DNA of 64,000 nucleotides, from contig OZ024755.1 in NCBI GenBank assembly GCA_964016885.1, positions 19,034,001-19,098,000 of the forward strand, given 5' to 3'. The translations under genes and the position numbers were made by a program. The notes beneath the pieces were generated by a model. That model was not told the DNA's origin, did not search any database, and saw only the letters and a program-made list of their open reading frames with translations. Positions 1 to 64,000 of the stretch are shown piece after piece. Positions within the stretch are counted from its first letter, which is position 1; each line of letters opens with the position of its first letter. Origin of the DNA: Eledone cirrhosa (Eukaryota).

Positions 1-1324
1 AGTTGTCATTACAACTTCACATTACAACTTCATGGATATGGCTGACTGACAAGTGCAACAAACCATGTTGTCTGTTAGAAGCACACCATAAAGCAGATAT
101 TGTTGACATAAGAGACTCAACAGAGAGAAATATCTAAATAAGAGAGACAGAAGTTATTAAGAAGGGGACAAAAAACAAACAAAACAAAACAAAAATAAAT
201 AGAGAAATAAGAAAGTTTTTCATTTTTTGTTTTAAGAAGAAAAATAAATATTTCTTCCACAATGTGAAACAATAATGTTGAATTTGTAATAATTTCAAAG
301 TTGTACTTGGTTTGGCAAGTGACTTGATTTGAGACTGTGTGTTAAAACTGAAGCAATCATATCTATGTCCACTTTTTCTTTATCTCATGGTGTCAACACA
401 CTTTTTATGACCTGATCACTGATTCAATTCTACTGTAATTGGCACCAATGGCCAAGTTGCAAAGATTGTAACAAAAAATTTCAACACCCTGAAATACATC
501 AAAAGTGAGTATAAGGTTGTGTGTGTGTTTTGAATATTTTAAAATACTCTTCCATTTCTGAATGTAATGCTTATATAATAAAGTAAATTATCTTTAGGTA
601 TATAGGGAGGAAAGGGAAGAGATTTTCTATTAAATGTTTTTACTTTCTTACTAATCATGCTTATGGAAGTAAATCTAATCCACATGCCACCACCACCATA
701 AATGAAACTTAAGGGTCAGTCTGCCTTGTGGCCCCGGCTGACAGGATGGAGAAGAAACAAAAAGAAAACAGTAAGGTCTTAAAGATAACTATGAAAATAA
801 ATTATGAAAGGTTAAATTCAAGAATTGAAATAGAATATGCTTTCTTTCTGTACTAAACGTATTTTAGAAGAATACTTATCTGAATTTAAGATTATTTTTT
901 ATATAACCAAATGAAACCTATCTTAAATACCTATGATAAAGTGAAGTTTCATTGAAAACTAACTCTAAAATAACTAAGCCTTCTTTAGATAATAGAGATA
1001 ATATACATTTGACATGTAATTTTAATTGGTGATTTGGAATAAAACACAAGTAGATAGAATTGCAAAAGGAAATGACAATATATTCATTGACTATGATATA
1101 TCTGATTTCGAAGTTGAATTATTTTTACAGTATCCTTAAAGAAAAATAATATCCTTAATTTTCTATTTTTCCTTTTATAGGGTCTGGGAAAGAAAATATG
1201 ACTGTTTGATATAAGAACTTGTAGAGAAGAAAAACTACAATAAGGCTACATTTAGAGATGAAAATAATTTGAAACAGCTGAATAGAACATATTTTACTGG
1301 TTAATCTTGTTGAACACATTACAT

Positions 1325-1580
1325 TCCATGTTGGTATGTACATGGATGATGATCGCTGGGAGAAGAAGTCCCAAGTAATCCTAGTGGAAGGAAGCCACAG
1401 TAGAGGAAGACCAAGGAAGATCTGGATGAAAGTGGTGAGAGTTGATCTCAGATCAGTGAAGCTCACAGAGGAGATGACAAAGAAATGCGACAAGTGGAAA
1501 GATGCTATACTGAGAAGGACCTGTCCAACCCATGCAAGTGTGGAATGATGGCTGTAAAAGAATGATGATGATGTTGATGA
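1325..1580 (+). mobile_element. 3' fragment of the same RTE LINE family
   Basis: MDDDRWEKK...RGRPRKIWMKVVRVDL...KWKDAIL followed by a (TGA)n tail; homologous to 23901-24125. Confidence 0.85.
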
Positions 1581-4500
1581 AAAACCAATAGAGTCTAGTG
1601 AGATCAACATTAACATGAAACTAAAATTACAGAAGACCTACTGACCTACTGCATTATGAAGAATAAAATCCTTCCATGAAAACTATTACAAATCGAATAT
1701 TCAATTAGTAAGAAGGGGATGGAAATATATCCCCCCACCCTTTTTAAAAAAAATAATCCTGATTATTTTCCCTAAAAAAAATGAACTAATTATTTCTGTA
1801 CACATATTTATTTTTAATTGTCTCATTGCAAAATAAATATAGAATGGGGAAAAAAAATTGCAAATATTTTGAAAGGATAGACATTAGCATATGTGAGAAA
1901 CTAGCCTGAGAGGTTTCACACAGATGCAGAAAGTGTACCACAGAATAATAAATATAAAACAATGTCAAGTTTATCTTTTTTTTTCTTTTCCTTTTTTTGG
2001 GGTTTGCAATTTTTTTGCATCTGCTTATAAATAATGAACAACATAAAACTAGTGCAGAAATTTAACACAAAAATTACAAATTAACAGACTATCTCTTTCT
2101 TTAATCCTTTTGTGACCATTTTACTAATGAAATACACGGTATTTTAATTAATTTCTGAAGAATTTGGAGGCATTTACTACAATTATTTATTATTTCGTTA
2201 TTAAAATGGTGTCTGTATTGTAACTTAACAAAAGATTCATGTATGAAATTATTTGGCAAGATTTTAATTTAAAATGGTATCTTTTAAAATTGTGGTTCTG
2301 TTTCATAGAACCAAAAATGGTTTTAGGCAGGTTGATATTATTTGAGTTAACTCAGTGCAACAAGAAAATACTTTTAATTTATGATTTATGGTTTAGGCAC
2401 AAGATGAATAATTTTGGAGGAGGGAAAAGTTGATTAAATCGACCTCAGTGCATTACTGGTACTTTATTTTATCGACCCCATAAAAATGAAAGGCAAAGCT
2501 AACCTCAGCAGGATTTGAACTCAGAATGTAAAGAGACGTTACTATATTCTGCAAATGTAAACTATATATTTGCATATATCTCTCAACTTAATATTTAAAC
2601 AAAATTAAGTAGTTTCATTTCTCTTCAATCAGTGGCATTGTAAAAATAAATGAAAAAAGGCTTGTAAAAATAAATGAAAAAATAGAATACCAATAAACAT
2701 ATTGATTTCTTACAATGATCTAAATTATTTTATTTTATCAACCCTAGAAGGATCGCTTGAACTTGAAACATAAATATGTATAATTAAACAGAAAACCTTT
2801 TGTCCAGCATTCTACCAATATGTCATCTACCATAAAATATTATTATTATCCAAAACACACAGATTAATAGAGTTTTTGAATAAAAAACAAACAAAAACAA
2901 GATCACCGCAAAATTGTGTTTACATTGCACTCTAGCATGGCTGATAAAATAATATGGTAGCTTGGAATCAACTAAATAAATTATATTTTTCATTTTATTA
3001 CAGAAGGGCACTTGTTCTTAAAAAAATGACTATTTCCAAACTGCCTTGAGGTTGATGACAATAGTGTGAGAGAGAATGTGTCTTCATTTACACATTTAAG
3101 TAATTTGTATGATAAAATGTTCCAAACCCAGTAAGGGTGTCGACCTGATTCTGTATCATCAAAATAAAATAAGTGTTTCACCATTAACAGCTCATAATCA
3201 ATTTGGATTAGGAAATGGTAAAACATTATTTATTTGCTTGAAAAGAGACAAGCAAAGCCTTCTCAATTAAGATCAGATGACATGCTGACATCAACATCAC
3301 CAACATCATCATCATCAAGAAAAGCATTTTCCAATCAATAAATATCCATGCTCAAATATCCTATTGGTTGCTAAGCAAAGGACACAGGGAGTTATGTAAA
3401 CAATGAAGGATGTGTGACTTTGATGAGGCAAAAACACGGATCTAATCTTTATTTAAACAACATAAATCAGTATAACAGAAATAGATATTTAGACATACTT
3501 TAATGATGCTGAGAAAATATGGAGTGTTTATATTAGAGCACCAAATAAAATATTATGTGAAATGTTAGAAATAGGGCTTGTAGAGCTGAGTTTACAATCT
3601 GATACATTACATTATACAATTATATTTTACAGTTACTCATAACGTTTTCTTTCTAATGGTACTTTTTGTATTTTTACAACTTTTCCTATCTTCTATGGAG
3701 AAACTATTATCAGACAATACATTATACATGGTAAAGGGGACTCTTTAGTGTTGCTACAATGTTGACAGAATAATAAAACACACCCAGTTGATGCATGAAA
3801 GTACTTGATGATAGAAATGATCCCTAGCTATAAAACACCCTACCCTACCCCACCCCACCAGCCCTAAACAAGGAATAAAGAAGCAAATAAATAAAGACTA
3901 CATGGACAGTGCAAACAGTTCTGCAGACAACACAATCTAAGAGGATATTAACTCTGTATAAGAAGTGATATTACAGAGTAGAGAGGTCTTGTTAGTTCTA
4001 CAGGCAAGCTCTCTCAGGTACCATTGACATAATAAAAATACACATTGTTCACACTGTGAACTAGATGAAATACTTTAAAGCCCATCCAATCTATGCAAGC
4101 ATGGAAAAAATAGAGTAATGATTTAGCAGAAAACATCTAAAAACAGGTTTGTTAATTCAAATGTTTACCGTAACTTTATTACTGAACAGATTGTGAAACT
4201 TTTCTGTTTTAGTATAAAGGTCTAAATTTTTCATGTAATACAGTCAGAGTGTTCTTTTGTACTTTTTAAGAATGGCTCACTAATATGGAAATTATGAGTT
4301 AATAGGAAATTTCGATATGACCAGTAAACAATTCTTTCACCAAATAAAATATCATAAATGACAAACTAATATATCTCAAATAAAGAAATGGCCAAACAAA
4401 AGATTGGGAAGACTCTTCAATTAGCCTCTCTAGTGTTGATGGTTTATACAAAAAAAACACCCAATAAATTGGTTGAGGATAGGAAGGGTTTCCACCAGAA

Positions 4501-6974
4501 GAAAACCTACCAAGCAAAGGGTTGGAAGGAAGTCATGAGAACCTCCTTAGTGCTGGTATCATGATAAAATGCACTCAGTAGTGTGTAGAATCATATGTGA
4601 GTTATGGCCACTAGTTTTGGTTGGTTTGGTATCGAAAGGGTTAAGTCATTTTTGTAATTCACAAAAAAGACAGCTGAATCTAGTACCCTTAAGAATACTT
4701 TAATCTCTCTCAAATCCAGAAAAAGCTTTTAATGAAACTTTTTTTCTTTCTTAAATATATTTACATATATTTAAATAACTTAAAATAATTTAATATATTG
4801 TCTTATGATCATAAAGAATAAATAATTTTATATAAATAGCAATAATTGAAATTATTTAAAATTTGATGAAGAAAAAAAATCTTAAAATTCCATTTTTCTT
4901 CTGAATTTTTTAATATGCTCTGTGGTTTTCTTCACTTCACTGGAACAAGAATTTAATAAATTTGTAAACTGCTCCTTGTAACTTTGAATTTAGTGTGAAA
5001 TATCAAAAGAAAAGTTCATTATAATATAAAGAGCTGAGAAGAAAAAGAAAATATAAATAAACAAATCAAAGAAAATTTTGAAGTGGATTTGTAAAATGGT
5101 TTTTAAAATATGGAAGGCAAAAGAAAAAAAAAAGGAGAGGGGCATGTGATAAAAATAAAAAATATTTACTAAATGAATGTAATGAGTTATAAAACCAGTC
5201 AATTGAAGATTTGCTTCTTCTAAAAAAAAAAATGTCATGAATCAGAAGAACTTGAGTTATTGCTTTCACATTTAACATTTTCAAGCCAAATTGCTATAAA
5301 TCACCAGGCAACAAGAAGAGCTTTTGAGATAAAACAATGAACTAACAGGTTCCTTTTTGCTACTTAAAACACTACTAAATACCTTTGGCTGTTATTAAAA
5401 ATGTTATAAATCTGTGCCCAGAACTTCATTTTGGTTTTAAAGTTTAGACCATGAATCATCAGAAAAGCAAATCAAAACAGTAATCTGTTGACTATGAGAT
5501 GGCCTTATCTGGTTTGAATGATATAGGGAATAGCAAATATGATCTAATAGATTATTTGCCTTACAGAGATTTTCAAAATATATTACAAATGTCAATGAAT
5601 TGAGCTTGGATTGCAGTGAAAAAACAAAGTTTTTCAATTGAAGATAATAGGGATCAAATATTTAAATGCATGTGTGTGACATATATATATATATATATGG
5701 TGGCTGCCAACTCGTTTTCGAGTACGGACACTACTTTATATCCATGTAGGAGAACCCCTACCGATGCGCTGAACGAGTGTGACTTTTCAGTCCGGCCAGC
5801 GACTTGAAAACTTTGGTACAAACACTACACTTGTGACAATTATTGACACATAATGCTGGGCCCATGGTACCATGTGACGACAAGTGCAGAGAGATCTCCA
5901 GATATAAAGCAATGCCTGTGCCGTGAAGCTTTTATAGTGAGCAAAGGCACTGCACAAAGCCATTCCCACTCTCTTAACCAAGATGATATTTACCAAAAAG
6001 AAGAACAAGTCAACATCATTGGATACCATCAGGGTTGCAGGTGTTATACACATATATATATATCAAGCCAGATCAGTTCCTGTATGAGCAAGGCATGGTC
6101 AGCCGACCAGACACTGCCCACAACAGGACAACCCGTCTAACCCATGCTAGCGTGGAAGAACGGACGTAAAACGGTGATGATGATGATGATGATGATATAT
6201 CTGAGGAGCTATTGATTACAGGGTCAGACTCAATCGTGGTCGATTGTACTTTGAACTGAATAACAATGAAACATGTGTCATGTGTGAATAAAATATGTAT
6301 ATGAGGCAGTATCCTATAGTACATGTTGAATACTAACACATGAAAGTGATTAAAGATAACAACAATATTTGAATAATACATTTCTAGGATATGATTACAT
6401 AAATGTTCAGAATATATTTACCAATAAGATACAGGATTAAATGTATAAGTAATTTTGGAGATAGAAAAGAACAAATGTAAGGGAGAACCCAGGATATTGC
6501 AATTAGAAAGTGAACTTATTGTAACAACACACATTCTGTATGATAGTTAGTTGAATCAGGAAGGGTATTTATCCATAGAAATCATACCAAATATGGAATA
6601 TATGAGTAAGATGAGATCTCGCTGACTCATCTAGTCTTAGATAATCTCAAACTTATCCCATCCATGCTTGCAAGGGTGGGACGGGAACTGATTCTAGCTT
6701 GATTTCTACAGCTGGATGCCCTTCCTAACACCAACTTCATTTACAGTGAGTGCTGGGTGCTTTTTTTGCCATGGCACCTCCACGACCACTTTGCAGTGGA
6801 ATGATATGGACCCCAGTCCCTATCATCTCATTTCTACAGCTGAGTAAACTGGAGCAATGTGAAAATAAAGTGTCTTGCTCAATGAAACAACACATCACCC
6901 GGTCTGAGAATTGAACTCACAACCTTTCGATTGCAAGGCCAATACTCTAACCACTAAGCCATGTGCCTTCATCA

Positions 6975-7015
<41 letters not shown>

Positions 7016-7900
7016 AGTGCGCATGTGTATGCAGTAGCTAAAATTTACAGTTGGTATATATGTATGTATGTGTGTGTGTCACTGCATATATGCATATATG
7101 TGTGTCTACATATTGTATTGACAATATTTCAAAGATGGCGTCAACATCCTTTGTTTATGTACTCCACAAACAATATGTCCTGAAATGCAATATGTAGTTT
7201 AACTAACCTCAACACTATATGCTGTGCTTAAAAATAAAGCATGGGTTAGCATCAAGAAAGACATCCATGCACCTAGTTGTAGAAACACAACCACAAAGAG
7301 ACTTGTTCAACTTCTGCAAGCATGGAAAATCATATGTAAAAACAATGATGATGGTGATATTGAAAATTTTGAATGCAGGAGTTTATTCAAATGACAGTTG
7401 TTCTTATATCACCACAGTTTAAAACAAATAAATGTTGTCATAAGTGAAAGGAAGCAAGTTGTGAGTAAAAAGTTATATAAAAAAAAACAACTTATAAGTG
7501 AACTATCATATAAACAAGATAAAATACGTCAATTAGAAAAAATAGCTATTCAATAAACGTTAATTGGTATCACTTAAACTGTTTTACATAAACTTTAGGA
7601 AATAACATCAAAAGAAGACTTTTGAAAAATATCATTGCTCAGGAATTGATCTTTTAAAATGTTTATTATTTATACTGCATTCTACTTGTTTAAAAATCAA
7701 TAATTTATTGGCAGGTTCTAAAATGTAGAAATGTTGCCAATTTGAAAAATCTGCACAGAATCTGGCAACAGTACCGGAGTATTAAGATCAGTTTGAAGAC
7801 TAATCAGGAAGAAATCTCAACAGATGAAAGGGTTAATTCATTTACATGTGCATGAATAAATTATCAGGTTATATATTTCCGGGGCTGGTTGGTTATTCAA

Positions 7901-7970
<70 letters not shown>

Positions 7971-8166
7971 CACCCTTGCAAGCAGGGAAAAGCGGACGTA
8001 AAATGATGATGATGATGATGATGATGATGATATCATCATCATCATCGTTGTTTTACAGCCACTTTCCATGCTGGCTTGGGTTGGATAGTTTGTTACATTC
8101 TGAGTCTCTAATAGTCATGTGACCATGTCTAGCTCATATGTTCCATTTCTAGTATGGTTTCTAAAG

Positions 8167-8340
8167 CTGGGTGCATTTTATTGTGGCACCAGCACTACCA
8201 CTGTACAGGGTGAACTGGGTGCATGTTTTTGTGGCATCAGCACTATCACTTTATAGAGTAAACTAGGTGTATTTTATCATGACACCAGCACTACCACTTT
8301 ACAGAGTGAACTGGGAACATTTTATTGTGGCACTATCACT
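8167..8340. repeat. Degenerate ~48-bp tandem repeat, about 3.5 copies
   Basis: ctgggtgcattttattgtggcaccagcactaccact-type units. Confidence 0.8.
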
Positions 8341-8489
8341 AGACAACTGTCACTTACAATCAATTATGACTTGGTACTAATTATGTACTCCGCTTTTGCT
8401 AAAAAGTTTTAGGTGTCCATGCATCTATTTTAAAATCGATATATATATATTATATGCAATATTTTACATACAGCTTTCACTACTGGACA

Positions 8490-8812
8490 TACTACTTCAT
8501 CAGCTTTTGACTGGAGATCTTGAGGAATTCATCAACTCTCAACTGGAGATCTCAAAGACTTCTATCAGGACTGGAGATTTCAAGGAATTTATCAGCTCCC
8601 AACTGAAGATCTCAATGATTACATCAACTGCTAACTGGACATCTCAAGGGTTACATCAGCTCTCAACTGGAGATCTCAAAGACTTCATCAGGACTGGAGA
8701 TTTCAAGGAATTTATCAGCTCCCAACTGAAGATCTCAAGGATTACATCAACTGCCAACTGGACATCTCAAGGGTTACATCAGCTCTCAACTGGAGATCTC
8801 AAAGATTTCATC
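8490..8812. repeat. Tandem repeat, ~32-bp subunits within a 123-bp higher-order unit
   Basis: ctggagatttcaaggaattt recurs at 8571 and 8694. Confidence 0.85.
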
Positions 8813-9352
8813 CCCTTCAAACAGTATTAATTCCTTCAGCGGTGCCAAACAGCATTGATGCTACCAGAGAATGTCCAGATTGTTTTGGCTAACTCTGTAT
8901 ATTTAAACATCTACTTATTTGTAAATATCAGTTTACATAAAATAAATTTGTTAAAAATAAATCTACCATATGACCATTTACATTAAACAACTGTTGATGT
9001 ATCAGAATATCTATTTCTATCCCAGTTTTATTTTGTCTTGTCTTTTTATAATAGATAAACCATCCACTTTAAAATATTTCTTTACTTTTATTTCTTTCTC
9101 TTCTCAAATAAATAAATCAAATAATAACTGATGGTAAATAAATATCTAGTAAAGTGTTGAAACCTTTTATTTCAATGTCCACACATAAACTCCAAATAAA
9201 ATAAACATAGAGTATGGTAAAATATATTTAACCTTTGGAAAATATAACATTTAATTAAAAACAAGAAAAATATTCTATTTGAAAATTTGTCACAATTTGT
9301 TTTTCTATCATTTAACAAACTATTTTGTGCGTGTGTGTGGGGGTGTGTGAGT

Positions 9353-9383
<31 letters not shown>

Positions 9384-9632
9384 GGGTAATTGTAGTGTTA
9401 TACTAATATAAACATAGGTACAGGGCATGGCTATGTGGTTAAGAAGTTCACTTTGCAGCCATGTGGTTTGGGATTAAGTTCCTTTGCAAAGCTCTTTAGA
9501 CAAGTGTCTTCTTCTCTAGCCATACAGATACTGTGTAGGAGCCTGTCATGTGTGATTGTGTGTGTATTTGAGCTTATTGCTTATGTCCCATAATTTAGTG
9601 GTTCTACACATAGAGATTGTTAAAGTAAGTAC

Positions 9633-12218
9633 TGGGGTTGATATGACTGACTAAATTGATGGGGTTGATATGACTGACCAAATTGATGGGGTTGATATGA
9701 CTGACCAAATTGATGGGGTTGATATGACTGACCAAATTGATGGGGTTGATATGACTGACTAAATTGATGGGGTTGATATGACTGACTAAATTGATGGGGT
9801 TGATATGACTGACCAAATTGATGGGGTTCATTTGACTGACTAAATTGATGGGGTTGATTTGACTGACTAAATTGATGGGGTTGATATGACTGACCAAATT
9901 GATGGGGTTGATATGACTGACTAAATTGATGGGGTTGATTTGACTGACCAAATTGATGGGGTTGATATGACTGACCAAATTGATGGGGTTGATATGACTG
10001 ACTAAATTGATGGGGTTGATATGACTGACTAAATTGATGGGGTTGATATGACTGACCAAATTGATGGGGTTGATATGACTGACTAAATTGATGGGGTTGA
10101 TTTGACTGACCAAATTGATGGGGTTGATATGACTGACCAAATTGATGGGGTTGATATGACTGACCAAATTGATGGGGTTGATATGACTGACCAAATTGAT
10201 GGGGTTGATTTGACTGACCAAATTGATGGGGTTGATATGACTGACTAAATTGATGGGGTTGATATGACTGACTAAATTGATGGGGTTGATATGACTGACC
10301 AAATTGATGGGGTTGATATGACTGACTAAATTGATGGGGTTGATATGACTGACCAAATTGATGGGGTTGATATGACTGACTAAATTGATGGGGTTGATAT
10401 GACTGACTAAATTGATGGGATTGATATGACTGACCAAATTGATGGGGTTGATATGACTGACCAAATTGATGGGGTTGATATGACTGACTAAATTGATGGG
10501 GTTGATATGACTGACCAAATTGATGGGGTTGATATGACTGACTAAATTGATGGGGTTGATATGACTGACTAAATTGATGGGGTTGATATGACTGACTAAA
10601 TTGATGGGGTTGATATGACTGACCAAATTGATGGGGTTGATATGAGTGACTAAATTGATGGGGTTGATATGACTGACCAAATTGATGGGGTTGATATGAC
10701 TGACCAAATTGATGGGGTTGATATGACTGACCAAATTGATGGGGTTGATATGACTGACTAAATTGATGGGGTTGATATGACTGACCAAATTGATGGGGTT
10801 GATATGACTGACTAAATTGATGGGGTTGATATGACTGACCAAATTGATGGGGTTGATATGACTGACTAAATTGATGGGGTTGATATGACTGACTAAATTG
10901 ATGGGGTTGATATGACTGACCAAATTGATGGGGTTGATATGACTGACCAAATTGATGGGGTTGATATGACTGACCAAATTGATGGGGTTGATATGACTGA
11001 CTAAATTGATGGGGTTGATATGACTGACTAAATTGATGGGGTTGATATGACTGACCAAATTGATGGGGTTGATATGACTGACTAAATTGATGGGGTTGAT
11101 ATGACTGACCAAATTGATGGGGTTGATATGACTGACCAAATTGATGGGGTTGATATGACTGACTAAATTGATGGGGTTGATATGACTGACTAAATTGATG
11201 GGGTTGATATGACTGACTAAATTGATGGGGTTGATATGACTGACCAAATTGATGGGGTTGATATGACTGACTAAATTGATGGGGTTGATATGACTGACTA
11301 AATTGATGGGGTTGATATGACTGACCAAATTGATGGGGTTGATATGACTGACTAAATTGATGGGGTTGATATGACTGACCAAATTGATGGGGTTGATATG
11401 ACTGACTAAATTGATGGGGTTGATATGACTGACTAAATTGATGGGGTTGATATGACTGACTAAATTGATGGGGTTGATATGACTGACTAAATTGATGGGG
11501 TTGATATGACTGACTAAATTGATGGGGTTGATATGACTGACTAAATTGATGGGGTTGATATGACTGACCAAATTGATGGGGTTGATATGACTGACCAAAT
11601 TGATGGGGTTGATATGACTGACCAAATTGATGGGGTTGATATGACTGACCAAATTGATGGGGTTGATATGACTGACCAAATTGATGGGGTTGATATGACT
11701 GACCAAATTGATGGGGTTAATATGACTGACCAAATTGATGGGGTTGATATGACTGACTAAATTGATGGGGTTGATATGACTGACCAAATTGATGGGGTTG
11801 ATTTGACTGACCAAATTGATGGGGTTGATATGACTGACCAAATTGATGGGGTTGATATGACTGACTAAATTGATGGGGTTGATATGACTGACCAAATTGA
11901 TGGGGTTGATTTGACTGACCAAATTGATGGGGTTGATATGACTGACCAAATTGATGGGGTTGATATGACTGACTAAATTGATGGGGTTGATATGACTGAC
12001 CAAATTGATGGGGTTGATTTGACTGACCAAATTGATGGGGTTGATATGACTGACTAAATTGATGGGGTTGATATGACTGACCAAATTGATGGGGTTGATT
12101 TGACTGACCAAATTGATGGGGTTGATATGACTGACTAAATTGATGGGGTTGATATGACTGACCAAATTGATGGGGTTGATTTGACTGACCAAATTGATGG
12201 GGTTGACATGATCAAATT
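9633..12218. repeat. 27-bp minisatellite, ~95 copies (gatggggttgatatgactgacYaaatt)
   Basis: Directly visible, highly homogeneous tandem array. Confidence 0.98.
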
Positions 12219-12717
12219 CACCCAGTTCACCCTGTAAAGTGGTAGTGCTGATGCCACAATAAAATGCACCCAGAAGGCAGTACTCCAGCATGGTTGCAGT
12301 CTCATGACTGAAGCCATTAAATGACAGCAATAACATTGAATGCATGCCATTTTTAGAGTCCAGGATTGATATGTCATATACACCATGACATATGAGCAAG
12401 CATACAAACTGGGAAATTTGTGTTTTGATATCTTACTGGTTTGCATAAGAGAGACTCATATGGAAGTGATTAAAGATAAAAATGATATGGAAACACAGTT
12501 GCCTTGGTCTGATCTGAGGATCACCTCCTTTCCCCTTTTTTTGTTTATTCATTTCTAAACATTTTCTGTTTTTATCAGGCATTTGTATTAACGCCATGTT
12601 GGACACATTATGAAGAGAATCTATTATATATATATATTATTTGTATAAGTTATTCTGGGTTGAATTGGCTGTGTACCACAGTAAGTAAGGTACTCAATAC
12701 ATAGCAGAGTATAAATG

Positions 12718-12966
12718 TTTTAATATAGAAGAGCTTCTACAGGACTAGAACTGTTTCATTTGTGAGAAATCATCAGAGCTTCCTGATGATTTCTCACGAA
12801 TGAAACAGTTCTAGTCCTGTAGAAGCTCTTCTATATTAAAATATATATTATTTATATAGAAATGACTTATACAGGGCTAGAACTTTCATTCGTATGAAAT
12901 CATTAGGATGATTTCATACGAATGTAACAGTTCTAGTGCTGTAGAAGTCATTTCTAGATAAAATAA
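12718..12966. repeat. Two adjacent related hairpins (arms ~55-59 bp)
   Basis: 12718-12776 pairs with 12783-12841 (one mismatch). 12848-12966 is a second, more diverged hairpin of related sequence. Confidence 0.9.
12775..12829 (+). ncRNA. Type I hammerhead ribozyme fold (Penelope-like element / retrozyme type)
   Basis: Stem I AGAGCTTC (12775-82) / GAAGCTCT (12822-29); core CTGATGA (12783-89); stem II T-TTC-tcac-GAA-T; GAAA (12802-05); stem III CAG-ttctagtc-CTG; cleavage triplet GUA ending at 12821. Confidence 0.8.
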
Positions 12967-13000
12967 AATATACTTATATACATATACTTATATATATATA

Positions 13001-13052
<52 letters not shown>

Positions 13053-13298
13053 GTAATAATAATAAATTTGAAGACTAAAATCCAAAGAGGGCTCGATAAG
13101 GATAAATATATATCAAATATATAAGAACTGTAGAGCAAATAAATATATATATATATATATAATCATCGTCATCATCATTGTTTAACGTCCATCTTCCACG
13201 CTAGCATGGATTAGACGGTTTTGTTCCATTTAATGCAGGAATGGTCGGGAGACGATGTCTTACTCGCACAGAAGCGTCTTTGGCAGGTTTTTTTACAG

Positions 13299-13360
<62 letters not shown>

Positions 13361-13389
13361 TATATACACACACACACACACATATATAT

Positions 13390-13420
<31 letters not shown>

Positions 13421-13470
13421 AACACACACACACACATTATATATATATAGAGAGAGAGAGAGAGAGCGAG

Positions 13471-13513
<43 letters not shown>

Positions 13514-13910
13514 TATTTAATTATGTCTCATATAAAATAATTGTTTCTACGTTTGGCACAAAGCCAGCAATAACCCAGTGCATTACTGGTACTTTATTTT
13601 ATCGACCCTGTAAGGATGAAAGGCAAAGTTAACCTCAGCGGAATTTGAACTCAGAATGGCAAGGGCCGTAACTCTATACGTCAAAGCATGGCGTCCGACC
13701 CTCTACACAACTGGCTATCCTCAAAATACGTATAGTTAGCACCCCAAACGTATAATTTGGATTATACTAAGGTATATCCTAATGTTTGTTGAGTGAGATG
13801 GAAGTCGATCGGAGTATTGCTTAAAGCTTTCTCTGTTAATGTATTAAGTATATATATATATATATATATACGATATTAATAAATGGAAACTATATTTATA
13901 AAACCATATT

Positions 13911-13975
13911 TATTTCATTATACATATTTCAGGGATACCACATTAAATTATGGTATGCCTTCATCAGACAAAATA
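13911..13975 (-). ncRNA. Minimal type I hammerhead fold, inverted twin of 14099-14163
   Basis: Reverse-complement copy with the same core and stems. Loop III reads ATGT, which is near-palindromic. Confidence 0.65.
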
Positions 13976-14098
13976 CAATATATAACAGTTTTACAAATAG
14001 CTTTGACGTACCCTTTTAAAATACAACCATTACTCCAAAAATAATGGTTGTATTTTAAAAGGGTACGTCAAAGCTATTTGTAAAACTGTTATATATTG

Positions 14099-14163
14099 TA
14101 TTTTGTCTGATGAAGGCATACCATAATTTAATGTGGTATCCCTGAAATTTGTATAATGAAATA
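14099..14163 (+). ncRNA. Minimal type I hammerhead fold, second family
   Basis: Stem I TATTTTGT/ATGAAATA (two G-U pairs); CTGATGA 14107-13; stem II AGGCATACCA/TGGTATCCCT (one C-C mismatch); GAAA 14144-47; minimal stem III T-ttgt-A; UA cleavage site at 14154-55. Confidence 0.65.
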
Positions 14164-14291
14164 AATATGGTTTTATAAATATAGTTTCCATTTATTAATA
14201 TCGTATATCTACTCCAAAAATTTGTCAAGTGCTTTATATCAGTTATAAAAATATTTACTTGTTGTATCCCAACAACTTTAAATAGATCTTT

Positions 14292-14352
<61 letters not shown>

Positions 14353-14619
14353 CATATCCTCATAGTCTCAGAGTTACTACTTGAATTGAAGATTTTGCCA
14401 AGTCACTAGTTTAAAGGTCTGTGATATGAAACAGTACCTTTGTAAACATAGTAAATGTCTCTCAACAAGAAATATTGCCGATATTGATTTTTCTCCTCCT
14501 GTCTTCCTTCAAAACCTTTAGCTTTTCCTATTCATCCCAACAGCTTAAACATACACCTGATAATTCAAGACAACAGTAAATTCAGACAAATTGATTTCTT
14601 GGCTATTCTTATGTCTATT

Positions 14620-15128
14620 GTGAGTGTGTATCTATGTTTATATACATATGTGTATGTATCTATATTTATATATGTCTGTGTATGTATATATCTATGTTTA
14701 TATATGACTGTATGTATCTATATTTATATATGTCTGTGTATATCTATATTTATATATGTCTGTGTGTATATGTATCTATGTTTATATATATCTGTGTATG
14801 TATATATCTATATTTATATATATGTCTATGTATGTATATATCTATATTTATATATGTCTGTGTGTATATATCTATATTTATATATGTCTGTATGTATATA
14901 TCTATATTTATATGTCTGTATGTATATATCTATATTTATATATGTCTGTGTGTATATATCTATATTTATATATGTCTGTGTGCGTGTGTCTATATATGTC
15001 TGTATTTATATATCTATATTTATATATGCCTGTGTGTATATATCTATATTTATATATGTCTCTGTACATGTATCTATATTTTTATATGTCTGTATGTATG
15101 TATCTATATTTATATATATATATATATA
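14620..15128. repeat. Microsatellite-derived ~30-bp degenerate array
   Basis: Recurring tatatctatatttatatatgtctgtg. Confidence 0.85.
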
Positions 15129-16847
15129 AAAGAAAACTATTTCTATTTTGTAAAGATATTAATTTTGCTGCTCCTTACTATAATTATTCATTAAAGACAT
15201 TTAATTAAAATTATATTTTACTTAGATGTGAAGTATAATGAGGAAAGAAAATGGATCTTATAATAATTATGCATTTCCCAAGAACATTATTGACTTAAAT
15301 GAAGTGAACTGAAATGATATCAACTGGGAATAAAAGCCTGGCAAAAAGTCTTGGCTAGCTGAGACTTTACTCACTATCATTTAAATGAGGCTTGGCTCTG
15401 TTTTAGTTTCAGTAATTATACATCAGCCCAAAGCAGTTTCTGGAGCATGTATAAGTATAAATATGCATTCCCCCTTTTTATCCCTTTTGATATCAACTTA
15501 GCTGTCTCTGCCCCTGGTTCTTCGATAGATAACATTGTTCAACAACGTTTAGATTTAAATTAAATCACAATTTTATATAAGAATTGTTATCATATATATT
15601 TTATAAAGGGTTAAAACAGTGATTTTATATAATTTCAAAAACCAGCTTAATGTAGTAATTCATGGTACAGTTAGTTATTTTACTAAATCACTCCAGACTT
15701 TTCATTATTTTTAAAATCAAATGATATAAACAGTGAACTTCATTAGAAATGTGGTCTTAAAGGGTTAGTTAGTTCTTTTAATACCAACCCAGCCAAAACT
15801 AGCTCTGGTTCTATGAAACAAAGTCACCCATTTTAAAGGGTTCATTTTAAAATGAAAATATCACAACATAATTTTACATAAGAACCATATGTTAAGTTAC
15901 TATTTTATTAAGAAAATAGTTAATAATTTTAGTAAAACCCTAAAAATTCTTCATTAAGTTAAACAGAATATATTTCATTAGTGATGTGGTAATGAAAGGG
16001 TTAAAATAAGCAACTCTTCAACAACTCTTCTATAAACTATTTTCATGCTTTCAATAACACCTGTAACCTTGCTTTAGGTTAATTCTTACACAATCTGATG
16101 TGTGTTTCTCACTAAACATTACCTCACCTTTCCCTTACACCTGACTGCTGACATTTATTTAATCAACATAATTTCCATTTCCCACATAACTTAGCACACA
16201 TCATCCTCATCCCCAACATCATTACCATGTAATGAGGTTTTTAGTTTGCTTATGATAGAATCTTGTAAACCATCTTGATTCTTTCAATTCTTTTTTGTTT
16301 ATTTTTCAAAGGAATCAGGATCATGCCACTTACACAGATGCTCACTATAGAATGGGGAAGCTAATGACAATGACTAAGGGGAAGGAGGAAACATTTTCAA
16401 TGTCATAAAATTTTGGTTGTTGGTGGTAGATGAGGGGGGGGTCTTATTAAACAGTGGGAAATGATGCCAGCTCCCCTCAGTTTTTTAAAAGGTATAGCTA
16501 TCCCAGTGTGTTATTGGTACTTTATTTTATCAACCCTGTAAGGATGAAAGGCAAAACTAACCTCACCTCAGTGGGATTTGAACTCTATGTGGCAAAGCAT
16601 GTTAGCCAATGCTCTACCAATACTGCTAATTCACCGATCCTAAACATAATATTAATGATGATTAAAAATCTAACAAGGATGAAGAGGATTGGAGAAGCAC
16701 TTGTTACACATTGAGTAACACTCCAGTCAATCCTAGTTCATGATTCAGCAATAACAGAAATAAACTGATGAAGAAAGAACCAAGATGTTTCAATTGAATA
16801 GTGAAGAAGCGTCTTTAATAGCCCGGCAGACAATGACACATGCTTAC

Positions 16848-16889
16848 CAATCCTTCTTCACTTTTACAACGTTGCAATTGCATGCAACA
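16848..16889 (-). CDS. Candidate 42-nt exon (CCMQLQRCKSEEGL, phase 0-0)
   Basis: Minus strand reads gtgtgaattgtgcAG|TGTTGCATGCAATTGCAACGTTGTAAAAGTGAAGAAGGATTG|GTAAGC. Open in phase 0, matching the giant exon donor, and lies in non-repetitive sequence. Confidence 0.45.
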
Positions 16890-17074
16890 CTGCACAATTC
16901 ACACATAACACAAATGATTTTCTTGCAGTAAACATTTCCAAGCCAAAACGATAAATTAACTGATTTTTTTCTTTTTTAAAAATAAATAGCGGATACCAAA
17001 ATAAAATTATATAGAAACTATACATTATCCTCTCTCTTTTTTACCTGGTGTGTGTGTGTGTATGTATACATGTG

Positions 17075-17118
<44 letters not shown>

Positions 17119-17160
17119 ATCATTTTTATATCCGGTTTTCCACGCTTGCATGGGTTGAAC

Positions 17161-17206
<46 letters not shown>

Positions 17207-17260
17207 TCATTTTTTTATCCGCTTTTCCACGCTTGGACATACACACATATATACATACAC

Positions 17261-17292
<32 letters not shown>

Positions 17293-17362
17293 ATATATAT
17301 ATCATCATTTTTTATATCTGGTTTTCCATGCTTGCATGGGTTGGACATACATACATATATAC

Positions 17363-17395
<33 letters not shown>

Positions 17396-18389
17396 AATAT
17401 ATACATACACACACATTCATGCATTAAATACATTGTTACAATAAAATACATAAGTTAATGTGTGTCTCTTCATTTATTTTTGTTTTGTTATTCTTATTCT
17501 CATGTTGGGACATTATGATAAAATACAATACTTCAAATTGTAAAACCAACTACATCACTACTAGCTGTTATTTGAACATAGCTAAAAATCGATATTTAAA
17601 CCAGAAAAATGTAAGGTTAGATATACCTTAAGATTAGTCATTTAAATACTTCTTTGTGTCTGGTTTTCCTGCATGTCATGAGATGAGGAAAAGGTTTGGT
17701 GTTAGGAACAGCATTTGGTTGTAAAACACTGCCTCCAAAAGGACCCCATAATGAATATAAAGTCTACTAATGGCCCCACTATAGAAGGGGAAATAGCCTT
17801 ATAAAATAGTTATTGAAATACTAGAAATATTTGATAATGTATATTGGTGTGTATGTAAGTGTATATAAAATATTTGCATGATTAGTATGTGTCTATGAGT
17901 ATGTATGTAGGTAGGCATTTATTAATATTTGCATGTTTGTACAAGTTACTAGTATTTCTATGATATACATACTGGTTTTTAATATTTTATTTATGAGATT
18001 CTTTGAGTTGAGCCTGTCTATCATCATCATCATCATCATCATTTTACGTCCGCTTTACCCTGCTTGCCAGGGTGGGACGGGAACTGATTCTGGCTTGATT
18101 TCTACAGCTGGAAGCCCTTCCTAACACCAACCTCATTTACAGTGAGTGCTGGAAGCTTTTTTGTCCATGGCGCCTACACAACCATTTTACAGTGGAATGA
18201 TAGGGACCCCAGTCCCTATCATCTCATTTCTACAGCTGAGTAAACTGGAGCAATGTGAAATAAAGTGTCTTGCTCAAGGAAACAACACATCACCCAGTCG
18301 TTTCCTTGAGGAAGACACTTTTTATAAAATTCTAAAAGAACTGATTGATATATATTGGTAGTCAAAGGTATACCCAGACATATACATAC

Positions 18390-18421
<32 letters not shown>

Positions 18422-21362
18422 GCATACATACATATAAACAAACGTATATGCAGCTGATCCTTTGGACTTGTATGAAGCGCCTGCCTTTGAAGGTCTTCAA
18501 ACTATTTTATACGCTATATTATAGCATCTTCGCACATAAGCACACCACTCTTTAGAATATTATAATAAATACATATATATATAACACAATGTCTCAATCA
18601 GTCCAGTTTTTGTAGAAGACATAATACAGTGCGGCTGTTGCTGATATATGAATGTGTCATGTATGACAATATATACATTTATGCATCATGTGCTGTTAAA
18701 TTACACTTCAGTTCAAAATACTGTTGTTACCAAAATACAATCTCACATTTTTTAAGCATTTCTCCACCCTGTTACTGATAATATAAAATATATCATCATT
18801 GAGGTTAACTTTACCTGTCATCCTTCGATAAAATAAAGTACCAGTAATGCACTGGGGTAATTACTGGCCTTGTGCCAAAAGTAGAAACAATTATCATTAT
18901 ATATTCGTCTTTCATTCTGGTATGGTTTTGATGGGCCATCATGGTCTGAAAACTAAGCTGTTGGGAGAACCACATCATGCTCATATATTCCACATTTGGT
19001 TTGATATCTACAGCTGGATGCCCTTTACAGAAGGAAATCAAGAGTGCAAGGACAGAGGACACCTGAGATTTCAATGGCAACAAGTATGAAAAGGAAGTGG
19101 TCAATCAAGCACCGGTATTTAGTTATGTTTTTAACATAACATAGTTTCTTATATAAAAAACATGATGGTAGGTTTTTTTTTAAAATAAATATAAGCACTT
19201 TTAAACTAACAGTTTTATATCATAAAACTAAGGGTAGTTTCAAGAGGTTTGGTATAAAAAATGTTAATAAACAGTCAATTGCTTGTCTTCCATCAATAGA
19301 TAATCAATATTAGAGACTTCGGAGAAAAAAAGAATTAGAGGTGATGATGTTCATGCCTTTCCTGAGAACAATAGTGAAATAAATGTAACAATTACTCCTA
19401 GGAATTTGAATCTAGGTTACAGATTCCGTTTACAGGGAACTTACCCTCTATGTTACAGTGCTTACAATTTATATATTATATATAGCTCTGTCTGGAAAAA
19501 CAATTTTCCTAGAGTTGCTGCAATCATTATAGCAGATGGTAGATAGCTAGAGAGTTTACTGGAACACACTAACTGCAAAAATATTTTTAAATTAAAAAAT
19601 ACTCAAATACAAATGAAAAAAAAAAAAAAAAAAAAAAAAAAATGCCACATCTTGAAATAGTGTACAAAATTCAGGATTAACCATTTGGATAAAAAAAAAA
19701 AACCACTACCTGAAACCACCCGTGAATACAATACAGAACGGTGAACGTGTTTATATTCATTTAAAAACCTTACATTATAATTCTATGTAAGAACCTTTAA
19801 GGGATGTTCTAGACACCAGCTTAGTAATGTAGATGTTAGATATATTATTAAATACCTCCACTTGTTTGTTTTCAAAATTATTTGAAAATAATAGGCAAAT
19901 AGAGTGACAATAACTATTAAATGTGTGTGTATGTGTATATATATATACATATATATATACACACACAAAGAAAATGTATATATATGTGTGTGTGTGTGTG
20001 TGTATATATATACATATATATATATACACACACACACACATATATATACATTTTCTTTTTCAAGTTTTCTACTTATTTTATCAATCTCTATTTGTTGAAC
20101 AGCTAAGTTCAAATAACAAATAGTAACACAAATGGACAGGTATATCTGTTGCCATTGTTTAGCACATTAATCCTTATGATAACAAATCACATGGGACTGC
20201 TTCTGAGTCTACAATAAAAATATGTTTGCTTATAGTATTTATATTTATCTAAAACTCTTCCTTCATCATTTCATGTAATGACCTTTCTTAAGTTGTGTTC
20301 AAAACACCTGCCTAATAATGAAAAAGTTAGTTATATAACTAAACCCCTCCAAATTCTTGCTTATTTTAAAAATTATTTAAAAACTGTAGACAGTGTCTTT
20401 CATTAGAAATGTGGTAATGAAAGGGTTAATTCTACCCTTTGTACCATGTGTGTAGGTGTGTGTATGTATGTGCACATGTGTGTTAGTTATATAATCATTA
20501 CTTTTAGAACACGATTAAAACAAAGAGGGGTTAGAGGTAGTTTTATTACTAAACCCATGTTTTCTTTCAGAGTAACTACCTGGTAAACATTAGCTCAAGT
20601 TGCTTTTCTATTCACAATGTAAAGTTTGTTGATTTCAATGTAACATTTGTTTATTATAATAAAATACTAAACTAAAATATAAACAGCTTAGATTTATTCC
20701 AATAATGTTTATTTATATAGTTTTTCCTTTCTCTGTTATTTTCTATAGTAAAGTCACAGTATTTTTGTTTTTTCAACAGATGTACTGATGTCTAATTACA
20801 GAACCGAAAGCCAGTAGCTGGGAAAACAAACTTTAAACTGTGCACATATTTTCTTTCTGTTGGTGATTGATAAAAAGATAATATGATATTGTTAATTTAA
20901 AATACTAAAACTCAAAGAACATTGAAATAAGTAATACCAACACTAACACCATCACCAAAAGCTCAAAAACATTGAAATAAACAACACCGCCTACACCATC
21001 ACCAAAAGTAAAGGAGAGGTAATTATATGGAATACTTTCGAAAGAAAATGGTTAACATTGGATCTTTCTTTGGTAAATAAAAATGTAGTATGAAAGAAAT
21101 ATAAATAAAAGAGAAAAGAAATGAATGAAGAGTGGAGTCTATCTGGATATCTGATTGAAAATAAACATGTTGGATAGGGAAACTAAAGAATGGTTCTTGG
21201 ATCCAGGAATTGTTTATCAATAGTTTTAAAATAAGAAGAAAATAAAATAGGTAGAATTATATATGATGTAGTTATTGCAAGAAGTGAAAATAAATTTAAT
21301 AGGCCTTGGTGGTGGTGGTAGTGGTGTTAATGGTGGCAGTGATGGCAGCTGTGATAATGATA

Positions 21363-22125
21363 ATAATTGTTTCTACTTTAGGCACAAGGCCAGCAATTAC
21401 CCAGTACATTACTGGTACTTTATTTTATTGACCCTGTAAGGATGAAAGGCAAAGTTAACCTCGGCGGGATTTGAACTCAGAATGGCAAGGGCAGTAACTA
21501 ATGGTTTCTGATTTAGAAACAAAACCACCAATTTTAGGGGGCAGGGGAAAGTTGATTAAACCTTTAATGTTCAAAACCGGCCAGAATTCTCTGCCTTTTT
21601 CTGTTGAAACTGGCTATAACTGGCCACTCAAACTGATGTTAAGGTATTGTTCTCAAAATAAATACTTTCAAAATCTCATAGATTCGATAGTGAGATAATT
21701 ATGTGAGATAAAGCCTTTACCATGAAAATATAATAGTATATATAGAGTAATGTGAATGCTAAAGGGTTAAATCGACCCAAGTGTATTACTGGTTCTTCAT
21801 TTTATCAACTCCATAAGGATGAAAGGCAAATCTAACCTTGGTAGAATTTTAATTCAGAACAGAAAGAGCCATAACTATGTCGTAAAGCATGTTTTCCAAC
21901 GCTCTACCAATACTGCTAATCCACTAATAATAATCGTTTCTACTTTTGGCACAAGGCTAGAAATTACCCCAGTACATTACTGGTGTTTTATTTTATCGAC
22001 TCTGTAAGGATGAAAGGCAAAGTTAACCTCAGCAGAATTTGAATTCAGAACATAAAGGGCCATAACTATTGCATAAAGCATATTGTCCAATGCTCTACCA
22101 ATACTGCCAAGCCACTAATAATAAT
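21363..22125 (-). mobile_element. Cluster of three family-A SINEs, the middle one interrupted by a TTAA MITE
   Basis: Reverse-complement matches to 26260-26450 at about 21363-21500, 21501-21925 and 21927-22120. Confidence 0.8.
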
Positions 22126-23183
22126 AATGGTTACAGAAATGTTAGTGCCAACTACTTGATGTTTTCCAATTTATATAAACCAACATTTTTGTCTCATGCA
22201 AATATCGAGTGAATTATAACCTTCCAGATGTATGTGTGTATCCACATGGACTGTGAGGAAAATATGGCTGACATCAAAAGCTATATTATTCAAAACCTCA
22301 TGAATGTAAATCACATCTCATGGGCAACATTTGAAAACTTCTTTGAGTTTTTGCATAACTAGAAAATCTAGACAGCTTGCTAGCATAATATATGTATTTG
22401 TCAATCCCCAGTGGTAGATCAAAGGTATCCGTTTTATCATTGGAAGCAAATAAATATGATAAAACGAGTTTGACCTAAGACTCTCAAAGCTAATTTTTAT
22501 TAACAGTTCCCTTCAGCTAACATCAACTTCAATGATAAAAACAATAGCAATAGCAATGTCAATATCAAAAAGCAGAGATTGTTTTTCAATTTTTGATGTT
22601 ACATATAAAACAATGTTATTCAACTATTTGGTATGTTGTATAAAACTATTAAAAACATCCATTGAAGGATCTTCTATGAGGTCACTTGTCCGGTTAGAAA
22701 TAGCAGCTAATAACACACTGCAAACTTAAAAATTAGATAATGTGGTCTTAGTTAATGTGTCTTTGAAAGATAAAAGACTGCATGGTACAAGCTGGAATAT
22801 CTTTAACATCTCAAATGGGGATACACTGAAACTAAGCAACTATTATTGCCCCTCATTGTATTCCTATATCTAACTAATGTCAAAGCTGTATTGCATAAAA
22901 TTTGGTACTTTCAAAATATCCTATAACAATATATACTTCTATTTATAAGGGCATATATTGATCCATATGTTTATGTATAACAAATGTTTATGTATAATAA
23001 ATATACACATAGTCTCACTGGGAATATTTTAAACTTTGATCATATCACAGCTGCCCTGTATTGATGTAAGAGTACTGTATACATGTATTTCAGAGTTATT
23101 ACTCATCATCAGATGTCACTTATGCCAATATATATATGATGAGATAATGACAATTGATGTTTATTTCAGGACTCCATACTCAC

Positions 23184-23195
23184 CGAGGGCTTCAG
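23184..23195 (-). CDS. Candidate 12-nt microexon (LKPS in phase 0)
   Basis: Minus strand reads tttttctgtgttCTAACtcaacAG|CTGAAGCCCTCG|GTGAGTat: pyrimidine tract, branch-point-like CTAAC, consensus donor, frame-preserving length. Splice-signal inference only. Confidence 0.4.
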
Positions 23196-23403
23196 CTGTT
23201 GAGTTAGAACACAGAAAAATGATGTCATGTTAAAACAACTGTCTCCTGTATTTTTTACAATTACTCAGTTGTATTACTGAACAAGACATAGTTTGTCTCA
23301 GTTTGTTTATCTAAATATAGGCACCACTCCTACTATAAAGTTGAGTTGTTAAGAAGTAAAGAGTCAGAATCTTTTACTCCAATCATTCATATACAAATAT
23401 TAA

Positions 23404-23624
23404 CCCTTTTGGTACCAGCCAAGCTGGTATCTATGATACCAAAGCTCGAATTTTAAAAGGTTCATATATAAAAATATGCTGGGATATTTTAAATAAAAAC
23501 CTCATGTTAAGTTACTATTTAATAATACTTAATAATGAAATAATAATTTTAATTAATCCCTTAAAACTTTTCATTAATTATTTAAAATAAAGTACATTTT
23601 ATTCGTAATATGGTCATAAAAGGG
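23404..23624. mobile_element. piggyBac-like MITE, second family
   Basis: TTAA-ccctttt...aaaaggg-TTAA. Related decayed copies near 2101-2350, 15770-16004, 42967-43227 and 45410-45640. Confidence 0.65.
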
Positions 23625-23887
23625 TTAAAGTTTAAAAAAAAAAAAAAATTAAACAAAAAACATTGCCTTCCTACTTATATTACAGAAATTTTAAAATATA
23701 TACGTATTTTGTTTAACCCCCCCCCCCCCACTAAAGATGTAGTGACAAGCTCAACAAAGATAATAAATCTGTCACATTTGTTGTAGATAAGTGATTTTTA
23801 ACCCTTTTTTTTTTTTCATTCATGCTCCATAAAACATTTCATGCCAACCTCTATACAAAAATAACATTTAGTATAATATATATATAT

Positions 23888-25650
23888 CATCATCATCATT
23901 TTACATCTGCTTTTCCCTGCTTGCAAGGGTGGGACGGGTCCTATTCAGCACAGCATCTCTCCACTTGTCACGGTCCTTCGTCATCTCCTCCGTGAGCTTC
24001 AGCGATGTGAGGTCTGCTCTTACCACCTCCGCCCATGTTTTTCGTGGTCTTCCTCTACTGCATCTTCCTTCTACTGGCATTTCTTGGCACTTCTTTACCC
24101 AGCGGTCATCGTCCATGCACATCACATGCCCATACCATCACAGCTTGCAATGTCCTCAAAGACCATTCCTCTACACCTAGTTTCCTTAGGGACCACCAGA
24201 TGACAGATCGGGGTACCCTATCAAAGGCCTTCTCTAGGTCAACAAAAGCTAGGTATAGTGGCTTATTCTTCTCTAAGAACCTCTCTTGTAGTTGTCTCAC
24301 TAAGAAGAGGGCATCTGTTGTACTTTTCCCAGGCACAAAACCAAACTGCATCTCATCTAATTTGACCTTTTCTATAATTAGTTGCGCTAATATTCTCTCT
24401 GCCACTTTCATAACCTGATCCATCAGTTTTATGCCCCTATAATTGCTCTTTTCCAGAGCATCCCCTTTAACTTTGTAGCAATTTATGAGAATACTGCTGC
24501 ACCAGTCTTTGGGTATGACACCTTCATATTGATTGATGATGCCTGCAACCAGTTTAGTGCCTACTTCTCCTGATGCCTTCAGCATCTCAGCAACTATCCC
24601 CGACGGTCCAGCGGCCTTACCATTTTTCATTTCCTGAATTGCCTCTTGGACCCTATATTCATCATCTCAATAGCTGGTCTCTCTGTCGGGTCTACTGGAG
24701 GTAATTTCTCTCTCTTCCATTCGTTCTCTACATTCATTAGTCTTTCATAATGACATTTCCAGGCCTCCTTTTTCTGATCATTCATGACACTTTTTCTGAT
24801 CATTTCCAGGCCTCCTTTTTCTGATAATTTTCCACACCTTCCTGTATGTCTCATTTTGTCTCTTGCTTACTGAGATGTCACTAACGACTAACCTATGCTG
24901 TGGGGTACATTCTTCCCTGGGGTATGCCTTAGTATTTGACACCATCTGTCTGTCACGCTGCCTAACTAGCAAGAAGTTAATCTGGCTTATGTGCTCACCT
25001 GATTTGTAGGTTATTAAGTGGTTGGTAGGTTTATTGAAGTTAGTGTTGCAAATGGTTAGTGCACGTGCATCACAAAATTCAAGAAGCCTCACTCCTTCTT
25101 CATTTCTTGAGCTGTAACCATACCCACCATGTACCCCAGTGTAGTATCCATCCTGGAGCTATCCAACATGACCATTGAAGTCCCCTGCTAGCATAACGAT
25201 GTCTCCATCCTCTGTCATTGTGGCTGTTCCCAAAAGTTGCTCGTAAAAGCAGTCTTTCTCTTCTTTACCTAGGCCTACCTGGGGAGCATAGGCAGAGATG
25301 ATTGTCAGCAGTCTCTTGCCTACAACTAACCTAAGCTTAATTATTCTATTACTAACTCTAACTACCTCTATTGTCTTATCGATCCATCTCTCAGCCAGTA
25401 AAATGCCTACCCCATCTAACCCATCATCATTACCTACCCAGAAAAGCTTATAACTAAGATGTTTGCCTGCAATTAGTCCTCCTGAGGCACCTCTCCATCT
25501 CACCTCTTGCACGCAGCACACATCCACATGCCTTCTCTCCAGCATCTCCGCTATCTCACCAGAGCTACCTGTTAGAGTGCCAACATTAAGTGTGGCAACT
25601 CTGAGATGCGACATCTTCATATTCTTGTTCTTATTCCTGTTGTGCGATTG
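23888..25650 (-). mobile_element. RTE-clade LINE, internally deleted and frameshifted (AP endonuclease, partial RT, 3' end)
   Basis: APE motifs RVATLNVGTL, CCVQEVRW, ISAYAPQ, AGDFNGHVG, PQHRLVVSD. RT motifs GKAAGPSGI, NYRGIKL, QFGFVPGKSTTDA, AFVDLEKAFDRVP. Near 24139 it jumps straight to the C-terminal WYGHV...RGRPRKTW and a (TGA)n tail, so the catalytic YxDD region is missing. Confidence 0.92.
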
Positions 25651-26056
25651 CTTGATGATGACGGTCAGTGTGTGTGTGTGTGTGTGTGTGGGTGGGGGGT
25701 GGGGTTCTCGCACATGGCCGCATCAGCCATCCCACTTTTCATATTACCCACTCTACTACCCCCAAGTATTGAGTACTCAGGTGGGTTATATATATATATA
25801 TAATGTAAAATTTAGAAAACAAATACTACCCCACCAACACAATTAGCAATAATTACCACTAATATTAAAACTGCCTATTTGTAGGGGTGTGCACTCTACA
25901 TTTATTATCACAGTTGTAGAAACACTAAAGAGAAGAATACTTGTTCCTTTGTAATAATCACTTTGATAAGTAACTTTCAGATAACAACAGCAAGCTAACT
26001 TTTAATTAATGACATTTTCTTACTGTTTATTATTTTCTTCTGTCGGTGGATTCTTC

Positions 26057-26450
26057 GGGCAGTGGATTGGCAGTATCGGTAGAGGGTCGGACACCATGCT
26101 TTCCAGCATAGTTACGTCCCTTTACGATCTGAGTTCAAATCCCGCCGAGGTTGACTTTGCCTTTCCTCCTTACGGGGTCGATAAAATAAAGTATCAGTAA
26201 TGCACTGGGCTAATTGCTGGCCTTGTGCCTAAAGTAGAAACAATTATCTACACCTACTAGGGCGGTGGATTGGCAGTATCGGTAGAGGGTCGGACACCAT
26301 GCTTTCCAGCATAGTTACGTCCCTTTACGATCTGAGTTCAAATCCCGCCGAGGTTGACTTTGCCTTTCCTCCTTACGGGGTCGATAAAATAAAGTACCAG
26401 TAATGCACTGGGCTAATTGCTGGCCTTGTGCCTAAAGTAGAAACAATTAT
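26057..26450 (+). mobile_element. Two tandem, nearly identical tRNA-derived SINEs (family A, ~190 bp)
   Basis: A-box-like tggcagtatcgg and B-box-like gagttcaaatcc. Other approximate copies: 2395-2545(-), 13538-13700(-), 16500-16635(-), 29153-29330(+), 36110-36295(-), 38524-38712(-), 39293-39680(+, two copies). Confidence 0.85.
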
Positions 26451-26690
26451 ATATCCCGCCGATATATAATTCATGAATGGAACAGCAACATCACAACTTA
26501 CAATTAAGGACAAAATGAAAACACACACGCGCATAGAACAAACAACCAGTAACATGTAAATAAACAAATATAAACACACACAGACACCCGGATGTAACAC
26601 ATGCGCAAACTAAGCACACAACACACACAAAAACAAGATGGCGTAGGACAGAACAAAGGAGAGGCACAAAAACAAAGAAAAGAATCCCCA

Positions 26691-26733
26691 GTCACTGAAG
26701 AGGTCACAGAATGTGTGACGAAAGAACTTTGAC
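26691..26733 (+). ncRNA. Hammerhead-like fold, third family (possibly degenerate)
   Basis: GTCA-CTGAAGA-G-GTCACA-gaatg-TGTGAC-GAAA-G-aa-C-TT-TGAC. Stems I and II and both core boxes are present. There is one extra G before stem II and loop III is only 2 nt. Confidence 0.55.
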
Positions 26734-27154
26734 AATATATAAACAATCATCTGGTTGTGGAACCAACCAACCAACCAACCGGAAATTTATAAATTATAAT
26801 AAATTGAAGTGAAAGCAACTGGTGCATGTGTTTCTTATTGGCAACATCACCCTCCCAAAGTATAACAATATATATCATCATCATCATCACCGCTTTATGT
26901 GTCCGTTCTTCCATGCTAGCATGGGTTAGACGGGTTGTCCTGTTGTGGGCAGTGTCTGGTCGGCTGACCATGCCTTGCTCATACAGGAACTGTGGGGTAT
27001 ATATATATATATTTGATGGCTAGAAATAGCCGTCGAAACGGCTTGAGCTCTGCCGTCGGGGTCATTCTTTTTCCTATTACCCACTCTACTACCCTAAGTA
27101 TTGAGTACTCTGGTGCATTATGGTCCATCTGGTTCCTTACCACACTTCCTTCGT

Positions 27155-27193
<39 letters not shown>

Positions 27194-27354
27194 CAACGCT
27201 ACAGAGAAAATAATGAAAGAAAAACATCCATCTTCTACTTCAGCTACCCCATCAGCAATGCAATTCCGTACATATGGGTGGAATATATATATATATATAT
27301 ATATATATACAAATGTATATATATTCATTTTATTATGGCTTAATAGCCGTCAAC

Positions 27355-27820
<466 letters not shown>

Positions 27821-29990
27821 GGGATGAAAATAAGCATAATAAGAATGAGGGATTATGTGAAGAAGAAACTGAAGGAAAAAAATTAATGAGAAAACAAAGA
27901 GTAAAACAGAAAAGATGTGAACAAATAGAACACTGGGGAGAGATGATAAAATAAAAAGAAAGAGAGTGGGGTATTAAAATAGAGTAAATTCATGTGTAAG
28001 AGGTCAACAGGGGGTTTCAATGTTTAGGTAAGACTTAAGATATTTCTTTCTAACCATCCCCTATACATTGATGGCTGGCTAAGCCATAATACACACAATC
28101 TATATAGAAGAAACCCCCCTCACACACACAAAAAAAACAGAAATAAAAACAAGGAAAAAGCTTTGAGATTGAGCCAACAAGAGAGAACCACTACATGGTT
28201 TCTCACCTAACTAAAAATAGCAGGCAATACCTCTCTAAAACCATATGCTGCTCTCATAAAACTGAAAGGGTACATGTAGCACTAGATACATTGTCTTAAA
28301 AGAAAGACTAACTTGTCACAATTGGAATGTCTTTGGTGATAGGTTTTCTCAATCAAATCTGAGCTACAGACTAAATAATAACAACATTTACATTTACATG
28401 AGATCGTGTAGGTGTCACGACAAAAAAACACACAGTCCACGCTGTAATGTGGCCGTGTAGGCAACACGGTAAAAACCTCGCAGCCCCACACTGTAAATGT
28501 GGTTGGTGTTAGGAAGGGCATCCAGCTGTAGAAAACCCGCCAGACAGTCCTATGCGAGCAAGACAACCACTCTTGCCTCAAGTGGGAAAACCCCCGTCCA
28601 AACCCATGCAAGCGTGGAACACGGACGTTAAACGTTGATGATGATGATGATGATGATTCATTTGTTTTATCTCTATCACACCTCAGTTTCAATGTCTAAG
28701 TACTGGATGTATAAAATTCAACATCAAAGGGTATAAAACACAATTTTTACACCTTATGGTGCCAATTGCTGTCCAGTTAAATATAATTAAATAAACATAT
28801 TGGACAGAGACATAACTAGGTGGTTAAGTGTTGCAATCAGAAATATTTTAACTCATGGTTCATGGTTAGATAATTAGATTCGCAATTTATGAGGTGGTGA
28901 GTTTGATTCCCAGACTGATCAATGTGTTATATCCTTGAGCAGGACACTTTATTTCACATTGATCCTTCTGTTAGGAATTGGAACTGGGAGATAGTATCAG
29001 AAATGGAAAGACCAATGGAAACATTGTTTCCTTGGTCTGATTTGATGAGTCCCCCCCCCCCCCACTTGGTCAGCGAATGAGATCAATTCAAGCAATCAAT
29101 GAACTCCTAACAATTCTGTATAAAACTACATATTATAATATACTGACAAAGATGGTGGATTGGCAGAATCAGTAGAGTGACACACAAAATACCTTTATGG
29201 TATTTGTTCCATCATGTTACATTCTGAATTCAAATCCTGCCAAGGTCCATTCTTTCATTCTTCTATGGTTGATAAAAACGACCTTCACCTCTCCCTTAAT
29301 TGCTGGCCTTGAGACTAAATAAGAAACCATAATAATCCTGAGGACAAAATAGTCTTTGAAGTACATTTACTAACTACATTTAGAAACTAAAAGTTATTAC
29401 AAACATAAAACCCTGATTATCCTATCTCCCACCATCTGCCCCCACCTCACCCTAACACATACAAAATTACAGTCTTTTATATGAGAGCTGGTGATAATTC
29501 TTATGTTATAACAAAAGAAAATGAGTATGTATGTGTGCATGTGTGTTGATATTCTCTCTCTCTTTCTAACTCCATCTCACTCGCTCTCCCCATATCTCAC
29601 TATTATATATACAATGGGAGCCCATCTGCCGACCATTTGCGGTCCTAGCAGACAGAATAGAGAAGGCGTTTCCCCTGGAGGACGTTGAAGAAGACATGTT
29701 GTTAGAGCCATTCCAACCTGCAAAGCTCACAATTGTGCGTAGCCAACTCCATGACAATGGTGGTGAGTATTGATAACGAAAACATGACAGATTTACTCAA
29801 ATATTTATCAATATATTATGTGAACAGGAAACAGAAGTGGTCTAACATGATTCATTCAATACAGTTAAGATTTCGGCCAATACATGATAGAATTATGAAG
29901 TATTTTTTTAGAGCTAGCCATCTTTTTGAACTTGTTAATGGCAGCAAATCTTTATCTCATGAAAAATCTAAAAATACACACACTTACACA

Positions 29991-30062
<72 letters not shown>

Positions 30063-30409
30063 AGTGTGTGTGTGTGTGTGTTTATATATATTCTATATTT
30101 TTAATCTTCTTTAGAGAATATTATAAAGAAAGGACTTCAGTTGATAAGAGAAATTTCAAAAGGATTATTCATGGACGATTGTGTAGACTCTGAAGTGGCA
30201 CTACCAAAAACAAATTTATTAGTTTGATGATTAGAGCTTTGATGTTCTTCAATGAATTTGTCATTTCATATCTCAGAATATTGATTTCTCACACTGTCAC
30301 TGTGTAAGAAATATTGATTTTTAGAAGATGGATATAGTCAATCAGCCTTGGATTATAACAGGTACTTATTTATTCAAATCAGAGCAGTGGATTAGCAGAA
30401 TCATTAAGG

Positions 30410-30513
30410 CAGTAATTCTAAACATGGGGTAATTTGAATATTTAGGGGCATGGGGGTAACAAATTTTGAGATGTTGATGTGGGGCATGGTGCCCAAAAGG
30501 TTGGGAACCACTG
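30410..30513. mobile_element. Small hAT-like MITE inserted into a family-A SINE
   Basis: Ends cagtaattctaaacat / aggttgggaaccactg. SINE sequence resumes on both sides; TSD is imperfect. Confidence 0.45.
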
Positions 30514-32008
30514 CATTATTAAGACAGTGGACAACATGTTTTATAGTATATGTTTCAGTTAATTACATCGTGAGTTCAAATCTTGCCATGGTCTACATTT
30601 CCTTTCAACCTTGCATGGTTGATAAAATAAAATCCGTCAAAAACTAGGATTGATTTGACCACCTAACCCTTCTTCCTAAATTTCTGACTTTTTGTCTATG
30701 TTAGAAATACTTACAACAAAAAATAGTCAGACAAACTGCAAGAAATAAAAATCAAATGTCTCTCAAAGCACAGCCTTACAATCTTTTTTAAAAAAATGTT
30801 AGGATATATTAAATAGTGTAGATACTATATCTGAAAAACTAAGATGGGATAGTCATGCTTTGATGTCTTTAATCGTACACATGTTTGGTCAGGGCAGACT
30901 TGGTACCAACATAAATTGGTATGTATTTCATCAGCCAGAGCAGATGAAAGTTGAAGTCATCTCCTGCAGGATTTGAACTCAAAATATTGAGGAATTAATC
31001 TAAATACTGTTTTAACTACTACACTACTTCTCATGTTTAATTTCCTAATGTTACTGCGATGCAAATAGGCCCATGTAAAGCTGGAAATAAACCTTGGAAT
31101 ATAACAGGTATTAACCTAAATACTGTTTTAACCACTACACTACCTCTTTTGTTTAATTTATTAATGTTACTGTGATGTAAACAGGCCTGTGTAAATCTGA
31201 AAATAGTTCCAAACCAGATGCAAAATATAGACCTTCAAAGTAGATAATAGGGCCAAGTCCAATGTGAAATATAACCCCCACCTCTCACTAACAGGTAATA
31301 AGTTCAAGCCAGATGTGAAAGGCTCCGATTCAAGCTGCTCATATATATTTTTGTAATCGATGCTAAATGCATATGATTTGTATATGGGCTACAGGTATAT
31401 AAATGAAGTGTACATGATGTAATTATAAGTAACAGAACAGGATAAAAGAACTAAAACACATAGGGTGGGGTAGCTTCCCACTCAAAATCGTAGATCCATG
31501 ACATCCGGCAAACTTGAACCCCCCTTCTCCCCCCCTTTCTGGCCTAGATGTAAATATACACAGCAAATTCTAACTTCAGCTTGCTTGCCTCTATCTTTAT
31601 TAAGAAATCAAAATTCTTTACACATTGATAATCCAAATTCCCACACCTAAATCATAAAATAAAATCTAAAACATCTTTAACCACTGCTTTATCATTCCTC
31701 TGACTAAATCTTAAACATAACTAAACATTATAATAAGAAAAACAAAAATAAAAAGAGAAAAAAAAGAGAAAAAAGTGAGGAAAAAAATGGTAGCCATATA
31801 ACCTGTTTATAACTAGGAGAGATCAGACATATATATCTTGAAGGTATGTAAATATATGTTTTGATGGAATGTAAAATGTCTTGAAGGTATGTAGCTAGCA
31901 TCAATGAATTTCCAAGTGTAACTAAAATTATTTTAGTATTTGTTACTAAACACTGCAAGTGACTAAATATTTTCTATATTATATATGGCAATAGCTTTCT
32001 GTCTCATT

Positions 32009-32195
32009 CGAGGGTGGGCTGAAAAATTCATAAGTTGACTATGAAGGAGTGATGCTAGAGATGTGAAATTAATTTCAATTCTTATTATTAATAACTTCAT
32101 TGTTTCCTTCTAGGGACTATGTTATAAAATAAACCTCATTTGGTCATTTCATGAGAGTATCTTCATCAGCCTATGAACTTTTCGGCCGACTCTTG
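32009..32195. mobile_element. Mariner-like MITE
   Basis: Imperfect TIRs cgagggtgggctgaaaaattcataagttga / tcagcctatgaacttttcggccgactcttg, with TA on the right side. Confidence 0.65.
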
Positions 32196-32378
32196 TATAT
32201 GATGTAAATAAAATAAAATAGACGTTAGCATATATATGTGTGCGTTGTTAAGAAATTCACTTAGCAACCATCTGGGTTAGGAATCTATTTCATTGCAACC
32301 GCACTTTGAACAAATGTCTTCTACCATAGCTTCAGGTGGATCAATGTTTTTTTGAGTGAACTTGTTAAACAGAAACTA

Positions 32379-32580
32379 CCATATCTACTCAAATATAAGC
32401 CGAGGAATATGTGACCAAAAAATTCGATGGTAGAAGAGGGTTGGCATATAGTCGGGGTCAATATTTTGATGATTTTTCACCAACTTCAAATTCTACATAA
32501 ATAAGGTTTGGATTTTTGTCCATATCTCAAACATAAAATAGTGGGGGTCGGCTTATAATTAAGTATTCAAGTTTATAGGG
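32379..32580. mobile_element. Tc1/mariner-superfamily (pogo/Tc2-like) MITE
   Basis: TA-flanked, imperfect TIRs ccatatctactcaaatataagccga / tcggcttata...tattcaagtttataggg. Confidence 0.55.
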
Positions 32581-32870
32581 TATATGTTAAATATTTCTTT
32601 AAACATTTGTATCTGCTTTAGAATAGGTACACTCTTTGTGTGTTGTAAGAAGCAACTGAAAGGGTTAGTGTCAGGAATGGCACCAGGCTGTAAAACATTG
32701 CCTCAAAAAGTGCCATCCCACCCATGCCAGTGTGGAAAAATCGGTGTAAACATGATGATGATGATGTTAGCTCCAGATCAAACTTGGTTATGCTGACTTG
32801 TGGTTGAAGTTATTCCAGCCCTGACCACCCTGTCATTTTAGGATGCTATATCTAGAATATGTTATGTAAT

Positions 32871-33030
32871 CTAGAAGTCAATGGAAACCGCGGCGTGGGG
32901 AAACCCAAGAAGACTTGGGATGAGGTGATAAAAGCCGACCTTACCCAATTACACTTCTCAAAGGCGATGACACACGACCGTGACCTCTGGCGTCACGCAG
33001 TAATACAGAGTACCCGACCTCCCATGGGTA
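32871..33030 (+). mobile_element. RTE LINE 3' fragment
   Basis: Encodes LEVNGNRGVGKPKKTWDEVIKADL and HDRDLWRHAV, similar to the RTE C-terminus at 23901-24125. Confidence 0.7.
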
Positions 33031-33749
33031 CAAGCTGAAGCATATAGATAATATGCCCCCACACCCTCCCACTGCAAAGTGGTCGTGGAGGTGCCACGGC
33101 AAAAAAGCACCCAGCCCACACTGTAAAGTGGACGTGTAGGCGCCACGGAAAAAAAAGCACCCAGCACTCACTGTAAATGAGGTTGGTGTTAGGAAGGGCA
33201 TCCAGCTGTAGAAATCAAGCCAAAATCAGTTCCTGTATGAGCAAAGCATGGTCAGCCGACCAGACCCGGCCCACAACAGGACAACCCGTCTAACCCATGC
33301 TAGCACAGAAGAACGGACGTAAAACGATGATGATGATGTTGTGAATAAAATTCATTAACCACACAGCCATCCCAGCTATATCTATCAAATTGATTGACAA
33401 GATCTCAAACCTTATTCGCTTACAGAGTGGGATAGAACTTGTAAAATTAGACCAAGGAAACAATGTTTCCATTGGTCTTTCCATTGCTGATACTATCTGC
33501 CGGTCACAACTCCTAGCAAGTATATACACAAAAATTATGAGGAAGAGAGGAATGAAATTGACAGAACATTGCTGTATCATGAACAGGCATTTATTTATCC
33601 TACATTGGTATTTAACAGCACATAGTTGGACTGAACACACACTACATAAAAAATACTTTAATAGTTTTTTTTTAAATAAATATATGCGTTTCTATATTTT
33701 CTTCATTTATAAGTTCCCGTTTCACAATAATATACTTCAAAATTTATAG

Positions 33750-33788
<39 letters not shown>

Positions 33789-34275
33789 AAATTTAAACCA
33801 GTAAAACATTATTTTGCAAATGTTAACATCAAAGGATGGGTTTGCTAGAGATAACTAGAGAGAAGAGTGAGTAGTGTTTCTATATTACCCCTCTCTCTTT
33901 ATCAAACTCATCCTTAGCCATATCTGTATCATGTACATTTATTCATGTTTTGTTGCTTATGTACATAAAAATAGATTTATTGGTCATAATGCTGGTATCT
34001 TTTTTTTTTCTAAAGTGTAGTATACGTTTCGTATGAAATAATCTACAAAATATATTACACAATATATAAAGATAAATATTTATTTTTAAACAATAACTCT
34101 AAAAACAAAAACTACTATACAAATGAATATTGTTTTATATATATATATTATATATATATATATATAGTTTTGATAAGCTGGTAATGTTGGCATAACTTTG
34201 AAGTAAACAGTGACCATTAATAACGAATATTACATTGTCTTTATATAAAGTTTGTGTGGGTATGTATATGTGTGC

Positions 34276-34312
<37 letters not shown>

Positions 34313-34477
34313 AAATTCAGGACCCTGGCAGCTGAGCTCTGACGCCGTAACAACAGTTAGAACTGCTGGAGCTCTGGCGTTGGGTCCTGAATTTGTTCAT
34401 ATTACCCACTCTACTACCTCAAATATTGAGAACTCTAGTGAGTAATGGTCTAACTGGTTTTTGCTGCCTCCATTCTG

Positions 34478-34513
<36 letters not shown>

Positions 34514-34514
34514 T

Positions 34515-34822
34515 CAAGCTGAAGCATATAGACAATATGCCCCCACACCCTCACACTGCAAAGTGGTCGTGGAGGTGCCATGGCAAAAAAGCACCCAGCC
34601 CACACTGTAAAGTGGACGTGTAGGTGCCACGGCAAAAAAGCACCCAGCACTCACTGTAAATGAGGTTGGTGTTAGGAAGGGCATCCAGCTGTAGAAATCA
34701 AGCCAGAATCAGTTCTTATATGAGCAAGAGGTCAGCCGATCGGACACTGCCCACAACAGGCCAACCCGTCTAACCCCTGCTAGCATGGAAGAACGGACGT
34801 AAAACGGTGATGATCATGATGA
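34515..34822 (+). mobile_element. Non-autonomous element with RTE-type 3' tail and no visible tRNA head
   Basis: Near-identical to 33031-33340. Shares ggttggtgttaggaagggcatccagctgtagaaa and a cggacgtaaaa(TGA)n end with copies at about 6063-6195, 26875-26992(-), 28400-28657, 35085-35325(-) and 41925-42155(-). Confidence 0.75.
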
Positions 34823-34823
34823 T

Positions 34824-34891
<68 letters not shown>

Positions 34892-34893
<2 letters not shown>

Positions 34894-35080
34894 CAGCAAG
34901 GAAGAAATAGCAAGAATGGAGCAAGAAACGCTGGTCGTCCCAAGAAGACATACGTCAAACAACTTGAAGACGATACTGGATGCACTGCGGAAGAACTGGC
35001 AAACGCTATGAGAGACAGAGATGGATGGAGGAAGTGTGTCGTAGAAAGCCGAGCAAGCTCGACCTGATGATGATGATGAT
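34892..35080 (+). mobile_element. RTE-like LINE 3' end (different family) next to (TA)n
   Basis: GRPKKTYVKQLEDDTG...AMRDRDGWRKCV, then a stop and a (TGA)n tail. Confidence 0.75.
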
Positions 35081-35564
35081 ATATATCATCATCATCATCA
35101 TCATCGTTTAACATCCATCTTCCATGCTTGCAAGGGTTTGGACGGGACTTTTCCCACTTAAGGCAAGATTGGTTGTCTTGCTCGTATTGGACTGTCTGGC
35201 GGGTTTTCTACGGCTGGATGCCCTTCCTAACACCAACCACATTTACAGTGTGGACTGGGAGGTTTTTACCGTGTTACCTACACGGCCACATTACAGCGTG
35301 GACTGTGTGGTTTTTTGTCGTGACATATATATATATAAAGATTATCTTTATATATATATATATGTAAAGATTATCTCCTGTGATTATTCATGTATATTTA
35401 TATGTTAATCAATTTCTAGTTATTATAAAATGCTCGGATATATCTTTGAGCTTATTTCCAGGGGATATGGCGCATGCTGTTATGGCATGACACCCACAAT
35501 TTCGATTTAGATTAAATTCATTTAATTTGTCTTAATTTTGGATATATGTATGTATGTATGTATG

Positions 35565-35782
<218 letters not shown>

Positions 35783-36342
35783 CCAGATAAAGTAATCAAT
35801 AGAAATTTCGTAGTTACTGCCACTTTTCTACTTTTTCACTACCCGCAAGTATTGAGTGTTCAATCAGTTAATGTTTGAATGCCTTAAATACTTTGGCATT
35901 TTGAGAACCAGTCTAATATACATACATATGTGAAATGATGACTACTCCAGTTGTCTGATCAATGAAACGACACAGCCAGCTCATGAAATTAACTTTTAAA
36001 CGGTTGAGTACTCCACAATTATGTGTATCTATAATGTAATTCCCTAGGATGTTCAGAGTGTGACACACTTAGATATTTAACATCTTCATCGTCTCATTAC
36101 TATATTTCTAATAATTGTTTCTACTTTTGGCACAAGGCCAGCAATTACCCAGTACATTACTGGTACTTTATTGACCCCGTAAATATGAAAGGCAAAGTTA
36201 ACCTCGGCGGGATTTGAACTCAGATCGTAAAGGGGCGTAACTATGCTGGAAAGCATGGCGTCCGACTCTCTACCGATACTGCCAATCCACCTTCTAATAA
36301 TATACACTGTCTATGATTGTCAAATCATTTTGAAAATAATCA

Positions 36343-36698
36343 GGTCCTTGGAGTGATGTTACTCGATAGGGTGCATACCGCGGAGATCAGGGAGTCACTC
36401 CAGATAAAGCTGCTACTTCTCCAAATTGAGAGATCACAGCTCCAATACTATGGTCATGTGGTTAGAATGTCTCAGGAAAGAATCGCTGGACAAATTTTAT
36501 GGGCAAAACCAACTGCCAAGAGACCCAGGGGTAGACCCCAAGCAAGATGGTTGGATAACATCCATGAGCTTAGCTGATCTGACTTGGAAATCTAGCTGGA
36601 ACAGTTGGAGATGCTTGCTTCTGACAGGACCCATAGGAGGGAGTGTTTGAGGTCTCTGCCTCCATGACCTTCTCAGGAATAAGTGGGCGAAGAACAAG
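36343..36698 (+). mobile_element. RTE-like LINE 3' end (third family)
   Basis: IERSQLQYYGHVVRMSQER...KRPRGRPQARWLDNI; a second copy lies at 44229-44510. Confidence 0.8.
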
Positions 36699-37630
36699 AT
36701 CAGGAATTTGGAAGGATTTTGTCAAATATCTTTCCTATTCTTAAACTAATATTTAGAGTATATGTGTTGTAAGATATATAAATATAAACATTTGGAAACA
36801 AACAGTTTTGTATTACAGAACCAGGAGCATTTTCAGAGAGTTGGGTATCAGAAGGGAGATAGTCAAACTCTTATGCAATGATGGATTTAGACAGGGTAAA
36901 ACCCCAAGCTATAGAGAGCGGGGAGGCTCCTTGTTAACAAATTACACAAGAAAGTCCTACAAACATTGAAAACATACATGCCACTTCTCTATTTTGAGAC
37001 TTCTATGGAGTGTGAAGCCCTAAACAGTAGCTTATTTAGCTTATCTCTAAATCCAGCATAGTCAATTATGTATATGTGTATGTGAATGGGGTTTGTACAT
37101 GCATTAGCTAAAGTTGATAAGGTAACAATAGGTTCAATTATATTTACATAGACACACATTTACATACAAAAATGTATATGTGTGCATGTATTTTTGTGTG
37201 TTTAAAATGGTAACCTTTAAGTAAATTTTACATTGACCATATGAATAATTTAATTGTTTTGAATAAATTGAAGGGTTTCAAGAGTTTCAATAAGAATATA
37301 TTTTAAACAGAGCAGGAAGTTTAGTAGAGAACTATGAGGAAAATTATTCAACTAGAAACAATTTGAATAAAATCAAATTAAATGACAGTGAAAAGTAAAG
37401 TGAGAGTAAAGGTTAACATTTGCAAATAATACAGAGTGTAGTGGGTGTGGATGAATGTTTATGGCTGAATGCTGAGATAATAATAGTAATCCACCCTACA
37501 CATATCCAAAATTGTGAGCAGCAGTGGGAGGTTTTTGTAAATTCATGTTGATGTTGCTGCTGATGATGATGATGACATAGTAGGTGAGGGTGATACTAGA
37601 GCTTGTGATAATGATGAGGATATTTGTAAA

Positions 37631-37667
<37 letters not shown>

Positions 37668-37739
37668 TGATTGATGATGTTGGTGTGTGATTAATGGTGG
37701 CAGTGTTTGATTGATGATGGTGGTGGTGATGTGCAAATG

Positions 37740-38400
37740 ACAGTGGTGGCATGTGACTGATGGTGTGCTGGTGTGTGTGACAGATGGCTGTGTATGAGTG
37801 ATGATGGTGTGCTGGTGTGCGACCAATTGTAGCAGTATGTGAGTGATGATGGCATGCTGGTATGTGACTGACAGTAGCAGTATGTGAGTGATGATGGTGT
37901 GCTAGTGTGTGACTGACAGTAGCAGTATATGAGTGATGATGGTGTGCTGGTGTGTGACCGATTGTAGCAGTGTGTGAGTGATGGTAGCAGTGTGTGAGTG
38001 ATGATGGCATGCTGGTATGTGACTGACAGTAGCAGTATGTGAGTGATGATGGTATGCTGGTATGTGACTGATGGTAGCAGTATGTGAGTGATGGTAGCAG
38101 AATGTGAGTGATGGTAGCAGTATGTGAGTGATGATGGTATGCTGGTATGTGACTGATGGTAGCAGTGTGTGAGTGATAGTAGCAGAATGTGAGTGATGGT
38201 AGCAGTATGTGAGTGATGATGGTATGCTGGTGTGTGACTGATGGTAGCAGTATGTGAGTGATGATGGTATGCTGGTATGTGACTGACAGTAGCAGTGTGT
38301 GAGAGGTAGTGGTGCAAGTAATGCTGGTATACAACTGATGATTGCGTATGATTGATGGTAGTGATGCATGACTGATAGTAGTGTACAACTGTTGGTATGT
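37740..38400. repeat. Degenerate GTG/ATG-rich minisatellite (~45-bp and ~21-bp units)
   Basis: Recurring gtagcagtatgtgagtgatgatggtatgctgg. Confidence 0.85.
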
Positions 38401-38805
38401 GACTGATAATTATGTGAATGATAAAAATGATGATGATGATGATAAGAGCAATAGTAATATGTGAGTGATGATTATGTGAGTGATGATGATGTGTGTGTGA
38501 TAATAAAGTGAATGATAATGTGATAATTGTTTCTACTTTAGGCACAAGGCCAGCAATTACCCAGTGCATTACTGGTACTTTATTTTATCGACCCCGTAAG
38601 GATGAAAGGTAAAGCTAACCTCGGCGGGATTTGAACTCAGAACGTAAAGAGCCACAACTCTATGCTGTTAAGCATGGTGTCTGATTCTATTCTGTGCTGA
38701 TACTGCCAACCCTGATGATAATAATAATACTAGACTGCTGATGGTGATGATGAGACAGAAATAGGAGGAGGGATGGGGGACCTGGAAGTGGAGGACCAGG
38801 AAGAC

Positions 38806-38837
<32 letters not shown>

Positions 38838-40702
38838 GGAGGAGGAGGAGGGGGGTTTCGATTGATGATTATTATCATGATGATTATGAAAATGATGATG
38901 ATGATGATTATGATGCTGGTAATATAGTACTGAAGCTAGCAGAGAATGTCTATGTATTTATTAGGGTTCTTGCTGGTTTACAATAATAACACTTCACATA
39001 GAAAAAAGAAGGGGGTTATACAACAATAGCTGGGTTAAATAAAAGAACAATAGCTAAAAGCAGGATTGTGAATGGCAGCAAAAAAAAAAATCTATAAAAT
39101 ATCAGCCTTTTAGCATAAAACAGCAATGCTACAATAACCAAGTGAATTGATAGTTACTCCTGTGTAGGAGAAGATAAACATTGTTACTGTCTGGGGAAAT
39201 ATTACTGAGAATTTATCTATATTGGTTGTTAAAATACGATAGTAAAGGTTCTGTATAATATTTGGTTATATGTATATCTGTATAATATTTATGGCAGCAT
39301 CGGTAGAGGGTCGGACACCATGCTTTCCAGCATAGTTACGTCTCTTAACGATCTGAGTTCAAATCCCGCCGAGGTTGACTTTGCCTTTCATCCTTACGGG
39401 GTCGATAAAATAAAGTACCAGTAATGCACTGGGTAATTGCTGGCCTTGTGCCAAAAGTAGAAACAATTATTACCCAGGGCAGGGGGTTGAGAGTATTGGA
39501 AGAGCGTCGGACAACATGCTTTATGTTCTATGTTCAAATCTTGCCGAGGTTAGCTTTGTCTTTCATCCTCATGGGGTTGATAAAATAAAGTACCAGTAAT
39601 GCACTGGGGTTGATTTAATCAACTTACCCCTCCTTCCAAAAAATTGTTGGCCTTGTGTCTAAATCAGAGACCATTATTACCAGAGCACAACTCATTGTTT
39701 GTATATCTGGACTGGGTTGTGTGTTGTGTTCTTGAGCAAAACACTTCATTTCATATTGCTCCAGTATATTCAGCTGAAAATGAGTACTAGTAGCAATAGC
39801 TGAGAGGTTTCCCCCTATGATGGCCGAGCATCTTGTCCACTGGGAGAGTCTTGTACTCTCAGTTGCTTATCGCCATGAAACCAGGATAAGCATCGGCCCT
39901 AACTCGCTGTTTTACAAACAGAATAAAGTAATATATAATATATGCATACAGTTTCTTTAATAAATTGTGAGGTAACAAAGCTATGTTTATGGTTTGTTTG
40001 CGCATGTGTGTGTGAGAGTGTATGTGTGTGTTGTGATATCATGTGATTTAAGGGTTAGAGTACAAGGCTTGTGTGTGTGTGTGTTGTGATATCATGTGAT
40101 TTAAGGGTTAGAGTACAAGGCTTGTGTGTGTGTTGTGATATCATGTGATTTAAGGGTTAGAGTACAAGGCTTGTGCATGTGTGTGTGTTGTGATTTAGTG
40201 GTTAGAGTATTGGGCTCATGTATGTGTTGTGAAGTCATGTGATTTAGGGATTAAAGTACTGGGCTCATATGTGTGTGTGCATGTATGCATGTGTGTGTTG
40301 TGAAGTCATGTGATTAAGGGGTTAGAATACTGGGCTCATATGTATGCATGTGTGCGTGTGTGTGTGTGTTGTGAAGTCATGTGATTTAGGGGTTAGAGTA
40401 CTGGGCTCATCATTTTAAAGTTGTGAGTTCAATTCCTAGGCTGAGCAATGTATTCTGTGATTGAACATGGTACGTTATTTCATGTTGCTTTAGTCAATTC
40501 AGCTTACAAAAATTGGTCATACCAGTAATTCAAAGGGGCAGCGTTGTTACACACTGTGTCATGCTGAATCTTTCGAAAACCTTATTAATGATACACATTT
40601 CTGTGGAATGCTCAGTCACTTACACATTTATTTCATGAGCGAGCAGGCTATACTGTTGCTCAAACGACTGGGACACTTGATGTAGAACCAATGGAGGTCC
40701 AA

Positions 40703-41495
40703 TACACACACACACATACATACATACATACATACACACACACATACACACACACACACACACATACATACACACACACATACACACACACACATACATA
40801 CATACATACACACACACATACATACATACACACACACACATACACACACACATACACACACGCACACACATACACACACACACATACACACACACACACA
40901 CACACACATACATACATACACACACACACACATACATACACACACACACATACATACACACATACATACACACACACACACATACACACACACACACACA
41001 CACACATACACACACACATACACATACATACACACACACACACATACATACACACATACATCCACACACACACACACACTAATGTCAAGTCAGTGTCCTT
41101 AATCATCCTTGATAAAACTATTAATTTCTATTCAAGTATATTTTCAGTACTCATTCTTAGGACCATCAATACTAATCACGTGTGTCATCATCATCATCAT
41201 CATCATCTTCGATTAACGTCCATTTTCCACGTTAGCATGGGTTAGGCGTGTATGGGTGTGTTTGTGTATGTGTGTATGTATGTGTGTATGTGTGTGTATG
41301 TGTGTATGTATAGAGAGAGGGTGGGGAAGGGTACAGCAGAGGGAGACTGACAGACGGACAGATAGCAGACTGAGAGACAGAGAGAGAGAGACAGAAGGCG
41401 ACTGAGAGAAAGAGAAAGAGAGAGAGGGATATATAAGGAGACTGAGAGAGAGAAAGAGAAAGAGAGAGAGAGAGATAGAAGGAGGCTGAGAGAGG

Positions 41496-41529
<34 letters not shown>

Positions 41530-41790
41530 TAGAAGGAGAAGGAGAGAAAGAGAGAGAGAGATAGAAGGAGAAGGAGAGAGAGAGATAGAAGGAGAGAGAG
41601 AGAGAGATAGAAGGAGACTGAGAGAGAGAGAGATAGGAGAGAGAGAGATAGGAGACTGAGAGAGAGAGAGATAGGAGAGAGAGAGATAGGAGACTGAGAG
41701 AGAGAGAGATAGGAGAGAGAGAGAGAGAGATAGAATGAGAGAGAGAGAGAAGAAGACTGAGAGAGATAGAGATAAGAGACTGATAGAGAG
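40703..41790. repeat. Compound microsatellite region: (CA/TACA)n 40703-41079, then a GA-rich polypurine tract ~41310-41790
   Basis: Directly visible. Confidence 0.9.
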
Positions 41791-42169
41791 CACCATTAGC
41801 AGAGAAGATTTTAGAACATCTGCCCAGCCACTCCCATAAATTCTAAAAAAACAAAAATTAAATCTTTAAATGTTTAAAAAAATTGTAGCATCCATATAAC
41901 AGACAGATAAAATGACTGTACATCATCACCATCATCATCACCGTTTTACGTCCGCTCTTCCACGCTAGCATGGGTTAGACGGGTTGTCCTGTTGTGGGCA
42001 GACCTGGTCTTGCTCATACGGGAACTGATTCTGGCTTGATTTCTACAGCTGGATGCCCTTCCTAACCCCAACCTCATTTACAGTGAGTGCTGGGTGCTTT
42101 TTTTTCCATGACGCCTACGCGTCCACTTTACAGTGTGGGCTGGGTGCTTTTTTATCATCACCAAATATA

Positions 42170-42500
42170 TTTAGTGGTTAGAGCATTGGTCTTGCAATCG
42201 AAAGGTTGTGAGTTCAATTCTCAGACCGGGTGATGTGTTGTTTCCTTGAGCAAGACACTTTATTTCACATTGCTCCAGCCAGTTTACTCAGCTGTAGAAA
42301 TGAGATGATAGGGACTGGGTTCCCTATCATTCCACTGTAAAGTGGTCGTGGAGGTGCCACGGCAAAAAAGCACCCAGCACTCACTGTAAATGAGGTTGGT
42401 GTTAGGAAGGGCATCCAGCTGTAGAAATCAAGCCAGAATCAGTTCCCGTCCCACCCTTGCAAGCAGGGAAGAAGCGGACGTAAAATGAAATGATGAAATG
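42170..42500 (+). mobile_element. Modular SINE: tRNA-like head, CORE-like middle, RTE-derived tail
   Basis: B-box gagttcaattct; middle ccttgagcaagacacttta; tail cccgtcccacccttgcaagcaggg matches the LINE 3' end at 23914-23938. Other approximate copies: 6655-6970(-), 18040-18300(-). Confidence 0.8.
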
Positions 42501-44228
42501 ATATATATATATATATATATATACATATAATGTAAAGAACTGTTACAAATACCACAAGGCATTATCTCCTCAGACCACCAATCTACCCTAATTTTTTAAG
42601 AATATTTATTCTTATTTTAATGTCTTTATGTTATCTTCTTTAGCAGCCAAAAGCTGCGTGGTCATTGAAATAGAGTTATTTCATTCAGGTTTTATGATAA
42701 GAATTTTACAGAAGCATGCCAGTACTTATTTAACTAAGACATGCAATTGGTACTGATTCCCTGTTAGAAAGTGAACTAAACAGAAGCAGTTACAGCAATC
42801 AGTTTGAGGAAAGCAGTCATCTCAAAAACCATTGATAAAAATTCATGTGTTGATAGCAGAAAACATTTTTTTAAAAATTATGCATTCAATTTACCTGCCT
42901 TTGGAAGATAAATTAACTTAAAAGTTAATTAGCACTTCTAAGACACACAACTATCAGATAAGATGCTTAACTCTTTTGATACCAAACTGCCTGTAACCGC
43001 CTCAAAATTCTACATCTCAAAGCTACTTAACTTTACTTTAAAGTGTTTATATTTATCTAAAAGCCTTCCTTACATTTAAAATTTTATGTAAGAACCTTTG
43101 TTAAGTTATGATTCAAACATTACCTTAATAATGAGAAAGTTAGTTTTATTACTAAATCCTCCAAATTCTTTATTTTCAAAATTTGCTTTTGAAATTATAG
43201 GCATGAGAAATATAAGGAAAGAGTTAAATATTCATTAGTCCAACAATTCACATATTTAAAGCTTCTACTTCTATTTCTAAGTTTTCAGCAAAATTCCACA
43301 TGTTAAAGTGTAACAGAGCTGTTATATCAAAACAGTTTTTTTTAATGAAACTTAATAACAAGAGAAAATTGTTCAAATATAGCATATTACCAATTTTGAT
43401 GTTTATTTTATCTATTACTTAGTTTCATTGCATATTTCAACAAAATTCCTAGAATAATCTAAAAAGTCTGTCATGACCCCAGAGGTTGACCAGGCTGGTA
43501 CTTATACTGGTTTCAGTGGCGTTAAGTGACTGAGAGTTCAAGACTTCCCGTCCATTGCAGGGCTAAGCCCCCAGCTGCTGCTGGTACTCATTTTCATCTG
43601 AGTATACTGGAGTAACATGAAATGAAGTGTTTTGCTCAAGAACACAACACACAACCTTGTCCAAGAATCAAACCCATGATATTTTGATCATAAGTCCGAG
43701 ACACTTACCACTAGGCTATGCACCTCCACATAAGATAATACCCAGAGAACATTAAAAGAATTATGAACCATATTCGACAGGAATCCCTAATTTATTGCTG
43801 TTATTATAATCAGATGCAATGATGTCTGTGTCGTAAAGGAATTTACTTTACAACCACGTGGTTTCAGCTACAGACCTTTGTAAATGTTTCTACTATAACC
43901 TTATGTTGGCCAATGCCTTGTCAGTGAAATTTGGTTGACAGAAACTGTGCAGAAGCCCATTGTAAATATATATATATGTATATATGTGTGTGTGCCTGTG
44001 GGTGTATGTGTGTATGTGTCTTTGTTTGCATCATGTAAGTTAGCAGTTCAACAAAAACAGAGCAATAAAATATGTGATGTAGCAGACTCGAAAATAGAAA
44101 TACTGTGTGTGTGTGGAGGGGGGGAGGGGGTAAGACTCAATTTGATCAGTGCCTTAGTAAGGCCACAGTTTAATGACTGAAACTAGTAGAAGAACAGAGT
44201 AATATATAATAAGTAGGGTATTTTAAAG

Positions 44229-44510
44229 GAGAGACCACAGCTCCGATACTATGGGTATGTGATGGTTAGAATGTCTCAAGAAAGAATCGCTGGACAGATT
44301 TTAAAGCCAAAAACCAACTGGCAGGAGACCCTTGGTTTGACCCTGAGCAAGATGGTTGGATCACATCCATGAGCTTGGCTGGTCACACTTGGGGATCCAG
44401 CCAGCTCAATTGGAGATGGTTACTTCTGACAGGACCCACTGGAAGGAGTATTTGAGGACTCTGCCCCCATGACCCTCTCGGGAATAAGTGGGCGAAGAAG
44501 AAGAGAAGAG
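44229..44510 (+). mobile_element. RTE-like LINE 3' end, paralog of 36343-36698
   Basis: Clear nucleotide similarity to 36428-36695; ends in (GAA)n. Confidence 0.8.
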
Positions 44511-45028
44511 TATTTGAATGAATTCTACATAAAATAGAAGCTATACAACAATTTTGAAACTTCATTCATATTAGATGCATACAACATGCTGAAGAAATAA
44601 GTAAAAATAGTTAATTCAGTGGGATTATTTTTCTGGTTTTTGGAATCACATTACTAAACTAACAATCCCTGACAAGTTCATGAAAACAAACTTGATATAC
44701 AGAAGCTGAATCTGCTCTCAGAATCTTATATCATCATATTAAGGCCACACATGCACCCCCTCCCCCATACACAAGGTGGTTTTCAAAAGATAAGTATTAT
44801 TACAGCATTGAGAAATAACAAAAAAAAAAGAACTTTAACAGTGTATGTATATATGGAGAAATGAAAAGTAATTAATTCCAGAAATTGGCTTTTGATTCCA
44901 ATCCATTCCCTTCTGTTAAAACAAAAAAAATAATAATAAATGAACCAATGATAAAATCCTCCAAAAGGTCGTTTGTTCTGCTAGAAATAGTAGCCAAAAC
45001 TCCCTCAAATCATATTTTAGTGTCTTAA

Positions 45029-45249
45029 CCCTTTAGCATTTAAACCGGTTGTATCCGGCCAAAATTCTCTTACCTCTTTCTATTCAAACTGGCCATAACT
45101 GGCCACTCATACTGATGTTAAGGTATTGTTCACAAAATAAATAATATCAAAATCTCATAGATTCGATATTATATGAGATAATTATGTGAGGTAAATCCTT
45201 TACTATGAAAATACAATAGTATATATAGAGTAATGTAAATGCTGAAGGG
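45029..45249. mobile_element. piggyBac-like MITE
   Basis: TTAA on both sides; TIRs ccctttagcattta / taaatgctgaaggg; second copy at 21560-21766. Confidence 0.8.
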
Positions 45250-46513
45250 TTAAAGATGAAAATAACTCTAGATGATGTGATTATAGTTCTTCAATAAAAA
45301 TAAACTTGATGATCACAGTTGAAATACTTTTGGTTATAGGTCTGCTCAATCCAGATTGACCTAGGGTTAACAACAAAACAATAAATAATGAAGATTATAA
45401 TGTTATGGAACCCTTTTGATACCAAAACTGGCTGAAACTACCACTTGTTAGATAACATATAACTATATTCTAAAGTGTTTATATTTATCTAAACATTTCA
45501 TGTAAGAACCTTTGCTAAGATATGTGCCACACAGCAGCTTAATAATAAGAAAGTTAATTTACAAAATTCCTTCAAATTCTTGATTACTTTCAAAATGGTA
45601 TGAAAATCAAAAAAGATAATATTGTAATGGAAGGGTATTAAAACATAATAGAATCCTTGGTTCTAAACTCAGTAGAAAAGAACAGACCTCATCAGTAATA
45701 TAGCATACCATTCTTATCTAAGTTTATCACTTAACTTACATACAAGGAACCTAAAAATACCAATAACTGCTTCCAACTAAAAGAATTTAACTAAAGAAAA
45801 ATAAAAAGATATTTCCAAACAATTACACCATTTACTAAAAAGAAACCAAATTCTATATCCCCCAAAATGGAACAAAATACAATATTATCTTTTTTGAAAC
45901 TCAGAAATATTTCAACATTAATCAAAGTGAATAGAGTATTTATTTCTGAGATTCAGAAATATTTCAACATTAATCAAGTAGATAGAGTATTTATTTCTGA
46001 GATTCAGAAATATTTTAACATTAATTAAAGTGGTTGGAATATTTTTTATTCATTTAAAAAAATATATTTGGCTAGCTATATTTCTGGTTAGTCTTTTATG
46101 GTTAAATTGTCTGGTGTAGTTTAATATGATGTACAGCAGTAGCCATTCTGTTTTTAAGGCTACACAGATTTTGAAAATGGTGTTGAATGAATGCTTTTAT
46201 GGTGAACATATTTTCCATGCTATATTTAAAATAATCACTAAACATCATCACTCTAAAACAGTGGCAAATACAAACAAAATAATAATATTTAAAAAAGAAA
46301 ACAGATTAAACATTACACTTCAAAGTGTTCACAAACAATATATGATAAATATTAAAAAGCAAAACCTAATATTGTTGAATATTAACAACAGTTACTAAGC
46401 AAGATTGGAATTGTTGTTAAAACTATATTATAAGCAGTTACAAACATCAAGCAGTGTTTAAAGGGGGTAAAAGAGTGGGGCTGTTATTAATAGGGTGTTT
46501 TGTGGTAGTAGTA

Positions 46514-46576
<63 letters not shown>

Positions 46577-46824
46577 TAGTAGCAGTACAGATACTGACTG
46601 CACCAAGATATTTCTCTCTGGTCGGTTCATCCATGTGAACCAATATTTTTCACAGCTACTGAAATGGTGAGAAGTTGACATATGCTCCCTTATTCTAAAT
46701 GTCAAAAGCTTTTGAGTGATATAATATGTAATCAGAGGACTATTGAAAGCCAAAACTATAAAATAAAAAAATGACTTATAACTAGTTGTCATTTAATACA
46801 TCTCCCTTTGCCCCACTCCCCTCG

Positions 46825-46905
46825 TATATATAGAGATATATAGATATATATATATATTCATAAATATACATATATAAATATATATATATATATTCATAAA
46901 TATAC

Positions 46906-46944
<39 letters not shown>

Positions 46945-47092
46945 TAAATATGCATAAATATATATATATATTTATTCATAAATATAAACTTATATATAAA
47001 TATAAACTTATATATAAATATATAAATATAAATATATAAATATATAAATATAAATTCATATATATATAATCATAAATATATATATTCATAAA

Positions 47093-47140
<48 letters not shown>

Positions 47141-47373
47141 TAAATATACATATATATATATATATATATTCATAAATATATATTCATAAATATACATATA
47201 TATATATATATATATTCATAAATATACATATATATATTCATAAATATACATATATAAATATATATATTTATATATATATACATAAATATACATATATAAA
47301 TATATAAATATATATATATATTTATATATATATACATAAATATACATATATAAATATATAAATATATATATAA

Positions 47374-47410
<37 letters not shown>
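46825..47410. repeat. (TA)n-derived degenerate array
   Basis: Recurring ttcataaatatacatatata. Confidence 0.9.
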
Positions 47411-47412
<2 letters not shown>

Positions 47413-47796
47413 GTTTATGTGTGTTAAAGCCATATTCAATAATACATTATTTTTTCAAGTACAGATCTAATTTGAAATACATGTATGTGTGAAGTTATTT
47501 ATTTATTTCACTTCAATAAAATAATATTTAGAATTAAATAATTAAATACTGCAAATTATGAAAACTTTGTTTTTATTATAAACATTATCATTTTAAAAAA
47601 AAACACTTCAAAACATTATTATCACAAAACTAGCCAAATTTCTTTTCTTCAATTGAAATTGAAAATTACGTGAGTTATGAGAGAAAGCAAGAGAAAATAG
47701 CAGTAAATTTGTAGTAAGCTATTTTTGTGTAATTATATGAAACAAATATTATTGAAATGTCTTGTGCCATTAAAAGAAGAGAAAGGTTTTTGATGG

Positions 47797-48217
47797 AGAT
47801 TGGTGCAATGTATCTAGAAGATGGGTGCAATATATCTAGAAGATGGGTGCAATGTATCTAGAAGATGGGTGCAATATATCTAGAAGATGGGTGCAATGTA
47901 TCTAGAAGATGGGTGCAATATATCTAGAAGATGGGTGCAATGTATCTAGAAGATGGGTGCAATGTATCTAGAAGATGGGTGCAATGTATCTAGAAGATGG
48001 GTGCAATGTATCTAGAAGATGGGTGCAATGTATCTAGAAGATGGGTGCAATATATCTAGAAGATGGGTGCAATGTATCTAGAAGATGGGTGCAATATATC
48101 TAGAAGATGGGTGCAATATATCTAGAAGATGGGTGCAATATATCTAGAAGATGGGTGCAATGTATCTAGAAGATGGGTGCAATATATCTAGAAGATGGGT
48201 GCAATGTATCTAGAAGA
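47797..48217. repeat. 22-bp minisatellite, ~19 copies (atgggtgcaatRtatctagaag)
   Basis: Directly visible; essentially one variable position. Confidence 0.97.
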
Positions 48218-48501
48218 ATATTGAGAATTGATATAAGACAAAGAGAAAATATAGACATGTTATTTCAAGTGATAAAAAAGCAACTAGTATTTTAAATACC
48301 ATGATGTAAAGTGCATAGTGAATGTTGTTACATTATATATATATATACACACACTTGTATATATATATATGTATATATATATGGGTGTATATACATATAA
48401 ATATATATGTATGCACACACATGGGTGTATATATATAAATATATGTATGTATATATATATATGTATGTATATATATATATGTATGTATATATATATGTAT
48501 G

Positions 48502-48533
<32 letters not shown>

Positions 48534-48540
48534 CATATAT

Positions 48541-48760
48541 GAAGGCGTGTGGCTGAGTGGTTAGAGAATTGGATTCGCAATCGTAAGGTTGTGAGTTCGA
48601 TTCCTGGACCAGGCGATGCGTTATGTCCTTGAGCAAGACACTTTATTTCACGTTGCTCCTTCTACCTGGAGTTGCGACCGATAGATAGTATTAGCAATTG
48701 GAAAGACCAACGGAAACATTGTTTCCTCGGTCCGATTTGACGAAAGTCGATCGTTCCTTC
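48541..48760 (+). mobile_element. tRNA-head / CORE-like SINE with a second tail type
   Basis: A-box tggctgagtgg, B-box gagttcgattcc, middle tgtccttgagcaagacacttta; inverted copy at 49529-49747. Confidence 0.85.
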
Positions 48761-49005
48761 ATATATATATATGTATATATATATATGTGTGTATATATTT
48801 ATATGTGTATGTATATATGTATATCTGTGTGTGTGTATATATATAAATATATAATATATATAATATATATATATATATACACACACACATACATACTGTA
48901 TGAGTGCCCTCTGTTTTTGGTATTTTAGCGCCAAATTTATATCAAGCGGTTATGGTGCAGTGAATCGATATTTTCTATATCGATATAAATTTATTTGTGT
49001 GTGTA

Positions 49006-49064
<59 letters not shown>

Positions 49065-49084
49065 CTTTTTTATATATACATGTG

Positions 49085-49123
<39 letters not shown>

Positions 49124-49528
49124 TTTTTAAATATATATACATGTGTATTTCCATATATATATATATATATATACACACACATGTATACACAAACACACAC
49201 TCATATACATACATATAAATTCCATACACATACACTGGCCTCTACATAGTGATATAGAGTTAAGCTGGCAGTAGAAGACCAATTAGATAAGCAAGGGAAT
49301 GGGGTAGGTAGTAGACTATAGTTGTTAGTATGTAGCTATAAGGTCAGTTAGTAAGGTGTACTCTATTGCCATTACATAATTACTGTTTCACATACATCTA
49401 TTTATCTATATCTATCTATATCTATCTATTTATATCTATCTATATATTTAAATGTATCTCAATAAAAACAATTGTGGTATTGATCAACTGATCATCTTTT
49501 AAAATACACATTATATATATATATATTT

Positions 49529-49747
49529 AAGGAACGATCGACTTTTGTCAAATCGGACCGAGGGAACAATGTTTCCGTTGGTCTTTCCAATTGCTAATAC
49601 TATCTATCGGTTGCAACTCCAGGTAGAAGGAGCAACGTGAAATAAAGTGTCTTGCTCAAGGACATAATGCATCGCCTGGTCCAGGAATCGAACTCACAAC
49701 CTTACGATTGCGAATACAATTCTCTAACCACTCAGCCACACACCTTC
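49529..49747 (-). mobile_element. SINE, inverted near-identical copy of 48541-48760
   Basis: About 6 mismatches over ~219 bp by manual comparison. Confidence 0.85.
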
Positions 49748-50228
49748 ACTATATATATATATATAGTAATAATAATAAATTTGAAGACTAAAATCCAAAG
49801 AGGGCTCGATAAGGATAAATATATATCAAATATATATGAACCGTAGAGCAAATATTTATTGAAATAACAGATTAAAGTTGAAGCAAAGAATCGCTGCTTT
49901 CACCCTTAACGGGATCTTCTGGTGAACGCAGAAGTGAATATTTCAAAAAACGTTGCAAACGGAGGATGACAGGAAGATGATACTTTGGTTCGTGGAAACG
50001 TTCCCTATACAAATAAGTAATGGTATAAACATAACATATACTTAGCTACCACATTTCATATATAAATATATAGAGAGTATATATAATATAATATAGAAAC
50101 TGTGTGTATATATATATATAATACTGAAACAAAGTCATCGAATAGGACCAATATAGCTTCAATCATTTTCCCACTTATTCAATGATTTAATTAAGTCAGT
50201 ATCATTATGAATGATACCAACCATTATT

Positions 50229-50281
<53 letters not shown>

Positions 50282-50482
50282 TGAAATGAAGATAGTTTAT
50301 TTTATTTTATCACCGGATTTATATGAAATAACATCTTTCTGTATGTAGACATGTAGGTGACAAAGGGAAATGTCACAGACCTTTTTACAGAGAAGGTGTG
50401 TGTATGTGATTTACTAAAACAGAGATCAATACATATGAGAAGTATGACAATGTTTATATATGTTTTACAATATATTACTTAC

Positions 50483-53400
50483 CCCATAAGTAGATGAATC
50501 AGCACCTCTCAATTTCTGATGCGACCCAACCTGGTAGAATTCAGACAAGGTACTCCTATCAGACCAACAAGCTCGAGCAAATTCACTGGCATCTAAATAG
50601 AAATCCATTGATGACATTAAACCATCAGGTGAATCATCATTTGAAGAGTATCCTTGTCCTTTTAATTTAATGTTGTTTTTATCTTTGGTCTGTTTTAAAT
50701 CATCATAACTTGTCTTGGTGATAGAGTCCAGGGATTCTGAGCTTTCGGATTCTGAGTTTTCATAAATAGATGATCGAATAATGTTGGCATAAACTGATCT
50801 AGATGTAGGCATATTTCTGTATGCTCTTTTCCCATCAAAATAGAGCTCATTCTCACTTTTGCTTAAATCATTATTAGATTTAGTTTGTGAAAATTGCTTC
50901 CAAGATTCATTCAATAATGTTGGTGAACCAATAATGCTGAAAATTTCATCACATAACGAACCAACTTCTCTAGGTGAAGAACTGTAAATATCTTGTTCTG
51001 ATTTTGATATATCTCTTTGATTTCCTGATAATGATTGTGTTCCTTCAGATGTGGCATATTTGTTTAAGATGTTTACAGAATGTCTTTCTTGTTTCTCCAT
51101 TATTACTTTACTTTTGTTATTTTCACTCAATTTTCGAATATTTTCTTGAGGTAAATCCATTTTTTCTTTAAGTAAATCCATTGGTTGAAGTTCAGAATCA
51201 ACAAATTTTCTTGGAGGATCAATAATTTGATCACCAGTAATTATTTTTTGATTGGGAATTTCTTTTAATACTCTTTCCATATTGAATGATGGTATATCAT
51301 TTGAATCAAGTTGCATTCCTTTGTTTGAATTTACAGGTTCAAAGTTCAAGTAAAATACATTCTCCTCAGCATCGACAGGTAAAACAACATCATATTCATC
51401 TGTAATAGGCACCCAATCCATATCACATGGTTGTGCAATGCCTGAATCTATTAATCTCCCAGTATCAACATCAACTGATAATGTATCAATATCTGATACT
51501 GCCATTGATACATTATCAAACTCAAGAAGTGGAGGTTCAAAACCTGAATCGACAAGTGGCTCACACTTCAACTCATCAATAGAAGATTGTATGCTCGGAT
51601 CATCTCTAATCGTATCTGAATCAATGGATGCTTCTTGATCACTATCTGAAGTCGGTTCTATTATTGAAGGATGAGAAATTTGCTCCAAGTTATTTTTCTG
51701 TAAATCACATGATATCTTTTCATTGTTTTTAAACTCCATGTTTGTTGAATCCATGTTTGTTGAACTAGGTGACCCCTGCATATATGAGACTTCAGGATCA
51801 TCTTGAGACAAATTATTCTTTAACTTAACAGAAGCAATGCTAACAACATTGGTATCACACATAGTTTCATCCATATCGACAAAAGGTATTTCATCCACAA
51901 TTTCAGGAGAATATGTCTTCTGTTCTGCAATAAATGGTTGCGCAGTTTCAGAGTCTGAAATTAGTTCAGCTTGTGATATATGTTTAACCTCCTCAAGTTT
52001 TCGCTCAGCCATCCCAGTGTCTCCATAATCTCTTGAGATAGTATCAAGGGTAAGAGTACTTGTCATTTCAGATGAAGGCCCATCAACAGAATCATAATTG
52101 CTTGTAATATCATCCGAAGAAGTTTTGTACACTTTTGAATTTTCATGCGCAGATTCTTCTTCAAGTGGCCTTTTAATATAGCTACAATACAATGAGGTTT
52201 CAACAAAATTTAAGGAATTTTCATTATTCTCCCAGCCCTCTTTTTCAAACATAGGGCTCTGGTTAAACAATTCTCCCTTGCAGTTAGGTGGTTTAGAAAT
52301 TACATCTAAATTACCAATTGATTCTTGCTTTAAAGTCAAAGAATTTTCTTCAGAGCTATCATCCTTTACAATCTCTGCTGAAGAATATCTCTCAGTAAAA
52401 CTATTTTCTCCATCACTGTTTGGAGTAACTGGTGTAGACTTCAAAATGTAATCCTGGTATTTTTCAGATGGAATACTTGAACCATCATCAAGGATGTATC
52501 CTCTCTTCCATTTGCCTTCATGTTTGATCCAAGATTCCTTTATTGGGGAAACTATTTCATCCGACTTTGGACTGAGGTTTTGCATTGTGTCTGCTTTTGG
52601 TATGTTTAGTGCCAAAGAAGAATTACTCCTTGAAGGGCTAATATTTTCATTAACATTCTTAGGACTAGGACAGGGACTTGTACAAAAAGCATCCAGTCTT
52701 TTAAAACTTGGTGACCGTTCTTTTCGATCAATTGAATTTTTTGAAGGAGATGGTGATTTTAAATCCTTGCTCGAAACTGATTCCTTTTGTCCACAAAGTT
52801 CAAGAATTTTCTGTTTCCTTAAATTGAGAGTTCCCTGAAGTTGCCGAAGTGTGAAATCTTGATTGGAACTATCATTGGTTTTCTTTGCTCCATCATTCTT
52901 GAGGAGAAGAAAGCCGCCATCTTCTAATTCCATTTCTTGAGAAATATCATCATCATAATTACAAATATTAACCTCCAAAGAATCAAATTGTTTCTGGTAT
53001 CCACAGTTAAAGCTATTATCATGTGTTCTTTCCATTGCTTCATTGGAGTTGATATCTGTTTCAAGTACACTTTTGTCATCTAAAACAGTATTTCCAGCCA
53101 AACTGTGTTTTGTTTGACTCTTAAAGTTATCAAGTTTCACATCAGCAGATCTAAGTTGGATATTCTCAGCTAGGGAATCAGTGTGAAAACAGGGGTCAAA
53201 CTGATGGGAATGTAAATAGGAATCCTTGTTAATCAGTTTTTCCTTACATCCAGATATTAATTGTTGATCAGGATGATCAAAATCAGCTCCCACAGAATCT
53301 GTTCTTAAATGCATATGTCCCCCCAAGTTTGAGGGTGGTACTTCATCTGATAAAATATCTGGAGCATCATCTTCACTCATTTGAGTTTGTAACTGTCTCA

Positions 53401-56400
53401 GAATAGTTCCATGAAAATTTCCATGAACTCGTGATGAAGTGTTGTTAGATTCAACACTGGGAGACTGATCAAGCAGTTCTTCTACATCTTCTCCAATACT
53501 AGATTCAGCTATATTTTCCAATGTGATTGATGTACTAAGATTTTCATATTGACTGTCTGTTTCTGCTTCAATTGTGAACCATAAATTTTGACTTTCATTA
53601 CTATCCAGTGTCACTTCAGCAAGATCTTCTCCAGCATCTACAATAGGACGCACTCCCATAATGTCATCATTTGTAAAACGAGCTGCTTCTTCATCGTAAC
53701 TTCTTTCATCAGTCACAACATAATCTTGTTCTTCAACAATAATCTCATCTTCACCATCTGGACTCCCAGACACTTGTAATGTACTGTCTTCAATTTCTAT
53801 AAGGACACCTTCAGTCTCGCCTTCTGCAGAGTCATTAACCTGCTTACAGGTATCACTTAGTTCATCCACATTGCTTATGTCATTCAGTTGAGAGGCTTCC
53901 TGGTCAAATATTTCCTGAACATCACTAAGGGGTGTGACAGCTCCATCACTGATATCTTTGAAGCTACTACTATCATTACTGCAGGGGCTGAGCATCTGAC
54001 CAGCAAGAAATCCCATTTCAGATGGTAAGAATGGGCCTGTCATCTGCCGAGTTGCATTAGAATCCAGTTGTTGCTGTTGATGGTGTTGTTGTTGTTGTTG
54101 TTCCATAAACAGCGTAGCACTACTCCTTGATAAGTCACCTTTCTCACATATGACATCTGTGTCATAGGTCTGAGTACTTGTCTGAGATGTGTGAAGATCC
54201 CCTAGTTGTAGTTTAGACGACGACTGGATCCCTTGTGGGTCTGCCATTTCCTGAAGGCTGCAGTTGGTAACATCAGCTTTTATTGTTGCTGTTACTGCAA
54301 GTAATGATGTTGATGATGATGTTGTTGTTGTTGTTGTTGTCACATCAACTTCCCCAAAACTTATCTGTTGTTTAAACAAAGCTTCTTCTCCAACATTCAC
54401 TTGTGTTAGTGATGTTGGTCTGTCTCTTTCTCTTTGCAACAACAGTTTGTTGACAGGGCAGTTGGCAGCTTCCTCATCACTTCTCTCAGCTCCCGCGAGT
54501 TCTCCTTCAGTATCAACTTCTCCCCTCAGAACTGTAGTAGTTTTGGTAGCTGTCACATCTTTACTTGTTCTGTCTGTAGTAGAAACTGGGTTACATCCAC
54601 CACCACCACTGTTTTCATTCCTCAAAACATTGTGGTGGGCTATTTGGGGTGGGGTGAACTCTACTACTGGCATCCCATGCCCTGCCACTCTGTAAATGTC
54701 AGCTGACTTAAATACAACCACTGATGCTTTCTCTTCTAACTTTTCACACTCACCCACTGCTTTTTTCTCCCCATCTTCTTCTGCCTGCTTTTCATTTTGT
54801 CCCTCTTCAAATTCAAAGTTAAATACAAATTTACTATCATTAATTCTATGAAGCTGTGGACCAGACTGAGCACTCCTCCCCTCATCTGTTGATAAACTTT
54901 TTAAACTATCCTCAGTTCCACTAGATTGGTGTGGTCGATGATAATGGTGTTGAGGGGGATGATGAGGGTATTGTTGTTGGGGGTGGGGCTGTCCATAGTG
55001 CTTCTGTGGCTGCTGATAACCACAGCTGGAGAAATTACAGTCATAACTAGCTTCATAGTCAAAAGTTTTATCAGAAAAAGCATCAGATTTAATTACAGCA
55101 TGGTCTGATAATTTTAGTTTTACTCTGTTTTCCTCTAACTCTTCTTTTCTCTCTCTTTCTTCTTTTTCCTCTATTTCACTCCACTCATCCTCACTGGTAG
55201 TAGGCTGGTGGTAACTACTGGTAACTTCTCTGCTGCAAGCATGGCCAGCTGACTGTGGGCGCCTGAAGCCAGTGTGTTTTTCAGTGCAGCTGTCACTAGA
55301 AGTGGGCACAAGAGACCCATTATTACACACATAATCCTCGTGCAAACTGATGTCCAGTGCAGAAGCTGAAGAACTTGTCGGACAGCTCTCTGAAGCTTCA
55401 ATATCAGAGAGGTGATTGTGGCTTGAAACACTATCTAAATCACCAACCTGCACGCTAGGCTCGGATATGCTTTCATCGGAAAGGGCCTCGGTTATTATCA
55501 TGTAGTCATCATAAGCAAAATTCTCCGAAATATTTGGTTTTGTTGATGAGCTATCTTTGTCAACTTTGTCTTCATTTTCAGGTGCGTCATCAAATTCCTT
55601 ATAACGTACTTCTGAATTTTCCACCTCGTTAACTGAACGCGTATTCTTAGTTTTATCCAACAATAACCGGTTACTGTCATAGCTTGCTTTTCCCTGAACA
55701 TTTTTACCAGCTGTTTGACTGACCCCTTTATTAGGCTGACCCTCTAACAACTTAGTTTTTTTCATACCAGATGAAATTTTAGAAGCAGTAGGTAAATTAG
55801 AAGTCACTTTATGGTCATTAATACTTCGACCTGTTTTTGCCACAGGTTGTTTCTTTTTAGATAATGGTTCAATAGTTTCATTTGATTTTAATGATGTAGT
55901 TTTTCTACCAATACTTGATACACTTTTTTTTATTTGAGTTTTATCAGTATTAGTGGGTGGTTTGCAGTCCTGACTGCTAGTACTAATTCCCGCTGCTGTT
56001 CTCCTCTCTAAAACTGCAGAGGTGCTACAGCGGACATTGCCTAATTTTTTATTGTCCAGTTTGTCAGCTGCAGTTGCAGCAGTAGGTATTGAACTACTGC
56101 TACCGCCACTAACTCTGCTAGCCTTCAATAAAGAAATACCACCACTGTATTTTTCTTTTTGATGAACCAAGCCTCCATTACTAATGCTTTGAGTTGAAGT
56201 TAATTTTTTATTGTGCGAAATACTTTTTTGTTGAACTGTACTGTCGGAAGAGGGGCGAGATTTAACTGATAAATTTTCACAACTTGCTTGTAATGTATTT
56301 TTTTTCTTTTTTGATAAATTTTCACAACTTTTTCCAAACGAGTTTTGGATTTTGTTTGATAAATTCTCTGAACTAACTGTTTTTAGATTATCTTTATTTT

Positions 56401-59400
56401 GAATTTTGCTACCTATTCTAGTTGTGCGGTTAACTGAAAGATCGGAAGATGAATCAGCAACTTTCTTTTGCCTCAGTGACGACAGACCACTAGTTTTAGT
56501 AACTGTTGTTGTATTAGGTCTACCAGTTGGAGGAACACTGAGTTTATTGGAATTATTTCTTAACGATCCTGTACTCACAGCTCTTTGTAAGTTTTCTGTG
56601 TTAACTCGTGACGTTAGACGTGAATGTGCAGGTGATGTCTTGGATGGGTGTGGAGACATGGTAGAATTACTAGACCGAGAGACAGTCGTGGATGAAGTGG
56701 TACGGCTAAGCATGGACGGTTGTTTTTGTAGTTTAGTTTCTGCTTTAGATACAGCTAAACGAGAACATGAACTTGTAAGAATTTTACTTGTTTTACCAAG
56801 CCCACCTTTAGTGGAACTTGGAAGACAAATAGAAGATTTAACAGATGAAGTGGATAACTGGGAACAAAAGGAAGAATGACTAGCATGGCTGGACTCGGAG
56901 TCTGACCGATGACGGAATTTATCATTTAATTCATTAACTACTTTGACTTCGTCAATAGCTGATTCACTATCAGCTAGTGATTCTTGAGAGAGAACTGTAG
57001 AAATATGTTTATCAATTGAAATTAATTCATTAGAATTTTTGGAACTTATATCACTGCTTGTTTGATGTTTAGCTTTACTTAATGCTGTGTTACGATGAAT
57101 TTTAGAACTGCTAACAGATTTACTACCCACGTTAGTATTTTTCAAATTTGCTATGTTTTTATCACCTTGTTTCTTAACAACATTTGTATCTCCGTTAACA
57201 ACAATAGAAGGTTTTTTACCTGTACATTTAGAAGGAAGCCTACTACTGTCAGCACTTGTGTGTTGGGTGGTTTGTTTGTTAAGTGAGATCTTAGAGGTCT
57301 GGTGGTCAGCCAAAGTAGATTTCCCGCGAGGAAGCTGGCTGGATTTCACAGAAGAATGCTTAGTCACCGAATTCATGTTTGTTTTTTGTTTTTGTTGAAC
57401 AGGTATTTTACACGGAGACGAACTTTTTTTCATTTCAACTCGATTACCGGTGGACACACCACCGTAGTCCGTAGATAGAATAATTTCTCCAGACCCCTCA
57501 CCGGAGATTCTGTCACATTTCCTATACAATGCCGATTTATGAAATCCGTCAGCAGTTTGGTTGTTAATAATTTTGGTAGAATCCATGTTAGTGTCTTCAT
57601 TGAATATTATCCACGTTTCCGAACCCGATTCGATGTCTCTACATACATCAATTGAAGAATGAAGAACATCGTCAGAATTATTATCACACAACACACGCCG
57701 CAGTTGTTCTAACCACTCTGCTTCTCCCTTCACTACTGACTGCTGTGTACTGGGTAATTTGGCAGGTATACTACACCTGTAATTGGTCGGATTGTTAGAA
57801 AACTTCTGTAGTAGATCTTTACATTTGTCAGAGTAGCATTTGTTATGTAGACGACACGAACGGTCGCCGTTTCCGTAAAGAAAATTATTAGTTTGAGGAG
57901 GTAAACACCACAGATGCTCTGTATTGACCGGTTTCGTTTTCAATTCCGATTCCGACAGTGTAAGTTCCACTATTCCAGTGTCTGCAATATCCTTATCTCC
58001 TCCGTCGTCGTCGTAGTCGTCGTCGTCGTCGTCTTCACCGCCGCCACCACTGCTGCAGCTGGTGGTGGTGGTGGTGGTGGTGTTGGATGTACCAACGTAG
58101 TTGGAATAGGTTGGTAAAAATGACCGTATTGCCGTAGAAGTGGGGTGTCCGTGTATTGCTGCTGTTGTTTGCTGTTTCAATAAGACAGAGCTACTACTAC
58201 TACTACTACTACTGCTGGTACTACTACTACTACTACTACTTCTGCTACTGTTGTTGTTGTTACAGTTGCCGCTATATTTCCTATGACTGTCAGCATGGAT
58301 AATAAACAACGGTAGCGAACCATCTTTCAGAACCGTATCGTTACAAACCACCGATATATGATCTGTGTGAACATCTTCTTCCACATCAACCACTGGTGGT
58401 GGTGGTGGTGCTGTTGTTGTTGCTGCTGCTGCTGCTGCCGCATTAGACAGTTCATTTCCTCTACAGCCTAAAGTACAAACAACGTAGTCGGCCGATTCGT
58501 TTGTGCTTACTCGACAGATTTCCTTATCAAAGTCAAAACTCTCACTACTTTCCCGCGATCTTTCTTCACTCTCGCTTACCTTAATGCGAGTGGTCCCTGC
58601 GACCTCACTACTATCAGTAGAATTAGTAGTAGTGGTTGTAGTAGTAGTAGTAGTAGTGGTGGTGGTGATGGTGTTATTGTTGTTACCTTTATAAGTACTG
58701 GGGTTGGTGTAGTAACGTTGATTAGAGGTACAGCAGCCACCGCAGTAACGAGTAGCTTCGATACACGGCGGCCCCTTTGTTGCAGAGGAGTGGCAAAGCA
58801 GCCCAAACTGATTTACTATATTTTCGGTGCCACAGTAATTACAACGACTGCTAACTTGCTGGTTGCAACAAACAGCTTTCGTCGCTTCATTAACACATAA
58901 ATTACTATTATGCTGACGAGAAGACTTACAAGGATTTTCAACGAGAAGAAAATGCGAATCTTTTAACTTTCCTGCAGACGAATTTTTACGATTTTTTTCC
59001 TGGTTTGTCAGAGATGGTGGTTTATCGCTAAATAATCCATTGGGTTGTGCCCGGCCTTCTCGTTGGGCAGTGGTGGTGCTGATAGCTTCTCTATCAAATG
59101 TGTTTTTCCTTTTATCATTAGTTCTAGCTTTATTGAATGTATCCCTGCTTCCACAGTCGCTCCTATTTTGTGTTTTCTTCGCTTCTTTCACGTGTTCGGA
59201 AATAAGTGTAGAGGAGGTGAGAACAACATTGTTAGAAGTAAGGGGAAAACATGAGGGGACCAATATCGTTTGGGCAGCATTTCCTAATGAAGTTACTACG
59301 GCTGGTGCTGGGCTGTAAAAAAAGCTGTTGCTAGAAGGCGAAGATGAAGGAGAAGATATTATCCCGCTATCTTTTCTAACGCATGTTTCTGTGGTTGGGG

Positions 59401-62400
59401 TAGGGTGAATAGGAATCTCAGTAGTGAAAACTATAGATGGAAAGGAAGATAAAAGTGATGTTTGGGGAGATTTTCCCCCTGCTGCTGTTGATAAAGATGA
59501 TAAATGCGATAAAGAAGGAACCAACTTGGTTGGTATCAAGCTTCTCCTCGTAGTAACAACATTTTCGCTGTGTTTATAACTGTTGTTGTTGTTGTTGTTG
59601 TTGTTGTCGATAGATTTTGTGTAAGTAAATCCAGGCAAGGGGTGAAACGATGTCGGGTCGGGCTCCTTTCTTCCCAGTGGTTCACTAACACAGCCAGCTG
59701 ACAACTGACCACTTATGGTGTGGTCAATACCAGGTTGAAAATATATAGTCTGGTCAGTGATGGGACATCGATAATATCCAACACTCTTTCCTTCTTTAGT
59801 CGACGACAGAACATCATGTTGTTCTGCTGCCTGGCTGTATGTAGTAGTAGTAGTGGTAGTAGTAGAGATAGTAGTAGTAGTTTTTGTTGTTGTTGTTGTT
59901 GTTGTTGTTGTCAAAGATGAAAAACTGAACAGATTATTATTGTTATTATTAGTGTCTACAGTTGAGTTGGTATGTATCGGGTGTCGGGTGGCTGGACTAT
60001 CACCTCCACCAATGATGATGTCATAGTTATCACTTTGGCTTTTGTTATCGACTAATTGGTATTTATTACAAATCGAACTACTCCGTCTTTCTACCAAATA
60101 TTGAGAATTATTAATATTATTAGTATTAGTAGTAGTATTAGTAAATTGATAATCGAACTTAGGGTTAGTCGAAGAAGAAGAAGAAGCGATAACATGTGAC
60201 TGTGGATACAAAATTAAATAATTTTTCTCACCTACCTCATTAATAGACTTGGTAGAAAAAGAACCAGCAAGTGTTGTAGTTCCTCGTTGTTTATAATTAG
60301 ATAATGATGACGACGATGCTGATGATGATGCTGATGATGATGAACAATTAAGCCGTGTTGTTGAAATATATTTAGTTCCGTTTCTATATTGTACCTGAGT
60401 GCCAACAATGTGGTGCTCTTTCAGTTCTTTCTCCTCCCTTTCTCCGCCGGGAAGTGCGCTTGTCGCGTGCCAAGTTCCTGGAATGCCTTTCGTAACGTGC
60501 CGATCCCTATACAATGCTAATTCTGTGACATTATTACTATCATCATTATTATTATTATTATCGTCGTCGTCGTCACAGCTGTCTAGCAAGTTGTCGCTGT
60601 ATCCACATGATTGGCAGCCACTAGCCTTCAAACGAGATGTTTTAAATTGATCACAGCAGCAGTTGCTACAGAGAAAATGCTTTGAAATGACGCAATTATT
60701 ATTATTATTGTTGTTAAAATTATCGATGACGATTCTTTTACGGAAATTATTTCCGTAATCTATTCTATTTCTCGAGTTTACCACTCCTGAATGCTGTTCA
60801 ATATTAACTCGGGTGTGGTCGGCAGTCCGTGACGCCCCTTCTTCTAACGGTACACTGTTTACACAACAATCGTTTAGTTTCAAATCAACCGTAACGGTCG
60901 ACTCTGTTCTATCAACTTTATTCACTTGACCGGAAACAGCCCTTGTCTTTGTAAAATATTCTGGTTGTTTACTTTTCCCAAACCCTGATAGGGAATTAAG
61001 TAATGTATGCTGGGGTGATATGTAATGTGTTTTATTAGAAATTTCTTTCTGGCATGTAATAATATCACCAGCAAGTAAGCCTTTCTTTACTGTTTGGTTA
61101 GTAAAACCTGTGGTCTGACATAATAAACCCAACGAGAGTTCATAACTTTGATCTTCTAACCGGTTATTCAAACAATCTTTACTTTGAACTGTTTCCTTTA
61201 TGTCACCGCCGGCTACGTCATTGTATATTTTTGGTTGACACGGATTAGCGACTTTCACATAAGTGTCCAAACTTTCAGTTGATCTCTTGTCTAAATCAAC
61301 TACACGACTTTTGTCATTGTTGCCATAATTTTCCAACAAATTATCTGTGGAAATTTCCGGGTAGTAATTTATTTCCTTGCTTGTGACCAGCAGCCTTGTG
61401 ATGACAACTGATGGTGTTGCTACTGCATTACTAGAGGAGATATCGCTTCCTAATTTTGGATATATTATCGAAGCTGAATGTTTATTGTAGCCAGTAATCT
61501 CTTGGCCAGTTCCAGCCGCTCTGGTGATATATTTAGTAATATCATCATCATCATGCTTGGTATTCTTACAGTGACCATTTCCCTGTCGAGGAAATATGAC
61601 AGTAGTAAAATCTCTCCCTGGTGAAATTGTCGATGTTGTTGTTGTTGCTATTGGCTTGTAAGTAGAAAAATCAGCAGCTGCTATGGGCGAGATAAATTCT
61701 GATACAACATTTAACCCGCTGGTCGATAATTTTTCTTCTTTGTGTGAACATAGCGGCGGAGATGACGGTATAGGGACTTGGTTTAGAAGTTCTGAATGAA
61801 TAATAGTGTTGTGTGAAATATTAATACCTCTATCTATAGGTGATGCTACATTTTCGGAACATTTCTGGTCTTCCAGAGCAAAAATATCAGTCGCCAATTT
61901 TTTATATTTAATGTGTGTTCTTCTATTTTTAGAAAATGTCGCCTTTTTAATTTTAATCATAAACTTGGCCAAGCCTAAACTTTTCCTAAGTTTTGATTTA
62001 ATAATCTTAGTTTTCCCAGCTTTTCTCGAAGAAAGTTTAGTTACAAAGCTAGGTAATTCTATTTCTTGTACCTTTGCTTTCTTATGAGAGCTGGGCGAAT
62101 TTAGAGTGGAAGTCGAAGTACATCTTGTATCGGGATTAAAAACAAATCGATTTGGGTATTTTGGAAATCCATCAAGCATCGATTGTGAATGCTTTTCAAA
62201 AATCAAAGGACTATCAATATTGGTGACCTTCTTTTTAGAATTACAGAAACTTCGAATCTCACAATTTTGTTTTCTTTGTACTTCACTAAAATCTGGATGA
62301 TAATTATCACCGTGTCCGTGACATCCCTTAAAATATTTTACATTGTAACCGGCAGAAGAAGCCTTTAACTGACCATGTTTCAAGCTATTTTGAGAAACTA

Positions 62401-62590
62401 TGTTTAAATCTCGAGAAGAAAGTAACAAAGTTTTATCAGGCGACTTCGTTAATCGGTTAATCGGTTTTCGATCTATCAATTTTAATCCTCTCGTTTCAAC
62501 AAGAGAGTTTTCCTGATCAACGGCTGAATTATTTAAGTCTAATTGATGTTTAGATTGGGAATGGTGGAAAGACTGTAGTATGCTCTTCAT
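50483..62590 (-). CDS. Giant coding exon (~12.1 kb, ~4036 codons) of an unidentified, largely disordered protein; spliced at its 3' end
   Basis: Stop-free 4041-aa ORF in AT-rich DNA. Its simple repeats are trinucleotide (polyN/T/S/D/Q/A/P), whereas the flanks are full of dinucleotide repeats. Donor TATGGG|GTAAGT at 50483/50482 falls after the Gly codon (phase 0), so the last 5 residues (VSNIL) are probably intronic. In-frame TAA at 62633-62635 lies upstream of the ATG. Candidate acceptor tttctcttttatttgcag| at 62677/62676. No folded domain recognised. Confidence 0.9.
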
Positions 62591-63610
62591 AATTACATTT
62601 CTAGAAAGGCTTTCAGCAATTTTCTCTCCAAATTATTTTCCTTGTCATTACATAAGTTCCCGAGAACAAAATATTTCTGCAAATAAAAGAGAAATTTGAC
62701 TGTAAAAAAACCTGAATAAACTTTTCTCCAAAATAGTAACATACTTTCCTACAAGCTATGTCAAGTTGACATATATATATATATACATATATCATAAGTA
62801 AATATATTTATTTATATATGTGTGTGTATGAATGAAATCACTACAAAGTGTGTCAATGTAAAATGATATTTATTGACATTAAAGGCACCAGTTTAGGAGA
62901 GAAAAGAGAAAGAGAAACAGGCTCATTGCATTTATTATTGTTGTCTCAGAACCAGACGAAATACAAAACTGTATTGATAGAAATTTCAAGCTAAAAAAAC
63001 CACAATCAAAAACTTCTATAAGAACTTCTGTAAGGACTTTTCTCTGAAATTTTCTTTGCAACTTATTTTCTTTATTATTATTCCATAAGTTCCCAAGATT
63101 CCTGCCGTATCTAAACATTAGATGTGACCGTGTTCTAACATAATGGTTTCATAATAAAGATATTATTTAAAATAAACCCAATTAAACGCATAAATACAAG
63201 TAATAAAACAAAACAGGGAGTCTGTAACGGTTTTGATTCTCACGAAAAAGCATAAATGTCACATCTCATCTGACATAGATAGTTTGGTATCCCCCGCCAC
63301 CCTGTCTTTGTTTCCTCATTATTTTTTAAACAATGTGTATTTTTTTAATGACATCTTTTTTCCAAAATTGTTTTCAAATGTATATATTAAGATTATGTTG
63401 GTGAAATAAAAAAAAAAGTTTTTCTTTAGTTTTAAATTGTAATATGTGATTTGGCAGCCATCTTTAACAGATCGAGCAACTGAGTAGAGGGAGACTCCTG
63501 GTGTGTGTTTGTGTGTTTGTTTTCAAAGTAATGTGCTATGAATTTATTGAAAGAAGCGTAGAAAGAAAGAATGAATGAAGAATAAATATCTAAAAATCAA
63601 TCAGTCTATT

Positions 63611-63920
63611 GCATGTGGTTAGGGAATTCGGCTTACGATCGTAAGGTCATGAGTTCGATTCTCGGCGGCGTGCTATGTCCTTGAACAAGACACTTTATTT
63701 CACGTTGCTCCACTTCACTCGACTGGCAAAAATGAGTTGTACCTGTAATTCGAAGAGCCAGCCTTGTCACATTCTGTGTCACGCCGAATCTCCCTGAGAA
63801 CTCTGTTAAGGGTACGCGTGTTTGTGGAATGCTCAGCCACTTGCACGTTAATTTCACGAACAGGCCGTTCCGTTGATCGGATCAACTGGAACACTCGTCG
63901 TCGTAACCGACGGAGTGCCC
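63611..63920 (+). mobile_element. tRNA-head / CORE-like SINE with a third tail type
   Basis: Head similar to 48541. The tail matches diverged copies at about 40375-40700(+) and 35935-36070(-). Confidence 0.8.
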
Positions 63921-64000
63921 TCCAGTTTTCTCTAGGATGAAAAGAACAACAGTGAAATAGTTTGACATAAAACTACAATTTGTATCCCACCCCACCACGA

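Follow-up and report, generated by a model that had tools for sequence, protein, structure and literature searches.

A hammerhead motif at 12775-12829 (plus strand) shares part of its sequence with a large hairpin, which raises the question of whether the locus carries an RNA switch used by a host gene or the remains of a mobile element. It was addressed in a stretch of 64,000 nucleotides from Eledone cirrhosa (the window) and by searches of the genome (3.0 Gb, 1796 contigs). The motif is real, and it proved to be an ordinary retroelement remnant, one of many thousand; evidence for a switch was not found.

Read 5' to 3', the motif consisted of AGAGCUUC (stem I 5' strand), CUGAUGA (12783-12789), a 12-nt stem II region (12790-12801), GAAA (12802-12805) and stem III, whose CAG/CUG encloses UUCUAGUC, followed by UA and finally by GAAGCUCU. 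The type I hammerhead core (C3 U4 G5 A6 N7 G8 A9, G12 A13 A14 A15.1, U16.1 H17) was complete. Stem III was made up of A15.1-U16.1 and CAG/CUG, with CUAG in its loop, and the cleavage triplet was GUA, with a predicted cut after 12821. An earlier note had read all core nucleotides, the 3-bp stem III with its central CUAG and the GUA triplet from the letters, and all were present. Its 8-bp stem I could indeed form eight pairs, but the native stem has six; 12828-12829 pair solely with the junction bases 12775-12776. The base pair at 10.1-11.1, usually G-C, was replaced by U-U, followed by three more stem II pairs. This closure had been called atypical, which does not hold within the family, where 21/21 variants have it. 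Stem II variant data from Lunse et al. 2017 reportedly exist and may bear on activity. Our own hammerhead scan, by core plus stems, covered the window on both strands and matched this site only. Rfam returned no family in the window at gathering score, and at E values up to 10 it gave 62 sub-threshold matches, all microRNA-type hairpins and none from a hammerhead family.

The surrounding DNA was AT-rich, of animal type, with many (TA)n tracts. The 59-bp hairpin described before was present, with arms at 12718-12776 and 12783-12841, a 6-nt loop and one G-U/mismatch position. Overlooked until now was a tail, by which the left arm extends 72 nt past the hairpin. The whole of 12646-12841 is one head-to-head insertion of a pseudo-LTR (pLTR; Table 1), and the complete type I hammerhead sits on its short arm. 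Of the eight nucleotides that make up the 5' strand of stem I, only six fall within the hairpin loop, where the earlier note had placed all of them; the two outermost, 12775-12776, are part of the left arm. The inverted, long arm has no stem I 5' strand, as had been seen, and in addition carries a CpG-type, G-to-A change in stem II. The arms differed at one CpG site only, and there was no A-to-G run.

Table 1 Coordinates, strand and characteristics of the insertion, its hammerhead and neighbouring insertions in the window.
Feature	Position	Strand	Remarks
Likely target-site duplication, left copy	12630-12647		TA-rich DNA; 17/18 nt match 12841-12858
Long arm: pLTR copy, CUGAUGA through core to tail end	12646-12776	-	131-nt alignment to L256
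Penelope-like element (PLE) tail, on one arm only	12646-12717	-	Ends at distal 3' end point, ~+88 to +94 after cut site
Short arm: pLTR from inferred +1 to proximal 3' end point	12777-12841	+	First 60 nt identical to L256
Hairpin loop AGCUUC, the native stem I 5' strand; head-to-head junction	12777-12782	+	Inferred RNA +1 to +6
Hammerhead core: CUGAUGA, U-U-closed stem II, GAAA, stem III with CUAG palindrome, GUA	12783-12821	+	
Stem I 3' strand	12822-12829	+	6 native pairs up to 12827
Likely target-site duplication, right copy	12841-12858		Matches 12630-12647
Second, older head-to-head insertion, related subfamily	12852-12962		~75% identity; both cores damaged
Third head-to-head insertion, different PLE-type family	13863-14294		170-bp arms, 9-nt loop, one-sided tail

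Folding predictions separated the two structures widely. In the 124-nt context that includes the left arm, the minimum was -98.6 kcal/mol, whereas folds retaining the hammerhead reached -25.2 kcal/mol at best, and the predicted probability of stem I was ~1e-48. When folding of the growing RNA was predicted, the hairpin formed once the core was transcribed, before completion of the ribozyme. For the isolated 55-mer, predicted probabilities were 0.996 for stem I, 0.52 for stem III and 0.06 for stem II. The stem III segment was predicted to form a CUAG-mediated dimer (-9.4 kcal/mol) and not to fold as a single molecule. The ribozyme is thus predicted to be unfoldable in every transcript in which the left arm is present as well. 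By these models its fold would be possible only in an RNA starting within the loop, and the window copy has no upstream promoter.

A host-used switch, in which hammerhead and hairpin alternate to control a transcript, would have two folds of like stability. The core is intact, and a lone 55-mer is predicted to form stem I and often stem III, as such a switch would need; its stem II, however, is improbable even there. With a predicted gap of >70 kcal/mol and a hairpin that precedes the complete ribozyme, the mutually exclusive folds of the earlier note do not amount to a meaningful competition, and hairpins joined head to head are what this retroelement ordinarily forms. The window copy, which lacks a promoter, was also indistinct from its paralogs, and no host gene was found to cross the site. 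The sole host coding sequence found in the window was a 4055-codon frame at 50465-62632 on the minus strand, without any Pfam match; it is rich in low complexity and has a possible splice donor ~20 codons before its stop. Pfam scans of 86 of the 102 further minus-strand frames gave no host exon, but a sub-threshold C2H2 finger at 5761-5931 and two weak chance matches. The frame with the finger is followed by a stop, a short trailer and (TA)n, and we take it to be the end of a LINE. At 12250-12980 and 49800-53000, contigs from four runs whose kind is not recorded showed nothing beyond piled-up repeats and unspliced coverage over the large ORF. The claim that the hammerhead lies antisense to a host gene was therefore not supported: the one large minus-strand frame ends at a distance of 38 kb, and these scans revealed no host exon downstream of it. 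Nor does its orientation appear to be chosen relative to a host gene, since stem I was kept on either arm. Among the first 30 of 193 subfamily pattern matches there were 22 hairpins, with stem I on the long arm in 13 and on the short arm in 9. Taken together, we regard a host switch as scarcely credible.

A DNA search with the window element gave 3129 candidates, and all 40 that were scored carried the same short element. The 30 loci fetched each had an asymmetric hairpin of ~200 bp in (TA)n, consisting of a long arm with ~70 extra bases and a short arm. Exact core matches with any 4-nt loop II numbered 23,451 genome-wide (control, 0), and the window's own stem I 3' strand had 2,099 matches. 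Conservation of the fold among paralogs, whose absence the earlier note had named as counting against its reading, was supported by compensatory changes in stem I, a variable loop II and a fixed core. In 21 distinct promoter-bearing variants, stem I had 6 bp with two compensatory changes (C-G/A-U and A-U/G-C) and loop II varied freely. Stems II and III showed no covariation because both are nearly invariant. The U10.1-U11.1 closure was fixed in all 21 and is therefore a family trait; N7 of the core varied (U/A) among paralogs. Stem I is natively preceded by C, so the two outer stem I pairs of the window copy derive from the junction.

The parent element was recovered from the same genome. In locus L064, two hammerheads separated by 5,966 bp enclose an uninterrupted RT/GIY-YIG ORF (713 codons, counted from Met), so the family retains at least one intact ORF. 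Stem I and loop II exactly as in the window are present in two further loci (L256 and L249), which both continue into the start of the PLE ORF, and copies of a sister subfamily run from the tail into the ORF. The L064 ORF has RWR, SDKT and YRDD motifs, a CxCX5C linker and, at its C terminus, a GIY-YIG-like domain that contains CxxC and CxH but no CCHH; motifs were read from an alignment (A1), YRDD by eye, and compared with the Hydra marks in PMC8557442. Pfam matched GIY-YIG weakly in this ORF (E 0.019) and better in a relative (P0054, 1e-5); no RT match was obtained for the L064 ORF. Homologs of the ORF numbered 1403, and the 120 listed had 38-54% identity. No PLE ORF was found by tblastn of the window itself. 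The inverted, 5'-truncated copy with a one-sided tail and the linkage of the pLTR to an RT plus GIY-YIG ORF (L064, L256, L249) are those of a PLE, and insertion into (TA)n is that of the Hydra clade, to which the motifs, linker, endonuclease features and target would assign the family. By sequence comparison, then, the window hammerhead is a standard component of the pLTR of a very common (TA)n-targeting Hydra-type PLE.

The 3' ends of the arms were of two kinds. Among 62 sister-subfamily arms, 30 ended at +15 to +23 and 21 at +88 to +94 after the cut site, while 3 continued into the ORF and 8 ended elsewhere. These two fixed end points agree with the two RT start sites described in the available part of PMC11167929. 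In L064, a bulged stem occupies the tail at ~+27 to +48 after the cut site, immediately past the position where short arms end; another small stem follows the long-arm end point but matched less well in our fold. Two unusual arrangements of the family were seen in passing. One locus (L069, G000:C1:83679000-83688500) has tandem units of ~1.07 kb from the family's 3' end, with nine hammerheads in the fetched stretch; each of them comes with a promoter and a tail, an arrangement in which dimer cleavage would find a natural setting. In L074 and L077 (~1330-1500), ~150 nt of shared unrelated sequence are attached to a clipped inverted arm, either a chimeric derivative or a duplication.

The 5' ends piled up at stem I. 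Positions are numbered from the first base of stem I as +1. Arms near the first 100 listed cores in the first 25 Mb of one contig were counted, with identical copies collapsed. Of these 96 distinct arms, 24 retained the promoter, 68 started at -1 to +9 and 4 started further upstream; the search pattern set the +9 ceiling, and later starts were invisible to it. A TATA-like box stood 29-33 nt before +1 in 21/21 distinct promoter-bearing variants despite differing spacers; the box formed part of the selection of variants, its narrow distance only partly so. The context at +1 was CCA-G, which we take to resemble an initiator. A 3' splice site before the core was considered as a cause of these ends, one being known in D. 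virilis from PMC4209133 (available part), and rejected: the truncated copies share no upstream exon.

Where (TA)n was joined directly to stem I, a G, which is not the native base, stood between them in 98/153 copies. A hand count of -1 in the first 100 (TA)n-joined copies gave G 57, C 27, A 16 and T 0. With native C in 27 and A in 16, the start is therefore not unique. At the control position (+3/+4), G was present in 1 of the first 100 of 295 matches. In native context, G at -1 was rare: a related pattern with C at -1 had 6,183 matches, and G occurred at -1 in 22/73 non-C matches, 12 of them from one cluster. This cluster (G000:C28:30.56-30.84 Mb) holds >20 hammerhead copies with a mutated -1, 12 with G, and probably reflects local tandem amplification. 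An untemplated 5' G is described as a mark of cap copying in L1 and SVA (PMC4859970, available part). The pile-up at stem I, the TATA-like box and the extra G together suggest a capped RNA that starts at stem I. The promoter of D. virilis Penelope is internal and TATA-less according to the part of PMC2377424 available, so a TATA start would not be general among PLEs.

The two arms reached +1 independently. In 8/22 sampled hairpins, as in the window, the tail-less arm kept stem I while the other arm had the tail. In a pool of 89 hairpins, assembled by pattern and similarity and thus non-random, +1/+2 was reached by only the short arm in 32, only the long arm in 22, both in 13 and neither in 15, with 7 unclassed. 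Junctions between arms showed microhomology and fillers, including (TA)n. Arms that reach +1 span the cut site, and their template RNA was therefore uncut. AT-rich DNA joined at the cut site itself gave 60 matches (25/30 inspected without a core upstream), vs 153 + 295 = 448 for the stricter patterns at +1 and +3; cut RNA may therefore be copied sometimes and is not the main template. In the orientation of the window, neither cDNA can have served as template for the other, because the tail is absent from the tail-less cDNA and the loop from the long one. This agrees with in vitro work, in which the PAc protein nicked and extended both strands, used two start sites and had uncut RNA as its dominant substrate (PMC11167929, available part).

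We propose that the pLTR promoter would initiate transcription at +1, the first base of stem I, giving a capped RNA, and that the element's endonuclease would nick both (TA)n strands. Two cDNAs would then be primed inside the uncut RNA, from two start points, one giving the short arm and the other the long arm with its tail. Each would extend as far as the RNA's capped 5' end, where the cap would often be copied as an additional base. The cDNA ends would lose a few bases and join via microhomology, and the less-trimmed end would retain stem I. The weak, U-U-closed hammerhead of the parent element would probably cut rarely, and only as a CUAG dimer or with help from the element's protein. On the genome comparisons, it is quite probable that 12646-12841 is a short non-coding head-to-head PLE pLTR insertion formed in this way from capped RNA, and the hairpin is likely a by-product of insertion. 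We would put at even chances the fuller account, in which transcription starts at stem I from TATA box and initiator, the cap is copied by the telomerase-related RT, the hairpin represents two full-length cDNAs of uncut sense RNA and the ribozyme decaps. The only possible product of the ribozyme at this place would be a decapped RNA, therefore a cap-removing control of the element's own transcript.

Self-priming was weighed against this two-cDNA model. A growing cDNA would fold on its own copy of stem I or nearby, which would template the G, and the second arm would be copied from the first cDNA. Self-priming has been proposed for inverted PLE junctions (PMC3846280, available part). ATG before AGATTC is the complement of the bases behind the stem I 3' strand, and perfect palindromic AGCT junctions do occur, four among those listed. 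It fits the commoner sister subfamily equally well, where ATG is a 3-nt extension of stem I. Eleven G copies with the window-type 5' strand were fetched, however, and 8 of them retained the 3' strand; in 4 of the 8 (3 clear: L231, L232 and L235) this strand could not have templated G, which was present where A or T was expected, so that self-priming is excluded in the three clear cases among the 11. A tail-less cDNA, moreover, cannot supply a tail, yet the tail-less arm kept stem I in the hairpins counted above, and self-priming leaves the TATA-like box at the correct distance without explanation. In Adineta vaga, Penelope elements have similar head-to-head inverted pLTRs, palindromic junctions and, in one pLTR, a TATA box with an initiator-like motif, and the authors favour self-priming on an antisense template (PMC3846280, available part). 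Here, the extra G and the asymmetry of tail and stem I favour two cDNAs from a sense, capped template, and we consider self-priming unlikely. Similar short hairpins number hundreds to thousands, as would be the case for a non-autonomous element (MITE- or retrozyme-like) that propagates itself, read-through hairpin RNA serving as the template for the entire hairpin. Junctions, however, vary between copies, the loop lies in either orientation, arms share the subfamily variants of their partner, and there is a continuum to full-length elements. The near-identity of the window arms, with their single CpG difference and no A-to-G run, also argues against copying of this kind, which is very improbable.

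The window copy and its family were set beside known systems. With the Hydra clade (PMC8557442) the family shares a single RT plus C-terminal GIY-YIG ORF, DKT, the CxCX5C linker, and CxxC and CxH near conserved E and N. Also shared are the pLTR hammerhead, (TA)n targets, the inverted 5'-truncated copy and the one-sided tail. The same source gives RWK for the Hydra clade, where the window family has RWR, a tail of 30-40 bp vs ~70 nt here, and hammerheads generally <3 kb apart, compared with 5.4-6.0 kb in L064 and L067, a spacing due to a microsatellite-rich 3' region.

Metazoan PLE hammerheads (PMC4209133) are likewise type I, in pLTRs, with a palindromic loop III and many solo or opposite-strand pairs, and, like the family's, are likely weak and dimer-dependent. 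They differ in their conserved G10.1-C11.1, where the window family has U10.1-U11.1 and only three further stem II pairs, and in stem III, which here has 4 bp and an 8-nt loop. U-U closure of stem II is a tolerated natural variant (PMC3088659). As in the model proposed here, Poseidon PAc of Anolis (PMC11167929) has two internal sites of RT start, by which the tail is defined, nicks and extends both strands and uses uncut RNA, and its hammerhead cuts only with protein. It belongs to a different clade, and neither the head-to-head joint nor the 5' junction or cap copying is dealt with in the available part of that paper. Metazoan non-LTR retrozymes (bioRxiv 10.64898/2026.07.22.740005) are also non-coding, PLE-related and equipped with a type I hammerhead, but occur as tandem units starting at the cut site. 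The window copy is instead a single inverted pair, starting at stem I.

Element, hammerhead and inverted arrangement all belong to kinds already known. Literature searches returned neither a stem I start with cap-like G together with the two-cDNA reading, nor cap copying by a PLE, the latter being weak evidence of absence. The interest of the insertion lies in its mechanistic footprint, as seen in genome statistics alone. How PLE head-to-head repeats form and what the hammerhead does are stated as open questions in the available parts of PMC8557442, PMC3846280 and PMC11167929. The start at stem I, the cap-like G and the independent reach of the arms turn them into a testable model of two cDNAs on a sense template. 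If it is true, the 5' half of the Penelope cycle is preserved in thousands of these fossils.

Other repeats were found near the insertion. The younger insertion (12646-12841) seems to have landed in the TA-rich flank of the older hairpin listed in Table 1. In the third insertion, each arm has a type I hammerhead-like core, that of the plus strand at ~14107-14155, with a long stem II and a minimal stem III. Its junction lies ~65 nt upstream of the core, and related copies with stem II variants were found (L004, L027 and L081). A 27-bp tandem array with ~97% identical units and long minus-strand open frames, probably a minisatellite, occupies ~9600-12200. A broken LINE at 24106-25722 (minus strand) has Pfam matches to APE endonuclease and RT. 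A 200-bp SINE-like repeat at 13525-13735 has 13 more matches in the window.

What the first reader, a model, noticed from the sequence alone, without database searches (positions are those of the whole stretch)
50483..62590. A single 12.1-kb exon encoding ~4000 aa with no recognisable domain
Seen: an unbroken frame despite many simple repeats, all triplet, implying selection to keep the frame; a consensus donor shows the gene continues leftward. The protein is zoned: basic N-terminus, homopolymer and Cys-rich region, Ser/Lys/Thr-rich basic region, then a long acidic region. Established: giant exons encoding disordered segments occur in neuronal cytoskeletal genes such as giant ankyrins and MAP1-like proteins. 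Inference: a lineage-specific giant N-terminal isoform of a gene whose conserved domains lie outside the window; the gene cannot be named from this sequence.
Basis: partly seen in the sequence, partly recalled or inferred. Interest (0 to 1): 0.75.

Follow-up and report, generated by a model that had tools for sequence, protein, structure and literature searches.

The report
Giant exon of octopod Asef/collybistin gene
This 12-kb unbroken reading frame is the front exon of an octopus-type gene for a known cell-shape switch protein (the Asef/collybistin-type Rho activator); it reaches 5 kb further than public Octopus gene models, likely adds a long floppy arm to the protein, and its extra part has an unexplained run of 1,457 codons without methionine.

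Summary
Real, and nameable. The frame is on the minus strand: ATG 62,590 to a phase-0 donor after 50,483, 4,036 codons, no Pfam domain. Its 3' 2,368 codons are the N-terminus of Octopus RefSeq SH3-DH-PH proteins (77% identical). The matching downstream exons lie intact 0.32-0.77 Mb to the left in this genome and match ARHGEF4/ARHGEF9 best (fly RhoGEF3 family). Contigs of three runs leave the genome exactly at the donor; a DNA-like run reads on. Long disordered 5' isoforms are known for SPATA13 and RhoGEF3, and this genome's ankyrin gene has frames just as long, so size alone is ordinary. New: the frame runs 1,668 codons upstream of the RefSeq start, has no database protein match, keeps frame in a relative (6 of 6 length changes are multiples of three), is CpG-rich like a promoter, and has no in-frame ATG for 1,457 non-repetitive codons while out-of-frame ATGs occur normally. 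Likely a two-start exon giving about 5,300- and 3,600-residue forms of a Cdc42 activator; function of the arm is inferred, not shown.

The parts
62677..62699 (-). Acceptor-like site (pyrimidine tract + CAG); likely 5' boundary of the exon, upstream exon not found
   Evidence: Best-scoring AG between 50,483 and 64,000 with a matrix from 15 acceptors of this gene; 6 of 2,518 intron AGs and 0 of 864 exon AGs score as high. Use not shown.
62591..62676 (-). 86-nt leader with two ATG-stop elements and an 11-codon upstream frame
   Evidence: sequence
61958..62590 (-). Residues 1-211: basic N-terminus holding the only three Met codons of the 5' part (1, 138, 211)
   Evidence: organism-A contig aligns at 61,920-62,033 without gaps
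57587..61957 (-). Residues 212-1668: open, homopolymer- and Cys-rich, CpG-rich zone with no in-frame ATG; absent from RefSeq models
   Evidence: frame-keeping gaps in organism A; no protein match (for residues 1-1200)
57584..57586 (-). Met1669 (AAC ATG G context), start of the Octopus RefSeq long isoforms and of the distant protein P0005
55601..57586 (-). Residues 1669-2330: basic Ser/Lys zone with four [ST]x[IL]P motifs; the two at 57,340-57,329 and 57,244-57,233 are kept in P0005
50483..55600 (-). Residues 2331-4036: acidic zone with short, strongly conserved islands; CpG-poor
52436..52546 (-). Residues 3349-3385: conserved island predicted to fold as three strands plus a helix
   Evidence: pLDDT about 80; no Pfam, PDB or fold match; single copy in the genome
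50477..50482 (-). Splice donor GTAAGT, phase 0; start of about 319 kb of intron(s) to the next located exon (G000:C15:18,765,330)
   Evidence: contigs of X5, X1, X3 stop aligning at exactly 50,483 with 73, 2,037 and 2,021 further letters, X6 reads through

Best explanation
The frame is the giant 5' coding exon of this genome's Asef/collybistin-type (ARHGEF4/ARHGEF9/SPATA13, fly RhoGEF3) SH3-DH-PH gene, spliced at 50,483, and it likely adds a mostly disordered arm that repositions and dampens a predicted Cdc42 activator. Shown: frame, donor use, homology, intact downstream exons. Inferred: translation from Met1 gives about 5,300 residues, and Met1669, probably served by a promoter inside the CpG-rich 5' part, gives the about 3,600-residue form that RefSeq annotates; shorter forms start at later first exons. 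Inferred by analogy with SPATA13 SP-1277: the arm changes location and lowers exchange activity; the basic Ser/Lys zone with SxIP/SxLP-type motifs would tether it to microtubules or their EB tip proteins, and the conserved islands would be binding or phosphorylation sites.
For:: residues 1669-4036 are 77% identical to the first 2,294 residues of Octopus LOC106874706/LOC115210255, which continue after the same donor into SH3-DH-PH; 16 downstream exons found in order on the same strand of C15 (18.32-18.77 Mb), 15 with their AG checked; DH exons 92-100% identical; best PDB matches ARHGEF4 (E 5e-157) and ARHGEF9 (4e-151), next family P-Rex 1e-67; this genome's own DH exon ranks them the same; exact break at the donor in 3 runs, read-through in X6; no listed joint has splice-type ends (15 of 24 joints shown; 15 of 33). 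5' part: 0 stops against 99.9 expected, codon bias of the 3' part holds in frame in 6 of 6 blocks; in organism A 6 of 6 distinct length changes upstream of Met1669 are multiples of three (3, 3, 3, 12, 21, 24), while repeat pieces at 63.6-63.9 kb show gaps such as 1, 2, 10, 19. X5 and organism-A contigs bridge Met1669. Four SxIP/SxLP motifs in 660 residues against 0.71 expected, p about 0.006; also 5 in P0002 and 4 in P0005. Papers: PMC5769646, PMC7233598 (passages).
Against: No single contig spans the exon, and the letters beyond the donor were not displayed, so the partner exon in this species is taken from the Octopus models. No run is on record as RNA; X5 is judged RNA only from its break at the donor and may share a study with the assembly. 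All 17 long proteins from named sources that were listed start at Met1669, as does P0005, and P0004 starts only 46 residues upstream, where it is visibly more diverged. No protein matches the 5' 1,668 codons. Stops in organism A's 5' part could not be read. Only 8 upstream difference sites were displayed, 4 of 8 at third positions against 39 of 58 downstream. The SxIP zone was chosen after seeing the sequence, and only one of the four motifs has a fully basic, acid-free context (rule recalled). Cdc42 specificity and any effect of the arm rest on human and fly homologues.
Confidence: 0.78

Rival explanations
1. Only the 3' 7.1 kb is protein-coding (start Met1669, as in RefSeq); the 5' 5 kb is promoter and leader whose frame is a recent or dying remnant.
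For: Strong start context at Met1669 and the same start in all long RefSeq models and P0005; CpG o/e 0.89 in the 5' part and 0.24 from 2 kb below Met1669 onward; no protein match for the 5' part.
Against: 0 stops in 1,682 codons against about 100 expected, in-frame codon bias, 21 triplet and 0 non-triplet microsatellites, 6 of 6 frame-keeping length changes in organism A. RefSeq would also pick Met1669 if its transcripts were 5'-truncated, because it is the first Met after the desert.
Confidence: 0.1
2. The exon is an ordinary internal exon entered in frame from an upstream coding exon; a one-base assembly error near 62,633 hides the join, so Met1 is not the start and the protein is longer still.
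For: Strong acceptor at 62,676; the phase-0 frame from it is open for 27 codons and overlaps the long frame.
Against: A frame open for the 15 codons needed is common by chance; no upstream coding exon was recognisable among frames of 100 codons or more in the 60 kb to the right (small exons not tested).
Confidence: 0.07
3. The 5' part is translated but spliced internally (alternative acceptors such as 58,467, or internal introns), so the full 4,036-residue arm is rarely made.
For: An acceptor-like AG at 58,467 scores 9.8, within the range of the real ones (8.3-17.7), and 17 GTRAG words lie in the exon.
Against: No listed joint has splice-type ends; GTRAG density in the exon (17 in 12.2 kb) equals the intron's 1.3 per kb; the whole frame is kept open.
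Confidence: 0.05

Closest known systems
Octopus bimaculoides LOC106874706 / Octopus sinensis LOC115210255 long isoforms (XP_014778007.1, XP_036357918.1 and others)
   Same: Orthologous gene; residues 1669-4036 of this frame are 77% identical to their first 2,294 residues; same donor and same downstream exons.
   Different: They start at Met1669; this frame has 1,668 further codons upstream.
Human SPATA13/ASEF2 long isoform SP-1277 (PMC7233598, passages read)
   Same: Same SH3-DH-PH family; a large 5' exon adds a disordered N-terminal region (625 residues) to a short form; the long form has its own location and lower GEF activity.
   Different: The arm here is 2,400-4,000 residues; no sequence likeness to the human arm was tested or found; gene is single here against three paralogues in vertebrates (recalled).
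Drosophila RhoGEF3 (PMC5769646, passages read)
   Same: [quoted passage not shown]
   Different: Exon structure and arm sequence not compared here; predicted octopod long form is larger.
Giant ankyrin long exons (PMC5135030, passages read)
   Same: Single multi-kb exons (mean about 8.1 kb there) coding Ser/Glu/Thr/Asp/Lys/Pro-rich, poorly conserved arms; this genome's ankyrin locus has frames of 1,539-4,204 codons.
   Different: Unrelated gene; ankyrin long exons are internal, CpG-poor here (0.17-0.36) and lack Met only inside tandem repeats.

Membership tests
Asef/collybistin family (ARHGEF4, ARHGEF9, SPATA13, RhoGEF3) | SH3-DH-PH in this order at the C-terminus | tested here: met
   Pfam on P0001-P0003; the coding exons lie in order in this genome.
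Asef/collybistin family (ARHGEF4, ARHGEF9, SPATA13, RhoGEF3) | Closer to ARHGEF4/9 than to other Dbl proteins | tested here: met
   P0006: 527 and 508 bits against 232 for P-Rex2 and 63 for PIX; own DH exon 124/116 against 88 bits. No tree was built.
Asef/collybistin family (ARHGEF4, ARHGEF9, SPATA13, RhoGEF3) | Conserved DH catalytic Glu, Lys and Asn | tested here: met
   EREY, QKICKY and INERK words are present in this genome's exons and align with ARHGEF4; their match to RhoGEF3 E526/K677/N726 is my inference.
Asef/collybistin family (ARHGEF4, ARHGEF9, SPATA13, RhoGEF3) | APC-binding region just before the SH3 domain (Asef1/2) | tested here: inconclusive
   Alignment to ARHGEF4 starts 7-8 residues before the SH3 domain, also for the APC-bound chain 3nmz_D; too short to call.
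Asef/collybistin family (ARHGEF4, ARHGEF9, SPATA13, RhoGEF3) | Long and short isoforms from alternative 5' exons | tested here: inconclusive
   Met in relatives: P0009, P0012, P0019 have other N-termini joining the shared exon. In this species only the long form's donor was seen.
Asef/collybistin family (ARHGEF4, ARHGEF9, SPATA13, RhoGEF3) | GEF activity on Cdc42 (and Rac), SH3 autoinhibition | not testable with these tools
   Shown for the fly and human proteins.
   The gene's folded part is SH3-DH-PH; the UPA-bearing ankyrin locus is on another contig, C1.
SxIP-type EB-binding microtubule tip proteins | [ST]x[IL]P motifs in a basic, Ser-rich disordered stretch, conserved | tested here: inconclusive
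   4 motifs against 0.71 expected; two kept in P0005; only one in a strict context (rule recalled).
SxIP-type EB-binding microtubule tip proteins | Tip tracking in cells | not testable with these tools
   Needs live imaging.

The most novel reading that the evidence does not exclude
The 5' 5 kb is dual-use DNA: coding sequence for a 5,300-residue isoform and, at once, a broad unmethylated promoter for the Met1669 isoform. Selection has removed every in-frame ATG from 1,457 codons so that transcripts starting inside the exon can give only the Met1669 protein or nothing - a 'start-codon desert' that enforces two discrete proteoforms of an Asef/collybistin GEF, missed by all public Octopus models.
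Probability: 0.3. Interest if true: 0.7.

Novelty: new variant of a known kind. Interest (0 to 1): 0.42.

Why it matters
It names the gene, and suggests that cephalopod models of the Asef/collybistin orthologue are short by about 1,670 residues. Vertebrate collybistin organises inhibitory synapses and SPATA13's long form differs in location and activity, so a 4,000-residue arm on the single octopod gene is a tractable case of how giant exons retune a Rho GEF. The methionine desert, if kept in relatives, would be a clean natural test of selection against internal start codons inside a coding exon that doubles as a promoter. The size of the exon alone is not unusual in this genome.

Tried and rejected
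No RNA holder listed (no evidence on expression either way). Parts of the 5' region have no contig cover, and X5's contig ends at 57,754 without a loose end while X6 runs to 57,992; organism-A contigs go on past that point, so this is one study only and I do not use it as a transcription start. Depth in bins 62,676-63,123 of X1, X2, X4 has no listed piece and probably comes from short AG-rich matches; not used. Complex prediction of this genome's EB1 C-terminal exon (two copies, no alignment, lacking the C-terminal tail) with residues 1742-1795: no answer, score 0.21 against a mark of 0.34, no controls folded. Fold search of the acidic-zone model: best Z 2.9, 0 of 48,161 chains at Z>=5; the hairpin was not folded alone. 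PDB sequence search of the hairpin: one hit at E=1, rejected. Metagenome scan for relatives' DNA: 242 pattern matches, 0 confirmed. Protein searches for the 5' part: 0 of 7,968, 0 of 7,983 candidates and 0 hits among 1.84 billion representatives; this species' own contigs were not found either, so the blank says little. Protein Atlas gave no result. The optional 24-residue exon seen in some Octopus isoforms was not located, nor the last 60 residues or so of the tail. tblastn found no downstream exon inside the window. Earlier-finding look-ups by place, sequence and words gave nothing on this locus. Mutation bias as the cause of the Met desert was rejected: G-ending Val/Leu codons are 20% there, ATA/ATT/ATC number 79, ATG 0. 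Tandem repetition as the cause was rejected: 97% of 6-mers are unique. Paper searches: 'giant exon'+'cephalopod' 0 papers; collybistin/ARHGEF9/octopus listed 10 of 131 papers, none holding 'octopus'; a search on in-frame AUG depletion listed 15 of 215, none on such a desert by title or abstract start; the SxIP consensus paper was not found. Supplements were not read; ankyrin S4 Table may list mollusc exon sizes.
Full report
Observation. The frame is real and lies on the minus strand: stop to stop 62,632-50,468 (4,055 codons), first ATG 62,590, donor GG|GTAAGT after 50,483 in phase 0, so 4,036 codons. The other five frames are full of stops. All 24 exact microsatellites of 12 nt or more in it have period 3, whereas the 50.5 kb to the left hold 113 dinucleotide arrays. 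Pfam finds nothing. The window is G000:C15:19,034,001-19,098,000 of a 3.0-Gb genome; the homologues make it an octopod.

Identity of the gene. A protein search gave 5 hits among 1,874 candidates scored. Three are Octopus RefSeq proteins (LOC106874706, LOC115210255) whose first 2,294 residues match frame residues 1669-4036 at 77% and which end in SH3, RhoGEF and PH domains; cluster members are named Rho GEF 4 or Rho GEF 9-like. In those models the match ends at this very donor and goes on into a 15-residue exon or a 24-residue exon before it. In this genome the 45-nt exon sits at C15:18,765,330-18,765,286 with AG and GT, 319 kb from the donor, and 15 more exons follow in order down to 18,316,615. 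Against solved structures the folded part matches ARHGEF4 (E 5e-157) and ARHGEF9 (4e-151) far ahead of P-Rex2 (1e-67), and this genome's own DH exon gives the same ranking. Only one such locus was found, with a stricter first look that may miss weak copies. The gene spans at least 780 kb.

Splicing. Contigs of run X5 (no differences from the window in the long pieces), X1 and X3 (organism A, about 89% alike) stop aligning at exactly 50,483 and carry 73, 2,037 and 2,021 more letters; X6 reads through into the intron. That is the pattern of spliced RNA beside DNA, though no run is on record as RNA and the extra letters were not shown. X5 pieces tile 50,483-57,754 with short breaks at repeats; none of the joints listed has splice-type ends (15 of 24 shown, 15 of 33). 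No contig spans the exon.

The 5' 1,668 codons. All long RefSeq models start at Met1669, and no protein matches the part upstream. It still behaves as coding: 0 stops against a mean of 99.9 in 1,000 local shuffles, and the codon bias of the 3' part holds in frame in 6 of 6 blocks. Organism-A contigs align in eight places between 57,848 and 62,033; the six distinct length changes (3, 3, 3, 12, 21, 24) are all multiples of three, unlike those in repeat pieces at 63.6-63.9 kb. Against: P0005 also starts with the same four residues as Met1669, P0004 starts only 46 residues upstream and is more diverged there, and stops in organism A could not be read. An acceptor-like site at 62,677|62,676 is the best AG from 50,483 to 64,000 (6 of 2,518 intron AGs score as high), which would make a 12,194-nt second exon with an 86-nt leader; its use is not shown. 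With the 1,277-residue tail of P0002, Met1 gives 5,313 residues and Met1669 gives 3,645.

Two unexpected signals. First, Met occurs at 1, 138 and 211 and then not until 1669: 0 ATG in 1,457 codons, with 79 ATA/ATT/ATC codons, against 37 ATG in the 2,368 codons below. Out-of-frame ATGs are at expectation (36 against 36.2, 12 against 14.2). Random placing of 40 Met never gave such a gap in 200,000 trials; the analytic value is 7e-7, the smallest of 20 amino acids, next 1e-4 for Lys. Against the Met-poorer basic zone alone the contrast is weaker (Fisher p 0.02), and the pattern was noticed after the fact. As a control, four long frames at this genome's ankyrin locus have Met gaps up to 666-791 only inside tandem repeats (16-41% unique 6-mers) and up to 337 elsewhere; here 97% are unique. 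Second, CpG o/e is 0.89 in the 5' part, 0.66 in the 2 kb below Met1669 and 0.24 beyond, 0.00-0.75 (mostly under 0.45) in the intron and 0.17-0.36 in the ankyrin frames. Nautilus has methylated gene bodies and unmethylated promoters and first exons (PMC12532940, passages), so the 5' 7 kb looks like a promoter-proximal domain, centred near Met1669 rather than ending near Met1. Together these suggest, but do not show, an exon that is also a promoter and has been cleared of in-frame starts.

How it likely works. The shared C-terminal SH3-DH-PH unit is predicted to load GTP on Cdc42, as fly RhoGEF3 does in vitro; flies make long and short forms (PMC5769646, passages). In human SPATA13 a large exon 2 adds 625 disordered residues, changes location and lowers activity (PMC7233598, passages). 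By analogy the octopod arm is a targeting and damping module. Its basic Ser/Lys zone has four [ST]x[IL]P motifs (0.71 expected), two kept in the 44%-identical P0005; that such motifs bind EB proteins is recalled. The acidic zone is predicted mostly unfolded with one 37-residue folded island (shallow alignment, so low confidence elsewhere is weak evidence). All of this is inference.

Comparison and novelty. Long exons coding disordered regions are general (PMC9825244, abstract; PMC5135030, passages), this genome's ankyrin has a 12.6-kb frame, and earlier unchecked notes of this scan report 19.6-kb and 129-kb exons in the same genome. The gene and 59% of the exon are already in RefSeq. What is new is the 5-kb upstream extension and its methionine desert; the searches listed nothing on either. 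Other listings were seen as search lists only. Verdict: new variant of a known kind; interest 0.42; gene identity about 0.97, whole exon translated about 0.8, dual-use start-codon desert about 0.3.

Noticed in passing
window 9,633-12,211: 27-nt minisatellite, 95.5 copies, 96% matches, inside this gene's intron; stop-free on the minus strand for 942 and 698 codons in two frames. Exon status not examined.
   Followed up: no
window 24,109-24,666 (-): 186-codon frame that reads like a LINE reverse-transcriptase fragment (label recalled, not searched).
   Followed up: no
window 63,600-63,900 and 49,560-49,750: Interspersed repeat-like elements; the first draws very many contigs in all four runs laid.
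   Followed up: no
window 62,596-62,676 (-): Phase-0 frame from the acceptor is open for 27 codons and overlaps the long frame; leader also holds two ATG-stop elements.
   Followed up: partly
window 58,460-58,490 (-): Acceptor-like site at 58,467 (score 9.8), 881 nt upstream of Met1669.
   Followed up: partly
G000:C1:288,771,601-288,854,234 (+), loci L036-L044: Four long frames (1,539, 4,204, 2,744 and 3,320 codons) downstream of the ankyrin UPA exons; four candidate giant exons where the ankyrin paper reports one or two. Splicing not checked.
   Followed up: partly
G000:C15:19,114,000-19,158,000, loci L024-L028: CpG o/e falls to 0.08-0.51 again to the right of the window, as in a methylated gene body: an upstream intron of this gene or a neighbour.
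   Followed up: no
L022:1471-1617 (+): Exon coding the EB1 C-terminal domain; single match in the genome.
   Followed up: partly
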